Positions 1-64,000 of a stretch of DNA of 64,000 nt are shown here, piece after piece. Position 1 is the stretch's first letter, and the number at the start of each line of letters is the position of its first letter. The notes beneath the pieces were generated by a model. That model saw nothing but the letters and a program-made list of their open reading frames with translations. It ran no database searches and had not been told where the DNA came from. The stretch spans positions 148,947 to 212,946 of the forward strand of contig CAVWAD010000007.1 in the NCBI GenBank assembly GCA_963752955.1, in the 5' to 3' direction. The DNA comes from an uncultured archaeon. GTDB taxonomy: Archaea; Micrarchaeota; Micrarchaeia; Micrarchaeales; CABMGC01. The position numbers and the translations under genes are program-made.

Positions 1-143
1 GGGGCACCGCATGCGGCTCGGAACAGTACGGGCCGTACGACATCGCGCTGAACTTATTCAACGCGGAGAGCTACAACCAGACGGCGCGGGGGAACGCGCT
101 GAGGGCGCTCTGCGTCTCGGAAAGAATCGTGTGGTCCCGATGA
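1..143 (+). CDS. 3' end of an upstream CDS (partial, unknown function)
   Basis: Open frame ...GTACGSEQYGPYDIALNLFNAESYNQTARGNALRALCVSERIVWSR* ends at TGA 141-143, overlapping the next ATG (ATGA). Confidence 0.55.
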   Translation, partial: GTACGSEQYGPYDIALNLFNAESYNQTARGNALRALCVSERIVWSR

Positions 144-1096
144 GGTTCGAGTACTCGGCCGGCGCGTTCGTGTATGTGAGGGAGCGCGGCAAGACGCGGG
201 TCCTGTTTCTGATAAGGCCAAAGGACTACGACCTGCCCAAGGGGCACATAGAGAAGGGCGAGAGCGCTGAGGTCGCCGCCCACAGGGAGCTGAGGGAGGA
301 GACGGGCACGGACGTGCAGTTCGTGCCGCACTTCGCGGAGAAGAACAAGTACTTCTTCAGAAAGGGGAAGGACGTGGTCCTGAAGCAGGTCACTCTCTTC
401 CTGGGCAGGGCGAAGACAAAGGAAGTCAGGATATCCAAAGAGCACACTGGCTACGAATGGCTGGATTACGAGGGCGTAATGGAGAAGGTGAAGTACAAGG
501 ACACGAAGTTGCTCATGCCTCGACTGTTCGATTACATAGAGAGGCATGAGGAGATGGTGCGGCTCAACGCGGAGTACTCCCGCCTGCCGAGGAAGATCCG
601 CGGCTGGGACCTGAGCAGGAGGTTCGTCCCGGGTGAGGGCCCGCTGGACGCGGGCGCGATCATGCTGGGCGAGGCCCCGGGCGCAAGGGAGGACGAGCAG
701 GGAAGGCCCTTCGTGGGAAGGAGCGGCGCCGTGCTTGGAAGGACCCTGAAAAAAGCGGGGCTGAGAAGGGAGGATTTCTACATAACCAGCATCGTACAGT
801 TCAGGCCGCCCGAAAACAGGGCGCCCAGGAGGGAGGAGATAGCCGCGTGCAGAGGATTCCTCGCCAGGCAGATGGAGATCATAAGGCCCAAGGTCGTGGT
901 CCTCCTTGGAAGGACTGCCAGCGGCGAGATGCTCGGCGTGGACAGGATGGCTGAGAGCCATGGAAGGGTGGTGAAGAGGGAGGGAACCAACTATTTCGTC
1001 ACTTACCATCCCGCGGCGGCGCTCAGGTCGACGGCCAACCTGAAAAAGATGGCAAGTGACTTCAAAAGGCTGAAGAAGCTGCTTACCGCAAAATAA
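140..1096 (+). CDS. Nudix hydrolase (Ap4A-hydrolase-like) fused to family-4 uracil-DNA glycosylase
   Basis: Nudix box PKGHIEKGESAEVAAHRELREETG and SKEHTGYEW; UDG4 motifs GEAPG..E...GRPFVGRSG, RPPENR and TYHPAA; start moved to ATG 140. Confidence 0.85.
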   Translation: MRFEYSAGAFVYVRERGKTRVLFLIRPKDYDLPKGHIEKGESAEVAAHRELREETGTDVQFVPHFAEKNKYFFRKGKDVVLKQVTLFLGRAKTKEVRISKEHTGYEWLDYEGVMEKVKYKDTKLLMPRLFDYIERHEEMVRLNAEYSRLPRKIRGWDLSRRFVPGEGPLDAGAIMLGEAPGAREDEQGRPFVGRSGAVLGRTLKKAGLRREDFYITSIVQFRPPENRAPRREEIAACRGFLARQMEIIRPKVVVLLGRTASGEMLGVDRMAESHGRVVKREGTNYFVTYHPAAALRSTANLKKMASDFKRLKKLLTAK

Positions 1097-1124
1097 TATA
1101 ACCTGAACAGCGAAGTAATAGTAC

Positions 1125-1199
1125 GGGCTCGTAGCTCAGCTTGGTTAGAGCGCTCGACTGATAATCGAGAGGTCTGGAGTTCAAATCTCCGCGGGCCCA
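1125..1199 (+). tRNA. tRNA-Ile(GAT), no encoded CCA
   Basis: Acceptor GGGCTCG/CGGGCCC, anticodon arm CTCGA-CT GAT AA-TCGAG, T-loop TTCAAAT; AT-rich TATA-like element near 1091-1100. Confidence 0.95.
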
Positions 1200-1279
1200 T
1201 CTGCCTTATTCTCAGTTACGTTCTGCCCGAATGGTATTAATATTTTGAGAGGTAGATCATAGCGAGTCGAGGCAATCGC

Positions 1280-1897
1280 ATGAACCCCTATTCCCTGGCC
1301 GAGGGCGAGCTTCTCGTTAAGGCGGCGAGGAACGCCATAGAAATATACCTCACCTCGTCCAATTTCAGGCGCGAGGCCGTGGAGGGAAGCCTCTCCGGGT
1401 TCGAGCGCAGGCACGGGGTCTTCGTAACTATATACCACTACCCCACGAGGGCGCTCAGGGGGTGCATAGGGTTCACGGAGGGCGTGAAGCCGATCAGGAA
1501 GCTCATCGTGGACGCCGCCGTCTCGGCGGCCGTGGAGGACCCCAGGTTCGTGCCGCTGTCGCACCTCGAGCTGGAGCACGTCACGATCGAGGTCAGCCTG
1601 CTCTCCGAGCCCGCAAGGATCACCGGCGATCCCTCAGCGATAAAGGACAAGGTCAAGGTGGGAAGGGACGGGCTCATGATAGAGTACGGGTACAACAGGG
1701 GACTGCTTCTCCCGATAGTGGCCGTGGAGGAGGGCTGGAGCGCGGAGGAGTTCCTTGACAACGTATGCATCAAGGCCGGCATGGGCAAGCAGACGTGGAA
1801 GCGGCAGGGCGTCTCCATCTACAGGTTCTCTTCGCAGGTTTTCGCCGAGACGGAACCCAGGGGGAGGATCAGGGAAGTAAGCCTTGAAGAGGCGTGA
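1280..1897 (+). CDS. AMMECR1-domain protein (TIGR00296-like)
   Basis: GVFVTI, LRGCIG, DPRF, IEVSLLS, GRDGL and GLLLP motifs. Confidence 0.9.
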   Translation: MNPYSLAEGELLVKAARNAIEIYLTSSNFRREAVEGSLSGFERRHGVFVTIYHYPTRALRGCIGFTEGVKPIRKLIVDAAVSAAVEDPRFVPLSHLELEHVTIEVSLLSEPARITGDPSAIKDKVKVGRDGLMIEYGYNRGLLLPIVAVEEGWSAEEFLDNVCIKAGMGKQTWKRQGVSIYRFSSQVFAETEPRGRIREVSLEEA

Positions 1898-1918
1898 GAC
1901 GGATACCCGTATGAAATT

Positions 1919-2842
1919 TCAAGGCGATTTTTCCATCAGGTATTTCCTGGCCTGCAGGGCCGCCTTCACGCCGTCCCCGCTCGCCACCGAGGCCTGCCTG
2001 TATGTCCTGTCCGAGACGTCGCCGGCAACGAACACGCCCTCCACCGAGGTCTTGACCTCGTCCCTCTTGGTTATGTAGCCCAGGTCGTCGATCTCCAGCT
2101 GGCCCTCGAATATCTTGGAGCTGGGCACGTACCCTATCGCCACGAAGACCCCGTCGATGGGGATCTCCGCCACCTCGTTGGTGACGACGTTCTTTATCTT
2201 TGCGGAGGTGACCACTTTCGTGTCGCCCTTTATCTCCTCCACGACCGAGTTCCACACGACCTTTATCTTGGGGCTGGACAGCATCCTGTCCTGCATGATC
2301 TTGCTGGCCCTGAAGGCGTCGCGCCTGTGCACGATTTTCACGCTGCGCACGAACCTGGTGAGGAAGAACGCGTCGTCCATAGCGGTGTCGCCGCCGCCCA
2401 CGACGATAACGTCCTTGTTCTTGAAGAAGTTTGCGTCACAGGTTGCGCAGCTTGACACCCCCTTTCCCATGTACTCGGCCTCGGACTCCAGCCCGAGCAT
2501 CTTGGCTCTCGCCCCCGTGGTTATTATCACCGAATCGGTCTCGTAAGTCTTGTCTCCCACGGCGATCCTGAAGGGACGTGACTTGAAATCTACGCCGGAC
2601 ACATCCTCGTCGACGAACCTGGCGCCGAACTTCTGCGCCTGCTTCCTCATGCGGTCGATAATCTCGTAGCCCTGGATTCCGTCCGGGAAGCCGGGCATGT
2701 TCTCCACTTCGGTCGTCAGAAGCAGCTGGCCTCCAGCGTCTGAGCCTCCTATCACCAGCGGATTGAAGCCCTCCCTGGCGGTGTATATCGCCGCGGAAAG
2801 GCCGGCGGGGCCCGAACCGATGATCATTACCTTCTCAACCAT
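1919..2842 (-). CDS. trxB: Thioredoxin-disulfide reductase
   Basis: GSGPAG FAD motif, GVSSCATCD redox CxxC, VVGGGDTA, VHRRD, GVFVAGDV. Confidence 0.95.
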   Translation of the reverse strand: MVEKVMIIGSGPAGLSAAIYTAREGFNPLVIGGSDAGGQLLLTTEVENMPGFPDGIQGYEIIDRMRKQAQKFGARFVDEDVSGVDFKSRPFRIAVGDKTYETDSVIITTGARAKMLGLESEAEYMGKGVSSCATCDANFFKNKDVIVVGGGDTAMDDAFFLTRFVRSVKIVHRRDAFRASKIMQDRMLSSPKIKVVWNSVVEEIKGDTKVVTSAKIKNVVTNEVAEIPIDGVFVAIGYVPSSKIFEGQLEIDDLGYITKRDEVKTSVEGVFVAGDVSDRTYRQASVASGDGVKAALQARKYLMEKSP

Positions 2843-2911
2843 GCCAAGCACGAATTATTCTTGCGCAACAAGATTTAATAAGTTTAGAATCGCTATCTAC
2901 GCGGCGACCTG

Positions 2912-3877
2912 ATGGCACTTGTCCTTGGCGACTATAGAGTGGCGCTCGACTCCAGCGACAAGAGCGCCAACGTGAACTTCGTGTCGCACGCCCACACCGA
3001 CCACATGGCCGGGCTGAGGAAAAACAGGAAGGCGCTCGCCAGCGAGATAACCAAGGACCTGATTGAGTGCAGGAGCGGCATGACCGTCGACCTCGCCGAG
3101 GAGCCCGATTGCGTTGACCTGCTCGACGCCGGGCACATACTGGGCTCGAAGCAACTGTACGTGGAGAACGACCTATACGGCTACTCCGTCATATATAGCG
3201 GAGACTACCAGATGTCCCGGCCCCTCATCGCGGAGAAGATAGAGGTGAGGGAGGCTGACGTGCTAGTAATGGACTCCACGTATCCCGACCCGAAGGTGGT
3301 CTTCGAGGACAGGGACGAGGTGATAACCGCGATACAGCGCTACGCGCAGATCAAGCTTGAGAAGGGCATAGTTCTCTTCGGCGCGCACATCATAGGAAGG
3401 GCGCAGGAACTGATACACATACTCAACGAGGTCGGGATAGAGCCCCTTGTCGACGAGAAGATCTGCAGCGCGAACGCGGTGTACAAGAAGCACGGGATCA
3501 GCCTGTCGTACCAGCAGGCGGACCTGTTCGGATCGGACATCGGAAAGGGGGAGAACTTCGTCGCGATAGCCGAGCAGTCGAAGCTGGGCGCGCTCAGGGA
3601 GAAGCTCGCCTCGGAATCCTCGCGGCGCGTCTTCACCGCGATCGCCACCGGCCTTGCGAAGTCGTTCCGCTTTGGCACCGACGTGCAGTTCGCGCTGAGC
3701 GACCACGCGGACTTCTCGCAGGCGGTCGAGTACATAAACGCGTGCGATCCTAAGCTCGTTCTCACGTTCGGGCGGCGCTCCGACGTCTTCGCCAAGAACC
3801 TCTCGGTGAGGGGCTACAACGCCAGGCCGCTGAGGGACACGTCCGAGCTGCACGGCATAACGCTAAACCATATGTAG
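2912..3877 (+). CDS. MBL-fold beta-CASP-type nuclease
   Basis: SHAHTDH, AGHILGS, YSGDY, DSTY and LSDHADF motifs. Confidence 0.8.
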   Translation: MALVLGDYRVALDSSDKSANVNFVSHAHTDHMAGLRKNRKALASEITKDLIECRSGMTVDLAEEPDCVDLLDAGHILGSKQLYVENDLYGYSVIYSGDYQMSRPLIAEKIEVREADVLVMDSTYPDPKVVFEDRDEVITAIQRYAQIKLEKGIVLFGAHIIGRAQELIHILNEVGIEPLVDEKICSANAVYKKHGISLSYQQADLFGSDIGKGENFVAIAEQSKLGALREKLASESSRRVFTAIATGLAKSFRFGTDVQFALSDHADFSQAVEYINACDPKLVLTFGRRSDVFAKNLSVRGYNARPLRDTSELHGITLNHM

Positions 3878-3897
3878 TTTTGCGGGGCAGTAATACC

Positions 3898-4998
3898 ATG
3901 CACTACGCGACCACCCTGCCGCTGCACGGGGGCAAGGCGCCGAGATGGCTCTTCGACCGCATGGTCAAGCTCGGCGGGGAGATCTCCACCGTAATAATGG
4001 ACGAGTTCGGCCCGGACGAGCTGCTCAGGAGGATCGGGGACAAGGACTGGCTCCAGGCATTCGCCTGCACGATAGGCTACGACTGGCACAGCAGCGGCAC
4101 GACGACGGTCACGATGGGCGCGCTCAAGGAGGCGCTCAACGGCGGCGGGGAAATATTCATAGCGGGAGGCAAGGGCAAGGCGGGCACTAACACGCCGAAT
4201 GACATAATCGAAGGGGTCGACAGGCTCTCAATCCCTGAATCCGCGGTCGAGTTCGCCGAGTACAGCAGGCTCGCCGCGAAGATAGACGCGTCCATGATAT
4301 ACGAGGACATAGGAATATACCACCACACATTCGCGTTTGCCAGGAGCGGGAAATGGGCGGTGGTCCAGCAGGGCATGCGGAAGGAAGGCAGCACCGCCGT
4401 GCGCTTCCAGTGGTTCAGCGACCTCGTGGACGACAGGGACATGGCCAACGAGCCGCACAGCGGAATGGCCGCGGAGACGGGGACGACGACCATGGACCTG
4501 ACCTGCGCGGGCAACAAGTGGGCCAGGGAGGGGATGCCGGCGGCGCTGGAGGAGTACGGACGGATAGTCTCCGGCTCGTATCCCGACCGGCACGGCATAG
4601 TGCCCCAGATCGACATAAGCAGGCGCGGCGCGGAGATGATAAGGAAGGCCGGCGAGATCGACCCGAAGGACTACAGGGAGCTCCTCCTGGTAAGGGGCGT
4701 GGGAAGGTCCACCATCAGGTCGCTCGCTTTCGTGGCTAGCCTGATATACGACAAGGAACTGGCTTACAGGGACCCGGTCGCATATTCCTACAACCTTGGC
4801 GGAAAGGACGGCATACCCTTCAGGATAAACAGGTCTGGCTACGATTCCGTGATAGACTCCATGAAGGACATCATAGACCAGGCCCGCCTGGACAGCGGCG
4901 AGAAGTACGGCGCGCTGAGGCGGCTTGATAGCTATTTAAAGCAGAATTCGCCAAGTAGTAGCGAGAGTGCGGTCAATGGCGGCGGACAAGGAAGCTGA
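3898..4998 (+). CDS. DUF763 family protein
   Basis: LPLHGGKAPRWLF, GYDWHSSGTTT, W.VVQQGM, HhH-like LLLVRGVG, GGKDG.P. Confidence 0.85.
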   Translation: MHYATTLPLHGGKAPRWLFDRMVKLGGEISTVIMDEFGPDELLRRIGDKDWLQAFACTIGYDWHSSGTTTVTMGALKEALNGGGEIFIAGGKGKAGTNTPNDIIEGVDRLSIPESAVEFAEYSRLAAKIDASMIYEDIGIYHHTFAFARSGKWAVVQQGMRKEGSTAVRFQWFSDLVDDRDMANEPHSGMAAETGTTTMDLTCAGNKWAREGMPAALEEYGRIVSGSYPDRHGIVPQIDISRRGAEMIRKAGEIDPKDYRELLLVRGVGRSTIRSLAFVASLIYDKELAYRDPVAYSYNLGGKDGIPFRINRSGYDSVIDSMKDIIDQARLDSGEKYGALRRLDSYLKQNSPSSSESAVNGGGQGS

Positions 4999-6025
4999 GG
5001 AGAATACCAACTACAAGTACCTTCTGATCCTGCTGGGGATGGCCAGCGTGGTGCTCTCCGCGGCGACGATCTACATGATGCAGGTGCTGTCCATCGGCTA
5101 CGGCACCTACTACGGCATCGGCAGCCTTATACGCTCCGGAACGCTCAACGGGGTGCTGAGCCAGACGAACCTGACCGTACTGTCCCTGAAGGCCAGCTCC
5201 GCGATGAGCAGCATCACCACCGCGATGAGGGAGGTCTACATCATATTCCTGCTGTCGCTCGGCATGCTCGGCTCGTCCTTCGTCCTTTACACCGCGAGGA
5301 GGGTAAGGCACAGCCCAATGGTGAGGAGGTACACCCTCCTGCACTCCGTGCTCACGATCCTGTACGTTGCGCTGTTCTACATAGTGTTCTCAAGCGGCTT
5401 CAGCATAGACCTCTTCGGGTCCTACTTCCTTCTGGTCTACTTCGCGATGGCTGTGGCCATGGCCGTCGACGCTTATCTGGAATTCGGGGTCCACGGCTAC
5501 GGCCGGAAGCTGCTGAAAAGGGAGATTAGGATAGAGGCGGGCACGCCCTACACGAACCTCGTAAAGCTCAGGGAGGGGGTCTTCTCCGGCCTCAGCGGCA
5601 ACGTGGGGATCGTCGACAAGCACTTCAACTCCCAGGCGATATCGAACCTGCACAGGCTCATCGAAGGCAACCTCGCGAACGTCAAGAGGATCGACGTCCT
5701 CACGACAAGGGAGATGTTCGACTCCAGGTTCCTCGAGAACTACAACGACTTCAAGAAGGAGCTGTCGAACGCGGGCGTGGAGCTGAACTTCATGCTCATG
5801 GCCGACGCGGACAGCGTGAGCCAGCACGAGAGGTTCATATTCGACGACAGCAGGGCCTACAAGATACCTCCCCTGAACATAATCAACAAGAAGAGCGAGC
5901 ACGTCGTCAGCTTCAGCGTGAAGGACGCTAGGGGCAGGTTCGAGTCGATGGCGAGGAACGCGCTGAAGTACGAGAACTACCTCGTCAGGCAGGCGCGGGA
6001 ACAAAAACAGCAGGGCGTTGAATGA
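4976..6025 (+). CDS. Multi-TM membrane protein with C-terminal PLD-like domain
   Basis: About 4 hydrophobic segments in the N-half; C-half has IVDKHF and HERFIFDD, resembling PLD-superfamily IxDxY / HDRFI motifs. Confidence 0.6.
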   Translation: MAADKEAEENTNYKYLLILLGMASVVLSAATIYMMQVLSIGYGTYYGIGSLIRSGTLNGVLSQTNLTVLSLKASSAMSSITTAMREVYIIFLLSLGMLGSSFVLYTARRVRHSPMVRRYTLLHSVLTILYVALFYIVFSSGFSIDLFGSYFLLVYFAMAVAMAVDAYLEFGVHGYGRKLLKREIRIEAGTPYTNLVKLREGVFSGLSGNVGIVDKHFNSQAISNLHRLIEGNLANVKRIDVLTTREMFDSRFLENYNDFKKELSNAGVELNFMLMADADSVSQHERFIFDDSRAYKIPPLNIINKKSEHVVSFSVKDARGRFESMARNALKYENYLVRQAREQKQQGVE

Positions 6026-6300
6026 AAGCAACAAACATCTACAAGGCGGAGAAGGGCCTTATCCGGGTTAGCGCGGAGATAGAGGAAGGCATCATCAGAG
6101 AAATAAGGATAACCGGCGACTTCTTCATGCTGCCCGAGAGGTCCGTTCTGCTGCTCGAGGGCCTGCTGAGGGGAAAGGCCTTCGAAGAGTCGGCCATATC
6201 CGACGCCCTCGACGCGTTTTACGGCAGCGGGGTGGAGACGCCTTGCGTGACGAAGGAAGACTTCCTGAAGGCCATAAGCGGTGCGAAGAATGAGGTTTAG
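6022..6300 (+). CDS. Lipoate-protein ligase accessory subunit (LplB / LplA C-terminal domain)
   Basis: GLIRV..GII.EI.ITGDFF motif; adjacent to the LplA catalytic gene. Confidence 0.85.
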   Translation: MKATNIYKAEKGLIRVSAEIEEGIIREIRITGDFFMLPERSVLLLEGLLRGKAFEESAISDALDAFYGSGVETPCVTKEDFLKAISGAKNEV

Positions 6301-7075
6301 GCTGATAAGCAAGGACTATCCGGGCGATCCCTACAAGAACATCGCGCTCGACGAGGCGATATTCACGGAGGTGATGAAGGGCAGGTCTCCGCCCACATTC
6401 AGGTTCTACAGGAACGCGAACGCGGTGATACTCGGGTGCTTCCAGACCGCCGAGGAGGAAGTGGACCTCGAATACGCAAGGGCCAATGACATAAAGATAG
6501 TGAAGAGGATAACGGGCGGAGGCGCAGTCTACCACGACATGGGGAACCTCAACTACTCGATAATAACTAAGGACGCCTTCGGAATCGGGCTGGACGTGCA
6601 GAAGCTCTTCTCCACGATGATGGACGGTGCGGTATGCGCTTTTGAAAACATCGGCATCGGCGCGGAGATGGGCAGGCTAAACGACGTGAGCGTGAACGGC
6701 AAGAAGATACTCGGCGCCGCGGCCACCATCGACTCGGGCGCGCTGCTCTTCCACGCCGCGGTGCTGGTGGACGTCGACCTCAACAAGCTGGCGAGCGTGC
6801 TGAAGGTCCCGGGGATAAAGCTGAAGGACAAGGGGATATCGACCATCCTGGAAAGGGTCACGAACGTAAAATCGGTGAGCGGAAAAACCGTCGACGATGT
6901 GAGGAAGGCCCTGCTCGAAGGCTATGCGGACTCCCTGGAGTTCGAGTACGACGAGGGGGGACTGACCGATTCCGAGATGAGGCTCCTGGACAGGCTTTAC
7001 ATCAGGAAGTTCTCGCGGCCTGAATGGAACCTGGGCAGGGAGATACTCGAAGTGGACAGCCCGAAGCAAGAGTGA
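6290..7075 (+). CDS. lplA: Lipoate-protein ligase A catalytic domain
   Basis: NIALDEA, RITGGGAVYHDMGNLNYS, NDV..NGKKI.G. Confidence 0.92.
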   Translation: MRFRLISKDYPGDPYKNIALDEAIFTEVMKGRSPPTFRFYRNANAVILGCFQTAEEEVDLEYARANDIKIVKRITGGGAVYHDMGNLNYSIITKDAFGIGLDVQKLFSTMMDGAVCAFENIGIGAEMGRLNDVSVNGKKILGAAATIDSGALLFHAAVLVDVDLNKLASVLKVPGIKLKDKGISTILERVTNVKSVSGKTVDDVRKALLEGYADSLEFEYDEGGLTDSEMRLLDRLYIRKFSRPEWNLGREILEVDSPKQE

Positions 7076-7084
7076 GCGGATCCG

Positions 7085-8455
7085 CTACTTCTGCGCCTTG
7101 CCGTAGAAGAAGTTCATGGGCCTGCCGAGGGCGGCCTCGGCCGCCTCCTGAAGGGCCTCGCTGTAAGTGGGATGTGGGTGTATCGAGTCGGCGATGTCCT
7201 CGAGGGTGGCCCCCATCTCTATCGCGACCACCGCTTCGCCTATGATGTCGTTGGCGTCGTCCGAGACTATCTCCACGCCCCTGACCACGTTGCTCTCGTC
7301 GTACGCTATCTTCACGAAGCCGTTCGTAGTGTCCAGCGCTATCGCCCTGCCCGACGCGGTAAGCGGAAACTTCGTGACGCTTATGCCATTCCCCTCCAGC
7401 GTGCCAGCGATCGCGATCTCGGGATCGGAGAACACCACCGCGGGGACGACGATGTTGTCGTAGCCCGAGTTCAGCCCGGACGCGACCTCCGCCGCTACGA
7501 CGCCCTGCCGCATCGCCTTGTGGGCCAGGAGCGGCTCGCCTATGACGTCGCCCACGGCGAGTATGTTCGGATCCGTTGTTCTCAGCGAGCCGTCGACCTT
7601 CACGAATCCCTTCTCGTCCACCTGGACGCTTGTGTTTTCAAGGCCGAGTCCGCCGGTGTATGGGGAGAGACCCACAGCGACAACGACCAGCTCGGCGTCC
7701 AGCGTCTTGCCGTCGCTGAGCGTCACGGAGGCGCCGGCGTGGGACGCGGGATTCACTCCCGTGTGCACCTCCACTCCCAGGCTTTCCATCTTGCTCTTTA
7801 TTAGTGCTACGGCATCCCTGTCGAAGCGCGAGAGGACGTCAGACCTCGCGATTATGTGCACCCTGGTGCCGAGCTTGGCGTAGAGCGTGCCGAGCTCTAC
7901 GGAGACGTAGCCAGCCCCAAGGATTACCATGCTCTTGGGTATCCTGTCTAGCATGAGCGCCTGCTTGTAGTCGATTATGCTGCCCCCGAACTCGAAGCCC
8001 TTGAGAACCGTCGGCTCCGAGCCTGTCGCTATGATGGCCTTCTTGAACTGGAGCGAAGTCCCGTTCGTGAGCTGGAGCGTGTTGGATGAAAGGAAGGTGG
8101 CCTGGCCCTTCACCAGCTCCACGCCGTTGGACTTGCACAGGAACTCCACGCCCTGCTCTAGCTTCCTTGAGACGCCCATGCGCCAGTCGTTCATCTTGGC
8201 AGCGTCGATTGTCACGTTGTCGGCGCGTATCCCGAACTTCTCCGCGTGCTGTATCTCGTAGAACATGTCGGATATCTTGATGAGCGTCTTCGAGGGTATG
8301 CACGCGTAGTTGAGGCAGTGCCCACCCATTTTCTCTTTCTCGACTAGCGCGACGTTCATCCCGAGTTGCGCGGCCCTTATCGCCGCGTAGTAGCCTCCGA
8401 CTCCGCCGCCTATGACTGCGAGGTCGACTTCTTCAGGTAAAGAACCCATAACCAT
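7085..8455 (-). CDS. lpdA: Dihydrolipoamide dehydrogenase (E3)
   Basis: GGHCLNYACIPSK, IIATGS, LAHKA, HPHPTYSE. Confidence 0.95.
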   Translation of the reverse strand: MVMGSLPEEVDLAVIGGGVGGYYAAIRAAQLGMNVALVEKEKMGGHCLNYACIPSKTLIKISDMFYEIQHAEKFGIRADNVTIDAAKMNDWRMGVSRKLEQGVEFLCKSNGVELVKGQATFLSSNTLQLTNGTSLQFKKAIIATGSEPTVLKGFEFGGSIIDYKQALMLDRIPKSMVILGAGYVSVELGTLYAKLGTRVHIIARSDVLSRFDRDAVALIKSKMESLGVEVHTGVNPASHAGASVTLSDGKTLDAELVVVAVGLSPYTGGLGLENTSVQVDEKGFVKVDGSLRTTDPNILAVGDVIGEPLLAHKAMRQGVVAAEVASGLNSGYDNIVVPAVVFSDPEIAIAGTLEGNGISVTKFPLTASGRAIALDTTNGFVKIAYDESNVVRGVEIVSDDANDIIGEAVVAIEMGATLEDIADSIHPHPTYSEALQEAAEAALGRPMNFFYGKAQK

Positions 8456-8468
8456 TCATACACCATGA

Positions 8469-8801
8469 TTATCTCAATTCAACCTCGTACTTTGCATCAA
8501 AGGCAGGGACGTGAACTAAAAACAATTTCATTTTCCCTACGTAATTGTATGGAGTGTTCTTAGGTACGATTACCACGTCTGTTTTACTCACGGGAAAGCT
8601 TTTATTATTGATGATGAACCTGCCCTTTCCTTCCAGAACGTAATAAACCCTGTCGCTTATTCTGTTCTTGACTCTTCCATGTTGGGTCTTGACATCGAAG
8701 TAGGCCGCACTTGCATTTCTGAATTCCTTTTTGGAGTTGTAGGCATACCCCTTCAGTCCTTCCCATTCGAATTTCTGGGCATCCTTGAGTCTGAATCTCA
8801 T
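8469..8801 (-). CDS. Cupin-domain protein (AT-rich gene inside the PDH operon)
   Basis: VYYVLEGKG...DVVIVPKNTPY cupin pattern; visibly AT-rich compared with flanks. Confidence 0.75.
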   Translation of the reverse strand: MRFRLKDAQKFEWEGLKGYAYNSKKEFRNASAAYFDVKTQHGRVKNRISDRVYYVLEGKGRFIINNKSFPVSKTDVVIVPKNTPYNYVGKMKLFLVHVPAFDAKYEVELR

Positions 8802-10045
8802 CCGATCATCTCAAGGAAATCGGGATCCTCGAGATATTTCATTATGGCGTTCGCGAACTTCACGGCCTCGGCGCCGTCCACTACCCTGTGGTCGAATGAG
8901 AGCGATATCGGCAGTATCTTCCCGACCTTCACCTGGCCGTCCTCGACGATCGGCCAGTCCTTTATCATGTGCACCCCGAGTATCGCCACCTCAGGAGGGT
9001 TTATCATCGGCACTGACAGGAACCCGCCGCCGAGGCTCCCCACGTTCGTTATCGTGAAGGAGCCGTCGCGCATCTCATCGAGAGATATCGTTTCATCAAG
9101 CACCTTCTTGTGCAGTGCCTGTATCTCCTTCGCAAGCTCGATTATGCTCTTCTTGTCGGCGTCCCTTATGACCACGACCTTGAGGCCGTCGGGCGCCTCC
9201 GCCGCCATGCCTATGTTGTAGTACTTCTTCAGGATTATCTCCTGCGTGTCGTGGTCGTAGCTCGCGTTGAACTTCGGGTTCTCCTTCAGCGCCTCGACCG
9301 TGGCCTTGATTATGAAAGGGAGGAAGGTCAGTTTGGCGCCGAGCTTCTCCACGTTGGGTTTTTCCTTTGCGACGATGTTGAAGAGGTTCGCCGCGTTCAG
9401 GATATCCATGTGGACTGCCCTCGGTATCGTCGCGGACAGCTCCATGTTCCTCGCTATGGCCTTCCTTGTGGTGGACATCTGGACGCGCTCTATCTCGCCG
9501 GTGTGCTTTTCCTCGAGAATCTCGGAGAACTTCTGCACCGGCTTCGGCTGCGACTTCTGCGAAGCGTTCCTCACGTCAGAATCGAGCACCCGCCCAGCGG
9601 GGCCTGTGCCAGGCACTTGCGTTATGTCGACTCCCATGTCCCTCGCTAGCTTGCGCACGGCAGGGGTCGCGATCAGTTCCTTCGGTTCCTCTTTCTGGGC
9701 GCTGGGCTGCTGCGCTGCGGACTGAGGCGCTTCGCTAACGGCGGCCTGCGGCTGGCTCGCCGCCTGCGAAGGAGCGGCGCTGCTCGCAGATCTTATCTCG
9801 TCGGGCGTGCCTATGTAGGCTATCGTGTCCCCCAGATGGACGTCAGTGTTCTCCTTGACGTTCTGCCTTATCGTCCCGCTTATCGGGGACGGTACGTTGA
9901 CCACGGCCTTGTCCGTTTCCACGCGCACGACGGGCTGGTCCTCCTTGACCTGGTCCCCGTCCTTCACGAGCCACTGCCTGACGTGGCCCTCGGTTATGCC
10001 CTCGCCGACGTCTATGAACTTTATCTCCTTCACGGAATCACGCAC
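8798..10045 (-). CDS. pdhC: Dihydrolipoamide acyltransferase (E2)
   Basis: Lipoyl motif VETDKA, E3-binding ATPAVRKLAR..GTGPAGRV, catalytic SFDHRVVDGA. Confidence 0.93.
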   Translation of the reverse strand: MRDSVKEIKFIDVGEGITEGHVRQWLVKDGDQVKEDQPVVRVETDKAVVNVPSPISGTIRQNVKENTDVHLGDTIAYIGTPDEIRSASSAAPSQAASQPQAAVSEAPQSAAQQPSAQKEEPKELIATPAVRKLARDMGVDITQVPGTGPAGRVLDSDVRNASQKSQPKPVQKFSEILEEKHTGEIERVQMSTTRKAIARNMELSATIPRAVHMDILNAANLFNIVAKEKPNVEKLGAKLTFLPFIIKATVEALKENPKFNASYDHDTQEIILKKYYNIGMAAEAPDGLKVVVIRDADKKSIIELAKEIQALHKKVLDETISLDEMRDGSFTITNVGSLGGGFLSVPMINPPEVAILGVHMIKDWPIVEDGQVKVGKILPISLSFDHRVVDGAEAVKFANAIMKYLEDPDFLEMIG

Positions 10046-11003
10046 CCAAGACCCTGTCTATCGCGCTCGCTATCTTCTTCGCGTTCGGTATATAATAATT
10101 CTCGTAGCCCGGGAAGGGGTACGGAAGGCTCGGCGACGCGACCCTTATGACAGGCGCGGAGAGCTCGTATATCGCCTTCTCGGCTATCCTGGCCGCGACC
10201 TCCGCGCCGACGCCGAAGCCGAGCGGCGCCTCGTGCACTATGACGACCCTGCCCGTCTTCTTCGCGCTCTGGATTATCGCGTCCTCGTCGAGCGGGTTTA
10301 TCGTCCTCAGGTCTATTATCTCGGCATCGACCTTCTTGCTGTCCACCACGTCCTTGACGATCGGTACCATCGTGCCGTAGGTTATTACCGTAAGCGCGGC
10401 GCCTTCCTTGACCACGTTGGCCTTGCCTATCGGGACCTCGTAGGCGTCCTCCGGCACCTCCTGCCTGAAGAGCCTGTAGAGCTTTGTCGGCTCAAGGAAT
10501 ATGACCGGGTCCTTCATCCTCCCGGCCTTTATCAGCATGCCCTTCGCGTCGTAGGGGTTCGACGGCTCCACCACTATCAGGCCCCCGACGTGCGAGTAGA
10601 GCGCCTCTGGGTTCTCGGAGTGGTGCTCGAGCGACCTCACGCCGCCGCTGACGGGCATCCTGACGACCATCGGGACCGGGAACATCGACCTAGTCCGCGA
10701 CCTGTACCTCGCCGCGTGGCTCACGATCTGGTTGAACGCGGGATAGGAGAAGCCCGCGAACTGCATCTCGGGGATGGGGTGCAGCCCCGAAATCGCCATT
10801 CCCAGCGACGCGCCTATTATCGCGGCTTCCGCGAGAGGCGTGTCCATGACTCTCTTCGCCCCGAACTTCTCCTGCAGGCCCTCGGTCACCCTGAATACCC
10901 CGCCGTCCTTGCCTATGTCCTCGCCGAGCAGCACGACGTCCTCGCTCTCGCGTAGCAGGATCTCTAGCGCGTTGTTGAGTGCGGAGACCATGTTCATCTG
11001 CAT
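10038..11003 (-). CDS. pdhB: Pyruvate/2-oxoacid dehydrogenase E1 beta
   Basis: GEDIGKDGGVFRVT, DTPLAE, EHHSE, IDLRTI.PLD. Confidence 0.93.
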   Translation of the reverse strand: MQMNMVSALNNALEILLRESEDVVLLGEDIGKDGGVFRVTEGLQEKFGAKRVMDTPLAEAAIIGASLGMAISGLHPIPEMQFAGFSYPAFNQIVSHAARYRSRTRSMFPVPMVVRMPVSGGVRSLEHHSENPEALYSHVGGLIVVEPSNPYDAKGMLIKAGRMKDPVIFLEPTKLYRLFRQEVPEDAYEVPIGKANVVKEGAALTVITYGTMVPIVKDVVDSKKVDAEIIDLRTINPLDEDAIIQSAKKTGRVVIVHEAPLGFGVGAEVAARIAEKAIYELSAPVIRVASPSLPYPFPGYENYYIPNAKKIASAIDRVLGA

Positions 11004-11011
11004 GCCATCGC

Positions 11012-12079
11012 CTACTGCCAGAAGTTCGAAGCCTCGGCGTCTTCGAGTTCCTCGTTCAGGACCCCGGGCATGAAGCTGTAGACGTCCTTGAACATGAGGC
11101 CGGGATCCGGCTTGAACTGCTCGGCCTTCTCCACCGCTTCGTCTATCCGCTTGAGCTGCTCTTCAGAGACCTGTCTCTCGATCTCATCGCTCCACAGGCC
11201 TTTCTTCGCAAGGTACGCCTTCACCCTGAGTATCGGATCCTTCTTGGCCCACTCCTCGACCTCGGCGTCGCTCCTGTATCTCGTCGGGTCGTCCGCGGTG
11301 GTGTGCATGCTCATCCTGTACGTGACGCACTCTATCAGGGTAGGGCCCTCCTTCGAACCGTCTATCGCCTCCTTGGTCGCCTTGTAAACTGCGACCACGT
11401 CGTTGCCGTCGACCTGAACGCACCTGATTCCCGCGGCGATGCCTTTCTGCGCAAGGGTCTTCGCGGCGGACTGCGCGCTCCTCGGGACCGATATCGCCCA
11501 CTGGTTGTTCTCTATTATCGCGACGAGCGGGACCTTCCACACCCCCGCGAAGTTCAGGGCCTCGTAGAATTCGCCCTCCGATGTGCCTCCGTCTCCCACG
11601 TACGCGACCACCGCGGCGTCCTTGCCTTTGTACTTGAATGCGAAGGCGATTCCGACCGCGTGCGGCATCTGGCTTCCCACGGGAACAGCGACCGGAGTAG
11701 AGTTGAAACCCTGCGGGACCTTGCTCCCGTCCTCGAACCCCCTCCAGTATATGAAGAAGTTCTCGAGCGGGAACCCCCTGACTAGAAAGACGCCGTGCTG
11801 CCTGAAGTTCGGCACGAAGAAGTCCTGCCCTCGCATCGCGAAAGCGGTGCCTATCTGCGTCGCCTCCTCGCCCACCAGCGGGGCGTACGTCACCGCCCTT
11901 CCCTGCCTCTGCAGGCTCAGCGACTTCGCGTCAAGGGCCCTTGCGAAGAGCATGTACTTGCACATCTCCACTATCCTCGCGTCATCGAGATCCTTGGGAA
12001 ACAGCGAGGCGTCGGCGTTCCCGTTCTCGTCGAGGACCTGCAGGTAGTCTACGGAACCCTCGAAGGCCTTCCTTTGCAA
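11012..12079 (-). CDS. pdhA: Pyruvate/2-oxoacid dehydrogenase E1 alpha
   Basis: LQRQGR, TPP motif GDGGTSEG...NNQWAIS, HTTADDP; likely TTG start at 12079 behind a GGTG SD-like site. Confidence 0.92.
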   Translation of the reverse strand: MQRKAFEGSVDYLQVLDENGNADASLFPKDLDDARIVEMCKYMLFARALDAKSLSLQRQGRAVTYAPLVGEEATQIGTAFAMRGQDFFVPNFRQHGVFLVRGFPLENFFIYWRGFEDGSKVPQGFNSTPVAVPVGSQMPHAVGIAFAFKYKGKDAAVVAYVGDGGTSEGEFYEALNFAGVWKVPLVAIIENNQWAISVPRSAQSAAKTLAQKGIAAGIRCVQVDGNDVVAVYKATKEAIDGSKEGPTLIECVTYRMSMHTTADDPTRYRSDAEVEEWAKKDPILRVKAYLAKKGLWSDEIERQVSEEQLKRIDEAVEKAEQFKPDPGLMFKDVYSFMPGVLNEELEDAEASNFWQ

Positions 12080-12155
12080 GCGAACACCGATTAGCAATTG
12101 CAACAAAGGGATATATTGATTACTGTGTGCCGAGCGCGAATGGGTGCAGGAAGAG

Positions 12156-12950
12156 TCATCCGCCGCCGCTCTCGTACGAGCGCATGAGCCTGTTGAACAG
12201 CCAGTAGAAGACGAGTATGGCTGCCACGGAGAGCGCCACAAGGGCGAGGTAGACGGGGGCTGTCAGGTCTCCGAGCAAGAATTCGACGGGATAGTACACC
12301 GCTATCCCTATCGGAATGAAGACCGTGCAGAGCAACTGGACGGTGCCGCCGTATGCCGAGAGGGGGTAGTTGGATAGCGTCTGCATCGTGGTCATCGCCT
12401 GGTTGATGAAGAAGCCGCTCTTCATCAGCTTGTACGACAGGACCGCAAGTGCCTGAGTGAACATCGTCAGGGCGGCGAGGCCCAGCAGGTAGAGCGGGAC
12501 GAACTCCGCCACCAGCAGGGGGGACAGTTGCAGGCGCAGGGAGGCATAGGTTAGGAACGCCAGGCTGCCGAAGACGCCTGAGAATAGGGACGATACCGAG
12601 CGAGAGTTGGCGAATGTGATGGCTAGCACGCTGAACGGCCTGGTCATGTAGCTGTCGAGCTGCCCCGTCCTCAGAACGTACGGGACCTGCCATGGGTTCG
12701 CGACGAAGGCAATCGCCCACACAGTAAGCGCGGTCAGGTAGGTCAGGAAGAGGAGCTGGTAGTAGCTCCATCCCGCTATGCCGCTCGAGACGGAATAGAT
12801 GACGGTCACGCTCACGAAGGCGAGCAGTAGCGCGAGCAGCGCCTGAAGCATCCACATCCAAGCCTGCGCCCTGTACACGAAGAAGCTCTTGGCGGTATAG
12901 TAGGCCGAGGCCAGGTAGTAGGACAGTTCCCTCGAGATTTGCGACGCCAT
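12156..12950 (-). CDS. ABC-2 type transporter permease
   Basis: About 6 TM segments; G.LD.Y.TRP and YP..AY motifs; in operon with an ABC ATPase. Confidence 0.85.
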   Translation of the reverse strand: MASQISRELSYYLASAYYTAKSFFVYRAQAWMWMLQALLALLLAFVSVTVIYSVSSGIAGWSYYQLLFLTYLTALTVWAIAFVANPWQVPYVLRTGQLDSYMTRPFSVLAITFANSRSVSSLFSGVFGSLAFLTYASLRLQLSPLLVAEFVPLYLLGLAALTMFTQALAVLSYKLMKSGFFINQAMTTMQTLSNYPLSAYGGTVQLLCTVFIPIGIAVYYPVEFLLGDLTAPVYLALVALSVAAILVFYWLFNRLMRSYESGGG

Positions 12951-12951
12951 G

Positions 12952-13752
12952 TCATCCACCCACTGATCCCATGCCCTTGGAGACTCTTTTCCACCAGACG
13001 TAGGCGAGCGCCGTGAGCGCGACCGCCCATGCGAACGAATACGCAATTCCGGTGACCGCCTGCTGCACGCTAACGCCCCCGAGGAGAGTTGCCACCGGGA
13101 GGTAGCACATTACCGGGAAAGGCGTCAGCGCGAGCAGACCTTGCACGTACGAAGGAAAGAAGTTCAGCGGCATCATCGCGCCGGAGACGAGCCACGTCAG
13201 GTTGTAGAACACCGAAGAGAGCCCGTACACGTTCGTGATGCGTATCGTCATCGTGCCGATGAAGAACCCGAAGAGGTTGACGATTGCGAGGCCTATGAGC
13301 GCCTCTGCGACGAAAAGGAGCAGCGCAACAGGGGTCAGCGTCAGGTGGAACGCGAAGATTGTAATCAGCAGGAGCGGGACAACAAGAACCGCGATGTCGA
13401 CCGCGCCTACGGCTAGCGAGCGGAAGAGGACGTTGAGCGGGTAGCTCATGGGCTTGACGCGCGCCGAGGCCACCGCCCCAGCCTGCACGTCGTTCTGCAT
13501 CGTGTCGGTCACATCTTCGCCGATCATTACCGTAACCGGCATCACTAGGAAGAAGTATGCGGCCGTCTCGGTGAGGGTCAGGCCGCCTATCGTGGGTGCG
13601 CCCGTGTTAAGGAATATCACTGCCCACACCGTAAGCAGTATCAGCGGCCTCACTATCCTGAAGAGGAGGGACGCAACGTAGTCGGCCTTGTACGCCATCT
13701 GGTTCTTGACACCCAGCTTGAATATGGCGAACTGTCCCGCAATGTTTGCCAT
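12952..13752 (-). CDS. ABC-2 type transporter permease
   Basis: About 6 TM segments; VSGAMMPLNFFP..LTPF motif. Confidence 0.85.
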   Translation of the reverse strand: MANIAGQFAIFKLGVKNQMAYKADYVASLLFRIVRPLILLTVWAVIFLNTGAPTIGGLTLTETAAYFFLVMPVTVMIGEDVTDTMQNDVQAGAVASARVKPMSYPLNVLFRSLAVGAVDIAVLVVPLLLITIFAFHLTLTPVALLLFVAEALIGLAIVNLFGFFIGTMTIRITNVYGLSSVFYNLTWLVSGAMMPLNFFPSYVQGLLALTPFPVMCYLPVATLLGGVSVQQAVTGIAYSFAWAVALTALAYVWWKRVSKGMGSVGG

Positions 13753-13753
13753 G

Positions 13754-14752
13754 CTATGCGCCCGTTCTTGGAACCTCCGCACGCCGCACCTTGTACAGCC
13801 TCAGCAGTATCTCGCTCAGGTCACGCTCGCCCACCTTGTAATCGGCCACGTCTCCCTTCGAAAGGAGCCGCGTGAACGCCCGGTTCGTAAGCACGCGCGG
13901 GTCGACCTCCATTCTCAGGTAGCTGCCCTCGACCTTCATGACCCTGCCCAGCCTTGCGTAGGCCTTGAAGTCGGGCGGATCGTTGAACTCGATCTCCACG
14001 ATCTTCCTGTCCCCGAAGAGCGTCTCGAGCCTGCGCTTCGACCCGTCGAAGATCACCTTGCCTTTGTCCAGCGCGATGATGCGCTCGGCCATCGTTATGT
14101 CCTCGACTATGTGCGTGGTCAGCAGGAAGGTTGTGTTGCTCTCCTTCCTGGTCTCCAGTATCGCGGTCCTGAGGGCCTGCTTAGATGGAAGGTCGACTCC
14201 TATCGTGGGCTCGTCGAGTATGACCAGTTCCGGCGCGTGCAGCATGGACGCCACGAAGTTGCACTTCATCTGCTCGCCAAGCGAGAGTGTGCGCACTTGG
14301 CGCTTGTAGACGTCGCGAAGCTCAAGGAGATCCAGCAGATAGTCGAGCCGACCCTTGAAATCCTTGGTTGGTATGTGGTAGACGCTCCTCATTAGGTTGA
14401 AAGTGTCTATGGCAGGTAAGTCCCAGTACAGCTGCCCGTGGGCCCCGAGCACGATTCCCATCCTCTTGACCATGTCTATGCGCTGCTCCCACGGGCGGAA
14501 GCCTAGGATCTGCGCTCTTCCAGAGGTCGGGTACAGTATGCCGCACATTATCTTTATCAGGGTGCTCTTCCCGCTGCCGTTCTTCCCGAGCAGCGCGACT
14601 ATCTCGCCCTTGTTGATGCTGAAGCTGACGCCCCTGAGCGCGTGCTTGATGTAGGACCTCCTCCTGAAAGAGAATATTCCGGAACCCTTCGTCTCGTAGG
14701 CCTTGAAGTCCTTCCTGACCCCTCTCACGTCTATTACGCGTTCCATCTGCAT
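13754..14752 (-). CDS. ABC transporter ATP-binding protein
   Basis: Walker A GKNGSGKS, signature LSLGE, Walker B ILDEPT, H-loop TTH. Confidence 0.93.
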   Translation of the reverse strand: MQMERVIDVRGVRKDFKAYETKGSGIFSFRRRSYIKHALRGVSFSINKGEIVALLGKNGSGKSTLIKIMCGILYPTSGRAQILGFRPWEQRIDMVKRMGIVLGAHGQLYWDLPAIDTFNLMRSVYHIPTKDFKGRLDYLLDLLELRDVYKRQVRTLSLGEQMKCNFVASMLHAPELVILDEPTIGVDLPSKQALRTAILETRKESNTTFLLTTHIVEDITMAERIIALDKGKVIFDGSKRRLETLFGDRKIVEIEFNDPPDFKAYARLGRVMKVEGSYLRMEVDPRVLTNRAFTRLLSKGDVADYKVGERDLSEILLRLYKVRRAEVPRTGA

Positions 14753-14856
14753 CCCGAACTAAAAACTTGGTATAAGATCGTAAATAATGAGACGGAAAAG
14801 GATAATTCCTTTGCGTACGCGAGGGTGTGATAGGTTGTCGGCTCTCTTTTGGCGCG

Positions 14857-16512
14857 CTACTTCCTCGCATCCTCGAGCCCGTAGCGCTTGACCTTCTCTA
14901 TGTCCACCTTGTACTTCTTCGCTATGCCCTCCACGATCTTCATCATGCCCCAGCCGCCGAGCGGGATGAGGGTGGACATCCCCGCCCTCTTGAGGAAGCC
15001 GCCCCTGCTCTCCCCCGCCGCGTCCCTGGAGGCGATCTTCGCGAGGTGCCTGTAGCTCGCGTAGTAGACGGCTATCTGCGACTCGTCGAGCATGCTCGCC
15101 TTCATCTCCCTGTTCTTTATGAGCCCGAGCGGGACGTTCTGCATCGGGGTCACGGTGAACTCGAACGGCCTGCCGTCCACCTTGGAGTCGCTGAGCCTGT
15201 TTATGAGCGCGACCGTGTCCCAGTTGTCCTCCGGGGTCTCCTCCGCCTGGCCCACCTGCACCGTCAGGGCTGGCCTCCAGAAGTTCCTGTTCAGGTTGTA
15301 GATCCCCTTATGGACTATCTCGGCGAACGTGCCGTCGGGGCCTATCCTGAGCGGAAGGGTCTTGTTCGGCGTGTGCTTCAGGGCCAGCCTGTCGCTTCCG
15401 GTCTCGACGCCGACCTGCAGGCCGATCCAGTTCTCCGGCCCGGCCCTCAGTATGCCGGACAGCCGCTCTATTAGCCGCGGGTACTCCGCCGGGATCGATA
15501 TCCTCCCGTGCGTCGGGTTCACGCCGCTGACGCCCGGGACCGATACCAGGGCGGAGAACAGCTCGGCCAGCGCCTCCTCGTTTGGCTCGTATCTGGCGTT
15601 GGGGTGCTTGTAGGCGAAGATCTCGTCGCTGTGAAGCCAGACGTGCCCGTAGCCCGAATTGGCGTTCACCCGCGCCTCCTGGACTATCTGCTTCACCGGG
15701 AAGTACCTGAGCGGCCGCAGCGTGACCTCGCAGAAGTCGCATCCGACCCCGCACCCGCGCATCGCCTCGACTATCCCGAGCATCGAGGGCCGCACTATCG
15801 GCGGTATGTCCTCCACGGCGGGCGCGCCCTTCTGGCTGCCGGGCCTCCGGGTTATGAACCTGTCGTTGGGCACGTAGCTCCTGTGGAACTTCCCGTCGAA
15901 GGTCATGAACCCCTTGAAGAACCTGTTTCCGTCCGGACCCCCACTCGATATCTGCTCGAAGAGGTCGCAGAGTATGTCCTCGGTCTCTCCCTGTATCGCG
16001 TAGTCTATGCCCTCCTTCTCCAGGGAAGCGGGGTCTGTCATGAACTCCCAGACGCCCGGACCCCCCACCACCAGCTTCGCCCTCCTGCCCGCCCTGGCTC
16101 GGTTTATCCTGCTTATCAGCCTCTCCCACTCGACGCACGCCCAGGGCTTCTTGGCGCCGCCGAAGAGCAGGTGGAAGGAGAGCGCGAGGGGGCTGTAGCC
16201 CAGGGGGTCCATCGTCGAGACCGCTATGACCTCGGTGTCATCGTCTATGAACCTCTCCAGGTACTTCTCGTGCGGCACCGCCACGTCCTCCCTCCTGTTC
16301 CTCGTGAGCAGCGTCGCCTCTATCTTCCTCACGGAGTAAGAGGTGTACGCGGCCTCCCCGTTGGGCAGCGAGGCCTCGGCCCTGCCCCTGAGGAAATCGT
16401 AGACCGGCTTCGGCACCAGATCCGAGGGCGCAGCAGGAAGGAACTGGAGCAGGGGGAAGTTCCCGTAGGCTCTCGTCAGCGTCGTGTCCGATATCAGCAC
16501 GTATTTTGCCAC
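14857..16512 (-). CDS. B12-binding radical SAM protein, GDGT ring synthase (Grs)-like
   Basis: EAMRGCGVGCDFC (CxxxCxxC), N-terminal RKIEA.LL and STMDPLG, VVGGPG, WLHSDE; pattern recalled from archaeal Grs-family proteins. Confidence 0.75.
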   Translation of the reverse strand: MAKYVLISDTTLTRAYGNFPLLQFLPAAPSDLVPKPVYDFLRGRAEASLPNGEAAYTSYSVRKIEATLLTRNRREDVAVPHEKYLERFIDDDTEVIAVSTMDPLGYSPLALSFHLLFGGAKKPWACVEWERLISRINRARAGRRAKLVVGGPGVWEFMTDPASLEKEGIDYAIQGETEDILCDLFEQISSGGPDGNRFFKGFMTFDGKFHRSYVPNDRFITRRPGSQKGAPAVEDIPPIVRPSMLGIVEAMRGCGVGCDFCEVTLRPLRYFPVKQIVQEARVNANSGYGHVWLHSDEIFAYKHPNARYEPNEEALAELFSALVSVPGVSGVNPTHGRISIPAEYPRLIERLSGILRAGPENWIGLQVGVETGSDRLALKHTPNKTLPLRIGPDGTFAEIVHKGIYNLNRNFWRPALTVQVGQAEETPEDNWDTVALINRLSDSKVDGRPFEFTVTPMQNVPLGLIKNREMKASMLDESQIAVYYASYRHLAKIASRDAAGESRGGFLKRAGMSTLIPLGGWGMMKIVEGIAKKYKVDIEKVKRYGLEDARK

Positions 16513-16682
16513 TTATACACCCTGGGCTTGCTCGGTGCAGAATAGTACACCTGATTCAAGGCTTAAAAACATTGGTATAACTGCGTTATAGAGGCGGTTC
16601 CCGAGGCGGAACTGCGACTTGCGGTGGGATTTTACGGTGGAATGGTAACGGGGAATGCGTAGAAAAGTATTTAACGTTTGAT

Positions 16683-17549
16683 TTGGGATGTTATGCTAAG
16701 GGTGACGATATAGCAAAAGGAACGGCGGAGAGCGGCGGCAAGAGAGACAGGGTTCCTACCGGCATCGAGGGCTTCGATCAGCTTATCGAGGGAGGCATTC
16801 CGAAGGGCTCGAATGTGCTCCTGACCGGCATGCCGGGAACGGGAAAGACCATCTTCGGCCTGAATTATCTCTACAAGGGAGCACAGGTCGGGGAGAACGG
16901 GCTGTACATATCAATAGACTCATCCTCGGAGCAGCTAAAGCTGCAGGGGGTGCGCTTCGGCTGGAATCTCGAGAGCATGGAGAAGTCGGGCAAGATCTTC
17001 TTCCTGAAGGTGCCGCTGAACAAGATCAAGTTCGACCTGTTCGACGTCATAGGGAAAATAAAGAAGGAGATAAACGCGGAGCGCGTGGTGCTGGACAACC
17101 TGGCGACGTTCGCGATAAACGCCGGGTTCTTCGCGATAAGGCTCGGCGAGGGAGAGATGATAGAGCCCTCGCCCACGCCCTTTGAATCGGGCAAAGTCGG
17201 AGGCGACGTGGCTGGTGCCCAGACCGCGGAAAAGAACGGCGTGGTCTACACGAGCAAGTCGGACAGGCGCATGGCCTACCTGATAGTCGAAAAACTGACG
17301 GAGCTCGGCACGACGAACCTCATAATAACATACGGAAACAGGAATTCCACGCACATCACCGTTGACGGTGTCAGCGAGTTCACCTGCGACGGCATAGTGG
17401 AACTCTACAACGAACTCATGGGAAACCGGCATATGCGAACAATCTCCATACTGAAGATGAGAGCCACGGACCACAGCCAGTACCTGCACGACTTCGAATT
17501 CGGGAGGAACGGGATCGTCGTCAAGCCCGCGGTGCCGGTCTACAAATGA
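16683..17549 (+). CDS. KaiC-like (RecA superfamily) single-domain ATPase
   Basis: RVPTGIEGFD.LIEGG.P, Walker A GMPGTGKT, VVLDNL, DGIVEL, ILKMR.T.H; true start uncertain. Confidence 0.88.
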   Translation: MGCYAKGDDIAKGTAESGGKRDRVPTGIEGFDQLIEGGIPKGSNVLLTGMPGTGKTIFGLNYLYKGAQVGENGLYISIDSSSEQLKLQGVRFGWNLESMEKSGKIFFLKVPLNKIKFDLFDVIGKIKKEINAERVVLDNLATFAINAGFFAIRLGEGEMIEPSPTPFESGKVGGDVAGAQTAEKNGVVYTSKSDRRMAYLIVEKLTELGTTNLIITYGNRNSTHITVDGVSEFTCDGIVELYNELMGNRHMRTISILKMRATDHSQYLHDFEFGRNGIVVKPAVPVYK

Positions 17550-17559
17550 TCTGATCGAC

Positions 17560-18132
17560 ATGAGCATATTCGAGGAGCTTATGCTTGCCAGGCAGGTCAG
17601 CTTTCAGGACGGCAGGGTGGAACTCACCGGGCAGCGCGTCGTGATCTCGCCTTCCGACTTCTTTGGCTTATACATCGAGAGCATCTGCAAGGACCCCAAA
17701 CTGGTGGGTGCGTTCTACGGGGCCGCTAAGCGGGCGATGCGGGAGGGATTCGGAAGGGACGTGGGAAAGACCTACGGCTTCAGCTTCGAGGACTACCTGA
17801 ACTGGTTCGTGAAGCTCGCCAAGATGAGCGGATGGGGCAAGATCGAATGGCTGGAGAGCGATAAGGAGAAGAACACGGGAGTCATCGGCACGGAGGGCTC
17901 TCCTGTGGCGGCCTACCTCAAGGGGAAGGTTGACGCCCCGTGCGACCACGTCATACGGGGCCTCATGGCGGGAGGCGCCTCGAGCGCGTACAGGCTGGAC
18001 TTGGACATAGTGGAGACCGAGTGCGAGGCTCTCGGCGACGCGAAGTGCATTTTTGTAATCGACACCTCGGAAAATCTGATGAAAAAATACCCCGGTCTTG
18101 CTAAACTGCAGTTAGGTAAATCAAATGTTTAG
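17560..18132 (+). CDS. V4R (4-vinyl reductase-like) ligand-binding domain protein
   Basis: SGWG, PCDHVIRG.MAG, ETECEALGDAKCIF (three conserved Cys). Confidence 0.85.
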   Translation: MSIFEELMLARQVSFQDGRVELTGQRVVISPSDFFGLYIESICKDPKLVGAFYGAAKRAMREGFGRDVGKTYGFSFEDYLNWFVKLAKMSGWGKIEWLESDKEKNTGVIGTEGSPVAAYLKGKVDAPCDHVIRGLMAGGASSAYRLDLDIVETECEALGDAKCIFVIDTSENLMKKYPGLAKLQLGKSNV

Positions 18133-18676
18133 GCCTGAGAAGATAGCGACGTTCCACTGCGAGCTGTTCAGGCTGCACGACGAGAGGAAATGGCAGGAGT
18201 TCGGGAACAGCGTAGTGAACTACGCCGTGGAGCTTGGCTACGACAGGGGCGCCGCCAGGGATGCATCTGCTCACGTGATCAGTGCGTACCAGAATTCCGA
18301 CCTCGCCGTCGAGGCCCAGAGCGAGAGGAACCTTGCGCTTGAACGGCTGTACTATGACCGAGTTCGCGAGGAATTCATCGAGGCGCACAGGCTCCTCGGT
18401 ACAGAAACGAAATCCCCCGTCTATAAGGTGGGCTGGTACATAGGCGCAAGGCACGGGAACCGCCTCCAGGTGTTCGGGAACCTGTTCATGGAGCACCTGT
18501 CGAAGTTCGGACCTGGAAGATTCGGCCTGGCAATCAAGACGACTTACCTGACTTTCGCCAAGGCGTATCCCGCACACAATTCCCATGATTGGAAAAAACT
18601 CACGGAAGCGCTGACTGAGTACTGGACCGTGATAGCTGAATCGCACAAAACGGACAGGCTGCCCATCGAACTTTGA
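18125..18676 (+). CDS. Hypothetical all-helical protein
   Basis: 183 aa ORF overlapping the V4R gene stop; no recognised motif. Confidence 0.7.
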   Translation: MFRPEKIATFHCELFRLHDERKWQEFGNSVVNYAVELGYDRGAARDASAHVISAYQNSDLAVEAQSERNLALERLYYDRVREEFIEAHRLLGTETKSPVYKVGWYIGARHGNRLQVFGNLFMEHLSKFGPGRFGLAIKTTYLTFAKAYPAHNSHDWKKLTEALTEYWTVIAESHKTDRLPIEL

Positions 18677-18739
18677 CAAAAGACGACTCGCTGGCGAAAT
18701 TTCTACATACAGTTAAATAGGCCCCCGGGAAGAGGATTA

Positions 18740-19633
18740 ATGGGGTGGGTGAGCATGGGTGGGGACAGTACGAAGTTGAAGAAACAGCTTCCTCCTTCGG
18801 CGGATGGGCCATTGGCGCCCTTGCGTAGGGAAGCGACCGAAACGGAAGCCAAGGATCGGGTACGCCCGAATGCGGTCAAAGCGGAACTGCCGCCGATCGA
18901 AGTCAAAGGTAACGCGAACTCTTTTGAGTACGGCGACGGATTGGGCCACCTCGGCGTGATAATCGACGGGAACAGGCGCTATGGCAAAAACACAGGCAGG
19001 GGGTTGGAAGAGGCGTACAGGCTAGGAGCGGACAAGGTATACGAGGTCGTAAGGCACGTATTCGAAAAAACAGGGATACGTGAGATAAGCATATATGCGC
19101 TATCGAGTGAGAACCTACTGCGCAGGTCGGAGGAGGTGGATGCCATGCTCAGGATACAGAAGCGGGCATTTGACGACTGGGCCGTGGATCCCTTCTTCGG
19201 AGAGAAGGGAATCCAAATAAAGTTCGTCGGGGACAAAAGCATGCTGCCGCCAGACTTCCGGGAAAGCTGCCGCGCGCTCGAGGAGAAGACTTCCGACAAT
19301 AGGGAACGTACGCTCAACATACTTGTGGCCTACGGAGGTCGGCATGAGATAAGTTCCGCTGTAGAGAGTATCATAAGGGAAGCGGTAGCGAAAAGATCGG
19401 AAGAGAGGGGCATGAATGTCGAGACACTCATATCCGAGAACCTCTGCGTCAAGAATCCGGTAGACCTGATCATAAGGACCGGGGGCGGGCACAGGCTGTC
19501 GGGATTCCTGCTCTGGCAGTCCGACTACGCCGAGATAGTCGCGATGGAAAAGCTGTGGCCGGAGGTGGAGATGGAGGACATAGACCGGGCCATCGTGGAG
19601 TTCTGCAACGCCAAGACGAAACACGGATTGTGA
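18740..19633 (+). CDS. uppS: cis-prenyltransferase (UppS family)
   Basis: HLGVIIDGNRRY, YALSSENL.R, AYGGR.EI, DLIIRTGG..RLSGFLLWQSDYAE, LWPE; roughly 60 aa N-terminal extension. Confidence 0.9.
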   Translation: MGWVSMGGDSTKLKKQLPPSADGPLAPLRREATETEAKDRVRPNAVKAELPPIEVKGNANSFEYGDGLGHLGVIIDGNRRYGKNTGRGLEEAYRLGADKVYEVVRHVFEKTGIREISIYALSSENLLRRSEEVDAMLRIQKRAFDDWAVDPFFGEKGIQIKFVGDKSMLPPDFRESCRALEEKTSDNRERTLNILVAYGGRHEISSAVESIIREAVAKRSEERGMNVETLISENLCVKNPVDLIIRTGGGHRLSGFLLWQSDYAEIVAMEKLWPEVEMEDIDRAIVEFCNAKTKHGL

Positions 19634-19662
19634 ATCATCCTAGTTAATCGGGAAGCTCGCAA

Positions 19663-20382
19663 TCATGATGGTGCCTTAATTGCGGCGGCCTGGTTAAGGA
19701 CTACTTCACAGTAGCCGTTCACGCTCTCGCAGGTGAGCGTGCCGAGCACCAGATACTGCGGGCATATCTGCCCCTGCCCGGAGAAGGCCGCCTGCCTCTG
19801 GCTGAGGTAGGCCGGGTAGTAGTCGGAATTCAGGCAGGCGAACTGGCTCGGGACGTTGTTGTCGCACGCGCTTACCTGGACCAGCACGCATCTGGAAGAA
19901 GAGTTGGAGCTGAACATCTCCCGGCTGAAGCTGAAGCCGTCCATCTTCGTGACGTTGAGCACGTCAGACAGGGGCGTTGGAGGGGTCATGTTTGACGCTC
20001 CGCCGTATCGCCCCGCGGCTATGCTGGAGTTCGAATTTGCCTTGACGCCCATGGTGGGTATTGAGGATGGGCTCGGGACGGTGGATGTCAGGCCGTAGAA
20101 GTAGAATTCCAGCGCCACGACCATCACGACGGCGGCGGCTATGAGGTATTTCGCGTTCTTGGCCAAGACCTGGCTCTCCGTCTCCCTGATCCGGTAGTAC
20201 TTCAGCTTCCTAAAGTGCTCGTTCTCGACCCTCTCTATCGCGCCCGCCCTGGAAAGCTCATCGATGTGCTGGCTCACGGTCGCGGTGGACAGGTTCAGGG
20301 ACGCGCTGAGCCCGGTGATCGTCATGTCCTTGTCCCTAAGCAGGCCTAGGATCTTCCTTTTCGTTTCGAGCGTCCTGCTCAT
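19663..20382 (-). CDS. Membrane-anchored ArsR-type wHTH regulator with Cys-rich external domain
   Basis: N-terminal wHTH (TKRKIL..L...LNLSTATVSQHIDEL..AG.I), one TM (YLIAAAVVMVVALEFYFYGL), C-terminal 6-Cys module. Confidence 0.75.
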   Translation of the reverse strand: MSRTLETKRKILGLLRDKDMTITGLSASLNLSTATVSQHIDELSRAGAIERVENEHFRKLKYYRIRETESQVLAKNAKYLIAAAVVMVVALEFYFYGLTSTVPSPSSIPTMGVKANSNSSIAAGRYGGASNMTPPTPLSDVLNVTKMDGFSFSREMFSSNSSSRCVLVQVSACDNNVPSQFACLNSDYYPAYLSQRQAAFSGQGQICPQYLVLGTLTCESVNGYCEVVLNQAAAIKAPS

Positions 20383-20469
20383 GGATTTCAGAATAGATAT
20401 GTGCGGATAGCTATAAAGGGGTTTTCAGAAATGTAGGTTTTGGCGGATTCCCAATCGTGCTGGGGGGAG

Positions 20470-22203
20470 CTAGCGTGCGCGGGGCTTGATAAACTTGAGG
20501 AGGACGTAGAGCGCCACCACTGCGCATACAACCCCCACAACGGCGTACGCTGCCGCATTTGAGCCGCCGGTGGAGTTATTAGTATTATTGCTTGGCACGC
20601 TGGTCGTATGGATGGAAGTGCTACTGTTCGTATAGTTGAAGACGGTGGTGAGCACCGTCGTCTGCGGGACGGTGGTGGTCGTCACGGTAGTGGTGTTTGT
20701 ATTGTTGGTAAGGTAGACGAAGTTCCTCGAAAGATCGAGCGGGCCCACGTACACGTGCACGCCGTGCTCGCTGCTGTTGGTCTGCAAGTCGGTCGTGGCT
20801 TCGACAGTATCGCTGCCGAAGCTGTACACTGATGGAAACGTGGCCAGCGTGCCTTCCGTGGTGTTGTAATAAAGGGAGAGGGAGGCATTCATCTCGGTGA
20901 ATGCGGTCGTTTCCCCATAGCTTTCGCCTCCGAAGACGAACTCCGCATCATACGGCACATTGCTCTGCGCCTTGTAGTATGGAGTAACAATCAGGTAGGC
21001 TTCCCTTGCGGGAATGGAGAAGGTTACGTTATCGTAATAATAAATTCCGTCAGCGGTGTAGTAGCCAAAGGAGACCAGAGGGTGGCCGTCAACCACACTG
21101 GCCATGATGTCTGGATAGAAATATAGGGGGAAGGAGTAATTAGACTGGGGGAGTCTGTACGCATAGTAATTGACGACCGAGCTTGAATTGGCCCAGGTTG
21201 ACATGGTCTGGTATACTCCCCCGATTCCGTGAACTGTCGCGTTTGACAGGGTCGCGTTATCGGTCGAGAAGTTCCATACATTGTTCTCGATGTAATAGCT
21301 CTGGTTGTACGTGTCGAGGCTGAGCACGTCCTGCAGCCAGTAGGTGTAGGTCCTGCCGCCTGAGAGAACATCCATCACTGCATTGAGCTGCAACGACGCC
21401 CCGTATCTTGAGACGTTCGCTGGCGGCATGGCGTTGTAGGCGTATATCGCGGTTATGTTCGCACCGCCCTCGATTAAGTTCGTTTTGATAACGTACGGGA
21501 TTGGCGTGCCGGTATAGTTGTTCAGACCGTAGGAGGCGATGCCTATAGGGAAGGAACTGGCAGAGTAGTCGCCTTTAGGGACGGGATCTACGAGGGTCGG
21601 CGTCGCATTTATGATTATGAACGCCTTTGTCGGGGTGCTGGAGGAGTAATTGATTATGTAAGGGCCTCTGTTTAGGTGTATTCCCCAATTTGAGCCGTAG
21701 AGGTCATTGTTGAAGGTGGCGTTGTCGTAGGTTCCTGTCATGTTCATGTTTATGGGAACGGTGCTGATTATCGTGATGTTTACGATGCTGTAGTTCAATA
21801 AGGTCAGGGGGTAATAGTATACGCCATTTATGTTGGCCTGTCTCACCTGGCCGGTCTGGGCGGCGGTCACCTCTTCTGTTATTTTCACATCGCTGTATGA
21901 GGCGTCCATCACCACAGTATATTGGCCGGGGCTGAGGGATACCTGGTATACGCCGGTGTTTATGGTGGCGTTGTAGACTTCCGTGTAAGGATGGCCGTTA
22001 TCGTAGTTATAGGAATCACTCTGCGGGAGGACGAGCAGCCTTACGGGGCCGCTGGTGTTGATGCCGACCAAAAGTTCGCTCCCTGAACTTATGCTCTCGT
22101 TCCAGGAGTAGTAGTAGCGGTAGGGCAACAGCGTTGCTCCCGTAAAACTGGCGAATATTAGAAGAGCAAGCGGCATCAGGAGAAGGAAAAATCTTTTGTT
22201 CAT
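20470..22203 (-). CDS. Thermopsin-family (peptidase A5) secreted, membrane-anchored protease
   Basis: Signal peptide; PIGIASYGL, ASLQLNAV, YWLQDV, NVWNFS, DAEFVFGG; Thr-rich linker and C-terminal TM; many NxS/T sequons. Confidence 0.85.
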   Translation of the reverse strand: MNKRFFLLLMPLALLIFASFTGATLLPYRYYYSWNESISSGSELLVGINTSGPVRLLVLPQSDSYNYDNGHPYTEVYNATINTGVYQVSLSPGQYTVVMDASYSDVKITEEVTAAQTGQVRQANINGVYYYPLTLLNYSIVNITIISTVPINMNMTGTYDNATFNNDLYGSNWGIHLNRGPYIINYSSSTPTKAFIIINATPTLVDPVPKGDYSASSFPIGIASYGLNNYTGTPIPYVIKTNLIEGGANITAIYAYNAMPPANVSRYGASLQLNAVMDVLSGGRTYTYWLQDVLSLDTYNQSYYIENNVWNFSTDNATLSNATVHGIGGVYQTMSTWANSSSVVNYYAYRLPQSNYSFPLYFYPDIMASVVDGHPLVSFGYYTADGIYYYDNVTFSIPAREAYLIVTPYYKAQSNVPYDAEFVFGGESYGETTAFTEMNASLSLYYNTTEGTLATFPSVYSFGSDTVEATTDLQTNSSEHGVHVYVGPLDLSRNFVYLTNNTNTTTVTTTTVPQTTVLTTVFNYTNSSTSIHTTSVPSNNTNNSTGGSNAAAYAVVGVVCAVVALYVLLKFIKPRAR

Positions 22204-22245
22204 TCTGCCACATTAAAGGATGGGACGTAGTATATTTAAAACTGA

Positions 22246-22788
22246 TCAGAAATGCAGGTCTCCCGCATCCTTTCCTTTCTGCCCGTATCTCGCGAATATC
22301 CTTGCAAGATTGGAATTGCCCACGTCCGTCCCTTCTATCCCTAGCTCCCTGACCGCCTTCCTTATCTCCTTCTCGGTCTTTCCTTCCACTTCGACGAACG
22401 GCGGAACGAGCGGCCAGGTGCATATCGCCACCTCGACCCCCTTGTAGTCCCATCTTTCCAGCTTAGTCTCTTGCCTGTACGGTCTGGGGCCCTTCCAGAG
22501 CTTCGATATTATCTCCGTGGTCTTGTCGAAGTCGCTGACCTCGACTTCAATCTCGTCAGTATTGTCGATATTCTTCCCTCTGTTGTCACGATACTTCCAG
22601 GTCAGCGTTGTCTTCCTGCCATCGGTCCTTATCCTGATCAGCTCGTCCTGATCCGTCGAGTTTGGCATCACATCGAAGACCAGCCTCTTGAGGTAGGACT
22701 TCCCTTTGTATTCGGCCTTGCTTCTCCTAAGGGCAGCCCTCAGCTTCGCCTCGTTGAAGCCTATGATCTTGATCTCTACCTCTTTCAT
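22246..22788 (-). CDS. CYTH-domain protein (class IV adenylate cyclase / triphosphate tunnel fold)
   Basis: EVEIK (ExExK), IRIR, LTWK, EIEVEV, FVEVEG. Confidence 0.85.
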   Translation of the reverse strand: MKEVEIKIIGFNEAKLRAALRRSKAEYKGKSYLKRLVFDVMPNSTDQDELIRIRTDGRKTTLTWKYRDNRGKNIDNTDEIEVEVSDFDKTTEIISKLWKGPRPYRQETKLERWDYKGVEVAICTWPLVPPFVEVEGKTEKEIRKAVRELGIEGTDVGNSNLARIFARYGQKGKDAGDLHF

Positions 22789-22811
22789 AAAACTCAACAG
22801 TTGATTAGAAG

Positions 22812-22883
22812 TGGACTCGGCGGGATTCGCACCCGCGGCCTCGTCGTTGCGAACGACGCGCGCTACTCCTGCGCCACGAGCCC
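22812..22883 (-). tRNA. tRNA-Ala(CGC)
   Basis: Acceptor GGGCTCG/CGAGTCC with G3:U70; anticodon arm CGTCG-TT CGC AA-CGACG; atypical T-loop TGCGAAT. Confidence 0.9.
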
Positions 22884-22925
22884 TTTCATTATTAAATATG
22901 TCATTTTCTATTAAATAGGTTTTGT

Positions 22926-24305
22926 ATGCGCGCGGACAAGGAGAAGACCGCCAGGGCGGTCTTCGAGAGGGTGCTGAGGGCGATCAAGCCCAGCAGGAAG
23001 GAGCTGAAGGAGTTGGTATACAGCGTGAACATGCTCATGGAGCGCCTGAAGCGGGTCCTGCCCAGGGAGGTGGAGGCGAGGGTCGTGGGCTCAGTCGTAC
23101 GGGGCACGCAGCTAAGGGGCGACTCCGACATCGACATATTCCTGCTGTTCAGCAAGACCCACACGCGGGAGAGGATAACCAGGGACGGGATGGAGTACGC
23201 GAAGAGGATAGTGAAAAGGAAGGGCGAGCGGTACGAGATAAAGTACGCTGAACACCCGTACGTGCGGGTCTATCTTGACGACATCGGCGTCAAGGCAGAC
23301 ATAGTCCCGGCCTTCAAGATAGACAACATCGAGGACATGGGCACTTCGGTGGACAGGTCCCCGATGCACGCCGACTTCATGAGCAGGCACCTTTCCGAGA
23401 GGCAGAGGGACGAGGTGAGGCTGCTCAAGTACCTTCTCGACGTCCACGACATATACGGAGCGGAGATTGCCATAGGCGGCTTCTCGGGATACCTCTGCGA
23501 GCTTCTGATACTCCATTACGGGTCGCTGGTGAAGCTGCTGGAGGGCGCGGCTTCTTTCAGGCCGCCGCTCGTGCTCGATCCCAAGACCAGGAGCGCGAAC
23601 GGCGACCCGAAGCTTGCGAGAAGGTTCAACTCGCAGTTCGTGGTGATAGACCCGATCGACGCGAACAGGAACGTCGCGGCGGGGGTGTCCATCGAATCCC
23701 TCGCAAGGTTCTCGATCATGGCGAGGGAGTTCGTCGCGAAGCCAAGTATCAGGTCATTCTACGTCAGAAGGCCTTCGCCCAAGGATTCCGGCAAGCTGCT
23801 GCGGTCATTCATCCGGAAGTCCGGGCTTGACCTCTTCGTGATTGAGACCCGGTTGCCGGACAAGAGCGAGGACATCCTGTGGCCGCAACTACGGAAGGTC
23901 GCGGATTTTATAAAGGGCCACGCGGAAAAATTCGGATTTGGCATCTACTCGGCGATCCCGATAGTCCACCGCGGCAGGGGATTGATGGTGTTCATAGTCC
24001 CGAGAGGGACCCTGAAGACCCGCCTCCTCAGGGGGCCGAGCGCGTTCATGGGGAAGGCCCAGGTGGAATACGCGAGCAACCACAGGGACGCCTTGGGCAC
24101 GACCGTAATAGGGGAGAACGTCTACGTTATCGACGTCAACAGGTACGAGAGCGTCGGAGACGTGTTCAATGACGTCGCAAAGGGAAGGATCATGAAGAGG
24201 CACAAGGACATAAGGGTCGGCGGATCCTTGGTCTTCAGGAACCGCGTCCCCAGGGGCTGCGACGAGATCGTTTATTCCGAGCTGATGAAGAGGATGCGCA
24301 TCTGA
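22926..24305 (+). CDS. cca: Archaeal class I CCA-adding enzyme
   Basis: GSVVRGT.L.GDSDIDIF, YAEHPYV, DIVP, VDRSP.H, GGFSGYLCELL, DPID.NRNVAA. Confidence 0.95.
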   Translation: MRADKEKTARAVFERVLRAIKPSRKELKELVYSVNMLMERLKRVLPREVEARVVGSVVRGTQLRGDSDIDIFLLFSKTHTRERITRDGMEYAKRIVKRKGERYEIKYAEHPYVRVYLDDIGVKADIVPAFKIDNIEDMGTSVDRSPMHADFMSRHLSERQRDEVRLLKYLLDVHDIYGAEIAIGGFSGYLCELLILHYGSLVKLLEGAASFRPPLVLDPKTRSANGDPKLARRFNSQFVVIDPIDANRNVAAGVSIESLARFSIMAREFVAKPSIRSFYVRRPSPKDSGKLLRSFIRKSGLDLFVIETRLPDKSEDILWPQLRKVADFIKGHAEKFGFGIYSAIPIVHRGRGLMVFIVPRGTLKTRLLRGPSAFMGKAQVEYASNHRDALGTTVIGENVYVIDVNRYESVGDVFNDVAKGRIMKRHKDIRVGGSLVFRNRVPRGCDEIVYSELMKRMRI

Positions 24306-24334
24306 ACAGAACCACAAGACGGATAGGTTGTCTT

Positions 24335-24922
24335 ATGACGAATGTAAAGATTCTGATTGAAGGATATGCACGAAAAGTTGAAGGTGGATGGATAGCAAGT
24401 TCTACTACCTGTTTGGTTACCACGGAGAATAAAAAAATAATTACGGATCCGGGCTGCAATCGTGAAAGATTGTTGGAAGCACTGGCAAAAGAAGGTTTAA
24501 CTACGGGCGATATTGATTATGTCTTCCTGTCTCATTGTCACCCCGATCATGTTTTGCTTGCTGGAATCTTCGAAAAGGCAAAATTCGTAACCTTTGATGC
24601 TAATTTAATGTATGATAAAGATCTGTTGCTTGAATTTGATAAGAATGTATTAGGAGAGGACATTGAGATTATCGAAACACCAGGGCATGTGCTTGAACAC
24701 CTTTCACTTTTTATTAATAAACCGGAAGCTAAGATAGCAATTGCCGGTGATGCTATTTGGTGGATTGAAGGAGAGGCACAAGTATTTGACATAAATCAGA
24801 AGGACCAGTCGCAGGCAAAAGGGATGGACATGAACAAATTGATTGAATCTCGCAAAAGAATCTTAGAATTTGCAGACTACGTTATTCCTGGCCATGGAAA
24901 AATGTTTAGGGTAGAAAAATAA
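24335..24922 (+). CDS. MBL-fold metallo-hydrolase (AT-rich gene)
   Basis: DPG, SHCHPDH, TPGH, AGDA, IPGHG. Confidence 0.85.
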   Translation: MTNVKILIEGYARKVEGGWIASSTTCLVTTENKKIITDPGCNRERLLEALAKEGLTTGDIDYVFLSHCHPDHVLLAGIFEKAKFVTFDANLMYDKDLLLEFDKNVLGEDIEIIETPGHVLEHLSLFINKPEAKIAIAGDAIWWIEGEAQVFDINQKDQSQAKGMDMNKLIESRKRILEFADYVIPGHGKMFRVEK

Positions 24923-24949
24923 GGAGGTCAAGTTTAACGCATATTGAAA

Positions 24950-25519
24950 CTAGATTGCGAAATCCCTCTCCTTCTCGATTATCTCCGTGAGTTCATGCAG
25001 CAGGTCTATCTCCCGCGTGCGCACCTCTTTTCCTTCGGCTATCCTGATCATGTTCGGCAGTGTGTCCCTGGACCTGGAGAACATCTCGTAGACCCTGGCG
25101 TAGTTCCTCTCCGCGTGCGCCCCGCAGTAGTCGGTGGCCTCTGAGACCAGGTTCGCCTTGACCTTGTCCTTGCCGTAGCCCCGCGCTACGAGCCTCCTCT
25201 TGATGACGTCAAGGTGCTCCCTCAGCACTACCGCGACGGCGCCGCGTATCCTGAGGTCGCAGAGGATGTGGCCCTCGATTATTACCACGCGGCTGGCGCT
25301 CCCCGCGACAATCCTGCCCAGCTCCCGCTCCAGTTCCTTCATCCTGACTATGCGCGACCCGTCCCTGTCGAAGGAGGAGAAGAGCCTCCTGCTCTTTACG
25401 AGCTCCGTGGCGTGTATCACTTCGGCGCTCCCTATGCGCTTCGCGAGGATGTCGGAGAGCCGCGTCTTGCCCGTGCCCGGAACCCCGGTTATCGCGATTA
25501 CGACCTTCCTGCGCGTCAT
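24950..25519 (-). CDS. Adenylate kinase, archaeal AK6/Fap7 type
   Basis: ITGVPGTGKT, IIEGH, RL.ARGY...KV..N..SE. Confidence 0.85.
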   Translation of the reverse strand: MTRRKVVIAITGVPGTGKTRLSDILAKRIGSAEVIHATELVKSRRLFSSFDRDGSRIVRMKELERELGRIVAGSASRVVIIEGHILCDLRIRGAVAVVLREHLDVIKRRLVARGYGKDKVKANLVSEATDYCGAHAERNYARVYEMFSRSRDTLPNMIRIAEGKEVRTREIDLLHELTEIIEKERDFAI

Positions 25520-26118
25520 TTGGCTGCCCTGCGTGATATGCTGTCGAGTATCCCGTTGACTATGGCGCTGCCGTTCTCCACCGCTAGCACCGGGCTTATC
25601 GGCGGGTTCATGGTCAGTATGTAGTTCTTCGACCCGGAGAAGAGCCATGACCCGATGTAGTACTCCTTGTATGTCGCGGAGACGTTCGCGACGTAGCTCG
25701 AGACGCTCACGAGCTTGCCTATGAGGGGATCGAGCCCGCTGTCGTACTGCTCTATGACTATCGTCTCCTCGTTGTCCGGGTTGCGGTTCACGAAGAGCGG
25801 CCTGATGTAAGGGATCCTCAGGACCGAGGACTTGTTCGAGATCATGGAATCGACCTGCTTGTACTGCGCCGTCGCCTTCTCGAGGACGTCGCCGAGCCTC
25901 TCCTGCTCGTCCTTCAGCCCGTCAAGCAGCTGCGAGAAGTAGCGGTCCACGTCGCCCCTCAGCTTGTCCACCGCCGCCTGTGCGTCCTTCTTGCCCGCGT
26001 AGGCGCCGGGGTTGAGCAGCATCGCCCTGAGGTTCACGCCGTACTTCTTTGATATGACTGGATTAAGGTCCGACACGAATGAATCGGTCTGCGCGTCCCA
26101 GGGAACTCGATTGGCCAT
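25516..26118 (-). CDS. Hypothetical protein with coiled-coil segment
   Basis: 200 aa from MANRVPWD, host-like codon usage, overlaps the AK6 start. Confidence 0.7.
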   Translation of the reverse strand: MANRVPWDAQTDSFVSDLNPVISKKYGVNLRAMLLNPGAYAGKKDAQAAVDKLRGDVDRYFSQLLDGLKDEQERLGDVLEKATAQYKQVDSMISNKSSVLRIPYIRPLFVNRNPDNEETIVIEQYDSGLDPLIGKLVSVSSYVANVSATYKEYYIGSWLFSGSKNYILTMNPPISPVLAVENGSAIVNGILDSISRRAAK

Positions 26119-26172
26119 AGCGGCACCACACGAATATATATTCTCAAGATTATAAACCTTTTGAGTGTTCCG

Positions 26173-26403
26173 ATGCAGGAGATCTCGGCGAGGATCAGGA
26201 AGGACATAGACCTGTTCCAGGACGGCGTCGCGAAGCTGAAATCGGTGGAGCTCGCGGGCAGGGAGAAGGCCGTCTACGACCTGGCCGTCGACTACCGCAA
26301 CGACGCGGCGGCGTGGCTCGAGAAAGGGGACCTGTACACCGCCTTCGCGAGCATATCGTACGCCCACGGGCTCCTCGACGCCCTGATAAAGATAAGGACA
26401 TGA
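26173..26403 (+). CDS. DUF357 family protein
   Basis: A..Y..DA..WLEKGD...AFASISYAHGLLDAL. Confidence 0.85.
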   Translation: MQEISARIRKDIDLFQDGVAKLKSVELAGREKAVYDLAVDYRNDAAAWLEKGDLYTAFASISYAHGLLDALIKIRT

Positions 26404-26407
26404 TCCC

Positions 26408-27532
26408 ATGCGCGCGGCGACCGAAGGAATGGCGAGGATATCAGTCTCGGGGGACGTGTTCTACAACCCGAAGATGGCCAAGCTGAGGGACGTGTCGGTG
26501 CTGTTCCTGAAGGCCGCGGTGGACGGGAAGGCAAGGCTGCTCGACTGCACCGCGGCGAGCGGCGTGCGCGGGATAAGATACGCGCTCGAGGCTGGAATCA
26601 AGGACACCACGCTGCTCGACATAAACGCCGACGCCGCCAGGGCCGCGAGGGCGAACGCGAAGAGGAACGGGCTGAGGCTCAGGGTCGTGAACGAGAGCGT
26701 TCAGGAGTTCGCCAACACGCGCGACGAGGCGTTCGACGTAATAGACCTGGACCCCTTCGGGACCCCGGTGCCTTACGTCCACGACCTGCTGAAGCTCTCT
26801 AAGGACGGGACCCTGTTCATGATAACCGCGACCGACACGGCCACGCTCTGCGGCGCAGAGGAGAAGGCGTGCGTGAAGCTCTACGGGTCGAGGCCCCTGC
26901 ACAACGAGCTGTGCCACGAGGCCGGCGTGAGGATACTCCTAAACTACGTGGCAAGGGAGGCGGCGCAGTTCAACTTCGGGATAGAGCCGGCGCTGAGCAT
27001 AGCCGACATGCACTACATGAGGGTGTTCGTTTTCCTAAGGAGGGGCGCCGAGAAGGCCTACCGCTCGGTGGGCAGTTCGGGATTCGGGTACAGCTGCCCG
27101 AACTGCCACGGCTTCTCGGTAGCCGAGGGGTTCGCGCCCAGAGCGGAGGCCAAGTGCGGCAACTGCGGGAGGCAGAGGGTCGCGTTCGGCCCCCTCTGGC
27201 TGGGAAGGCTTCACGACAGGGAGATCGTCGGGCGCATGGTGGGCAGGGGGAAGGGATACTCCAAAGGGGCGGTCGGGCTGCTGGAGAGCGTGCGCGGCGA
27301 GCTAGATACGCCCTTCTTCTACGACCTGTCCAAGATTACTGAGTACCTCAAGATCAGCTCGGTGCCGCTAGAGAAGGTCGTCGAGGAGCTTGCCAGGAAG
27401 CACCGCGTGAGCAGGACGCACTTCGGCCCGAACTGCATAAAGACCGACGCGGTGGTGGGCGAGGTCATAGCGGCCGTGCGGAAGGCCAGAATAGGACAAT
27501 ACCGCCAGGGCTCCGCACGCGCGGGTCGCTAA
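26408..27532 (+). CDS. trm1: tRNA (guanine26-N2)-dimethyltransferase
   Basis: VFYNPKM..RD, ASGVRGIRY, DVIDLDPFGTP, TATD...LCG, Zn ribbon, GPLWLG.LHD. Confidence 0.93.
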   Translation: MRAATEGMARISVSGDVFYNPKMAKLRDVSVLFLKAAVDGKARLLDCTAASGVRGIRYALEAGIKDTTLLDINADAARAARANAKRNGLRLRVVNESVQEFANTRDEAFDVIDLDPFGTPVPYVHDLLKLSKDGTLFMITATDTATLCGAEEKACVKLYGSRPLHNELCHEAGVRILLNYVAREAAQFNFGIEPALSIADMHYMRVFVFLRRGAEKAYRSVGSSGFGYSCPNCHGFSVAEGFAPRAEAKCGNCGRQRVAFGPLWLGRLHDREIVGRMVGRGKGYSKGAVGLLESVRGELDTPFFYDLSKITEYLKISSVPLEKVVEELARKHRVSRTHFGPNCIKTDAVVGEVIAAVRKARIGQYRQGSARAGR

Positions 27533-28301
27533 CGTCCGCTGCGGTGGGAGATATGCCAATTCCCATTTGCCGCTCCACTGTCATAAGCTCCGTGACCAGC
27601 TTATCTATACTGTTCCAGGTTTTCCCGTTGGAGCAGTATCTATCATAGAGGAATAGGGCAAGTTCATCCCTGCTCTCTTCGAAGCTCTTCATCTTGCTAG
27701 CGCAAGCCTCCCAACCTTCCTCAGTCAGGTAAAAAAGGTATTCCTCTTTAGACATTACTGGACGTATTGCTGCTATACCAAGGCCATCGCGATGGCTGCC
27801 GATAGCTATGCCCTCCTCAGACAGCTCCCACTTTACCTCAGACGTAAGGTTAAATGTGGCAAGCATCGTTCCTACTAAGATGTTTGACGCATAGCACTTG
27901 CGGTCAATCAGGAGGTAGGGACGCCTAGGATCTGAGTCTTTTGGATTGAAGTTAGTATCACAGCCTTCGCAAGACTCCGTCGTTTCGAAATTCCCTCTCT
28001 TGCGTGCGCCTCCGCTTCCCATAAACCCTACCTGCTGCACAACACTCAGCAGCGGCTTGATTCCCTCCTCCACCGACCACAGCGCCTTATAGAATATGTC
28101 GCGGTAAGGCTCGGGCAGTGACTCCCTTAAAGTATCAATATTGGTTGCGGTCTCCGATTTTGCAAAGCGTTCGTGGGCCGCAACCGCCTTAGCAAGTTCA
28201 CTGGCCAGGGCATTGGCTTTCATAAGAATTGCTATTTCTTGCAGACACGTCGTCTCCTTTGGCAGTTCGTCGCTGTGCAAGGTCTCTTTCTGTACAAACA
28301 T
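27465..28301 (-). CDS. Hypothetical protein (lower GC, atypical codons)
   Basis: Long ORF from MFVQKE; convergent overlap with the trm1 3' end. Confidence 0.6.
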   Translation of the reverse strand: MFVQKETLHSDELPKETTCLQEIAILMKANALASELAKAVAAHERFAKSETATNIDTLRESLPEPYRDIFYKALWSVEEGIKPLLSVVQQVGFMGSGGARKRGNFETTESCEGCDTNFNPKDSDPRRPYLLIDRKCYASNILVGTMLATFNLTSEVKWELSEEGIAIGSHRDGLGIAAIRPVMSKEEYLFYLTEEGWEACASKMKSFEESRDELALFLYDRYCSNGKTWNSIDKLVTELMTVERQMGIGISPTAADVSDPRVRSPGGIVLFWPSARPL

Positions 28302-28461
28302 AGATACCGAAGGTATTGGGCTTTCGGAGTATTTAAAAATTGGCTCCGAAATTTTTAGAAGGATGCATAAGAAGAAGCGATGGCTAGAGAGCACTAGGCT
28401 GCGTGCGCTTTATGATGAAGCGGACTTCTTTAATTTGCTGGCCGAAATTGCATTGATTGTA

Positions 28462-29331
28462 TTATGGAGAAATTACTGTTGCATTGCTCAATTTAATGAC
28501 GTCTCTCACCTTCTTGAGATTCCCTATCGCGGCTATCTTTCCTGTCCTTCTGACGAAGTCCATGCAAGCCTCGACCTTTGGCAGCATGCTGCCCTCCTCG
28601 AACTGCCCGTCTGCAACGTGCCTTGCCAGCTCTCCTGCCGATGCTCTCCTTATCATCCTTGCTCCTGGGGTGTCGAAGTTCAGGAACGCCCCGTCGACGT
28701 TAGTGAGTATGAAGAGCCCGTCCGCCTTGAGCTTCACGGCGAGAAGGGACGAGGCGAGGTCCTTGTCTATCACCGCGTCGGCATAAGCGAGACGGCCGCC
28801 CCTGCGCACCACCGCGATGCCGCCGCCGCCCGCGGCTATCACCACGTACCCGTCGCCCAGCAACCGCCGTATCAGCCCCGTCTCGAGGATCTTCCTGGGC
28901 TTCGGAGAAGGGACCACCCTCCTGTAGCCGTGAATGAGCTTCCTGATTGTCATGCCTCTCCTTGCGGCGGCCCGAGCCTTCGCCTCGCTGATGAAGGGGC
29001 CTATGGGCTTGCTCGGGTGCCCGAACTCCGGGTCGCTTCCGTCAACCAGCACCCGAGTCAATACGATCGCGGGATTCGTGCGTGCCTGGCCCTTGGCAGA
29101 GTTGGCCAGGCGCAATTCCAGCTCCAGCCCGAGCTCCGCCTCGGTCTGGGCGGTCAGCACGGCGAGGTTCTTCCTCTCCACCAGGGCGAGTTCCCCGACC
29201 TGGGGGCCGTTCCCGTGGGTTATTACTATCTCCGCGCCCCTCCCGCGCAGCGCGGAGACCGCGGCGGCGAAGCCCTTGAGCACCCCCGCGTCGGAGAGCG
29301 CGTTCCCCCCGACAGCAATTACGTACCGCAT
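28462..29331 (-). CDS. arcC: Carbamate kinase
   Basis: VGGNAL, THGNGPQVG, P.KPIGPF, YRRVVPSP.P, AVIDKDLAS, GSMLPKVEA. Confidence 0.93.
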   Translation of the reverse strand: MRYVIAVGGNALSDAGVLKGFAAAVSALRGRGAEIVITHGNGPQVGELALVERKNLAVLTAQTEAELGLELELRLANSAKGQARTNPAIVLTRVLVDGSDPEFGHPSKPIGPFISEAKARAAARRGMTIRKLIHGYRRVVPSPKPRKILETGLIRRLLGDGYVVIAAGGGGIAVVRRGGRLAYADAVIDKDLASSLLAVKLKADGLFILTNVDGAFLNFDTPGARMIRRASAGELARHVADGQFEEGSMLPKVEACMDFVRRTGKIAAIGNLKKVRDVIKLSNATVISP

Positions 29332-29474
29332 GAGAATCCACCGACGACAGGCCCGCCTGCGTCAAGTGTCTTATGGCACCGCAATTATTAAATATCACCC
29401 AAGGCCATTATGATTTAGGAATTGCAGAGGCGCGGCGGGTGGGAAACACGTGCGCTGAAGGTGGGGTAGATGAG

Positions 29475-29759
29475 ATGGGGAAAATCGAGAAGAGAAGCTT
29501 AGCTGAGGGGCTGGGTGAGGACGTCGAGAGGCGTCTCATAGCGAACGGCTGCTTCCGCTGCAACAGGCAGCTGGGGGACAGGGAGGTGAAGGTGCTTCTC
29601 CCGAGATACGTTCAGGAAAGGGACCCTTACGTGAGCGGCGGAGTGGTCAGGAGGAGGTTCATGTGCCTCAATTGCTACAACCGGCTTAGGTCCTTAGGCA
29701 GAGCAAACAGGGCGCCGGCCAGGGCCGCCAGCCAGAGTCAAGTGCAGATCCTCTGCTGA
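29475..29759 (+). CDS. Small Zn-finger-like protein
   Basis: CFRC...CLNC pairs; 94 aa. Confidence 0.65.
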   Translation: MGKIEKRSLAEGLGEDVERRLIANGCFRCNRQLGDREVKVLLPRYVQERDPYVSGGVVRRRFMCLNCYNRLRSLGRANRAPARAASQSQVQILC

Positions 29760-29867
29760 ATTAGAATTATAGGGATCTTGCGGCCGGGGTGCGGCACGAA
29801 GATAGAATTAGTACTGCTTGTTTTAGAGATCGGTTCCGGGGGCTGCCGCCGACTGCGGCCGGCCTCT

Positions 29868-30677
29868 TCACTTTACGCTTCCCTTGCCAGCGGCAGGTGA
29901 CATGCTGACCGCGACCATGTGGTAGTTGTTGTCGAAGCCGAGAGCCGACTTGAACGCGTCGGTGCCCAGGGTTATGGTGCTGTCGGAGTAGGGATCCACC
30001 ACGTAGAACGTGTCCTTGTCGTAGCCCTTCACGACCACCCAGTGCGGCATCGAGTCCAGGTACGAGTTTATTATCCTCGCGTCTATGAGCACTATCGGTA
30101 TGTGGTTCGATGAGAGCGCCCTCTTTATCGTGTTGAGGTTGACCACCCCGTGCTCCTCCTCCACGCCCGCGGTCTCCGACTTCTGCTTTATCTCGTTGAA
30201 GGACGCGACCAGCGTGTCGAGGTTGACGTTCTCGTAGACGGCCATCTTCTTCTCGTAGCCCTCGTCCTTGGTGTTGCTCACTATGCCCACCTTGGCGCCC
30301 CTCTTCGCAAGGGCGTACGCCAGACCGTACTTCGAGCCGTACCAGACGCTGCCGTTGACCGCCTCCTGCCATATGCTGTACTCGTGCTCCCTCTTGAACT
30401 TGAACCCGGGATTCACGTACTTGAGCGCCATCATCGCGCACGCCGCAGAGCTGGTGAAGTCCTCAGTCTGCGCGTAGCTGGGCATGTCGACCAGCACGCT
30501 GTCCTTCACCTTGGCCTTCTTCATCTTCGAGATGACCGAGTTAAAGGCTGCCTTTGCGCCTGCCTTCGCGCGCGCCTTTGCGCCCGACTTGCGGCTAGCT
30601 TTCGCCTTTGCCTTTGTCTTCATCTTTGCCTTCATCTTTGTTTTTGCCCTTTTCGTCTTCTTTTCCATAGAGTCCAC
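29868..30677 (-). CDS. Peptidase C39-like protein (DUF3335-like) with Lys/Ala-rich N-tail
   Basis: Y.QT.DFT..AAC.MMAL, E..IWQE, HWVVV.GYD, Y.VDP; expected catalytic Cys replaced by Ser. Confidence 0.75.
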   Translation of the reverse strand: MDSMEKKTKRAKTKMKAKMKTKAKAKASRKSGAKARAKAGAKAAFNSVISKMKKAKVKDSVLVDMPSYAQTEDFTSSAACAMMALKYVNPGFKFKREHEYSIWQEAVNGSVWYGSKYGLAYALAKRGAKVGIVSNTKDEGYEKKMAVYENVNLDTLVASFNEIKQKSETAGVEEEHGVVNLNTIKRALSSNHIPIVLIDARIINSYLDSMPHWVVVKGYDKDTFYVVDPYSDSTITLGTDAFKSALGFDNNYHMVAVSMSPAAGKGSVK

Positions 30678-30693
30678 CCCTTAATTAGAAGCG

Positions 30694-30792
30694 TGCAGGG
30701 AGAGAGATTTGCTCAAATGTTTTGAACTCTCGTAGGCCTTAGGCCAGCAGATCTTGAGTCTGCCGCGTTTGACCAGGCTCCGCCATCCCTGC
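30694..30792 (-). tRNA. tRNA-Leu(CAA) with 13-nt non-canonical intron at 58/59 (30709-30721)
   Basis: Acceptor GCAGGGA/TCCCTGC, anticodon arm GCAGA-CT CAA GA-TCTGC, long variable arm; T-loop region 20 nt, restored to TTCAAAT by removing AACATTTGAGCAA. Confidence 0.9.
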
Positions 30793-30909
30793 ACGGATAT
30801 AAATTATTAGGGATACATTAAAATCCTTTCACAGCAATATTGATATTTACTGGTATTTAACCTTTGGCGTTAAAAACGACGGAGAAATACGGTTGCTTTT
30901 GGTGCTTGC

Positions 30910-33846
30910 GTGGAATTGAAAAAACTGAGCGATTTCAAGTTCGAGATAGAGAGGGATGAAAGCAGGGGGATGACCACCAATGTCGTCGCTTACACCACCG
31001 ATGCGATGCTCGAGAAGATAAAGACGGACAGGACCCTGCAGCAGGCTGTAAACGCGTCCTCGCTCCCGGGCATAGTCGGGAACGTGCTGTTGATGCCGGA
31101 TGCGCACGAGGGCTACGGGTTCCCCGTCGGGGGCGTCGTGGCCTTCGATTCCGACAGCGGCATAATATCTCCTGGTGCAGTGGGGTACGACATAAACTGC
31201 CTTGTGCCAGGTACCAAGGTCTACGACGATAACGGATCATGGCGTGCTATCTCAGATTTTAGAAGCGGCGAGACGGTTTCTATATTCGACAGGTCAAGGG
31301 GTTGCGTCGCCGAAGCCAAGGTGTTGCTCGCAATGAAGAAAGGAAACTGCGATAAGGTACTTAAAATAAAGACGAAACTTGGGAAGGAGGTGACAGCGAC
31401 AAAGGATCACCCAATACTGACCGACAAAGGAATGGTAAATGCTGGACTGCTTAATAAGGGCGACATACTCGCAGTCAGGGGTTTCGATGGCATCGAGTAC
31501 GTACATCCTCTTAGAAAGCCAATAGTTACGAGCGATGCCATAGCCGAGGTTCTTGATTCGCAGGGAATCGGAGACGCGGGCAATGCAAAAAAGATAGTTC
31601 TCAATTTCCTAAAGAAGCGTGGCCTGGTCGAGATGCATTCCGATGATGGAAAGCTTCCTATACTCATAAAACTGATCGGTTTCATTCTGGGTGACGGGAC
31701 AATACCCCAAAATCTAAGGAAGTCCTGGGTAACAATCTACGGCAAGGAGGACGATTTGCTAAGCGTGAAATATGATTTGCAAAAGTTGGATATCAGGGGC
31801 AGTATCAGTCACAGGTCTAGGCATCACAAAATAACCACGAAATACGGCACTCAGGAATTTGACTACGAAGAATATTCGCTGAAAATCAGTTCGATTGCCT
31901 TTTGCGCGCTGCTAATTGCGCTCGGAGCACCACAGGGCAACAAATCAGCGAAAGCTTATCGCGTCCCAGAGTGGATTGTCAACTCCGAAGACTGGCAGAA
32001 GAGGCTGTTCCTGTCGGCATATTTCGGCGCCGAAATGACAAAGCCGTTGACAAACAATGGATACAATTTTGGCTGCCCTGCTTTTAGCGTGAGCAAATTG
32101 GAGAGCCTACAGGACAATGCGGTGGCATTCCTGCTCGACATTAAGGCGATGTTGGCTTCCCTCGGAATAGAGACTTCGAACCCCATGATAGTTGAAGGTT
32201 ACCGTTACAAAGGTATCAGAGGAAACACAGTTGGGACTAGGCTCGCGATAGAGTCTAATACGGACAACTTGATACGATTTTTCGGCACTGTTGGGTACTC
32301 GTATAACAAGGAAAAAGAAAGGCTTTCCAGCCTGGCTACGCTATATTTGACCCTTGTCAAAAACATAAGGGAAGAACGAGACACGATAAGGCAAAATGCC
32401 ATTGCGATGTATGTGCAGGGCACCTCTCCTAAGGAGATAATTGCTGATCTTGAGTGTAAAACCGCCGGAAAAAGCTTTATACGGCACAGCATTTGGCAGA
32501 GCAGAGGGAACGCGCGAGTTTGGACAGAGCAGAGATTTGACGCGTTCATAGAGAAGTTTGAGATAGGGAAAAGTGGTTTCATCTATGATGAGGTCGAATC
32601 TATCGTAGAAGAAGATTACAATGGCGATGTGTTTGACATAACGGTCGACAACGCAAACCACAACTTCATCGCCAACGGAATCGTGGTTTCGAACTGCGGC
32701 ATCCGGCTGATAAAGACGAACCTTACCGAGAAGGAGATCAGGCCCCAATTGAACCGGCTTCTGGACGCGATGTTCAAGAACGTGCCGAGCGGGGTGGGCA
32801 GCAGGCTGAAGACGGGCTTCTCGCAGGAGGACCTTGAAAGGACGTCGCTCGAAGGAGTAGGCTACGCGCTTGAGAAGGGTTACGGTATTCCTGGGGACCT
32901 GGGCCGCGTGGAGGAAGACGGCGCAATGAAGGGCGCAGACTTCTCCAAGGTCAGCGACGACGCGAAGAAGAGGGGCATCGACGAGCTCGGCACGCTCGGC
33001 GCGGGCAACCACTTCCTCGAGGTGCAGAAGGTCGAGAGTGTCATTGACGAGAAGACTGCGAAGGCGTACGGCCTCTTCAGGGGCCAGGTGGTCGTGATGG
33101 TTCACTGCGGATCCCGCGGATTCGGGCACCAGATATGCAGCGACTACCTGAGGTCGCTGGTCGGATACCAGGCCAAGAAGAAGATCCAGCTCGTCGACAG
33201 GGAGCTGAGCTACGCGAGGATAGGGGACAGGGAGGCGGACGAGTACCTCTCGGCCATGAAATGCGCCGTGAACTACGCTTTCGCCAACAGGCAGATGATA
33301 ACCCACGCCGTGAGGAAGAGCTTCGAGGCGGTCTTCGGAAAGAGCTCCGACGCGCTCGGCATGGACCTGCTCTACGACGTGGCGCACAACATAGCCAAGC
33401 TCGAGGAGCACGTCGTCGGTGGGAGGAAGGTAAAGGTCTATGTCCACAGGAAGGGCGCGACGAGGGCCTTCGCGAAGGGCAGGGCGGAGGTGCCGAAGGA
33501 GTACAGGGGCATAGGCCAGCCCGTCATCATACCGGGAAGCATGGGCACCGCGAGCTACGTGCTCTGCGGCCTGGAGGGGGCGATGCGCGAGACTTTCGGC
33601 ACGACCTGCCACGGTTCGGGAAGAGTGATGTCAAGGAGCCAGGCGCTGAGGGAGATCCCTGTGAGCAGGACGCTGGAGTCGCTGAAGAGCAAGGGCATAG
33701 AGCTGCGCGTGAGGAGCCAGAAGCTGATAAGCGAGGAGTCGGAGTGGGTCTACAAGAACATCGACGACGTCGTAGCGGTCGTCGAGGGGGCCGGCATCTC
33801 CAACATAGTGAGCAGGAACGTGCCGCTGGGCGTCATCAAGGGCTGA
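30910..33846 (+). CDS. rtcB: RNA-splicing ligase RtcB, intein-containing
   Basis: MPDAHEGYGFPVGG, GYDIN|CGIR, GTLGAGNHFLE, H.GSRG.GH, HRKGAT, PGSMG, HGSGR. Confidence 0.95.
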   Translation: MELKKLSDFKFEIERDESRGMTTNVVAYTTDAMLEKIKTDRTLQQAVNASSLPGIVGNVLLMPDAHEGYGFPVGGVVAFDSDSGIISPGAVGYDINCLVPGTKVYDDNGSWRAISDFRSGETVSIFDRSRGCVAEAKVLLAMKKGNCDKVLKIKTKLGKEVTATKDHPILTDKGMVNAGLLNKGDILAVRGFDGIEYVHPLRKPIVTSDAIAEVLDSQGIGDAGNAKKIVLNFLKKRGLVEMHSDDGKLPILIKLIGFILGDGTIPQNLRKSWVTIYGKEDDLLSVKYDLQKLDIRGSISHRSRHHKITTKYGTQEFDYEEYSLKISSIAFCALLIALGAPQGNKSAKAYRVPEWIVNSEDWQKRLFLSAYFGAEMTKPLTNNGYNFGCPAFSVSKLESLQDNAVAFLLDIKAMLASLGIETSNPMIVEGYRYKGIRGNTVGTRLAIESNTDNLIRFFGTVGYSYNKEKERLSSLATLYLTLVKNIREERDTIRQNAIAMYVQGTSPKEIIADLECKTAGKSFIRHSIWQSRGNARVWTEQRFDAFIEKFEIGKSGFIYDEVESIVEEDYNGDVFDITVDNANHNFIANGIVVSNCGIRLIKTNLTEKEIRPQLNRLLDAMFKNVPSGVGSRLKTGFSQEDLERTSLEGVGYALEKGYGIPGDLGRVEEDGAMKGADFSKVSDDAKKRGIDELGTLGAGNHFLEVQKVESVIDEKTAKAYGLFRGQVVVMVHCGSRGFGHQICSDYLRSLVGYQAKKKIQLVDRELSYARIGDREADEYLSAMKCAVNYAFANRQMITHAVRKSFEAVFGKSSDALGMDLLYDVAHNIAKLEEHVVGGRKVKVYVHRKGATRAFAKGRAEVPKEYRGIGQPVIIPGSMGTASYVLCGLEGAMRETFGTTCHGSGRVMSRSQALREIPVSRTLESLKSKGIELRVRSQKLISEESEWVYKNIDDVVAVVEGAGISNIVSRNVPLGVIKG
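31198..32694 (+). mobile_element. RtcB intein (499 aa) with LAGLIDADG homing endonuclease
   Basis: Starts CLVPGT, block B TKDHPI, LIGFILGDG and FLSAYFGAE, ends HNFIANGIVVSN before Cys; lower GC than the extein. Confidence 0.93.
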
Positions 33847-33848
33847 CC

Positions 33849-34673
33849 CTACATCTCCGAGGCGGATTGAACGTTCATTATCGTGGCGAGCAGCTGAGCG
33901 GACATCCTCACGTCGGCCTTCTGCCCAAGCGCCGCCAGCACCTTGCTAGCTTCGACCAGCCTCCCGTTTCTCGCGAGGTGCTCGGCCAGATAGTAGAAGG
34001 CGTTAGCTTCGTTGGTCTTGAGCGCGTCGGATAGCCTCAGCTCTGCGGCGAGCGTCCGGGCCCGCACTCCGTACACCATGTTCGCGTAGACGAGGATGGG
34101 ATCCTGGCTGTCCTGCTCGGTGAGCCTGCCGAGAGCCCTTGATGCGTCGGTGAGCCTGTGCAGCTTCACCTCCGACATGAACCTGATGTAAAGGAGCTCC
34201 CTGCTCGGTGAGCCTGCCTCTAGCGCGCCGGCCGCCGCCGACGCCGCACGGTAGAAACACTCCTTCCATTTCGAGGCGAGGTCGAGGCTTCCCCTGATGC
34301 TGGCGTAGTTCCCCTCCATGAATCCGGACAGCGCGTAGTTCTTGCTGCGATAGCTAGAGTCTGAAGAGAACTGGTAGAAGAGCGCGGAGATGTAGAAGGT
34401 CTCCGGGTCCTGATTCTTCTCAAGGAGCCTCTCCAGGTCCGCGAGCGCATCCTTCCCCGTGCCCCCGCCGGATCTGTCCTGCATCCGCTGGAACTCCTCG
34501 GGGCCGGGACGTTCGCGGTTTCTCTCCTCGCCCCCGCCCACGGCCTGCTCGCAGAAATTGCATATTCCCCTCTTGCCGTTCGCGGATCTCGTCACCGCGC
34601 CGCAGTGGGCGCACCTCAGCTCCGAGAAGTTGGCCTTCTCAAGCGCCCTTAGGTATTTCCTGTAGTTTATCAC
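33849..34673 (-). CDS. Zn-ribbon plus helical (TPR-like) hypothetical protein
   Basis: CAHC...CNFC, then Ala/Leu/Tyr-rich helical repeats (AFYYLAEHL..NG...EA). Confidence 0.65.
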   Translation of the reverse strand: MINYRKYLRALEKANFSELRCAHCGAVTRSANGKRGICNFCEQAVGGGEERNRERPGPEEFQRMQDRSGGGTGKDALADLERLLEKNQDPETFYISALFYQFSSDSSYRSKNYALSGFMEGNYASIRGSLDLASKWKECFYRAASAAAGALEAGSPSRELLYIRFMSEVKLHRLTDASRALGRLTEQDSQDPILVYANMVYGVRARTLAAELRLSDALKTNEANAFYYLAEHLARNGRLVEASKVLAALGQKADVRMSAQLLATIMNVQSASEM

Positions 34674-34783
34674 CGCCCCTGCCCCGTTTCAATTTCCCGA
34701 TGCGGCACCTGTTGCGCACATGCGCCGCGCAAAGATAAATGATTCCAAAAGCTCAAAAGCCTGACGTTCCACGGACCCGCACC

Positions 34784-35446
34784 TCAGGTTTTCTTCCTCA
34801 GGACGACGAAAAGGTGCATCTTGGAGTAGGGGGCCAGGTCTATCTTCTCCAGCACGTCGAACGCGCCCGATATCTCCTCCAGGAATGCCTTGTACACGCT
34901 CTGCGGATCCTTAGAGACGTCTATGCTCTGCGACTTGATCGCGACGTAGGCGAAGCCCCTGCTCTTCAGGAGCCTGCCGTTCCTCAGCAGTATGTCCGAC
35001 TGGTCCCTCGCGGCTATGTCCTGGTACAGCGCATCACACGGCTCGATGTCCCCCGCGTAGTCGTCCACGTTCCTGGCGTCGAGGAGCATCGGCAGCATGT
35101 TCGGCCGCGCCTCGCATACCTTTACGAGCTCGCGCATGCTCCTCTCCGATATCTCGACGCAGTAAACGACGCCCGAATCGCCGACGATGTCGCTGACATG
35201 GCTGCTCGTCGTGCCCGTGGCCGCCCCCAGGTAGAGCACCTTGGCGCCCCTCTTTATGGACATGTTCTTCATGCCGTTGAGCATCGCGGCGGCGAGCTTG
35301 CTCCGGTACGGGTTCCACAGCCGGTACTCCTCGCCGCTGATCTCGGCGAGCTCCTCGTCATAGACCCGCGCGCCCGGGACGAGGTTCCGCGTGGCCAGCT
35401 TGCCGTTCACCTTGAACACCCCCTCGAATACCTCCTTGACTTTCAT
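34784..35446 (-). CDS. flpA: Fibrillarin-like rRNA/tRNA 2'-O-methyltransferase
   Basis: YRLWNPYRSKLAAA, VLYLGAATGTTSSHVSDIVG, YQDIA. Confidence 0.95.
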   Translation of the reverse strand: MKVKEVFEGVFKVNGKLATRNLVPGARVYDEELAEISGEEYRLWNPYRSKLAAAMLNGMKNMSIKRGAKVLYLGAATGTTSSHVSDIVGDSGVVYCVEISERSMRELVKVCEARPNMLPMLLDARNVDDYAGDIEPCDALYQDIAARDQSDILLRNGRLLKSRGFAYVAIKSQSIDVSKDPQSVYKAFLEEISGAFDVLEKIDLAPYSKMHLFVVLRKKT

Positions 35447-35523
35447 GCTACTTCCTTTTTATGCAATTATCTCTACTTTACGTTAAACCTATTTAATTTA
35501 GTAAGCGATTCTAATCCGAGGCC

Positions 35524-37779
35524 ATGGCGGAACCAGTTTCGATCGACAGGCTCATCGCAGAGATCCTTGCAGCCGGCGCTTCGGCCGGAGGCGCAGAAGA
35601 CGTGCTCGAGGGGTCGTGCCGGAAGATGAAGGAGCTGCTGCCCGTCGACGACGCGAGGATTCGAAGCACCTACCAGAGCAAGGCGGGAATCTCCGCGCTT
35701 GAGGAGTTCGTGATCAACACCGGCAAGCCGTACGTCGACAACAGGCTCAGCGACTACTCCGCGTTCCAGGAACTCGTGAAGTACTTCAACGCGGGCTTCA
35801 AGAGCTGCGCGCTGATCCCGGTGTTCTTCGAGGGCAAGAACGTATTCGTGCTCACGCTGCTCTCCCGGGTCGAGGACGGCTTTGGCGACGCCCTCATGGA
35901 GAAGGCGGGCCTCGTCTCGAACATAGTCGGCTACCGCGCGGTGGCGGCCGTGGAGAGGAAGAGGAGCCTCGACCTCGCGAACTACTTCGACGCCGCCTTC
36001 AACTCAGGCGCGGCGCAGTTCCTCGTGGACAGGAGCGGCGCCATAGTCAAGGCGAACAAGTGCGCGCTTGGGACCCTAGGGAAGACCCAGAGGGAGGTCA
36101 GCGACAGGAAGATAGAGGAGATCTTCGGCATAGACGCGAACACGATCGAGGGCCTTGCGAAGGGGCACAGCGCCGAGATAAAGGACGGGCGCGGCGAGGG
36201 CAAGACTTACAGGGCCACCGCGAGCAGGGTCAACGACAAGCTGACGCTGCTCTCCGCCTACGACGTCACCGACCTGAAGATGCTCGGCGAGGAGGCGAGA
36301 CTGCTGGAGTACAGCCCGGGTGACGTCTTCATGCTGCTCGACGGGGACACGAAGATAGTGTGGGTCAGCGACAACGTCAACAGGATACTGAAGGTGCGCA
36401 AGGAGGCGGTGCTGGGCAGCAGGCTCTCGGACATCGCCGACGGAGGGAAGGACCTCGTGGAGATAATCAAGGCGTCCCCGGACCCGTACGCGGCGCCGCT
36501 CAGGATAAGCATAGGGAACGACGTCTTCGCGGACGTGAAGTCCGTGTTCTTCAGGAACTCCTTCGGTGGGCTCTCCTGCGTCCTCTCCGAGAACAACCTC
36601 GAGAAGTACGTCAGCAACATGCAGAAGACGATAGAGGAGCTCGTCGAGCACACTGGGGACGCCGTCATAACGATAGACGCCTTCGGGTACGTCAAGGGCG
36701 TGAACAGGAGCGCGGAGAAGCTACTGGGATACGCCAAGGGCGAGCTCAGCGGCAGCGCCGTGCAGCTCCTGTACTCGGACCAGGACAGCCAGGAGAGGCT
36801 GAGCGCGTCGCTGTCGGCGGCGAAGAGCAACGGGGTGGTGGAGAACGTCATGGTTAACCTGAGGACGAAGGACAGCGAGGAGGCCGTGCCGTGCGAGCAG
36901 GCCATAAGGTGCATGGTCGACGCGGAGAACGGGCTGGTCGGCTACATGATAATGACGAAGGAGCTCGCCACTAGGCTCGAGAACGAGAGGCTGAAGGAGG
37001 ACCTCGAGGACTCGATAAGGGAGTGGGAGAAGGCGAAAGGGGAGAGCGAGCTCAAGACGCAGTTCATAAACAACATATCGCACGACCTGAAGACGCCGCT
37101 CACGAACATCAAGGGGTTCTCCAAGCTGTTCCTCGAAGACACTTTCGGCGCGCTAACGGCCGAGCAGAAGGAGTACATAACGATAATCGGCAACGAGGCC
37201 GACAGGCTCATGGAGCTCATAATGCAGATACTCGAGGTGGCGAAGCTCGAGTCCGGCAAGATAAGGCTGGACCTGCAGCCGGTGAACCTCGCGGAGCTCG
37301 CGAGGACGCCGAGCCTCAACACCCTGGTCGAGGTGGCGCACAACAAGGGGCTGGAGTTCGGCGACTGGAGCATCGACTACGACGTACCCGAGATACAGGC
37401 CGACCCGAACAGGCTGATACAGGTCTTCGCAAACCTCATCGGCAACGCGCTGAAGTTCACTGAGAAGGGGAGCATAAAGGTCAAGATCGTCCGGAAGGGC
37501 AGGACCGGCATCCTGATAGAGGTCACCGACACCGGAATTGGCATAGGCAAGGAGGACAAGACCAAGCTCTTCAAGAAGTTCTTCCAGCTCCAGAGGAAGG
37601 ACCTGAAGAAGCAGGAGGGGTCCGGCACCGGCCTGGGGCTGAGCATAGCCAAGGAGATAGTGAAGCTCCACGGGGGCAAGATAGGCGTGACATCGGAGCC
37701 GGGCAAGGGCAGCACGTTCTGGTTCACGCTCCCGATATCGGGCAAGAAAAAGAAGAAGGAGGGCGACGCGAAGCAGTAG
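35524..37779 (+). CDS. Cytoplasmic sensor histidine kinase (GAF-like + multiple PAS + HisKA + HATPase)
   Basis: PAS signatures (DAVITID..G....VN..AE.LLGY), H-box ISHDLKTPL, N-box QVFANLIGNALKF, DTGIGI, GTGLGLSI, GKGSTF; no TM. Confidence 0.93.
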   Translation: MAEPVSIDRLIAEILAAGASAGGAEDVLEGSCRKMKELLPVDDARIRSTYQSKAGISALEEFVINTGKPYVDNRLSDYSAFQELVKYFNAGFKSCALIPVFFEGKNVFVLTLLSRVEDGFGDALMEKAGLVSNIVGYRAVAAVERKRSLDLANYFDAAFNSGAAQFLVDRSGAIVKANKCALGTLGKTQREVSDRKIEEIFGIDANTIEGLAKGHSAEIKDGRGEGKTYRATASRVNDKLTLLSAYDVTDLKMLGEEARLLEYSPGDVFMLLDGDTKIVWVSDNVNRILKVRKEAVLGSRLSDIADGGKDLVEIIKASPDPYAAPLRISIGNDVFADVKSVFFRNSFGGLSCVLSENNLEKYVSNMQKTIEELVEHTGDAVITIDAFGYVKGVNRSAEKLLGYAKGELSGSAVQLLYSDQDSQERLSASLSAAKSNGVVENVMVNLRTKDSEEAVPCEQAIRCMVDAENGLVGYMIMTKELATRLENERLKEDLEDSIREWEKAKGESELKTQFINNISHDLKTPLTNIKGFSKLFLEDTFGALTAEQKEYITIIGNEADRLMELIMQILEVAKLESGKIRLDLQPVNLAELARTPSLNTLVEVAHNKGLEFGDWSIDYDVPEIQADPNRLIQVFANLIGNALKFTEKGSIKVKIVRKGRTGILIEVTDTGIGIGKEDKTKLFKKFFQLQRKDLKKQEGSGTGLGLSIAKEIVKLHGGKIGVTSEPGKGSTFWFTLPISGKKKKKEGDAKQ

Positions 37780-37840
37780 CGGGCGCATAGGCCAACCTGC
37801 AGACCGTTCGCTTCCCTGCGGTAAATGGAGACCTAGCGCA

Positions 37841-38887
37841 TCAAGGAGGCGATATGTACGCCGCGCAGTGGTTGCTGTTCGGTATGGTGCTCTGGAACGC
37901 GTAGATCTGGCTCAGGATTGTCTGGGAGAGGCCGTCGAAGACGCCCGTGAATGTCGCGTTGGTGACGGCGTCCGTCGCTGTGTTGACCGAGAGCGTCAAT
38001 GCCGGACCGCTCGTGTCGGGCGAGGGCGACGTGGTGGAGTAGGTGACCTTGAAGTTGCCCGCCGAGCCGAGCTGGGTCGCGCTCGCCACTATGTCCGTGG
38101 GGGTGAACTTGCTTGCGTTGTAGAAGGAGCCCGGGCCCGAGGGCATGGTGTGGTAGTACCTCACATAGGTTATGTTGTAGGTGTTCGGGTCGCACGTCCT
38201 GTCCGAATTGTAGAGAGCCTTGAAATCGACCATCATCTTGCCCAACGGCGAGCTGTTCGCTATGCTCAGCGCCTCCTACTGCTGAGTGGCGGATGCCGAC
38301 TGCGCTACCGTCGTGGTGGTCGCGACGGTGGTCGATGCCGTTGTCGCCCCGGGCGCGCCGCTGCCGACGCTGCCAAGATTGCCGGACGAGCCGACCGCTG
38401 TGCCGCCCGAGGCGCCGAACGCCAGAGGGCTCAGGACGCTGACGCTGCTGCTTGGCCTGACGTCGAGCGAGGCCGGCAGGGGCGTTATCGAGACGGTGGC
38501 GCCCGTGGCGCTGCCTGACACGAGCCTTACGTTCATGTCGGCGGTTCCGGACCCGCTGCTGCTGACGTTCGCGCTCGCGCCGGGAGTCAGCGAGAAGAGG
38601 GAGATGGAGCCGAAAAGCACGGGGGTCTGGCTGGCGTAGAACGTGGCGGCGCCGGCGGAGGAGCTCTGTAGCCTGACGACCACGATGCTGCCGAGGACGC
38701 TGAAGTAAGAGGTCTGGTTCGCGCGGAGGCTGACCGTCTTGGTGGACGCTATTCCCGTGACGCTGGGCTGCGTCAGGAAGTAGGCCGCGACGATCGCCGC
38801 GACGATTATGACCGCCGCGACGGCGATGCCCTGCCTCTTGAACTTTCCTCCGCCGGGTCCTACGATACTGTGTCTGGTTTTAAGCAA
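37841..38887 (-). pseudogene. Membrane-anchored Ser/Thr-rich surface protein interrupted by one in-frame TAG (38276-38278)
   Basis: Track ORFs 38276..38887 and 37841..38245 are in the same frame: ...SATQQ-TAG-EALSIANSSPLGKMM... Confidence 0.7.
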
Positions 38888-38974
38888 CTTACCACTGGGT
38901 TCGGTGCTTAAAGCTATGATGAGAAATAATATTATTCTTTCGTTGTAATTAGTATCGGCGCGACCGGTGGTAGA

Positions 38975-40165
38975 ATGAAGAACCTAGAGGATGTGGAATC
39001 GGACATAATGAAGCTCATAAACGACAAGCAGGAGGTCACCTACGACGAGCTGCGGGATTTCTCCAATTCCCTTGAGATCGATTCCGGCACCCTTGAGAAG
39101 GGGCTCGGCGAGCTCGAGAAGGCAAACGCCATAGCCGCCAGGAACAGCGGCGGCATACGCACCTACTACCTGCTCCAGGAGGAGTGGCAGATAAAGAGAA
39201 TATTCGTGGTCGAGGACGACAAGAACATAAACAAGCTGATGAAGCTGACGGTCGGCAAGGACCACGAGATAACGCAGATCTACGACGGCAGCGAGGCGCT
39301 GAAGAGGATACGGGCGGAGAAGCCGGACCTGGTCATACTCGACCTCATGCTTCCGGGGCTCGACGGGCTTGAGATATGCCAGAACATCAAGAAGGACCCG
39401 GAGCTGAGCGACATGACCATCATACTCGTCAGCGCGCTGGACGCGACGTCGAACAGGTTCAAGGGGATAAAGTACGGGGCGGACTACTACATAAGGAAGC
39501 CGTTCGACCCGGACGAGCTGAGGAACCTCGTCACGATCTTCCTGAAGAAGTCCGGGAAGAAGTTCGACCCCCTCATAGACCTGCCCAACGAGGAGCGCAT
39601 ATCGGACAGCGTCGAGAAGTCGCTGCAGGAGTCCAGCTCCACCTACGACATGGGAAGGCTCAGGGTCGACGGCCTCGCCAGGTTCGCGGGCAAGTTCGGC
39701 AACGAGTCCGGCATAACGATCCTCAGGCTCGTCTCCCAGCTGCTGCAGGACAAGATCAAGGACGCGGGCGGGAACATATTCGTGGGCTTCCTCTGCGGCG
39801 ACGACTTCGTGATCGCCGGGGACAAGAAGAAGGTCGACCACATAGTGGATGCGATAAGCTCCGAGTTCGACGCCGTGCTGCCCTTCATATACCAGAGCGA
39901 GGGCTACAAGCCCATCGAGCTCGGCATAGAGGACATGTACGGGGCGCAGCAGCCCAAGCTGTCCCTCACCTACGCGGAGATACAGAAGTCTTCCCTGATG
40001 GAGAGGAGGGCCGAGGTGCTCAAGAACAAGAAGGCGGGCGCCGGGGACATAGGGTCCTACACCTACGAGGAGCTGAGGCACATGCTCGGGAGCGAGAGCT
40101 TCGACATCACGATAACAAGGGACCCCAGCGGCGGGGTCAGGCTCGCCGTGGGCAAGAGCGGCTAG
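38975..40165 (+). CDS. Response regulator: wHTH-like + REC + degenerate GGDEF-like domain
   Basis: REC VVEDD, ILDLMLPGLDG, VSA, GADYYIRKPF; then DPLIDLPN, KFGNESG..ILR.VSQLL and FLCGDDFVI. Confidence 0.85.
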   Translation: MKNLEDVESDIMKLINDKQEVTYDELRDFSNSLEIDSGTLEKGLGELEKANAIAARNSGGIRTYYLLQEEWQIKRIFVVEDDKNINKLMKLTVGKDHEITQIYDGSEALKRIRAEKPDLVILDLMLPGLDGLEICQNIKKDPELSDMTIILVSALDATSNRFKGIKYGADYYIRKPFDPDELRNLVTIFLKKSGKKFDPLIDLPNEERISDSVEKSLQESSSTYDMGRLRVDGLARFAGKFGNESGITILRLVSQLLQDKIKDAGGNIFVGFLCGDDFVIAGDKKKVDHIVDAISSEFDAVLPFIYQSEGYKPIELGIEDMYGAQQPKLSLTYAEIQKSSLMERRAEVLKNKKAGAGDIGSYTYEELRHMLGSESFDITITRDPSGGVRLAVGKSG

Positions 40166-40237
40166 GCACAGCTTGCGACGGGGCCGTTGCGGTTTTCTGC
40201 GGAGCGGGGGCTAGCGGATGAAACCATTGGAAGAACC

Positions 40238-40579
40238 TTACCTTTTCCTTTTTGATCCCTTGCGCTTCTTCGGCTTGCTTTTCCTTGCGGCGGGCTTTTT
40301 TGCCTTGCGCTGCGGCCGCCTCTTTCGCGCGGGCGCGGGCCTCTCGAAGACGTTCCTCCCCGCCATCTTTCTGTTCTCCAGGAGGTCGACTATATGCGAC
40401 TCCCCCGCGGGCCTCTCCTCCACCGCGCTGTCGGACGCGGCCTGGCTCTGCACGTTTCCGAAAAGGAGTATCTCGTCTATCTTCTGCGCCCTCCTCAGTG
40501 CCTCGAGCTTCTTGCTGCTCTTCGAACTCCCTGACGTTCTTGACCCTACCCGTTTTTTTGCCCCCTTCGTCATGCCCAT
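40238..40579 (-). CDS. Small, highly basic (Lys/Arg-rich) protein
   Basis: Basic N- and C-tails (RKAKKPAARKSKPKKRKGSKRKR); AT-rich TATA-like sequence upstream. Confidence 0.6.
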   Translation of the reverse strand: MGMTKGAKKRVGSRTSGSSKSSKKLEALRRAQKIDEILLFGNVQSQAASDSAVEERPAGESHIVDLLENRKMAGRNVFERPAPARKRRPQRKAKKPAARKSKPKKRKGSKRKR

Positions 40580-40812
40580 ACCATCGAAATTAAATAGTTT
40601 ACCAACGCAACATTTAAATGCTATATCTCGCAGCTAGCACCGCGACTGACAGAAGTGATCGCATGATAAGTTACTATCCCACACCCGGGCAACGCCGGGG
40701 AGGTCGCGCCAATATTTAATGGCATGGCCGACATAGATGAGATGCAGGCCATCGGAATAGGGGAAGGCGATGCCCTAGATTTCGGGAAGGTCGACGAGCT
40801 GAGGGTAATAAT

Positions 40813-41490
40813 CTAACAGGTAATGCTGATTTTTCCGCGGACGTGCTCGGCCAAGTAAGTAACTATTTCTCCCCCGTAACGAGAGGATGCTTTGGGTTTG
40901 GATATAAATCGGTCACGGTAGCTTATTCCGTTGCTAAAGTAGCCATCTCTGATTCCCACTTCATCAATGTGCGCATTAAACATTATGAGCTGAGCAGGGT
41001 CCAGCGTGCTGCTATCCCTATGCGACAGGATTCGTTTGATTTGCGAGTCCGTCAAGGCATTTACCGCCTCCTTTGGAGGCAAGCTTCCCGCGCCCCTCAA
41101 TTTCAGACCTTTGGGCCATGACAGGTCTTTTGTCCACGGTACCTGGGCGGTGTCTTTGACAACCGCATTCCAGTTTATATTGCCGAACATCAGGATTTCG
41201 CCCGCGCCCACTGCCAAAGGTGTCTGATCCGTGGATGTGCCGCGTAAAAAGATGCTGTCCTGCTTGCCGTCTATTCGGACTATGATGCAGTCGTGCACCT
41301 GGTCGCGGCCTCGCCCTCCTTCTGGTTTGGTGAAATCCAAAGTCCACTCCCAAACCCCCCACAATATTTCGCCCCATTTTGAGCAATCTTTGTAAAGACA
41401 AGCCAGGACTTCATCGGCCTTTAATCCAGCCCTTCTGAGATTCGCGAACTTAGGATCAGCTTTAACAAGTTGCCTCTCCATTAATAGCAC
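40813..41490 (-). CDS. Hypothetical protein (lower GC)
   Basis: 225 aa ORF with atypical codon usage; no motif recognised. Confidence 0.55.
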   Translation of the reverse strand: MLLMERQLVKADPKFANLRRAGLKADEVLACLYKDCSKWGEILWGVWEWTLDFTKPEGGRGRDQVHDCIIVRIDGKQDSIFLRGTSTDQTPLAVGAGEILMFGNINWNAVVKDTAQVPWTKDLSWPKGLKLRGAGSLPPKEAVNALTDSQIKRILSHRDSSTLDPAQLIMFNAHIDEVGIRDGYFSNGISYRDRFISKPKASSRYGGEIVTYLAEHVRGKISITC

Positions 41491-41602
41491 TACAGGTATG
41501 ATGGTTTCTTGGTATATATGATTTGCGCAGTAAGATTGATGGATTTTAAGTTGTTGCGCGTCCGAAAGAAAGGATGTTGAAGTATCCGAGCTGGGTGAAA
41601 CT

Positions 41603-42064
41603 GTGAAGGTCTACGCTTACACGGACGGAGCCGCGAGGGGCAATCCCGGCGAGAGCGCCTCGGGGTACCACCTGCTCGACGGCGCTCACCGGCTGCTCGA
41701 AAGGCGCGCCTTCTACAACGGAATCTGCACGAACAACGTGGCGGAGTACAGGGCGGTTGTGGCCGCGCTGAAAAAGGCGCTGGAACTATTCGGAGCTGAA
41801 ACCGACATCGTGGTCGTCTCAGACAGCAATCTCGTGATAAACCAGCTCTCTGGGAGGTACAAGATAAGGAGCCAGAACCTGAAGGCTCTTAACAAGGAGG
41901 CCGGGGACCTCCTGTCGAGGTTCAAGGGCCACAGGCTGCTGAACGTGAGGAGGGAGGACGAGTACGTGTCGCGCGTGGATGGCGAACTGAACGCTCTGCT
42001 TGACAAAAAGGAGGGCGGCGCGACGCCGGTTTCACGACAGAAAAACCTGAAAGACAATGAATAA
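41603..42064 (+). CDS. rnhA: Ribonuclease HI family protein
   Basis: YTDGAARGNPG, TNNVAEY.A, SDS.LVINQL.G.Y, V.RE. Confidence 0.88.
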   Translation: MKVYAYTDGAARGNPGESASGYHLLDGAHRLLERRAFYNGICTNNVAEYRAVVAALKKALELFGAETDIVVVSDSNLVINQLSGRYKIRSQNLKALNKEAGDLLSRFKGHRLLNVRREDEYVSRVDGELNALLDKKEGGATPVSRQKNLKDNE

Positions 42065-42123
42065 ATAGGTGCAAAAGCAATATAAGATTGAATACTTATG
42101 ACACTACTGTCAGGTAGGTACTG

Positions 42124-44679
42124 ATGGCGGACGAACCCACAAAGAAGCCGGGGACGAACAATCCACGCGCTAAGGAGCTCTACGACGAGGGCGGAAAGCT
42201 CTTCGAGGAGAACAAGTTCGACGATGCCATAGAGCGCTACACCAAGGCGATCGAGAGGGACCCCGACTACGCCAGCGCGTACTTCAACAGGGCCCTGTCG
42301 TTCGCGATACTCAACAAGTACGACAACGCCACCAAGGACGCGAACAAGGTCCTCGCGCTCGAGCCGAACAGCTGCGACGCCCCGTACGTAATGGGCATCA
42401 TAAGCGAGTACAAGCAGGACTACGCGGGGGCGGCGGATTGGTACGAGAAGTCGCTGGCTAGCAACCCGAACTACGAGCAGGCCAGGTCGCGGCTCAGCGC
42501 GCTGAAGGAAAGGACAGGCAGCCCCGGCAAGCTGAAAGAGACGTCTTCGGGCTCGAAGCAGGAGAGCAAGACCGTCGTCGAGGAGGGCCAGATAAAGCAG
42601 GTCAGGTGGTTCACGTCTGACATGACCTTCAAGGACGTAGTGGGGATGAAGGACCAGAAGGAGATCATACACGACAACATCATGCTTGCGATAACGAAGC
42701 CCGAGCTGCTCAGGGCGTACGGCAAGAAGCTCGGCCTTGGCGCATTGTTCTACGGTCCGCCAGGCTGCGGAAAATGCGTGACTGGCGACACCAAAGTACT
42801 GCTTCCGGACGGAAGATGCTTGACGATAGAGGAAGTGGTCGAGAAAAGGGAGCCTTACGTGCTGACGCTGACTGCCAAGCACAAACTGGCAGTGAGGAAG
42901 GTCAGCGGATGGTGGAAGCTTGAGGGAAAACCTCTGCTAAAGATAACGACAAAGAGGGGAAGATCGGTAAGATGCACTCCGGAACACCCGTTCTTGGTCA
43001 GAGAAGGATGGAGGGAAGCGTCGACGCTCGAAGAAGGAGACAGAATAGGCGTACCGAGGCACGTCTCTGTATTCGGAAACAACACGATGCGCGAGTGCGA
43101 AATCAAGCTTCTTGCGTATTTCATTGCTGAGGGAGGCCTCACGCAGAGCAGCCCCAAATTTACGAATTCGGACGAGGAGATACTGGAAGATTTCAATTCC
43201 GCAGTGAGACAGTTCGATGGTGTCCTTCACACCAACACGCAGGTCGAAGGAAACGGCGTACTGACGCTGCAGGTTGTCGGACGGTATCGGACTTCGACGA
43301 ACCACAGGGAAAGGAGTTCCATCCAAAGGTTTCTGGACCTGCACGGCCTTTCGTATACAAATTCCAACACAAAGAAGATACCCCCTGCTGTTTTTACCCT
43401 TCAGAAACGCCTGCTGTCGCTGTTCTTGAACCGCCTTTACTCGGGGGACGGTTGGTTCGAGGACAGGGTGGAAGAGGGGGTCAGATTCGGGGATAGAAAG
43501 CACAGGGTCGTGGGATATTCGAGCAACTCCGAAACGCTCATAGAACAGCTGCAACACCTGCTGCTCAGGTTCGGGATACTCTCTAGTAGGAGGAGGAAAA
43601 ACAATGGAAATTTTGAGCTGCTTGTGTGGAGAAGCAGGGATGTCGATCTGTTCATAGACGAAATAGGCTTGTTTGGCAAGAAGGCGATTTCCCTCTCCAA
43701 GAAGAAGAATTCTTGGAGCAAAATCAAAAAGAAAGGGGGCAACAGGGTAGTTTATGAAGAAATAAAGAAGATTGAGAAGATAGAGGCGCCGGAGTACGTT
43801 TACGATCTGACAGTTGATGAAACCCATAACTTCTTGGCCAACGATTTCTTCGTGCACAACACCCACATAGTGAGGGCGATCGCCGGGGAGACGAAATCGA
43901 GGTTCATAGTGGCCAACATAAACGAGATAGTCGACATGTACGCGGGCAACACCGAGAAGAACATGCACGCGATCTTCGAGCAGGCCAGGAAGAACGCCCC
44001 ATGCATAATATTCTTCGACGAAGTCGACGCCCTCGGCACGAAGAGGGAGGGGGAGCAGCAGAGCACGATGAGGATGGCTGTCAACCAGTTCCTGCAGGAG
44101 CTCGACGGCGTGGAGAAGAACCCCGAGGGAATATTCGTCATCACGGCCACGAACCAGCCGTGGGACGTGGACCCCGCGCTGAAGAGGGCTGGCAGGCTCG
44201 GCGAGTCGATATACGTGCCCCCGCCCGACTACAGCACGCGAAAGCACGCGTTCATCTACCACACCGGCAAGATGCCGCTCGAGAAGCGCATCAGCTTCGG
44301 GAGGCTCGCCCGCGCGACGATGGGCTACTCCGGGGCGGACGTCTCCGAGGTCTGCGACAAGACCGCGCTCAGGGTCGCCGCGGAGGAGGACAGGACCGGA
44401 AAGAAGAGAAAGATAGCCATGAGCGACTTCGTGGCGATAATCAAGAAGAAGTCGACGGCGCTCGACGAGTGGTACGGGATGATCAAGAAGGACATAATAA
44501 GCAAGACCGAGACCCAGATAGTCGACGGCAAGAAGCAGGAGATCGTGAAGGAGGGCAAGCTCTCGGCGGAGGAGAAGGCAAAGTACAAGAGCCTGGTGAA
44601 GGACGTGAAGAAGAACTCGAACGCCTTCCAGAAGTTCCTGAAGAGGTTCATGCGTCTCTTCGCGATATACCTCTTCTAG
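42124..44679 (+). CDS. TPR-repeat AAA+ ATPase (single CDC48/Vps4-type AAA domain), intein-containing
   Basis: Three TPRs; Walker A GPPGCGK|T, Walker B IIFFDEVD, SRH ATNQPWDVDPALKRAGRL, GYSGADV. Confidence 0.9.
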   Translation: MADEPTKKPGTNNPRAKELYDEGGKLFEENKFDDAIERYTKAIERDPDYASAYFNRALSFAILNKYDNATKDANKVLALEPNSCDAPYVMGIISEYKQDYAGAADWYEKSLASNPNYEQARSRLSALKERTGSPGKLKETSSGSKQESKTVVEEGQIKQVRWFTSDMTFKDVVGMKDQKEIIHDNIMLAITKPELLRAYGKKLGLGALFYGPPGCGKCVTGDTKVLLPDGRCLTIEEVVEKREPYVLTLTAKHKLAVRKVSGWWKLEGKPLLKITTKRGRSVRCTPEHPFLVREGWREASTLEEGDRIGVPRHVSVFGNNTMRECEIKLLAYFIAEGGLTQSSPKFTNSDEEILEDFNSAVRQFDGVLHTNTQVEGNGVLTLQVVGRYRTSTNHRERSSIQRFLDLHGLSYTNSNTKKIPPAVFTLQKRLLSLFLNRLYSGDGWFEDRVEEGVRFGDRKHRVVGYSSNSETLIEQLQHLLLRFGILSSRRRKNNGNFELLVWRSRDVDLFIDEIGLFGKKAISLSKKKNSWSKIKKKGGNRVVYEEIKKIEKIEAPEYVYDLTVDETHNFLANDFFVHNTHIVRAIAGETKSRFIVANINEIVDMYAGNTEKNMHAIFEQARKNAPCIIFFDEVDALGTKREGEQQSTMRMAVNQFLQELDGVEKNPEGIFVITATNQPWDVDPALKRAGRLGESIYVPPPDYSTRKHAFIYHTGKMPLEKRISFGRLARATMGYSGADVSEVCDKTALRVAAEEDRTGKKRKIAMSDFVAIIKKKSTALDEWYGMIKKDIISKTETQIVDGKKQEIVKEGKLSAEEKAKYKSLVKDVKKNSNAFQKFLKRFMRLFAIYLF
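42775..43860 (+). mobile_element. Intein (362 aa) with LAGLIDADG endonuclease in Walker A
   Basis: Starts CVTGDT, TPEHPFL, LLAYFIAEGG and FLNRLYSGDG, ends YVYDLTV..THNFLANDFFVHN before Thr. Confidence 0.93.
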
Positions 44680-44757
44680 TTGGCTTTTACAGTACGCCCC
44701 GCCGGCTCAGGAAAGGCTTATCTACTTTCAAACTGGATTACTTATACAGGTGGACGG

Positions 44758-45000
44758 ATGAAGGACGAAATGAAAGGCGAGAAGATGGAGGGCATGATGA
44801 AGATGTGGAAGATGCGGAAGGAGATGCTCGATTCCATGGGCGAGAAGGAGCTCCGGGCGTTCATCACGGGCTACATCATGGCAGAGTCAAAGATACTGAG
44901 AAAGCTCGGCTCAAGGCACGGATGCGGTTGCGGATGTAGCTGTGGATGCGGCCAGGGGTGCGACTGCAAGGGCGGCTCGTGCGACTGCGGGAACAAATGA
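44758..45000 (+). CDS. Small Met-rich / Cys-rich putative metal-binding protein
   Basis: 80 aa; Met-rich N-terminus; C-tail HGCGCGCSCGCGQGCDCKGGSCDCGNK; SD-like AGGTGGA upstream. Confidence 0.75.
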   Translation: MKDEMKGEKMEGMMKMWKMRKEMLDSMGEKELRAFITGYIMAESKILRKLGSRHGCGCGCSCGCGQGCDCKGGSCDCGNK

Positions 45001-45106
45001 GCTATTGTTAATTCAGAAGTTTGGCAAATTCTTCCGGAGTTAATCCTACTTCTCTGATTATTGCTCTTTGGTATTAAGATATTTAAGCTTCTGGGTGGGT
45101 TTTGAA

Positions 45107-45178
45107 GGCCTCGGCCGGGAATCGGACCCGGTCCTGAGGGTCCACAGCCCTATATGCGGCCATTACACCACCGAGGCC
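45107..45178 (-). tRNA. tRNA-His(GTG) with genomically encoded G-1
   Basis: G-GCCTCGG/CCGAGGC-C, anticodon loop CT GTG GA, T-loop TCCGATT. Confidence 0.88.
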
Positions 45179-45240
45179 ATGCGTTTTATATGTGTTAATC
45201 ATTATTTATACTTAGCTGGATATGAAATATGCGGATCCCT

Positions 45241-45362
45241 GGCGGGGTAGCTCAGCCTGGTTAGAGCGCCAGACTCATATGCAAAGCACTATGAGTGATG
45301 AGCATTTTTGCGATGATTGCTAAGATATCTGGAGGTCGAGGGTTCGAATCACTCCCCCGCCA
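45241..45362 (+). tRNA. tRNA-Met(CAT), probably elongator, with 47-nt intron at 37/38 (45280-45326)
   Basis: Acceptor GGCGGGG/CCCCGCC, CCAGA-CT CAT A|intron|A-TCTGG, BHB-like junction with intron helix GCAA/TTGC, T-loop TTCGAAT. Confidence 0.9.
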
Positions 45363-45389
45363 AAATCTGTATTCCGGCCCGAAGTCTGT

Positions 45390-45620
45390 TCATCTCGCGC
45401 CAGCGCTCATTCCGTCCGCCGTCAGCGTATAATTGATATACGCTTGGCTCGCGCCTGAGATGTTTGCCGTGCTCAGGTATGACATTGTCTTTATCGCGGA
45501 ACTGCACCTATAGAACGCGAGGTTTATCGCGCCTTCGTAGCTTAGCTCGACAAAAAAGGCGCCGAGATACACCGCCACTATTAGGAAGACGAATACGATG
45601 ACCAGACCGTAGAAAGACAT
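45390..45620 (-). CDS. Small membrane / pilin-like protein
   Basis: N-terminal hydrophobic helix; last gene of the pilus operon. Confidence 0.55.
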   Translation of the reverse strand: MSFYGLVIVFVFLIVAVYLGAFFVELSYEGAINLAFYRCSSAIKTMSYLSTANISGASQAYINYTLTADGMSAGAR

Positions 45621-45627
45621 GCTACCA

Positions 45628-46029
45628 CTAGCTCCCTGCAAATATGCACACCTCGCTCGTCTCGTTGAGGGAAGTGAAACGGATGGGGACGCACTCGGAT
45701 GTGCCGTTGCCGGTCGCATTTCCGATTGAAAGCCCTGGGAACGCCAACTCGAAATGCCTTAACCCGAAGGCTTCCCTGTACGATTCCATCACTGCGCCCA
45801 GACAGGACGCATCCCCCGTCGAGCGCGCCAGGGCCACGCATCCGTTCGTGCTCCTGTTTGCAGCTATCTGTTCGGCCGCGTCGTACGCGGCCATGCTCTG
45901 TGCTAACCTGCTCCGGGCGGCGTAAACGTTGAAGTTGTTTAGGGATATCTCCCACGAGACGAAAGAGATTGCGGAGAGCACCACTAACAGCGAGATGAAG
46001 GCCTCCATAGTTGCAAACTGCGCGCGCAC
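45628..46029 (-). CDS. Class III signal peptide (pilin-like) protein
   Basis: MRA|QFATMEAFISLLVVL. Confidence 0.75.
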   Translation of the reverse strand: MRAQFATMEAFISLLVVLSAISFVSWEISLNNFNVYAARSRLAQSMAAYDAAEQIAANRSTNGCVALARSTGDASCLGAVMESYREAFGLRHFELAFPGLSIGNATGNGTSECVPIRFTSLNETSEVCIFAGS

Positions 46030-46033
46030 AGGG

Positions 46034-47314
46034 TCACTCCTTGAAAAGGTTTATCTCGGAACCCATATAGTAGAGCGTCTGGTTCTCGGCAAGCAGGTTC
46101 CGCGACACGTTTACGTTTATGACGTACGTGAATGGGGAACTCGGTTCGTATATGTACTCGCCGCCGGAGACGTTGCATGAAGTGCCGCCCGGGACGCCAC
46201 TCCTCAAGCTCTTGGAAGCGCCGATGAAAGAGGATATCGACTGTTGTATCGCAGACTGCGTCGGGTCGTCCACACCAGTCGAGTTGTAGTAGTGGAGGGT
46301 CCCGTAAAGGCTGTTCTTCGCCTGGAGGTACTGCGACAATGCCGCCGGATCGGCGGCGTAATAGCCGTTGCCGTCGTTTATCAGGGTGACTTCGGGCGCT
46401 TGCTCCGAGGCGCCGACGTCCGCGACGCTTACGAGGCCCACAGTCTCATTGCCGAGAGTGAGCTCTGACGCGCCGCTGCCGTTAATCGCCGCCCGCATGA
46501 TTCCGAATGGCGAGGAGAGCGAGAGAGAGAAACCGTACAGATAGCTTGCGGCGTCGCTTATTCCGCTCGTGCTGTAGCCCGTCGCCGCGGGCGCTATGCA
46601 GTAGGTGCTGGTGGTTGAAACTCCCTTCGTGTAGTAGCAATAGCCTGAGAAGACCATGTAGCCCCAGGTCGATGCCCCGCACTGCGTGGATATGGGAAGG
46701 GGGCTGCCCCAGAAATTGGTCTGCGTGCAGTAGTTCCACTCTGTAAGGTTGATGACTTGCGTTGGCGCCTCCAGCCCGTACTCGATCTTCTCAGTCCTGT
46801 TCGATATGTACGCGGAATAGGACATGACGGAAGAGTTGCCTGACGGCGCCGCGGCGTATGTGGAAAGGCTCTCGGAACCCGATTCTGTGGCGTTGCCGCA
46901 CGAGAGGGTGTACTGCACGTCTATCGTGTTGGGGCCCCGCATCAGGGGTTCGAAGGCCATTGACAGTACGGCTACGTCGGAGATGCCTGCCGAAGACCTG
47001 TTCTTGGAGAAGAAGACCGACGGGGAGCTTAGCGTCAGGTTCATCGTGCCGTGTGCGCAACCGTATGCAATCGCCTGCAGACTGCTGCCGGCATAACTCA
47101 TCGAATTGACCGGGACGTACACCGCAATCTGCGGGTTGTCAACTCCGGCCGCCTGGGGTGGCTGGCCGTAGTTGGTCGGCGTCGTGTTCGAGATTGCGCC
47201 GAGCAGGGTCCTCTGCACTGCCAGGTTCTTGCCGTACAGGGAGATCGCGCTAAGGCTTATGGCCGCGATCGCGCTCGTTATCAGTATGAACTCAAGGCTA
47301 GCTTGTGCTCTCAT
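46034..47314 (-). CDS. Large class III signal peptide protein (minor pilin/adhesin)
   Basis: MRA|QASLEFILI; Ser/Thr/Asn-rich, Cys pairs. Confidence 0.8.
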   Translation of the reverse strand: MRAQASLEFILITSAIAAISLSAISLYGKNLAVQRTLLGAISNTTPTNYGQPPQAAGVDNPQIAVYVPVNSMSYAGSSLQAIAYGCAHGTMNLTLSSPSVFFSKNRSSAGISDVAVLSMAFEPLMRGPNTIDVQYTLSCGNATESGSESLSTYAAAPSGNSSVMSYSAYISNRTEKIEYGLEAPTQVINLTEWNYCTQTNFWGSPLPISTQCGASTWGYMVFSGYCYYTKGVSTTSTYCIAPAATGYSTSGISDAASYLYGFSLSLSSPFGIMRAAINGSGASELTLGNETVGLVSVADVGASEQAPEVTLINDGNGYYAADPAALSQYLQAKNSLYGTLHYYNSTGVDDPTQSAIQQSISSFIGASKSLRSGVPGGTSCNVSGGEYIYEPSSPFTYVINVNVSRNLLAENQTLYYMGSEINLFKE

Positions 47315-47666
47315 TCGAAACCACCAACAGATAAGTCGCGCCCGAGACCGTCACGAACCTGCACACGGCCAGGGGGAAATGACACTCGGTGAGGTTGCCC
47401 AGCGCATCGAGCCGGGACCTGAGACCGCGCACGCTCGCGATCTGGCCGGAGACCGATGCGGCGCCGGAGAAGCTCATGTTGGACGAACCGAGAGATGTTG
47501 CGATCTCTTGCGAGGCGGAAATTACTTCCATGGACCGGTTCTGATATTCCGCCAAGCCAAGAATGTAGGACTGCGAGGTGCGCACGCTCGCGAGGAGCAG
47601 CAGGATGCCCATCGAGGCCATGGCTGACGCGACGAGCAGATCAAGGGACACTATCACGGCTTTCAT
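47298..47666 (-). CDS. Pilin-like protein
   Basis: MKA|VIVSLDLLVAS hydrophobic N-terminus. Confidence 0.65.
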   Translation of the reverse strand: MKAVIVSLDLLVASAMASMGILLLLASVRTSQSYILGLAEYQNRSMEVISASQEIATSLGSSNMSFSGAASVSGQIASVRGLRSRLDALGNLTECHFPLAVCRFVTVSGATYLLVVSNESTS

Positions 47667-47720
47667 CGTACCACTCGGAGTATGCCGCGACTTCAGGGCT
47701 CGGAAAGCGGACATGATCCA

Positions 47721-47924
47721 TCAGCCGTCTATCTGGCCGGACAGCTCCAGCTTCGTTATCTCGCACTTGGGCGCTGCCGACCTCGGCCGGAGTTTCTCCG
47801 CCTTTTCGCATGCCTCCGCAAACGTCTCCGCAAGTATGGTCTTGCTCTCCCGCACGTTCTTTATCTCCCCGTCCTCTAAGTCACTGTAGTCCACGTTCCA
47901 GATTTTTTGCCTCATGTTATTCAA
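47721..47924 (-). CDS. Small soluble hypothetical protein within the pilus operon
   Basis: 67 aa ORF with no signal peptide. Confidence 0.45.
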   Translation of the reverse strand: MNNMRQKIWNVDYSDLEDGEIKNVRESKTILAETFAEACEKAEKLRPRSAAPKCEITKLELSGQIDG

Positions 47925-47968
47925 CTCTTTTATCGTATTGCGCGGGCTCGGCCCGCGGATGACGCCAT

Positions 47969-48166
47969 TTAGCCCCCTCCTGCGCCGAGCGCCGTCAGCA
48001 TCCCCCTCGTATCGCAGTTGACGCTGTTCGCCACGCCGGCAAGGGCGTGCTCGTTATTGGCAAACAGGGCGGCCGCGCTAGAAGCGAACGCAGAGAGGAA
48101 AAGGGCCAGGGCCAGCGCTATCAGCATGCCCGCCATGATCTCTAAGCTGATCTGCGACCTCATCAT
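47969..48166 (-). CDS. Class III signal peptide pilin
   Basis: MMRS|QISLEIMAGMLIALAL. Confidence 0.75.
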   Translation of the reverse strand: MMRSQISLEIMAGMLIALALALFLSAFASSAAALFANNEHALAGVANSVNCDTRGMLTALGAGGG

Positions 48167-48543
48167 ACGCGCACCAGGTATGTTCCGGTCTCGTTGTAGG
48201 ACAGTTCGAAGTGCGCCGATGAGTCGTCGGGGCAGAGAGGCCTGCCGGAGAGCGCCAGCGGCTCCGCGAGGTACAGCCTGGCGCCGCCGTAGAGCAGCTC
48301 GGCGCCCGAGACCGTGGAATTGCACATTCCCCGCGGCACGAAGAGGACAAACCTGCTCGTGCCTGCGCCGACCAGCTCCGCGTTCAGCGAGCCAACGAAC
48401 TGCAGCGCCTCGAACGCGCTCACGCTGCTGCCGATCCTTGCGGATTCCCTTGCGGCGACGCCCAGGGCGAAGACGAAAGAGAGCCCGGCCAGCGACGCGT
48501 AGAGCATCAGCTCTAGCGACATCTGCGACCTCAGTTCACGCAC
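48163..48543 (-). CDS. Class III signal peptide pilin
   Basis: LRS|QMSLELMLYASLAGL. Confidence 0.75.
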   Translation of the reverse strand: MRELRSQMSLELMLYASLAGLSFVFALGVAARESARIGSSVSAFEALQFVGSLNAELVGAGTSRFVLFVPRGMCNSTVSGAELLYGGARLYLAEPLALSGRPLCPDDSSAHFELSYNETGTYLVRV

Positions 48544-48799
48544 CCCCCGATGTCAGGGAGCCGAGCTCCTTCGATATGGCCTGGGACACGCTCATGTTCG
48601 TGCCGTTCACCGATATGGTGCTCACGACCGCCCCCTTCAGCTTTATGACCATCGCCAGCGCCAGAACTATCACGATGCTCGCGGCGGAGATCATCATTAT
48701 GTACTCCAGCGAGCTCTGCGCCTTCCTGCTCTCCGCCAGGGCAAAAAGCGCCATGGCGTTGGGCGGTACCAGTCCTCTTATTCTCTCGACTAACTCCAT
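48536..48799 (-). CDS. Class III signal peptide pilin (candidate major pilin)
   Basis: RKA|QSSLEYIMMISAASIVIVLALAMV; short mature domain. Confidence 0.8.
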   Translation of the reverse strand: MELVERIRGLVPPNAMALFALAESRKAQSSLEYIMMISAASIVIVLALAMVIKLKGAVVSTISVNGTNMSVSQAISKELGSLTSGGA

Positions 48800-48808
48800 C
48801 CATTCACC

Positions 48809-49468
48809 TCATAATACATGCAGCAGAATCTGCGGGACGAACAGCATGATGCAGAACGCGACGGCCATGCAGGGCGCGACCGAAAGCGCATTGCGGATTG
48901 GCGAGCTCTCCGGATGCGCGAACGAAGCCGAGAGGAACAGTACGATGGGCACGTAGGCCGCGCAGAGAAGCGCGAAACCCGAAGGCACTCCCCCGGCGCT
49001 CCCGAACAGGCCGAGGGAACTGTTTAAGATCACGGCGCTTATGCTGCTGAAGAGCGGGAAGAAAACGCCCATCCCCATGTAGGTCAGGGCCTGCGCGCCT
49101 CCCGTCTTTGTCCTGAGCCTGTTCCTGAGGGAGATCTCGCCCTCCAGCCTCCTGACGAACATCTCAAGGGCCTCGTCCACCGCGGTACCGTTCTCTATGC
49201 CGAACGCCACTATCGAGAAGAGCTCCGCCAGGTAGGCGTTGGGGAGGGCCGAGAGGTCCGACCTGGCCAATGCCTGTGAGACCTTAAGCCTGTTTGCCAC
49301 GGCGCGCGCTCCGTCCGGCAGCGCGCGAGACTTCGCGACTGTTCCGAGCGCCCTCAGCAGCGACTTCGATCGCCGATACTCCGACAGCAGGTCCTTCGCC
49401 AGGGCGGCGACTTCGGCGTCCTTCACGGCTCGCGTGCGCAAGCGGACTGCTGGCCTGGGGCTAAGCAT
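48809..49468 (-). CDS. TadC/T2SS-F-like platform protein
   Basis: Helical domain (FGIENG...EAL) followed by 3 TMs with FFP. Confidence 0.65.
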   Translation of the reverse strand: MLSPRPAVRLRTRAVKDAEVAALAKDLLSEYRRSKSLLRALGTVAKSRALPDGARAVANRLKVSQALARSDLSALPNAYLAELFSIVAFGIENGTAVDEALEMFVRRLEGEISLRNRLRTKTGGAQALTYMGMGVFFPLFSSISAVILNSSLGLFGSAGGVPSGFALLCAAYVPIVLFLSASFAHPESSPIRNALSVAPCMAVAFCIMLFVPQILLHVL

Positions 49469-50147
49469 ACAATCTCCTCGACAGCAGGGAATTCCCCACG
49501 GCGTACGCCAGGGGTATGAGGATGAGCATCGAGACGGAGAAGGGCAGCAGGTTGAAGCTGGCCTGCGACAGTATCGCGGTCCCTATGAAAGCGAAGACCA
49601 GAAACGAGGGCACTATCGTCGATATGAACATGCTTATGGTGGCGTACCGCTGCGACGAGTCCTCTGCCACGGAACGCTTCTCGCTCAGGCGCAGCTCGTG
49701 GGCGGAGAGCGCCCCCCGCACTTGCCTGAGATCTTCGGCGCCCGCGAGACGCAGGTTCTTTAGCAGGACCTCGTCCCTGAATTCCCCCGCCCGCGCGATG
49801 CCGGAGATGAAGTCATCGCCGAGCTTCAGGCCCCTGGACGCGCGGTCTACTATCCGCTTCAGGTCGTGCGAGGAGGTGCTCTGGGCCGCCTTGTCCGTGG
49901 CCCTGAGGTAAGAGCCCTTCCTGGACTTGTAATATATCACCTTGTAAAAGAACTCCGCGAGGCCCTCCTCCAGCTTCTTCTTCCTGTAGACCTTCGCGTT
50001 CGCCTCGAGAAGGATGCGCACGGCAATGACGAAGAAGAGGGATAGGGATGCAAAGAGCAGGGCGAGCGGCAGGCCCGATCCGTTTGCCGCCACCAGGACC
50101 AGGAGTATCGAAGAGAATGCCAGGAAGGGGGCGATTACCTTTGCCAT
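49461..50147 (-). CDS. TadB/T2SS-F-like platform protein
   Basis: N-terminal TMs, helical domain (LKLGDDF), C-terminal TMs with IVPSF. Confidence 0.65.
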   Translation of the reverse strand: MAKVIAPFLAFSSILLVLVAANGSGLPLALLFASLSLFFVIAVRILLEANAKVYRKKKLEEGLAEFFYKVIYYKSRKGSYLRATDKAAQSTSSHDLKRIVDRASRGLKLGDDFISGIARAGEFRDEVLLKNLRLAGAEDLRQVRGALSAHELRLSEKRSVAEDSSQRYATISMFISTIVPSFLVFAFIGTAILSQASFNLLPFSVSMLILIPLAYAVGNSLLSRRLYA

Positions 50148-50187
50148 CCGGTCCCTGCCGAGGCCCGCCCGGGATCTTGATGGTAGA

Positions 50188-51717
50188 CTACCATCCATAG
50201 CCCTGCACCTTGTCCATCAGTTCGTCCGAACTCTTGCAGCTCTCGCACGCCTCCTTCAGGAACGCCGACCTCTTCTCGAATTCCTTGAGCGCGAGCCTCC
50301 TCGACAGCCCGGTCTTCCTTGAGAACGCTTCAATTACCTTCGAGCCCGCGAGCGCGCCGCGGTCCAGCACTCCTCCCGCGACCACGTTCGCTACGTCCAC
50401 CGCGTCCCCGTCGCCCACCTGCGCGTCTATCCTTTCCGTCTCCGCGCGGCTGAGCCACCTGTACTCGTAGACCTCGGAGAGCATCCTCTTCGTGATGTCC
50501 GTCTGGCGCATGTACAGGGCGACGTCGAGCATGCTCAGCGACCTGCTCTCCACGCCCATCGGCCTGACAATCAGCTTCTTCACTATGTCCATCCCGCCCG
50601 AGTTGCTGTGCATCGTCGTTATGAAGGGTATGCCCAGGTTGGCGCTCGAGAAGAGCTCCCTCGTCTCCTCGCCCCGAACCTCCCCCACCACCAGCCTGCT
50701 GGGCCTCATCCTCAGCGCGTTTATCACCTGCTCGCGCGTGGTGACCCCGCCGTAGCGCGACCCGTATAGCTCCACGGTGTTGGTTACGTCCATCCTGGCC
50801 TTGAGCTCGTTTATGTCCTCCTCTATCGTGACCATCTTCTCGAAGCGCGGGATGAGGAAGAACAGCGCGCTCAGGAGAGTGGTCTTCCCGCTCGCCGGCG
50901 CGCCGGCTATGATTATGTTCCTCCCCGATTCTATCGCGAGCCACGCGTAGGCGAGGACGTCGAAGGAGGTCGTGCCCTTCCTTATCAGGTAGTCCGGGCC
51001 AACCACCTTGCCGTTCCCCAGCCTTATCGATGCGACCGCGCCGCTGAGCGCGTAGGGCTTCAGCTGCGCGTGGATCCTCGCGTCCTCCACCTGCGCGTCT
51101 ATTATCGGGGAATCGTCGCTGAGCTCCTTGTCGGTGTCGTACAGCAGCCTGTTCATGCTGTGCCTGAAGCTCCGCTCGCTGCGGAACCGGAGGTTCGTGA
51201 CGCACCTTCCGTACTTGACGTGGTAGACGTTTATCGGCGCGCGCGGGGAGTTGACTTCTATCTCCTCGATACTACGCCTGTCCTCCAGAAGCACGCTGAT
51301 GGGGCCGTAGCCCACGGTGTCGTGCGCGACGAGGTATGCGAGATAGTCGGCGCGCGCGCCGGCGGCGCGCAGCGAGATCTCCCGCGAAGCTATCTCCCTG
51401 GCCCTGCCGAACGAGCTGATATCCGCCTCCACGGCGGATTGCGACAGTTCCTCGATCACGGACGCCTTGGAGATTTCCATGAGCCTCGCCTCGGCGCCCG
51501 TGATCCTGTCCATGCCGCTCCCGAGGACGTATGCGAACTCCGCGCCCCTCCTCGCTATCCCCCTGGGAATCGCCCCGTCGAACCGCTCCACGCACTCCGT
51601 GGCTTCCGGGGCGTCGAGGGCGAACCCGAGCTCGGCCGCTCTGGGCTCGGCCGGGGAGGGCTGGCGCTCGGCAATCCTATTTATCAAAGTATTTAATCTT
51701 TTACCTAAGTAAAACAT
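50188..51717 (-). CDS. Type IV pilus assembly ATPase (TadA/VirB11/ArlI family)
   Basis: GYGPI..LLED..IEEI, Walker A GAPASGKTT, TIEE..EL, LRMRP.RLVVGEVRG.E, TTMH. Confidence 0.92.
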   Translation of the reverse strand: MFYLGKRLNTLINRIAERQPSPAEPRAAELGFALDAPEATECVERFDGAIPRGIARRGAEFAYVLGSGMDRITGAEARLMEISKASVIEELSQSAVEADISSFGRAREIASREISLRAAGARADYLAYLVAHDTVGYGPISVLLEDRRSIEEIEVNSPRAPINVYHVKYGRCVTNLRFRSERSFRHSMNRLLYDTDKELSDDSPIIDAQVEDARIHAQLKPYALSGAVASIRLGNGKVVGPDYLIRKGTTSFDVLAYAWLAIESGRNIIIAGAPASGKTTLLSALFFLIPRFEKMVTIEEDINELKARMDVTNTVELYGSRYGGVTTREQVINALRMRPSRLVVGEVRGEETRELFSSANLGIPFITTMHSNSGGMDIVKKLIVRPMGVESRSLSMLDVALYMRQTDITKRMLSEVYEYRWLSRAETERIDAQVGDGDAVDVANVVAGGVLDRGALAGSKVIEAFSRKTGLSRRLALKEFEKRSAFLKEACESCKSSDELMDKVQGYGW

Positions 51718-51860
51718 GTTGTAATATACTGCGGCAGAAGATTATTATACCTTCCTGCGCGCTGGATATGGAGGCGCGCCAAGTTTTATCGCGGTGTGGA
51801 ATCGCGCCACGACGTAAAGTTCGGATATGTTTATATAAGTTAGCGTCGTAAATAAACAAC

Positions 51861-52196
51861 ATGGCAAGAAAGGAAAGGGGGGAGGACGAGATCTGGATGC
51901 TGAGGAAGCTCATGAGCAGGCCCAACTTTGCGGTCCTGAAGCTCCTCATGGCCAAGTCCCCGAGGACCACCAGGGAGCTCTACGTCGTACTGGGCAAGAG
52001 CTTCACCAGGAAGACGCTCATAATCACCTTGAGAAACCTCTCCATGAACCTCAACGTGCTCCAGCCGACGCACATAAGGACGGAGCACGGGTACGACCTG
52101 GGCTACGGGATCAACCCGAAGCTGAAGGAGGTAATAAAGCTCATCGAGAAGTGCGAGGGCATGGTCAGGAGCGCCTCGCAGAGCCCGAAGAACTGA
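51861..52196 (+). CDS. Winged-helix DNA-binding protein
   Basis: VLKLL..KSPRTTRELY..L....TRKTL...LRNL pattern; divergent from the pilus operon. Confidence 0.6.
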   Translation: MARKERGEDEIWMLRKLMSRPNFAVLKLLMAKSPRTTRELYVVLGKSFTRKTLIITLRNLSMNLNVLQPTHIRTEHGYDLGYGINPKLKEVIKLIEKCEGMVRSASQSPKN

Positions 52197-52224
52197 TCCT
52201 GAAAGGAGGATGAGCGCTGCATGT

Positions 52225-52599
52225 TCAGCGCAATCTCTTATTCATTCTGATATTGTTTATTATTTCTGTAATGTCTCCGTCTGCTTTCCACAAAGTGAAC
52301 GAGTCCTCGCTGCCGTTCGTATTGGAATGGATGTGGAATTGAAGGGGAGGGATGTCTAGCACATCGGCCTCATTCAGCTTTACGACCCTGAACGAGTCCC
52401 CATCGAAGAGCTTCACCTCGCAGCTTCCCTTCATCTGCATCAGGTGTTCCAAGACGGGCCTGTTGTGCTTCGCCAGTTCCTTCCCGGGCATTATCCGCAT
52501 ATATCCCGTGCTGAATTCCCTGCTGGAATGCGAGATGCCTATATTGCCCTCCGCCAGCTCATAAAGCTCAAACGCGCCCTGACTCTGTATTTCTGCCAT
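52225..52599 (-). CDS. Cupin-domain protein
   Basis: PGKEL.KH.R...E.L.Q.KG...D.L.IPP.QFHIHSN. Confidence 0.75.
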   Translation of the reverse strand: MAEIQSQGAFELYELAEGNIGISHSSREFSTGYMRIMPGKELAKHNRPVLEHLMQMKGSCEVKLFDGDSFRVVKLNEADVLDIPPLQFHIHSNTNGSEDSFTLWKADGDITEIINNIRMNKRLR

Positions 52600-52604
52600 G
52601 ATCA

Positions 52605-55600
52605 CTAGCACTTCGTGTACCCGCAGTTCTTGCAGGTGTAGCAGCCGCTCTCGTAGACGAGCATGTTCTCGCCGCACTCGCTGCACTTCGCGGGCTTCAC
52701 CTCCCTCTTGTCGTCCGGGGCCTTGGCGACGCCGAGCTGACGTCCGTCGCCCGAATCCTTCCCGTGCTCGGAGAGCGGGGAGGTCTTGAAGTTTATTATT
52801 CCCAGGGTTATCTCCAGGGCCTTCGCGATCGCGTCTGGCACGCTGTAGAGCTTCAGGCCGCGGTCGTACGACAGGGAGTCGGTCGCGCGTATCCCCTTCA
52901 GGCTCTCTATGACCGCCTTGACATCGCCGTCGGCCTGCAGGTACTTGCTTATCAGTCTGCCTATCGCCTCGGCGTAGCTCTTCTCCTGGCTGCCTGTGTT
53001 GCCCAGGTTTATGAAGACCTCCCTGATCTTCGCCTCCTCGTCGAAGCTCGACGTCACATACAGGGACTCCTGCTGCATCCTAAGCTTGACGGTCTTGCCT
53101 ATCAGCGCGATGGGCCTCTTCCATTTCTCCCTTGGGCCTGAGGGCTTCTTCTCCTGCGCCTTCTCCTTCTCATCGGTTATCAGGATGCCCTGCCGCGATC
53201 CCTCCCTGTAGACGGTTATGCCCTTGCATTTCTCCTTCCAGGCGGAGAGGTATATCTCGCCCACCTGCTCGGTCGTCGTGTCCGCGGGAAGGTTGACCGT
53301 CGAGGATATGGCGCTGTCTACGTGCTTCTGTATCGTCCCCTGCATCCTGACCCTGAAGTCGGCGTTGATCTTGTGCGCGGGCACGAAGAACTCCGGCAGC
53401 TTCGTGTCGTCCATCAGGCCGGATATGGCCATGTACTCGTGCACCAGCGGGTGGTAGACCTTGAAGTACTCCTTGCTCAGCGACTCAGACCTGCGGGTGT
53501 AGTTGAACGCGAAGATCGGCTCTATGCCGCTTGACGTGCCGGCGAGCACGGACCCGCTCCCCACCGGCGCCACGGTGAGCAGGGCGACGTTCCTCAGGCC
53601 GTTCTTCGCTATCTTCTGCCTCACGCCATCGCTGAGCTTCTGCACGAACGCCATCGAGAGGTGCTTGTCCCTGTCGAAGAGCGGGAACGGCCCCTTCTCC
53701 TTGGCGATCTCCGTGCTCTCGTCGTAGGAGGTGTTCTTTATCATCTCGAAGAGCCTCTCCGCGAACTGCATCGCCTCGTCGCTGTCGTACTTCATCCTCA
53801 GCTTCGCCAGCATGTCCGCGAGGCCCGTGACCCCGAGGCCGATCCTCCTGCTCTTGCCTACCGCCTCCTTCTGCGCTGGGAGCGGGTGCTTGTCCGCGTT
53901 GTAGTCGAGCACGTTGTCGAGGAACCTGACCGAGTAGCGCACCGCCTTCTCCAGCGACGCCCAGTCCATCCTTGCATTGTCGGTGAACGAGTCCAGCACG
54001 AACACAGGCAGGTTTATCGCTCCTAGGTCGCAGGCGCCGTAGGCCTGGAGAGGCTGTTCTGAGCAGTTGTGCACGATAAATCCATTCGCGACGAACGAAT
54101 GTGTAGACGTCGTGCAGTCGTAGACGGTCTGCCTTCCGAGATATCTAATCCTGGTTATTGGGGTCTCTATGTGTGTGTCGTCTACCCAGTCGTATTTGCT
54201 GCTTTCATTCCTATGGCAGCTTCGTCTTTTCCTTTCTATTATCCTGCTAAGAGCCTCCTGGTGCTTGGTCGATACAAACCCTATCTCTTTAGCATACCTC
54301 TGGAGGCTTAAGATATCCCTTATTGTAAGGACATGAATGTCCGCGCGCGGCGCTGCTCTTTTAGAAATCCTGAGTTGGGCTATGATCCCGAACTTGAGCA
54401 GCAGTTGCTGTACGGTAAGGATAAGATCGTACGATATGCTGTCCAGAGTCACGCAGTTGTCCACGCAGGTGCCGTCCCCTTCGAATACTCTCTTAAGGAA
54501 GGATGCAACCACTGATTTCGGCGATTTCCTGATCTGCATCGGAACGGTTATCTCTTCATGGCCGACGCCTATGCCGAAATACTCTATGAACTCCTTGAGG
54601 TTCTGGCCGCTGACGGTCCAGTCCTTTACCTTCTTGCTCTTGCGCCACGCTCCGCCTCCTGCCTCGATGCCGAAGCTGGCTTTTATCACGGCCCTTATGT
54701 CTGAGTCCTCTTCGTTGTTGATGGAAATTATCCCCATACGGTATTCAAATCCGCCCCTTAGCCTGTTGTCCTTTTTCCTCTTGTAAGGAAGGGCGGTCCC
54801 GTCGCTGACCATCCAGCCAAGCAGGGCTGCCAAGGGTTCATCGAGAACTCGCGGAAAGACAAACACGTTTCTTTTATGGCCTTCCGTGCTTTCCGACTGC
54901 GCGAACTTGGGAAGGGGAACGTACGCGGCCGGGAACAGTCCTTCCTTCACGGACATCAGAATTCGGCTTCCTTTGTCAAGTTTCTCGACCGGCATCCATT
55001 CATACTCCTTGAAAAGCCTGGCCTTCTCAGTAGCCCTCGCATATATCTTCCTTATTGGTTTGGGACTCTTCCTTTCGTAGACCTTGTCTGTCTCGACAAG
55101 GCCCTTCTGTTTCAGGAACTTTAGTAGAGTGTAGATGACCTTCACGCTACTGAAGCCAGATTCTTCTTTTATCTGGATTGCGGATTTGCGCTGGCCGTCC
55201 TTTAAGACATCCATTACGCGCCTTTCCCCTTGCATCAGATCGAAGCCTTCGCCGCCCTTTACGAGATGGTTCAGCGTAGCGTCAAGATGATAGCCCAGCG
55301 CGGTCTCAATCCGGTATACGTCCTTCTCCCCGGTAATCCACACCTTTTCCGCGACCGCCGCGCCTGCTGAGTCGGCGACAGCGAAATCCCGCTTTGTCTC
55401 CAACTCACTCAGGTGACTCAGGCCATGCTGGGTCTGCAGGAACGTCGATGCGCTAAGGCACGGATTTGTAGTTATCACCTCCATCCCGTTGTACTCGCTA
55501 GGCGAGTTCTTCTTGATCGTGTCCCAGAACATCAGGCCGGGCTCGGCCCAGTCCCTGGCCGACTGTATGAGCTCGTTCCATAGCTCCCTCGCCCTTATCT

Positions 55601-56366
55601 TCCTCTCCACCTCCCTGGGCGTGCCGACGCCGAACCTCAGAGTGAAGTCTCCGTCCGCCACCACGGCGTTCATGAACTCGTCGGTCACCCTCACGCTTAT
55701 GTTCGCGTATTTTACGCTGCTCAGGTTCTGCTTGACCCTGATGAAGTCGAATATGTCAGGGTGGTCAACGCTTATCGTTATCATGAGCGCCCCGCGCCTG
55801 CCTGACTGGCCTATAGAGTGGGTTGTCTCCCCCATTATGCCCATGAACGAGACCGCGCCCGTCGAGCGTATGGCGCTGTTGTTCACGGGAGCGCCCTTCG
55901 GCCTGAGTATGCTTATGTCCCCTCCGACCCCGCCGCCGAAACTGTACGTCCTTGCGGCCTCCTTGCACCAGTCGAATATGCCCTCTATCGAGTCTTCTTT
56001 GATCGGGACCACGTAGCAGTTAAGGAGAGTCGCCTTCCTCTTGGCTCCCGCCCCGAACATTATCCTGCCTCCAGGGATGAACCTGAAGTCCTGCATGAGC
56101 CAGTTGAACTTCTCCGTCCACTCGGTCCTCTTGGACTCGTCGGGCTCGACGCCGGCCATCTCCCTGGCGATCCTGTCCCACATCTCGCTGGGCAGCTTCT
56201 CCAGGGCCTCCCCGGTCTCGTCCCTCAGGGCGTACTTCTCGTAGAACACCCTGGCCCTTATCTCGTCCCCCCTGAAGAAATCCAGCGTCTCCTTGGGTAT
56301 GCCCATTACGCCGAGCTGCTCCAGCTGCTCCTTTGCGACACTCTTCTTGTCCTCGTTTGCGACCAC
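52605..56366 (-). CDS. nrdJ: Class II (adenosylcobalamin-dependent) ribonucleotide reductase, intein-containing
   Basis: EKYAL, PGGRI, LLNCYV, GGGVG, RRGALM, TNP|CSEQPL, CDLG.INL, RRIGLG, SSGIEP, KGITVYR; C-terminal TSCPD-like domain and Zn ribbon. Confidence 0.93.
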   Translation of the reverse strand: MVANEDKKSVAKEQLEQLGVMGIPKETLDFFRGDEIRARVFYEKYALRDETGEALEKLPSEMWDRIAREMAGVEPDESKRTEWTEKFNWLMQDFRFIPGGRIMFGAGAKRKATLLNCYVVPIKEDSIEGIFDWCKEAARTYSFGGGVGGDISILRPKGAPVNNSAIRSTGAVSFMGIMGETTHSIGQSGRRGALMITISVDHPDIFDFIRVKQNLSSVKYANISVRVTDEFMNAVVADGDFTLRFGVGTPREVERKIRARELWNELIQSARDWAEPGLMFWDTIKKNSPSEYNGMEVITTNPCLSASTFLQTQHGLSHLSELETKRDFAVADSAGAAVAEKVWITGEKDVYRIETALGYHLDATLNHLVKGGEGFDLMQGERRVMDVLKDGQRKSAIQIKEESGFSSVKVIYTLLKFLKQKGLVETDKVYERKSPKPIRKIYARATEKARLFKEYEWMPVEKLDKGSRILMSVKEGLFPAAYVPLPKFAQSESTEGHKRNVFVFPRVLDEPLAALLGWMVSDGTALPYKRKKDNRLRGGFEYRMGIISINNEEDSDIRAVIKASFGIEAGGGAWRKSKKVKDWTVSGQNLKEFIEYFGIGVGHEEITVPMQIRKSPKSVVASFLKRVFEGDGTCVDNCVTLDSISYDLILTVQQLLLKFGIIAQLRISKRAAPRADIHVLTIRDILSLQRYAKEIGFVSTKHQEALSRIIERKRRSCHRNESSKYDWVDDTHIETPITRIRYLGRQTVYDCTTSTHSFVANGFIVHNCSEQPLQAYGACDLGAINLPVFVLDSFTDNARMDWASLEKAVRYSVRFLDNVLDYNADKHPLPAQKEAVGKSRRIGLGVTGLADMLAKLRMKYDSDEAMQFAERLFEMIKNTSYDESTEIAKEKGPFPLFDRDKHLSMAFVQKLSDGVRQKIAKNGLRNVALLTVAPVGSGSVLAGTSSGIEPIFAFNYTRRSESLSKEYFKVYHPLVHEYMAISGLMDDTKLPEFFVPAHKINADFRVRMQGTIQKHVDSAISSTVNLPADTTTEQVGEIYLSAWKEKCKGITVYREGSRQGILITDEKEKAQEKKPSGPREKWKRPIALIGKTVKLRMQQESLYVTSSFDEEAKIREVFINLGNTGSQEKSYAEAIGRLISKYLQADGDVKAVIESLKGIRATDSLSYDRGLKLYSVPDAIAKALEITLGIINFKTSPLSEHGKDSGDGRQLGVAKAPDDKREVKPAKCSECGENMLVYESGCYTCKNCGYTKC
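54066..55460 (-). mobile_element. RNR intein (465 aa) with LAGLIDADG endonuclease and inserted wHTH-like segment
   Basis: Starts CLSAST, TLNHLV, LLGWMVSDG and FLKRVFEGDG, ends VYDCTTSTHSFVANGFIVHN before Cys. Confidence 0.93.
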
Positions 56367-56519
56367 AAAAACCCCCTTTGTGTGTGATTGAATATGAAAT
56401 AGTAAGACGAAGCTAGAGTATATTGATAATTGGCTATTTAAGGCTGAGCTTTCGTATCTTAGCCTGCGGTTTACAGGTTATACTAGACTACGCAAAAGAA
56501 TACCTTGATAAATACAGAC

Positions 56520-57242
56520 CTACTCAAAATCCGGGAATTCCCCTATCTTCCGCTGCCTTATGTTCTCGAGGGTCTTCCAGTACTCCCTTATGTAGGGGCT
56601 GAGCACCCTGCTCTTCAGGTTCCTCTTTATAACCGCCACGGTCTCCTTGTCACCGGGATAGCCCGACCCGATGGTCAGGCCGACCTCCGACTCGATCCTC
56701 TCCATCTCGGTGTCCCTTATGACCTTGGCTATTATGCTGGCGCCGGAGACGACCGGATACCTTATATCCGCCTTGTGCTCCGATATTATCTTTATCCTCT
56801 TCCCCTCCCTGAGGCCGCCCTTTATCCCCATCACCCTGGTGGGCTTCTTCGCGAAGAGGCCTATGCGCATGCCGAACCTCTCCGCTATCACGTCAGGGGA
56901 GTCGATGTACGCCCGGTCGATGTCGTGGCTCATCTCGTCCATAAGCCTCGCGAAGTGCATGGCCTCGAGCTGGTTTATGGAGACGCCGGACCTCATGGCC
57001 GTGTTTATCTCCTCGTTGGTTATGCTGTAGGTCTTCACCTCCTCAGAAATAGACCGTATCTCGTCGAAGAGGAACGCCCTCTTCCTCTTTGTGAGAAGCT
57101 TCGAGTCCCTTACGCCGATCGCGGAGAGCCTCTTCTCCTTGCCCTTCCCGATGCAGATCATGCTCACTACAAGGGGCCCTATCACCGCTCCCCTTCCCGC
57201 CTCGTCGCCTCCGGCGATTATGATGGGGCTCACCTCAGGCAA
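56520..57242 (-). CDS. rnhB: Ribonuclease HII
   Basis: GGDEAGRGAVIGPLV, GVRDSK, EHKAD, SGASIIAKV.RD, GSGYPGD. Confidence 0.95.
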   Translation of the reverse strand: MPEVSPIIIAGGDEAGRGAVIGPLVVSMICIGKGKEKRLSAIGVRDSKLLTKRKRAFLFDEIRSISEEVKTYSITNEEINTAMRSGVSINQLEAMHFARLMDEMSHDIDRAYIDSPDVIAERFGMRIGLFAKKPTRVMGIKGGLREGKRIKIISEHKADIRYPVVSGASIIAKVIRDTEMERIESEVGLTIGSGYPGDKETVAVIKRNLKSRVLSPYIREYWKTLENIRQRKIGEFPDFE

Positions 57243-57489
57243 CGCCCTTCCTGTCGATGATTATGAAGTCGTTTACCGCCAGCACGCTCGTGTATGGTAC
57301 CTTCAGCTTGCCGTCCTTGACGTCGAGCTTCTTGACGTACGCGTTGTCGTTGTTCGGCTCAAGTATGAGGCTGACCAGCTTGCCCGTGAGCTCGTTGAGC
57401 TCTATGTCCAGGAACCTCCCGAGCTCGAAGCCGTCGTTCGTCACTACCGTCTTGCCAATGAGTTGTTCAGCAATAACATATTTTACCAT
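57235..57489 (-). CDS. PRC-barrel domain protein
   Basis: LIGKTVV..DG..LG...DI......G.L...VPY..V.AVNDFII. Confidence 0.85.
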   Translation of the reverse strand: MVKYVIAEQLIGKTVVTNDGFELGRFLDIELNELTGKLVSLILEPNNDNAYVKKLDVKDGKLKVPYTSVLAVNDFIIIDRKGVA

Positions 57490-57589
57490 TTACACACCTT
57501 GAGCGTCATCTTACGATATACCTCTGCGCAGCGAATATTTATATCTGTTGCCTCGACCGACCGTTTCCTCCCTTATACGTCATTTCCCT

Positions 57590-58003
57590 TCAGGCGACCT
57601 CCAGAACCGCCTTCTTCTTGACCGCGTTGAGCACGTGCCCGTAGTCCCTGTAGTGTATGAAGGCCGTTATCGAAAGGGTGTACTCGCCGACGTCGGTCCC
57701 CACGTCTCCGTGCACCTCGACCTGCGAGGCCTTCTCCTCGCCCGGGGCGAGGGTGCCGAGGCGGAGCTCCTTGGCGGCGTGCATTCCGGTGTCGTCGAGG
57801 CTGAGCGATTTCGGAAGCTCCACCACCACGGACCCGAGAACGGGCTCTCCGGTGAGGTTCTTCACCCTCATCAGGAGCGCCACCGAGTTCCTCCTGTTGG
57901 CGTAGAGCTTGTAGGGCGTGAACTCCGTCATTATCCTGTACGGAAGCGTCTTGTTGAGCTCGCTCGAGGAGTCCTTCTTGCCGAAAAGGTCGAGTATCTT
58001 CAT
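57590..58003 (-). CDS. Hypothetical protein, beta-rich (Ig-like)
   Basis: VKNLTG, LGTLAPGEEK, GEYTL.I patterns. Confidence 0.65.
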   Translation of the reverse strand: MKILDLFGKKDSSSELNKTLPYRIMTEFTPYKLYANRRNSVALLMRVKNLTGEPVLGSVVVELPKSLSLDDTGMHAAKELRLGTLAPGEEKASQVEVHGDVGTDVGEYTLSITAFIHYRDYGHVLNAVKKKAVLEVA

Positions 58004-58060
58004 GCAGTCGCCAGACAGTAGGATTATGCGGCAAAGGTATTTTAAGCTTTTTACGGAGGT

Positions 58061-58204
58061 TTGAGGGCAGAACCAGCAATTGCTCGCCGTGCGCTGCGAA
58101 CTGCATCTTGCATACTCTGCCAGACCTGCCTCATAGAGTGCGAGGGCGAGTGCATAGCCATAAAGGACGACGGCGGGAACACGTACAAGTCGGTGTACAA
58201 ATAA
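58061..58204 (+). pseudogene. 4Fe-4S ferredoxin fragment or mini-ferredoxin
   Basis: Manual translation LRAEPAIARRALRTASCILCQTCLIECEGECIAIKDDGGNTYKSVYK* contains CxxCxxCxxxC; below the ORF-track size cutoff. Confidence 0.55.
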
Positions 58205-58307
58205 CTTATGTGGATCCTGCGCTGGCCTCCGTTACTCCATCTAATCACGCAGCGCGCGCTTCAGTTGCGAGAGCTTAGTGCTGGCGAGCTTCCCCTGCTG
58301 ACTTGTG

Positions 58308-59960
58308 CTAAGTCGTAGTGAAGCTGATAATGACGATGCCGGAGCCGCCGGCGCCACCGGAGGACTGCCCGCCACCGGCATTACCCCCTCCACCACTACC
58401 TGTGTTGGCTGCACCCGCTCCACCCGCGGAACCGAGCGTGGATGCTCCATTACCTCCCCCGTCGGTGCCTGTCCCTCCGGAGCACGACTGAGAGGCATAG
58501 CACCCTCCGCCGCCCCCGCCACAATACACAACTTGGGTTCCAGTTATAGAGGAGGATCTTCCTGAACCACCACTGCCAGATATCGCAGTACTGGTTGAGC
58601 CGTCGCCTCCTACGCCCCCACATCCTCCGCCTCCGCCGGTAGGATATCTGTTTGTTGATATGTATGTTCCAGCTCCACCAGCATATCCTTGACCTGATGG
58701 AGACGCCTGACCACCGGCATTTGTCCCGGCCGATGTTTTTGGCCCGCCGCCGCTACCACACCCCCCATTTACCCCAACACCGAGACTAACACCACCACCA
58801 CCGCCAGTGGCAGTGATACTTGAAAATGTGCTATTACCCCCATTGTTTCCACTACCAGATGAAACAACAGCACCACCAGCGCCAACAGTTACGGTCAATG
58901 TGCCGGAAACAGGAAACCCGGTTGCAGCTAAAAACCCGCCTCCGCCTCCGCCGGAACTATAGTCCTTTGCACTGCTTCCGCCACCAGCAACAACAAGATA
59001 CTCAACGGAAGTGACGCCAGCCGGAGTCGACCACGTCGTCGAGCCTGGAGAAGAGCTGTAAGTAAACGTATCAACCGTACTCGCGCCGTTTAGCGATGCG
59101 GTGCAAGTCACACCGCCGCCAGAAACGCAGGTGTTGGTGAAGGCGGCTGTGACGGTCGTGCCAGCCGTCAAGGTGCCCGATACCGCAACGCTCGTCGTCC
59201 CGGAGCAGCTGCTCCCGGAGCAGGACCACGACACGACGTAGCCGGCGTTGGGCGTCGCGGTAGCGCTGAACGACGTTCCGTAAGTGTAGGTCCCGGAGCA
59301 CGACGGCGTGCACGAGATGCTGCCCCCCGCACCCGCGGACATGGTAAGGTAATAAACTTGAATTGTTGTCGTGCTTGATGTTGTGGATGTTGAAGTAGAT
59401 GAGGTTGGGGTTGTGGATGTTGAAGTAGATGAGGTTGGGGTTGTGGATGTTGTTGCTGTGGTGGTAGTCGTGAATGTGGTGGTTGTCGCCATCGCGGCCT
59501 TCGCGAGAACCCTGCCCGACGCCGTGTGGGGGAAGCCGGTCACCGTGTCCGTGTAGTTAATCAGGACGTATCCGGTGAACAGCGACCCGACACTCCCTGA
59601 GAAGGGGGTGTTGCCGGAATAGCACTGCACGGCCAGCGTCGCATTGGAGCCGATCGGCAGGCTCACCTGCGGCGAGTACTGGTGCATGTTGGTGAACGTG
59701 TTGTTGGTGTTGCAGCCGACGGCGGTGATCGCTATCGGAATTGATGTGGCCTGGAGCAGGCGGGCCGTCAGGACGCCGTTGGCGGCCAGGTAGAAACTGG
59801 AGCAGGAGAAGCCCGCGGGGAGTATGCACTCCTGCCCGACGAAGAAGCCCGGGTTGAATACGCCTATGCTGTAGAGCGCGCCGAGCGTCACGGCTATGAT
59901 CAGGATCGCCCAGCCGTACGTCATCAGGTACTCCATAGCGGACTGCAGCTTCATGGGCAT
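58308..59960 (-). CDS. Class III signal peptide surface protein with Thr linker and C-terminal glycine-rich domain
   Basis: MKL|QSAMEYLMTYGWAILII; Thr/Ser linker; ATPNAGY..SWS repeat-type domain; EYLVVAGGG...GGSGIVIIS glycine-rich domain. Confidence 0.85.
   Translation of the reverse strand: MPMKLQSAMEYLMTYGWAILIIAVTLGALYSIGVFNPGFFVGQECILPAGFSCSSFYLAANGVLTARLLQATSIPIAITAVGCNTNNTFTNMHQYSPQVSLPIGSNATLAVQCYSGNTPFSGSVGSLFTGYVLINYTDTVTGFPHTASGRVLAKAAMATTTTFTTTTTATTSTTPTSSTSTSTTPTSSTSTSTTSSTTTIQVYYLTMSAGAGGSISCTPSCSGTYTYGTSFSATATPNAGYVVSWSCSGSSCSGTTSVAVSGTLTAGTTVTAAFTNTCVSGGGVTCTASLNGASTVDTFTYSSSPGSTTWSTPAGVTSVEYLVVAGGGSSAKDYSSGGGGGGFLAATGFPVSGTLTVTVGAGGAVVSSGSGNNGGNSTFSSITATGGGGGVSLGVGVNGGCGSGGGPKTSAGTNAGGQASPSGQGYAGGAGTYISTNRYPTGGGGGCGGVGGDGSTSTAISGSGGSGRSSSITGTQVVYCGGGGGGCYASQSCSGGTGTDGGGNGASTLGSAGGAGAANTGSGGGGNAGGGQSSGGAGGSGIVIISFTTT
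59380..59452. repeat. 30-bp tandem repeat (about 2.4 copies) encoding the Thr/Ser linker
   Basis: GTTGTGGATGTTGAAGTAGATGAGGTTGGG twice plus a 13-nt partial copy. Confidence 0.9.
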
Positions 59961-60010
59961 GGATGGTATTCGGTGCGAAAAGATAAAAATACCGAGGTAT
60001 CGGCCCTCGC

Positions 60011-60904
60011 TCATTTCGTGACGACGGCGCACGAGTCCTTCTCCACCACCACTTCCCTTTCCGCCTGGGCGACGATCCCGCCGGTCTTTTCCACCAGCAC
60101 AGGGAAGGACTCAAGGGCGCCGAGTGAGGCGAGCTCGCCGAGGGCGCGCCTTATCTTGAACTCCGAGTCGAATTCCTTCGATAGCCAGCGCAGCGCGAAC
60201 GGATACGTCCCGTAGTTACGGTCTATGAACGACGCCACCGTCCTCGTATCCTCCGACCTTGCGGCCGCCTCTCCGATTTTCCGGAAGATCTGCAGCGCGT
60301 CGCTGTCGACGACATAGCCCGCGCCCTCTGTCAGGAAGATCTCAACCGCTATCACCTGGCCCTCCTCGAGCTCTGTGGTGTCGCCGTTGTCGTAGTTGGG
60401 TATGAAGATCGAGGCGTGGAGCTCGCCCTCTTCTATGGCGTGGCCCCCGAGGTTCCTTATCGGATTGAGGTTCTTCGACTTCGCGATCCGCTCCACCTCC
60501 TTCCCTATGTCGTTCAGCCTCCTGCCGGCCTTGACCGTGCTGAGCGCCGCCTCCAGGGCCTCCTCGGCCGTCTCCACGAGCGCGGAGTGGGCGCCTGAGA
60601 GGTCTACGGTGAGCGCGCAGTCGCCCAGCGCGTCCTTCTTCCTCGCCCCGAGGTCTATCTTCACGACGTCTTTTTCCGTGAAGACCGCCTCGTCCCCGGC
60701 GGAGGGGGTGTGGTGCGCGGCGCGCTCGTTTACGGACAGGTTCACGGGGAACGCGAATTGCATGCCCCTTTCCCTGATGAACTCCTCTATCCTCTCGCTT
60801 GCCGCGAGCATGCTCGCGCCGACCTTTACCAGGCCCTTTGCGTACTGCAGGGCCTCGAACGAGACCTTGCCGACTTCCTTGAGACCCTCGTAATCGTAGT
60901 CCAT
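60011..60904 (-). CDS. map: Methionine aminopeptidase type II
   Basis: AFPVNLS.N..AAH.TP, KIDLG, DCALT, NLGGH, AVE.F, AQ.E. Confidence 0.92.
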   Translation of the reverse strand: MDYDYEGLKEVGKVSFEALQYAKGLVKVGASMLAASERIEEFIRERGMQFAFPVNLSVNERAAHHTPSAGDEAVFTEKDVVKIDLGARKKDALGDCALTVDLSGAHSALVETAEEALEAALSTVKAGRRLNDIGKEVERIAKSKNLNPIRNLGGHAIEEGELHASIFIPNYDNGDTTELEEGQVIAVEIFLTEGAGYVVDSDALQIFRKIGEAAARSEDTRTVASFIDRNYGTYPFALRWLSKEFDSEFKIRRALGELASLGALESFPVLVEKTGGIVAQAEREVVVEKDSCAVVTK

Positions 60905-60914
60905 TTCAACATCC

Positions 60915-63332
60915 TCAGAGCAGCCTCCTCTGCTCGCCTCCGCCTTTCAGCTCCTCCTCGCCTATACCCAATTCCTTCAATATTCTTAACGTTGCTGGTA
61001 CCACCTGGTGGCCTATGTAGTAATCGGCGTCGTAGTCATCGGCCAGCTCCTCGAGCTGCGCCTTCTCGGAGATGGTGCTCCCGTGCGTCGTTATGACGTA
61101 TCCTATTGTCGCGCCCTCCAGCTCCTCCCTGGTCTTGAAGCCGGACTTTATCGCCTTCTGCACCGCGGCGAGCTCGGGCGACTTCGCGTCGTACGAGCCT
61201 ATGCCCTTCCTCAGCTGCGTGTATATGACGAGGTCCTTCAGCGGGACCCTGCCCTCCTTCAGGTCCCTTATGACCTTCTTCACTATCTCGACCGCCATCT
61301 CCTTGCTCCCCTCCCTGAGTATCGTCTCTAGGACCTCCCTCTGGGTGCGCCTTGCGATGCCCGACCAGTCCCTCCTTACGAGCTCGAAGCCCTTTATCTT
61401 GATTCTCCCGGCCCTCGATAGGAGCGCGTACTTCTTCTTCGCCCCGGAAGCCGTAGCGGACTTCTTGCCTACGAAGACGCCCCGGGTATAGAAGTCCTCA
61501 AGCTCAAGCTCCATCGCCTTCGGCAGAGACGCGTTGACGCGCTTCAGGAACGCGTAGATCTCCTCATCCTTCTTGTCCCCGACCAGCAGGAAAGTGCTGT
61601 CGGTGTCGCTGTAGAGCGCCCTGAACCCAGACCTCTCCGCCTCCTCTATCGTGTTGAGTATGTACGATCTCGCCAGCGCCGTTATGCTGCTCGCGCAGTC
61701 CCTGGAGTACCACCTCGACCTCGCGTAGCCGAGGTAGCCGTAGAACGAGTTCGCGAGTATCTTGAGCGCGTTGGACCTCGCGCCCAGCGACTTGTCGTCC
61801 GGCTCTTTCTTGTACGCCCTCTTGACGCTCTGCCTCTCGCTTATGAGCATCCCCATGGCCTTCGGTATTATCCCCTGCGGGCTCTTCGCGAACCTCACGC
61901 CGTTGGGCGCCTCGAAGTAGTCCCCTGCCGTGCAGATGGCCGACGGGTCGATGTTGTGCGCGATTATTATGGAGGGGTACAGCCCCCTGAAGTCGAAGAC
62001 CACTATGTTGTTGTATATGCCCGCGTCGGGGGTCTTCACGTACGCGCCCTCGAATGTGACCTGCGACCTCGCCCTTATCTCCCTCTCGTCCGGCCTGTTC
62101 GGCACGATCTCGTTGTTCTCGTGCGCGTACCTCATGAGGAGGAACTCCGCGAGCTGGCCGACGGTCGAGACCGAGACCTCGGCGAGGGTCGTGCCGCTGA
62201 CCTTCGCGGTCTCTATCTCGAGCGGGAGGAAGAACTCGTAGAGCTCGTCCAGGGAGACCGCGTCGGAGAGCGAGTACTCGGACAGCTTCTCGAGCCCGGC
62301 GCCGCCGTTGTCCCACATCTGCCATATCCTCTTCTTGTCGACCGTCACCTTCCTCTTGCCGGTGACCGCGGTGTGGACCTCGTCGAGCTTAAGGTTGTAC
62401 GTCCTTAGCAGCTGCTCCGACGCCCCGACTATGGAGACGAAGCGCGCGACGTGGTAGACGTCGAGGCATACGCGGCCCGGGACCCTCACCGACTCCGTGA
62501 GCCCGTGGTGCATGCTCCTGACTTCCTCCCCGTACCTCGATATGTCGAAGTCGGCCTTAACCGCCTTGGACCGAGCCATCAGGTAGGGCAGGTCGAAGTT
62601 CGAGGAGTTGTATCCCGCGATGACGTCGGCGTCCAGCGACTTTATCGCGCCGACGAAGCCCTCGATCATCTCCCTCTCGTTCTTGAACACGGTTACAAAC
62701 TCCCGGTCGATCCTCTTGGTGGTGAGGACCCTGGCCTCCTTCCCGTCAGTGTAGCTTATCATAAGCACCGGGTCCCGCCTCGGGTCCGAAGAGGCGGAGG
62801 CGTTGTAGGTCTCTATGTCGAAGCAGACGTGGCTGAGCTCGACGCCGGGGTCGCCCTCTGCCTTCGTTATCTCGTCAAGGATGAGGCCCCGCGCGGATCC
62901 GTGGGCCCTGATTCTGACTCCGGAGAGGGGCGAGATCCCCTTGTCTATTATGTAGCGCTTCCAGAAAGGTATGTCGTACTCGTAGCACTCCCCGAACTCC
63001 TTTATGTAGTCCTTGAGCCTCGGCACGTCCTTGGAATCGTTGGTGTAGATTGCGAACGCGGAGACCGACTTCCCCTTCAGGAGCTTCTCCTTACTCTCGA
63101 CCTTTATTATTTCGATCCTCTCGCCCATCTCCGAAAGGATGTTCAGTGAGGAGAGGGTGGCTTCTTCTAGGCCGCTGTTGCTCGGGACCAGGTAAAAATG
63201 GGGGTGAAACACTGCGTCGAGCAGCGTGCGCACCCCATCCTTCGATTTGAGGGTCACGCGGATTGTGCTCTTTCTTGAGAGGTTTATGTAGTCAACGTCA
63301 AGTAAGATTCCTTCTAGCTCGACATGCTCCAT
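60915..63332 (-). CDS. polB: Family B DNA polymerase (PolB3 type)
   Basis: Exo FDIETY, GYNSSNFD, YSLSDA; Pol DFRGLYPSII, KILANSFYGY, YSDTDS, KKKYA; no intein. Confidence 0.96.
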   Translation of the reverse strand: MEHVELEGILLDVDYINLSRKSTIRVTLKSKDGVRTLLDAVFHPHFYLVPSNSGLEEATLSSLNILSEMGERIEIIKVESKEKLLKGKSVSAFAIYTNDSKDVPRLKDYIKEFGECYEYDIPFWKRYIIDKGISPLSGVRIRAHGSARGLILDEITKAEGDPGVELSHVCFDIETYNASASSDPRRDPVLMISYTDGKEARVLTTKRIDREFVTVFKNEREMIEGFVGAIKSLDADVIAGYNSSNFDLPYLMARSKAVKADFDISRYGEEVRSMHHGLTESVRVPGRVCLDVYHVARFVSIVGASEQLLRTYNLKLDEVHTAVTGKRKVTVDKKRIWQMWDNGGAGLEKLSEYSLSDAVSLDELYEFFLPLEIETAKVSGTTLAEVSVSTVGQLAEFLLMRYAHENNEIVPNRPDEREIRARSQVTFEGAYVKTPDAGIYNNIVVFDFRGLYPSIIIAHNIDPSAICTAGDYFEAPNGVRFAKSPQGIIPKAMGMLISERQSVKRAYKKEPDDKSLGARSNALKILANSFYGYLGYARSRWYSRDCASSITALARSYILNTIEEAERSGFRALYSDTDSTFLLVGDKKDEEIYAFLKRVNASLPKAMELELEDFYTRGVFVGKKSATASGAKKKYALLSRAGRIKIKGFELVRRDWSGIARRTQREVLETILREGSKEMAVEIVKKVIRDLKEGRVPLKDLVIYTQLRKGIGSYDAKSPELAAVQKAIKSGFKTREELEGATIGYVITTHGSTISEKAQLEELADDYDADYYIGHQVVPATLRILKELGIGEEELKGGGEQRRLL

Positions 63333-63360
63333 GGTCTTTCCTGAGGACTGGTGAACGCCA

Positions 63361-63771
63361 TTACTTCTCGGCTTCGTTCTCCTGAAGCTTGGCCCTGGTT
63401 ATGGGCAGAGGCGCAATCATCCCTATGGACCACGCCAGAAGCGTTCCCCTTGACGCGCACTCGAAGTTCAGGATGTTGATTATGTCTTCCGCGAACTTCA
63501 CAGGAAGCGTCTTCTTGCCCTTCCAGGACTCGTTTATCTGCTCGATGAGCGCCTTCTCCTCCTTCGCAAAGATGGTCCCGAGCATCTTCAGCTCCCCAAC
63601 TGACTTCGCGTTCTTCTCGCCCTCGTACGTGGTCGTGAAGGTGTAAGCGACCTCGACGTTGTCACCCGTGACCTTGACGTTGTCGAAATTTATGTTGAAC
63701 TTCATGTTCACTATCGCTTCGTCGACAGGCCTGCTCGCCTCGACCCTGGTTATTCTGTTTCCGGTAATCAT
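63361..63771 (-). CDS. Conserved-looking archaeal hypothetical protein upstream of polB
   Basis: 136 aa ORF with host codon usage and SD-like GTGA upstream. Confidence 0.7.
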   Translation of the reverse strand: MITGNRITRVEASRPVDEAIVNMKFNINFDNVKVTGDNVEVAYTFTTTYEGEKNAKSVGELKMLGTIFAKEEKALIEQINESWKGKKTLPVKFAEDIINILNFECASRGTLLAWSIGMIAPLPITRAKLQENEAEK

Positions 63772-63906
63772 ACTATCACTTGATTACTATTGCCCGAACA
63801 AGTATATATAGATTTCGCGACCTCTGAAATCCCTCGGTGCGCGCTACGCGCGCTATCAAGAACTTCGCGCAACGTTTAATAACTCTCTATGCCAATGGTT
63901 GTACAT

Positions 63907-64000
63907 ATGCCTAACAGGACCATATTGAACAAATATGGACTTTTTGTTTCGCAGGTCCACAAACTACTTAGGAAAAGGGAGATTACAAGGGATGACGCTG
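63907..64000 (+). CDS. 5' end of a CDS (partial)
   Basis: ATG 63907 MPNRTILNKYGLFVSQVHKLLRKREITRDDA, open to the window edge; TTTAATAA upstream. Confidence 0.45.
   Translation, partial: MPNRTILNKYGLFVSQVHKLLRKREITRDDA

Follow-up and report, generated by a model that had tools for sequence, protein, structure and literature searches.

Why does the elongator tRNA-Met gene of an uncultured micrarchaeon keep an intron in a genome of about 1 Mb, and why does this intron repeat, in antisense, the letters of its own anticodon loop? These questions are raised by a locus within a 64,000-nucleotide stretch of contig CAVWAD010000007.1 (assembly GCA_963752955.1; hereafter the window). The first-pass annotation of the window had proposed that the intron encodes a single-motif box C/D guide for ribose methylation of the wobble cytidine (Cm34). 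The analysis presented here suggests that this is probably the case, i.e. that the tRNA-Met intron is a minimal guide of the box C/D type, carried inside the tRNA that it serves. The proposal gained support from the conservation of the boxes and of the guide element, from covariation and from the parallel with a canonical sRNA of Methanobrevibacter.

The gene occupies positions 45241–45362 of the plus strand and was recognized as an elongator tRNA-Met(CAU) gene from its sequence, with Rfam (RF00005, 55 bits) and with ARAGORN, which missed it in a default run and called tRNA-Met(cat) once introns were allowed. It consists of a 5' exon (45241–45279), a 47-nt intron (45280–45326), located at the canonical 37/38 position according to both ARAGORN and the sequence, and a 3' exon (45327–45362). 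In the numbering derived from the sequence, A31 is position 45273, C34 is 45276, A37 is 45279 and A38 is 45327. The intron comprises, in order, a small 5' hairpin, the element AUGAGU, three variable bases, an invariant GA, a covarying capped stem and the strand xRU-GA. All of the elements described in the first-pass annotation are located where it had placed them, and every coordinate was confirmed in the sequence.

The antisense (guide) element UAUGAGU (45290–45296, plus strand) is the exact complement of ACTCATA (45273–45279, plus strand), that is, of A31 to A37 of the anticodon stem-loop, which constitute the proposed target and are paired with it in the minimum-free-energy fold. It is followed by a spacer base (G at 45297) and the box D/D'-like AUGA (45298–45301), and the fifth base upstream of this box, G45293, pairs with C34 (the N+5 position). 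A duplex of 7 bp had been counted initially. All seven pairs can be formed in the window, but only six of them are conserved: among 55 distinct sequences, the pairs of A31 to A35 are invariant (55/55) and U36 is paired in 54, while the base facing A37 pairs in 41. The conserved core is AUGAGU (45291–45296, facing U36 to A31), and ATGAGT is kept in 55 of the 56 aligned orthologues, the exception being TTGAGT. Counted over both strands, the 1.09-Mb genome has 62 copies of TATGAGT and 13 of ATGAGT-NNN-GA, which corresponds to about 0.001 expected occurrences in a 47-nt intron. The non-chance nature of the element is settled by its conservation, since GA and T-GA, as well as the spacing of three bases, are likewise retained in 56/56 orthologues; the element thus stands at a fixed distance of three bases from the GA, with C34 at N+5, in every one of them. 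Judging from the sequence, pairing of the guide in cis with its own anticodon loop looks feasible, and in some lineages just four bases lie between A37 and the guide, giving a simple hairpin. No complement to nucleotides 38–43 was found before any box of the intron, which holds no guide for position 39.

On its 5' side the guide is preceded by the hairpin UGC-AAA-GCA (45280–45288, plus strand), whose three pairs are formed in 96.3% of cells of the alignment, with changes on both sides at two of the three pairs and a length of 9 nt in 47 of 53 distinct introns. This hairpin would stack on the guide-target helix. On the 3' side there is a second hairpin, GCA-UUUU-UGC (45302–45311, plus strand), which is the capped canonical stem of a putative K-turn and overlaps the letters GCGATGA (45310–45316); both had been pointed out before and were found in the sequence. 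The spacer base and the AUGA (45297–45301, plus strand) contain the non-bulged K-turn strand, GA 45300–45301, which is invariant. The GA is present and the gap before it is always three bases long (56/56), although the gap itself comprises 13 different triplets (GAT in 28/53). The box C/C'-like strand (45312–45319, plus strand) comprises the bulge GAU (45312–45314, xRU), the sheared GA (45315–45316) and UUG. The first pair of the capped stem is G-C in 53/53, the second is formed in 52/53 and the third in 41/46 (A-U 27, C-G 8, U-A 5 and U-G 1), and throughout the phylum the stem also occurs as GGG/CCC, GGA/TCC and GAC/GTC, differing in its second and third pairs. The bulge reads TAT in 20, GAT in 18, TGT in 10 and AAT in 5 of 53 introns, while the T-GA is invariant. 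After the tandem G.A pairs comes U.U (21 of 53), U.C (15) or C.C (7), and then A-U (26) or A.G (18). The K-turn signature is therefore present (tandem GA...GA, a 3-nt bulge ending in U, a closing G-C pair and then U.U or U.C), and, as judged from its conserved letters, the intron hairpin is a K-turn of the box D/box C type.

Two other registers were considered. The letters GTGATGA (45295–45301), which had been noted as a perfect C box offering an alternative K-turn, are present, but this register is not conserved, positions 45297–45299 being the 13 different triplets mentioned above. A K-turn with the hairpin as its non-canonical stem and a sheared G45312 A45313 was rejected, since 45312 may be G, T or A, and 45313 A or G. 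A second GA...RUGA pair is absent both from the 47-nt intron and at a 12-nt distance in the exons. A regular-expression search of the genome for further hairpins of the GA/3-bp stem/xRTGA form gave 35 matches, which is about chance level, and an Rfam search (E ≤ 1) of the Met, Trp and N. equitans loci discussed here returned tRNA alone and no C/D family.

Alignment of tRNA-Met introns across Micrarchaeota, the check suggested in the first-pass annotation, revealed that boxes and antisense element are both conserved (56/56). The alignment comprised 56 orthologues from 55 genomes of the order, sharing 76–96% identity over the whole gene including the intron, and the complete design (hairpin, AUGAGU, three bases, GA, capped stem and xRU-GA) could be parsed in all of them. 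Overall, 95.8% of cells are paired and both-sided changes occur at five pairs; none of 500 shuffles reached any of these measures, and slid controls were 18.6–41.8% paired. The exact pattern was found in 253 of 401 genomes of the phylum (134 of 188 among genomes at least 90% complete), and the reversed control gave 0. One of the relatives with this intron, Ca. Micrarchaeum sp. A_DKE, has been cultured. World-wide, more than 119 stretches match; among the 80 matches listed, most are Ca. Micrarchaeota tRNA-Met genes, and some belong to Aenigmatarchaeota, Anstonellales and a 'Nanoarchaeota' MAG. The pattern is matched by a contig of Ca. Iainarchaeum as well, but the tRNA test did not confirm this locus.

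The base facing nucleotide 31 is U, opposite A31, in 56/56 orthologues. When tRNA-Met genes with G31 were scanned with the facing base left free, 12 of the 14 genes had C at this place, one had G, one had A and none had U. This covariation of guide and target emerges from comparing different phyla; within the phylum the five core guide pairs are invariant, and the relatives are not independent. The G31 lineages often have, at the same place, a consensus CUGA, then a loop or stem, and then RUGAUGA. Matches to a G31 form within the phylum itself (25/401 genomes) were dismissed as chance, with similar counts in the reversed control and no resemblance to tRNA.

A literature search for a described tRNA-Met self-guide, covering sources other than subscription journals and bioRxiv supplements, returned only the paper on Nanoarchaeum equitans (Randau 2012, PMC3491384). 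Its tRNA-Met intron is presented there as a stable, potential C/D sRNA, with 'no prediction' in the target column of the table, and according to the supplement of that paper the intron RNA is abundant (31,500 reads). The earlier impression that an intron-encoded guide in tRNA-Met is undescribed holds only in part: a C/D-like sRNA in such an intron has been published, and what its table lacks is the target. The N. equitans intron shares with that of the window its host gene (elongator tRNA-Met), its position and the order of its parts, i.e. a 7-base complement of nucleotides 31–37, one base, box D, a capped stem and a box C-like GAUGA, and in our reading of the locus C34 also lies at N+5 from the box. 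It is 66 nt long (versus 47 nt), has CUGA instead of AUGA, faces G31 with C where the window faces A31 with U, and continues after box C with an additional GC hairpin of 6 bp. Moreover, its RNA has been detected, whereas a search of sequencing runs for the micrarchaeal stretch listed four DNA runs, with small shares, and no RNA run.

The proposed function has a precedent in the box C/D guide intron of euryarchaeal pre-tRNA-Trp, responsible for Cm34 and Um39 (Clouet d'Orval 2001 and Singh 2004, as cited in reviews), which reviews of 2014, 2021 and 2024 present as the only or 'unique' tRNA intron guiding modification of its own tRNA. As in the case of the Met intron, this intron sits at 37/38 and is aimed at the wobble C of its own tRNA, and its guide-paired and splicing folds are mutually exclusive. 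However, Trp introns have two box pairs, 12-nt spacers and, in Haloferax, two targets, while the Met intron has one K-turn, a guide of 6–7 nt and one target. The same micrarchaeal genomes also have a tRNA-Trp intron with a D-like/capped stem/C-box K-turn hairpin as in Met, followed by a 12-nt spacer. The eighth base of this spacer is a G facing C34 in 29/29 introns, at least six consecutive pairs are possible in 29/29, and a D' of the form nnGA comes next in 21/29. The position of the guide differs, as it precedes (5') the D-like box of the hairpin in Met and follows (3') the C box in the Trp intron of this lineage.

Guides acting in trans on C34 of tRNA-Met are known as well: Haloferax sR-tMet for the elongator tRNA-Met (Joardar 2011), a separate sRNA in Pyrococcus (according to a review) and the human SNORD97/SCARNA97 (PMC6601510). 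In a Methanobrevibacter MAG, a stand-alone canonical C/D sRNA was found in which the antisense letters of the Met intron precede the D' box (CUGA) and pair with the pre-tRNA-Met of that MAG over the junction of exon and intron, C34 again being at N+5. These guides have in common with the Met intron the target nucleotide and the antisense letters before the box, but each of them has a gene of its own, a full set of C, D', C' and D boxes and a guide of 12 nt, whereas here one motif lies inside the intron of the target itself. In the genome under study (77.6% complete), a scan for canonical C/D sRNAs gave three matches, none of them aimed at tRNA-Met, and a scan for the antisense word followed by nTGA yielded nothing but coding-looking matches and no separate guide for C34 of tRNA-Met, although such a guide may have escaped at this level of completeness. 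One K-turn and one guide, as here, are also found in half-mer C/D RNAs, laboratory constructs made for crystal structures of archaeal particles. These constructs pair up via the coiled coil of Nop5; a particle formed in nature by a guide with one motif and a Nop5 devoid of its N-terminal domain would differ from them.

The proteins that such a guide would need were searched for. Fibrillarin, the methyltransferase of C/D particles, is encoded on the minus strand at 34784–35446 (Pfam PF01269, 253 bits, residues 3–218 of 220), 9.8 kb upstream of the tRNA-Met gene, in agreement with the 10 kb given initially. L7Ae (93 bits) and a Nop domain protein (168 bits) were identified in the genome with Pfam. 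The Nop5 protein, however, covers only positions 124–398 of the 417-position profile and is devoid of the fibrillarin-binding N-terminal domain, which tethers fibrillarin in the solved particles. This domain is also missing from all of the best 120 homologues, and was found neither in the genome nor in ORFs adjoining nop5 and fibrillarin; PF08156, used as a test for it, left archaeal controls themselves below the cut-off. No description of a Nop5 without this domain was found in the literature outside subscription journals and bioRxiv supplements. The splicing endonuclease is encoded in the genome, and the window carries a gene for RtcB (30910–33846, plus strand), the tRNA-splicing ligase that joins exons and can circularise introns. 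This gene contains an intein: the RtcB match (528 bits) is split into two stretches, which flank matches to Intein_splicing and LAGLIDADG_3.

Two folds can be drawn for the precursor. In the first one, which is the minimum-free-energy fold (-14.2 kcal/mol), the guide is paired and the 5' splice site is predicted to lie within a continuous helix. The second one is a bulge-helix-bulge (-4.1 kcal/mol as drawn) with the strand 45321–45327 (plus strand): UAAG (45321–45324) faces C32–A35 with an A.C34 mismatch, and the bulges are U36 A37/U and A, U/A38, the latter (3 nt) containing the 3' splice site. Three of the four pairs of its helix are possible in 50/56 orthologues and all four in 3/56. Its outer helix, for which 45281–45284 can pair with 45317–45320 in the window, is absent in 21/56.

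Taken together, these data allow a course of events to be suggested. In the unspliced tRNA-Met, AUGAGU would pair with A31–U36 (six conserved pairs, seven in the window), and directly 3' of this guide helix GA 45300–45301 and xRU-GA 45312–45316, clamped by the capped stem, would form the K-turn. L7Ae would bind the K-turn, Nop5 and fibrillarin would then assemble, and C34, opposite the fifth base upstream of the D-like box, would be ribose-methylated. Afterwards, the precursor would refold into the weaker bulge-helix-bulge, which uses the 3' end of the intron, and endonuclease and RtcB would excise the intron.

Some features count against the guide reading. The conserved duplex of 6 bp is below the usual 10–12 bp of C/D guides. 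The boxes are degenerate: where the consensus has CUGA and RUGAUGA, they read AUGA and GAUGAUU, the D-like box keeping only GA and the C-like box only xRUGA. There is a single K-turn motif, while archaeal C/D RNAs normally have two, both needed for full activity. Finally, Nop5 lacks the domain that holds fibrillarin. The last two also count in favour of a reading of the intron as a folding or quality-control device, in which a K-turn bound by L7Ae masks the anticodon without any methylation and serves to order pre-tRNA processing, to help the weak splicing motif or to stabilise the excised intron. L7Ae binds K-turns in several unrelated RNAs, and for a splicing fold as weak as that described above a chaperone could be useful. 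We consider such a device unlikely, since it leaves unexplained the fixed N+5 distance from the antisense element to the GA (56/56), the 12-nt C-to-D' spacing of the Trp introns with C34 again at N+5 (29/29) and the guide-box unit shared with a canonical trans-acting sRNA; it also has to reckon with fibrillarin being retained in a genome of about 1 Mb.

The excised and possibly circular intron may instead act in trans, on the spliced tRNA-Met, the initiator tRNA-Met or another RNA, a reading that departs from the guide reading solely in the substrate molecule. A U precedes the 7-mer in 40 of 53 distinct introns and an A precedes that in 41 of 53, which would add pairs with A38 and U39 once the tRNA is spliced (9 bp in total), whereas the window has C, not U, facing A38. 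RtcB is encoded, the N. equitans intron RNA accumulates (Randau 2012) and, according to reviews, the tRNA-Trp intron of H. volcanii acts in trans. On the other hand, the cis hairpin is the most stable fold and is closed by just four bases in some lineages, and action in trans seems even less likely than masking of the anticodon. It is very improbable that the complementarity is simply an alternative helix of the splicing motif, with the box letters there by chance: archaeal 37/38 introns normally pair with the anticodon and UGAG does complement C32–A35, but the central helix must sit two bases before the 3' splice site, a place occupied by the xRAG at the intron end and 30 bases away from AUGAGU, pairing of AUGAGU buries the 5' splice site as described, and GA...xRU-GA with its covarying stem accompanies it in 56/56 orthologues and in the pattern of 253/401 genomes (control 0).

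The preferred reading thus remains that of a guide for Cm34 inside its own target. If it is right, the Met intron would join that of tRNA-Trp as a second intron directing the modification of the tRNA that carries it, and would do so as a rule throughout an entire phylum and also outside it. The RNA of the N. equitans intron, without a target since 2012, would acquire both a function and a target, and there would be a reason for the retention of this intron in very small genomes. The unit of about 30 nt (guide, GA, capped stem and xRU-GA) is a candidate for the smallest natural C/D guide and, in combination with a Nop5 devoid of the fibrillarin-binding domain, makes a minimal RNA-guided methylation particle a question that can be tested with one transcript and three small proteins. 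More tentatively, Micrarchaeota and other DPANN archaea might possess a stripped-down, cis-acting particle composed of one K-turn with a guide of 6–7 bases, L7Ae, the shortened Nop5 and fibrillarin. Such a particle would depart in its architecture from the symmetric particle with two motifs that has been solved to date, and would account for the retention of the elongator tRNA-Met intron in genomes of about 1 Mb.

A tRNA gene was recognized at 45241-45362 (+) with the Rfam tRNA model (55 bits). ARAGORN with introns allowed identified it as tRNA-Met(cat) with a 47-nt intron; its default run missed the gene. The intron (45280-45326, +) separates A37 (45279, +) from A38 (45327, +), downstream of A31 (45273, +) and the wobble base C34 (45276, +). 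All of the sequence words listed in the first-pass annotation are present at their coordinates and, as it had claimed, C34 pairs with G45293, the fifth base upstream of ATGA (45298-45301). Across both strands of the 1.09-Mb genome there are 62 copies of TATGAGT, so that about 0.001 would be expected in an intron of 47 nt. Judged by its sequence, the intron is probably a minimal, single-K-turn, intron-encoded guide for 2'-O-methylation of C34 (Cm34) of elongator tRNA-Met. A tRNA-His gene (45106-45178, -) is located 62 bases upstream on the opposite strand, and the promoters of both genes presumably lie within the AT-rich spacer 45179-45240.

When the genome and its 60 nearest relatives were searched at the DNA level, the whole tRNA-Met gene, intron included, was recovered in 56/61 genomes (a count including the window's own genome and the unpublished genome G050), with 76–96% identity. 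One relative carries, 1.2 kb from its full copy, a second, partial one (L086, G028:C29:23350-23510), consisting of the intron from the antisense element onwards and the 3' exon, with unrelated sequence ahead. The alignment of tRNA-Met introns proposed in the first-pass annotation comprised 56 copies from 55 genomes (G050 and the partial L086 left out, one genome contributing two copies), and the antisense element and the GA boxes were kept in every copy. Invariant columns were equally frequent in intron and exons. A common parse fits 56/56 copies: a 5' hairpin and a single base precede N-[A/T]TGAGT, three variable bases without exception separate this from GA, and a stem-loop, N-R-T and a second GA come next, ahead of a variable tail, xRAG-A-N and A38. 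The guide-target helix, 5' hairpin and K-turn stem together have 95.8% of their alignment cells paired, with five pairs changed on both sides; none of 500 shuffles reached any of these measures, and slid-partner controls gave only 18.6–41.8% pairing. The element is real and conserved, and very probably functional.

The pairs formed by A31-A35 with 45292-45296 show no variation in the aligned orthologues, and the U36-A45291 pair is kept in 54/55 distinct rows. The 7-bp duplex described in the first-pass annotation is predicted in the window, but its A37 pair is held in only 41/55 distinct rows. Since invariance by itself is no proof of pairing, the guide was compared outside the phylum. Within it, an exact pattern for the design (antisense element, three bases, GA, capped stem, xRU-GA) matches 253/401 sampled genomes (251/399 without two unpublished ones) and 134/188 of those at least 90% complete, with no matches to a reversed-control pattern in the 401 genomes; in these matches U36 sometimes faces G in a wobble pair, and the stem pairs are highly variable. 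No match was found in families f11 (0/21), f15 (0/8) and f16 (0/7). In a world-wide species collection more than 119 stretches match the design. Of the 80 matches listed, the majority are tRNA-Met genes of Ca. Micrarchaeota, that of the cultured Ca. Micrarchaeum sp. A_DKE among them, some come from Aenigmatarchaeota, Anstonellales and one 'Nanoarchaeota' MAG, one lies on a Ca. Iainarchaeum contig whose locus the tRNA test did not confirm, and about nine are chance matches in bacteria.

A second scan required G31 and a CUGA box in tRNA-Met genes and placed no constraint on the base facing nt 31. In the 14 archaeal tRNA matches (one of which, L247, was accepted by eye although it failed the script's tRNA test) this base was C in 12, G in one, A in one and U in none, which is the A31:U to G31:C switch predicted by a real helix; in the eight non-tRNA (bacterial) matches it was U in six, A in one and C in one. 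Within the phylum the G31 form is at chance level (25/401 genomes, with a similar number of control matches). At the same place, other G31 lineages show CUGA and a perfect RUGAUGA separated by a short loop. The tRNA-Met introns of two Ca. Woesearchaeota MAGs (L277 and L293) continue from the guide into CUGA, a 3-base loop and a perfect RUGAUGA; exactly 12 bases further on, immediately ahead of the 3' splice site, stands a second CUGA, an arrangement that could be a second guide or merely a strand of the splicing motif.

Directly after the invariant GA (45300-45301) the K-turn stem begins, the loop closing this canonical stem. Its first pair is G-C in 53/53 distinct introns, the second is formed in 52/53, and the third in 41/46 (A-U 27, C-G 8, U-A 5, U-G 1). 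An xRU triplet (TAT 20, GAT 18, TGT 10, AAT 5) and the second invariant GA follow on the 3' side. Beyond the two GAs, the first position is mostly U.U (21), U.C (15) or C.C (7), and the second A-U (26) or A.G (18), in the 53 introns. The pattern predicts a box C/D-type K-turn, in which the non-bulged strand (the box D place) carries the first GA and the bulged strand (the box C place) carries xRU-GA. The alternative register noticed earlier, in which GTGATGA (45295-45301) acts as a C box, is not conserved, 13 different triplets being found at 45297-45299. G45312 and A45313 were rejected as a sheared pair, since both positions vary.

The guide-paired fold is the minimum-free-energy structure (-14.2 kcal/mol in its hand-drawn version). 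The sequence also admits a canonical splicing motif (-4.1 kcal/mol), with C32-A35 against 45321-45324, bulges U36 A37/U and A U/A38 (slashes marking the splice sites) and an outer helix of 45281-45284 with 45317-45320. Three of the four central-helix pairs are possible in 50/56 orthologues, and the outer helix is missing in 21/56. Position speaks against TGAG simply forming an alternative BHB helix, as the first-pass annotation had considered: with 30 bases between it and the 3' splice site, AUGAGU cannot belong to the splicing motif. Pairing of AUGAGU places the 5' splice site within a helix, which fits modification before refolding and splicing, as in pre-tRNA-Trp; modification would come first, then refolding and splicing. 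The linker between A37 and the guide is only 4 bases in some lineages. In solved C/D particles the duplex length is near 10 bp, and the 7-bp guide helix stacked on the 3-bp hairpin would give a helix of similar length (about 10 bp).

The tRNA-Trp intron provides an internal control. In the same genome (G000) this gene occupies G000:C7:27346-27492 (-; L091:47-193) and has a 74-nt intron, and an intron-bearing tRNA-Trp is present in 52/61 genomes. In all 29 loci analysed (30 were returned, that of G050 being left out) nUGA, a capped stem and xRU-GA occur, the latter with three bases often completing AUGAUGA. After the C box comes a 12-nt spacer whose eighth base is G opposite C34 (29/29), with at least 6 consecutive spacer-target pairs (29/29), and then a D' of the form nnGA (21/29); the sequence ahead of the D-like box shows no conservation. 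The order is therefore box D-like strand, capped stem, box C strand, 12-nt C34 guide and D', and these counts indicate that the same capped K-turn hairpin is the C/D motif of a canonically spaced guide in these organisms. At least one ordinary C/D sRNA is also present (G000:C7:30711-30759).

Other tRNA-related features were noted. In the tRNA-Leu(CAA) gene (30694-30792, -) about 13 nt are inserted in the T-loop region, a non-canonical intron position. For G000:C4:115494-115658 (+), ARAGORN run with introns allowed suggests an initiator-like tRNA-Met(CAT) with a 90-nt intron, having A1-U72 and a GGG/CCC anticodon stem and no match to the Rfam tRNA model. Near-identical stretches at G000:C4:473662-473678 (+) and 480071-480087 (-), 6.4 kb apart on opposite strands, both comprise a GA / GGC-cgaa-GCC / CATGA hairpin followed by tRNA-like 5' sequence.

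The protein machinery is encoded as well: L7Ae (93 bits), a Nop-domain protein (168 bits), a splicing endonuclease (two domain matches) and fibrillarin (34784-35446, -; 253 bits), the last, as reported earlier, near the tRNA-Met gene, which starts at 45241. Between the intron-bearing tRNA-Leu and the fibrillarin gene sits an intein-interrupted RtcB tRNA ligase (978 aa; 30910-33846, +), with Intein_splicing and LAGLIDADG_3 between RtcB profile positions 1-52 and 49-426. Fibrillarin is held by the N-terminal domain of Nop5 in solved C/D particles. The only Nop5 homologue (484 aa; G000:C4, L088:841-2295, -), encoded outside the window and not adjacent to fibrillarin, begins with the coiled-coil part; its alignment to solved archaeal Nop5 chains sets in only at about residue 111-140, it matches positions 124-398 of the aNOP56 family model (417 positions), and it ends in an R/P/E/D-rich tail of 220 residues. 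No other match to the first 122 aNOP56 positions was found in the 77.6%-complete genome, even at E <= 10. Its best 120 homologues (267-499 aa, mostly Micrarchaeota) all begin at the coiled-coil part, their starts being offset from its own by -40 to +19 residues. The absence from this Nop5 of the N-terminal domain, which is named in an excerpt of PMC11213020, lowers confidence in the canonical mechanism and leaves room for an unusual particle.

The G31 scan also caught a stand-alone, fully canonical C/D sRNA (L291) in a Methanobrevibacter MAG, arranged as terminal stem, C, 12 nt, D', C', 12 nt and D; two horse-faeces archaeal MAGs (L270 and L284) carry the same sRNA. Its D' guide shares its final letters with the intron guide and pairs with 12 bases of its own pre-tRNA-Met (L302:1470-1580) across the exon-intron joint, with C34 at N+5. 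It is of the trans-acting type, like the tRNA-Met guides known, from excerpts of the literature, in Haloferax (sR-tMet), Pyrococcus and humans, and by analogy it is a positive control for the function of the guide-box unit.

Excerpts of four reviews (2014, 2014, 2021, 2024) name tRNA-Trp alone as a tRNA whose modification is guided by its own intron. The impression of the first-pass annotation that a tRNA-Met intron guide had not been described holds for a self-guide, of which the literature search (Joardar 2011 and Clouet d'Orval 2001 lying outside its coverage) found none, but a target-less C/D-like sRNA of Nanoarchaeum equitans is in print: excerpts of Randau 2012 (PMC3491384) describe its 66-nt tRNA-Met intron as an RNA that is abundant, stable and C/D-like in its features and, in the supplementary table, give 31,500 reads and the target as 'no prediction'. 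This tRNA-Met gene (L244) is among the G31 genes found, its intron running from the complement of nt 31-37 through one base, CUGA, a capped 3-bp stem and GAUGA to a 6-bp GC hairpin. The tRNA-Met intron of the window probably belongs to a family that includes the N. equitans intron, and the shared architecture gives that RNA a predicted target, C34 of its own tRNA, at N+5 from a consensus D box.
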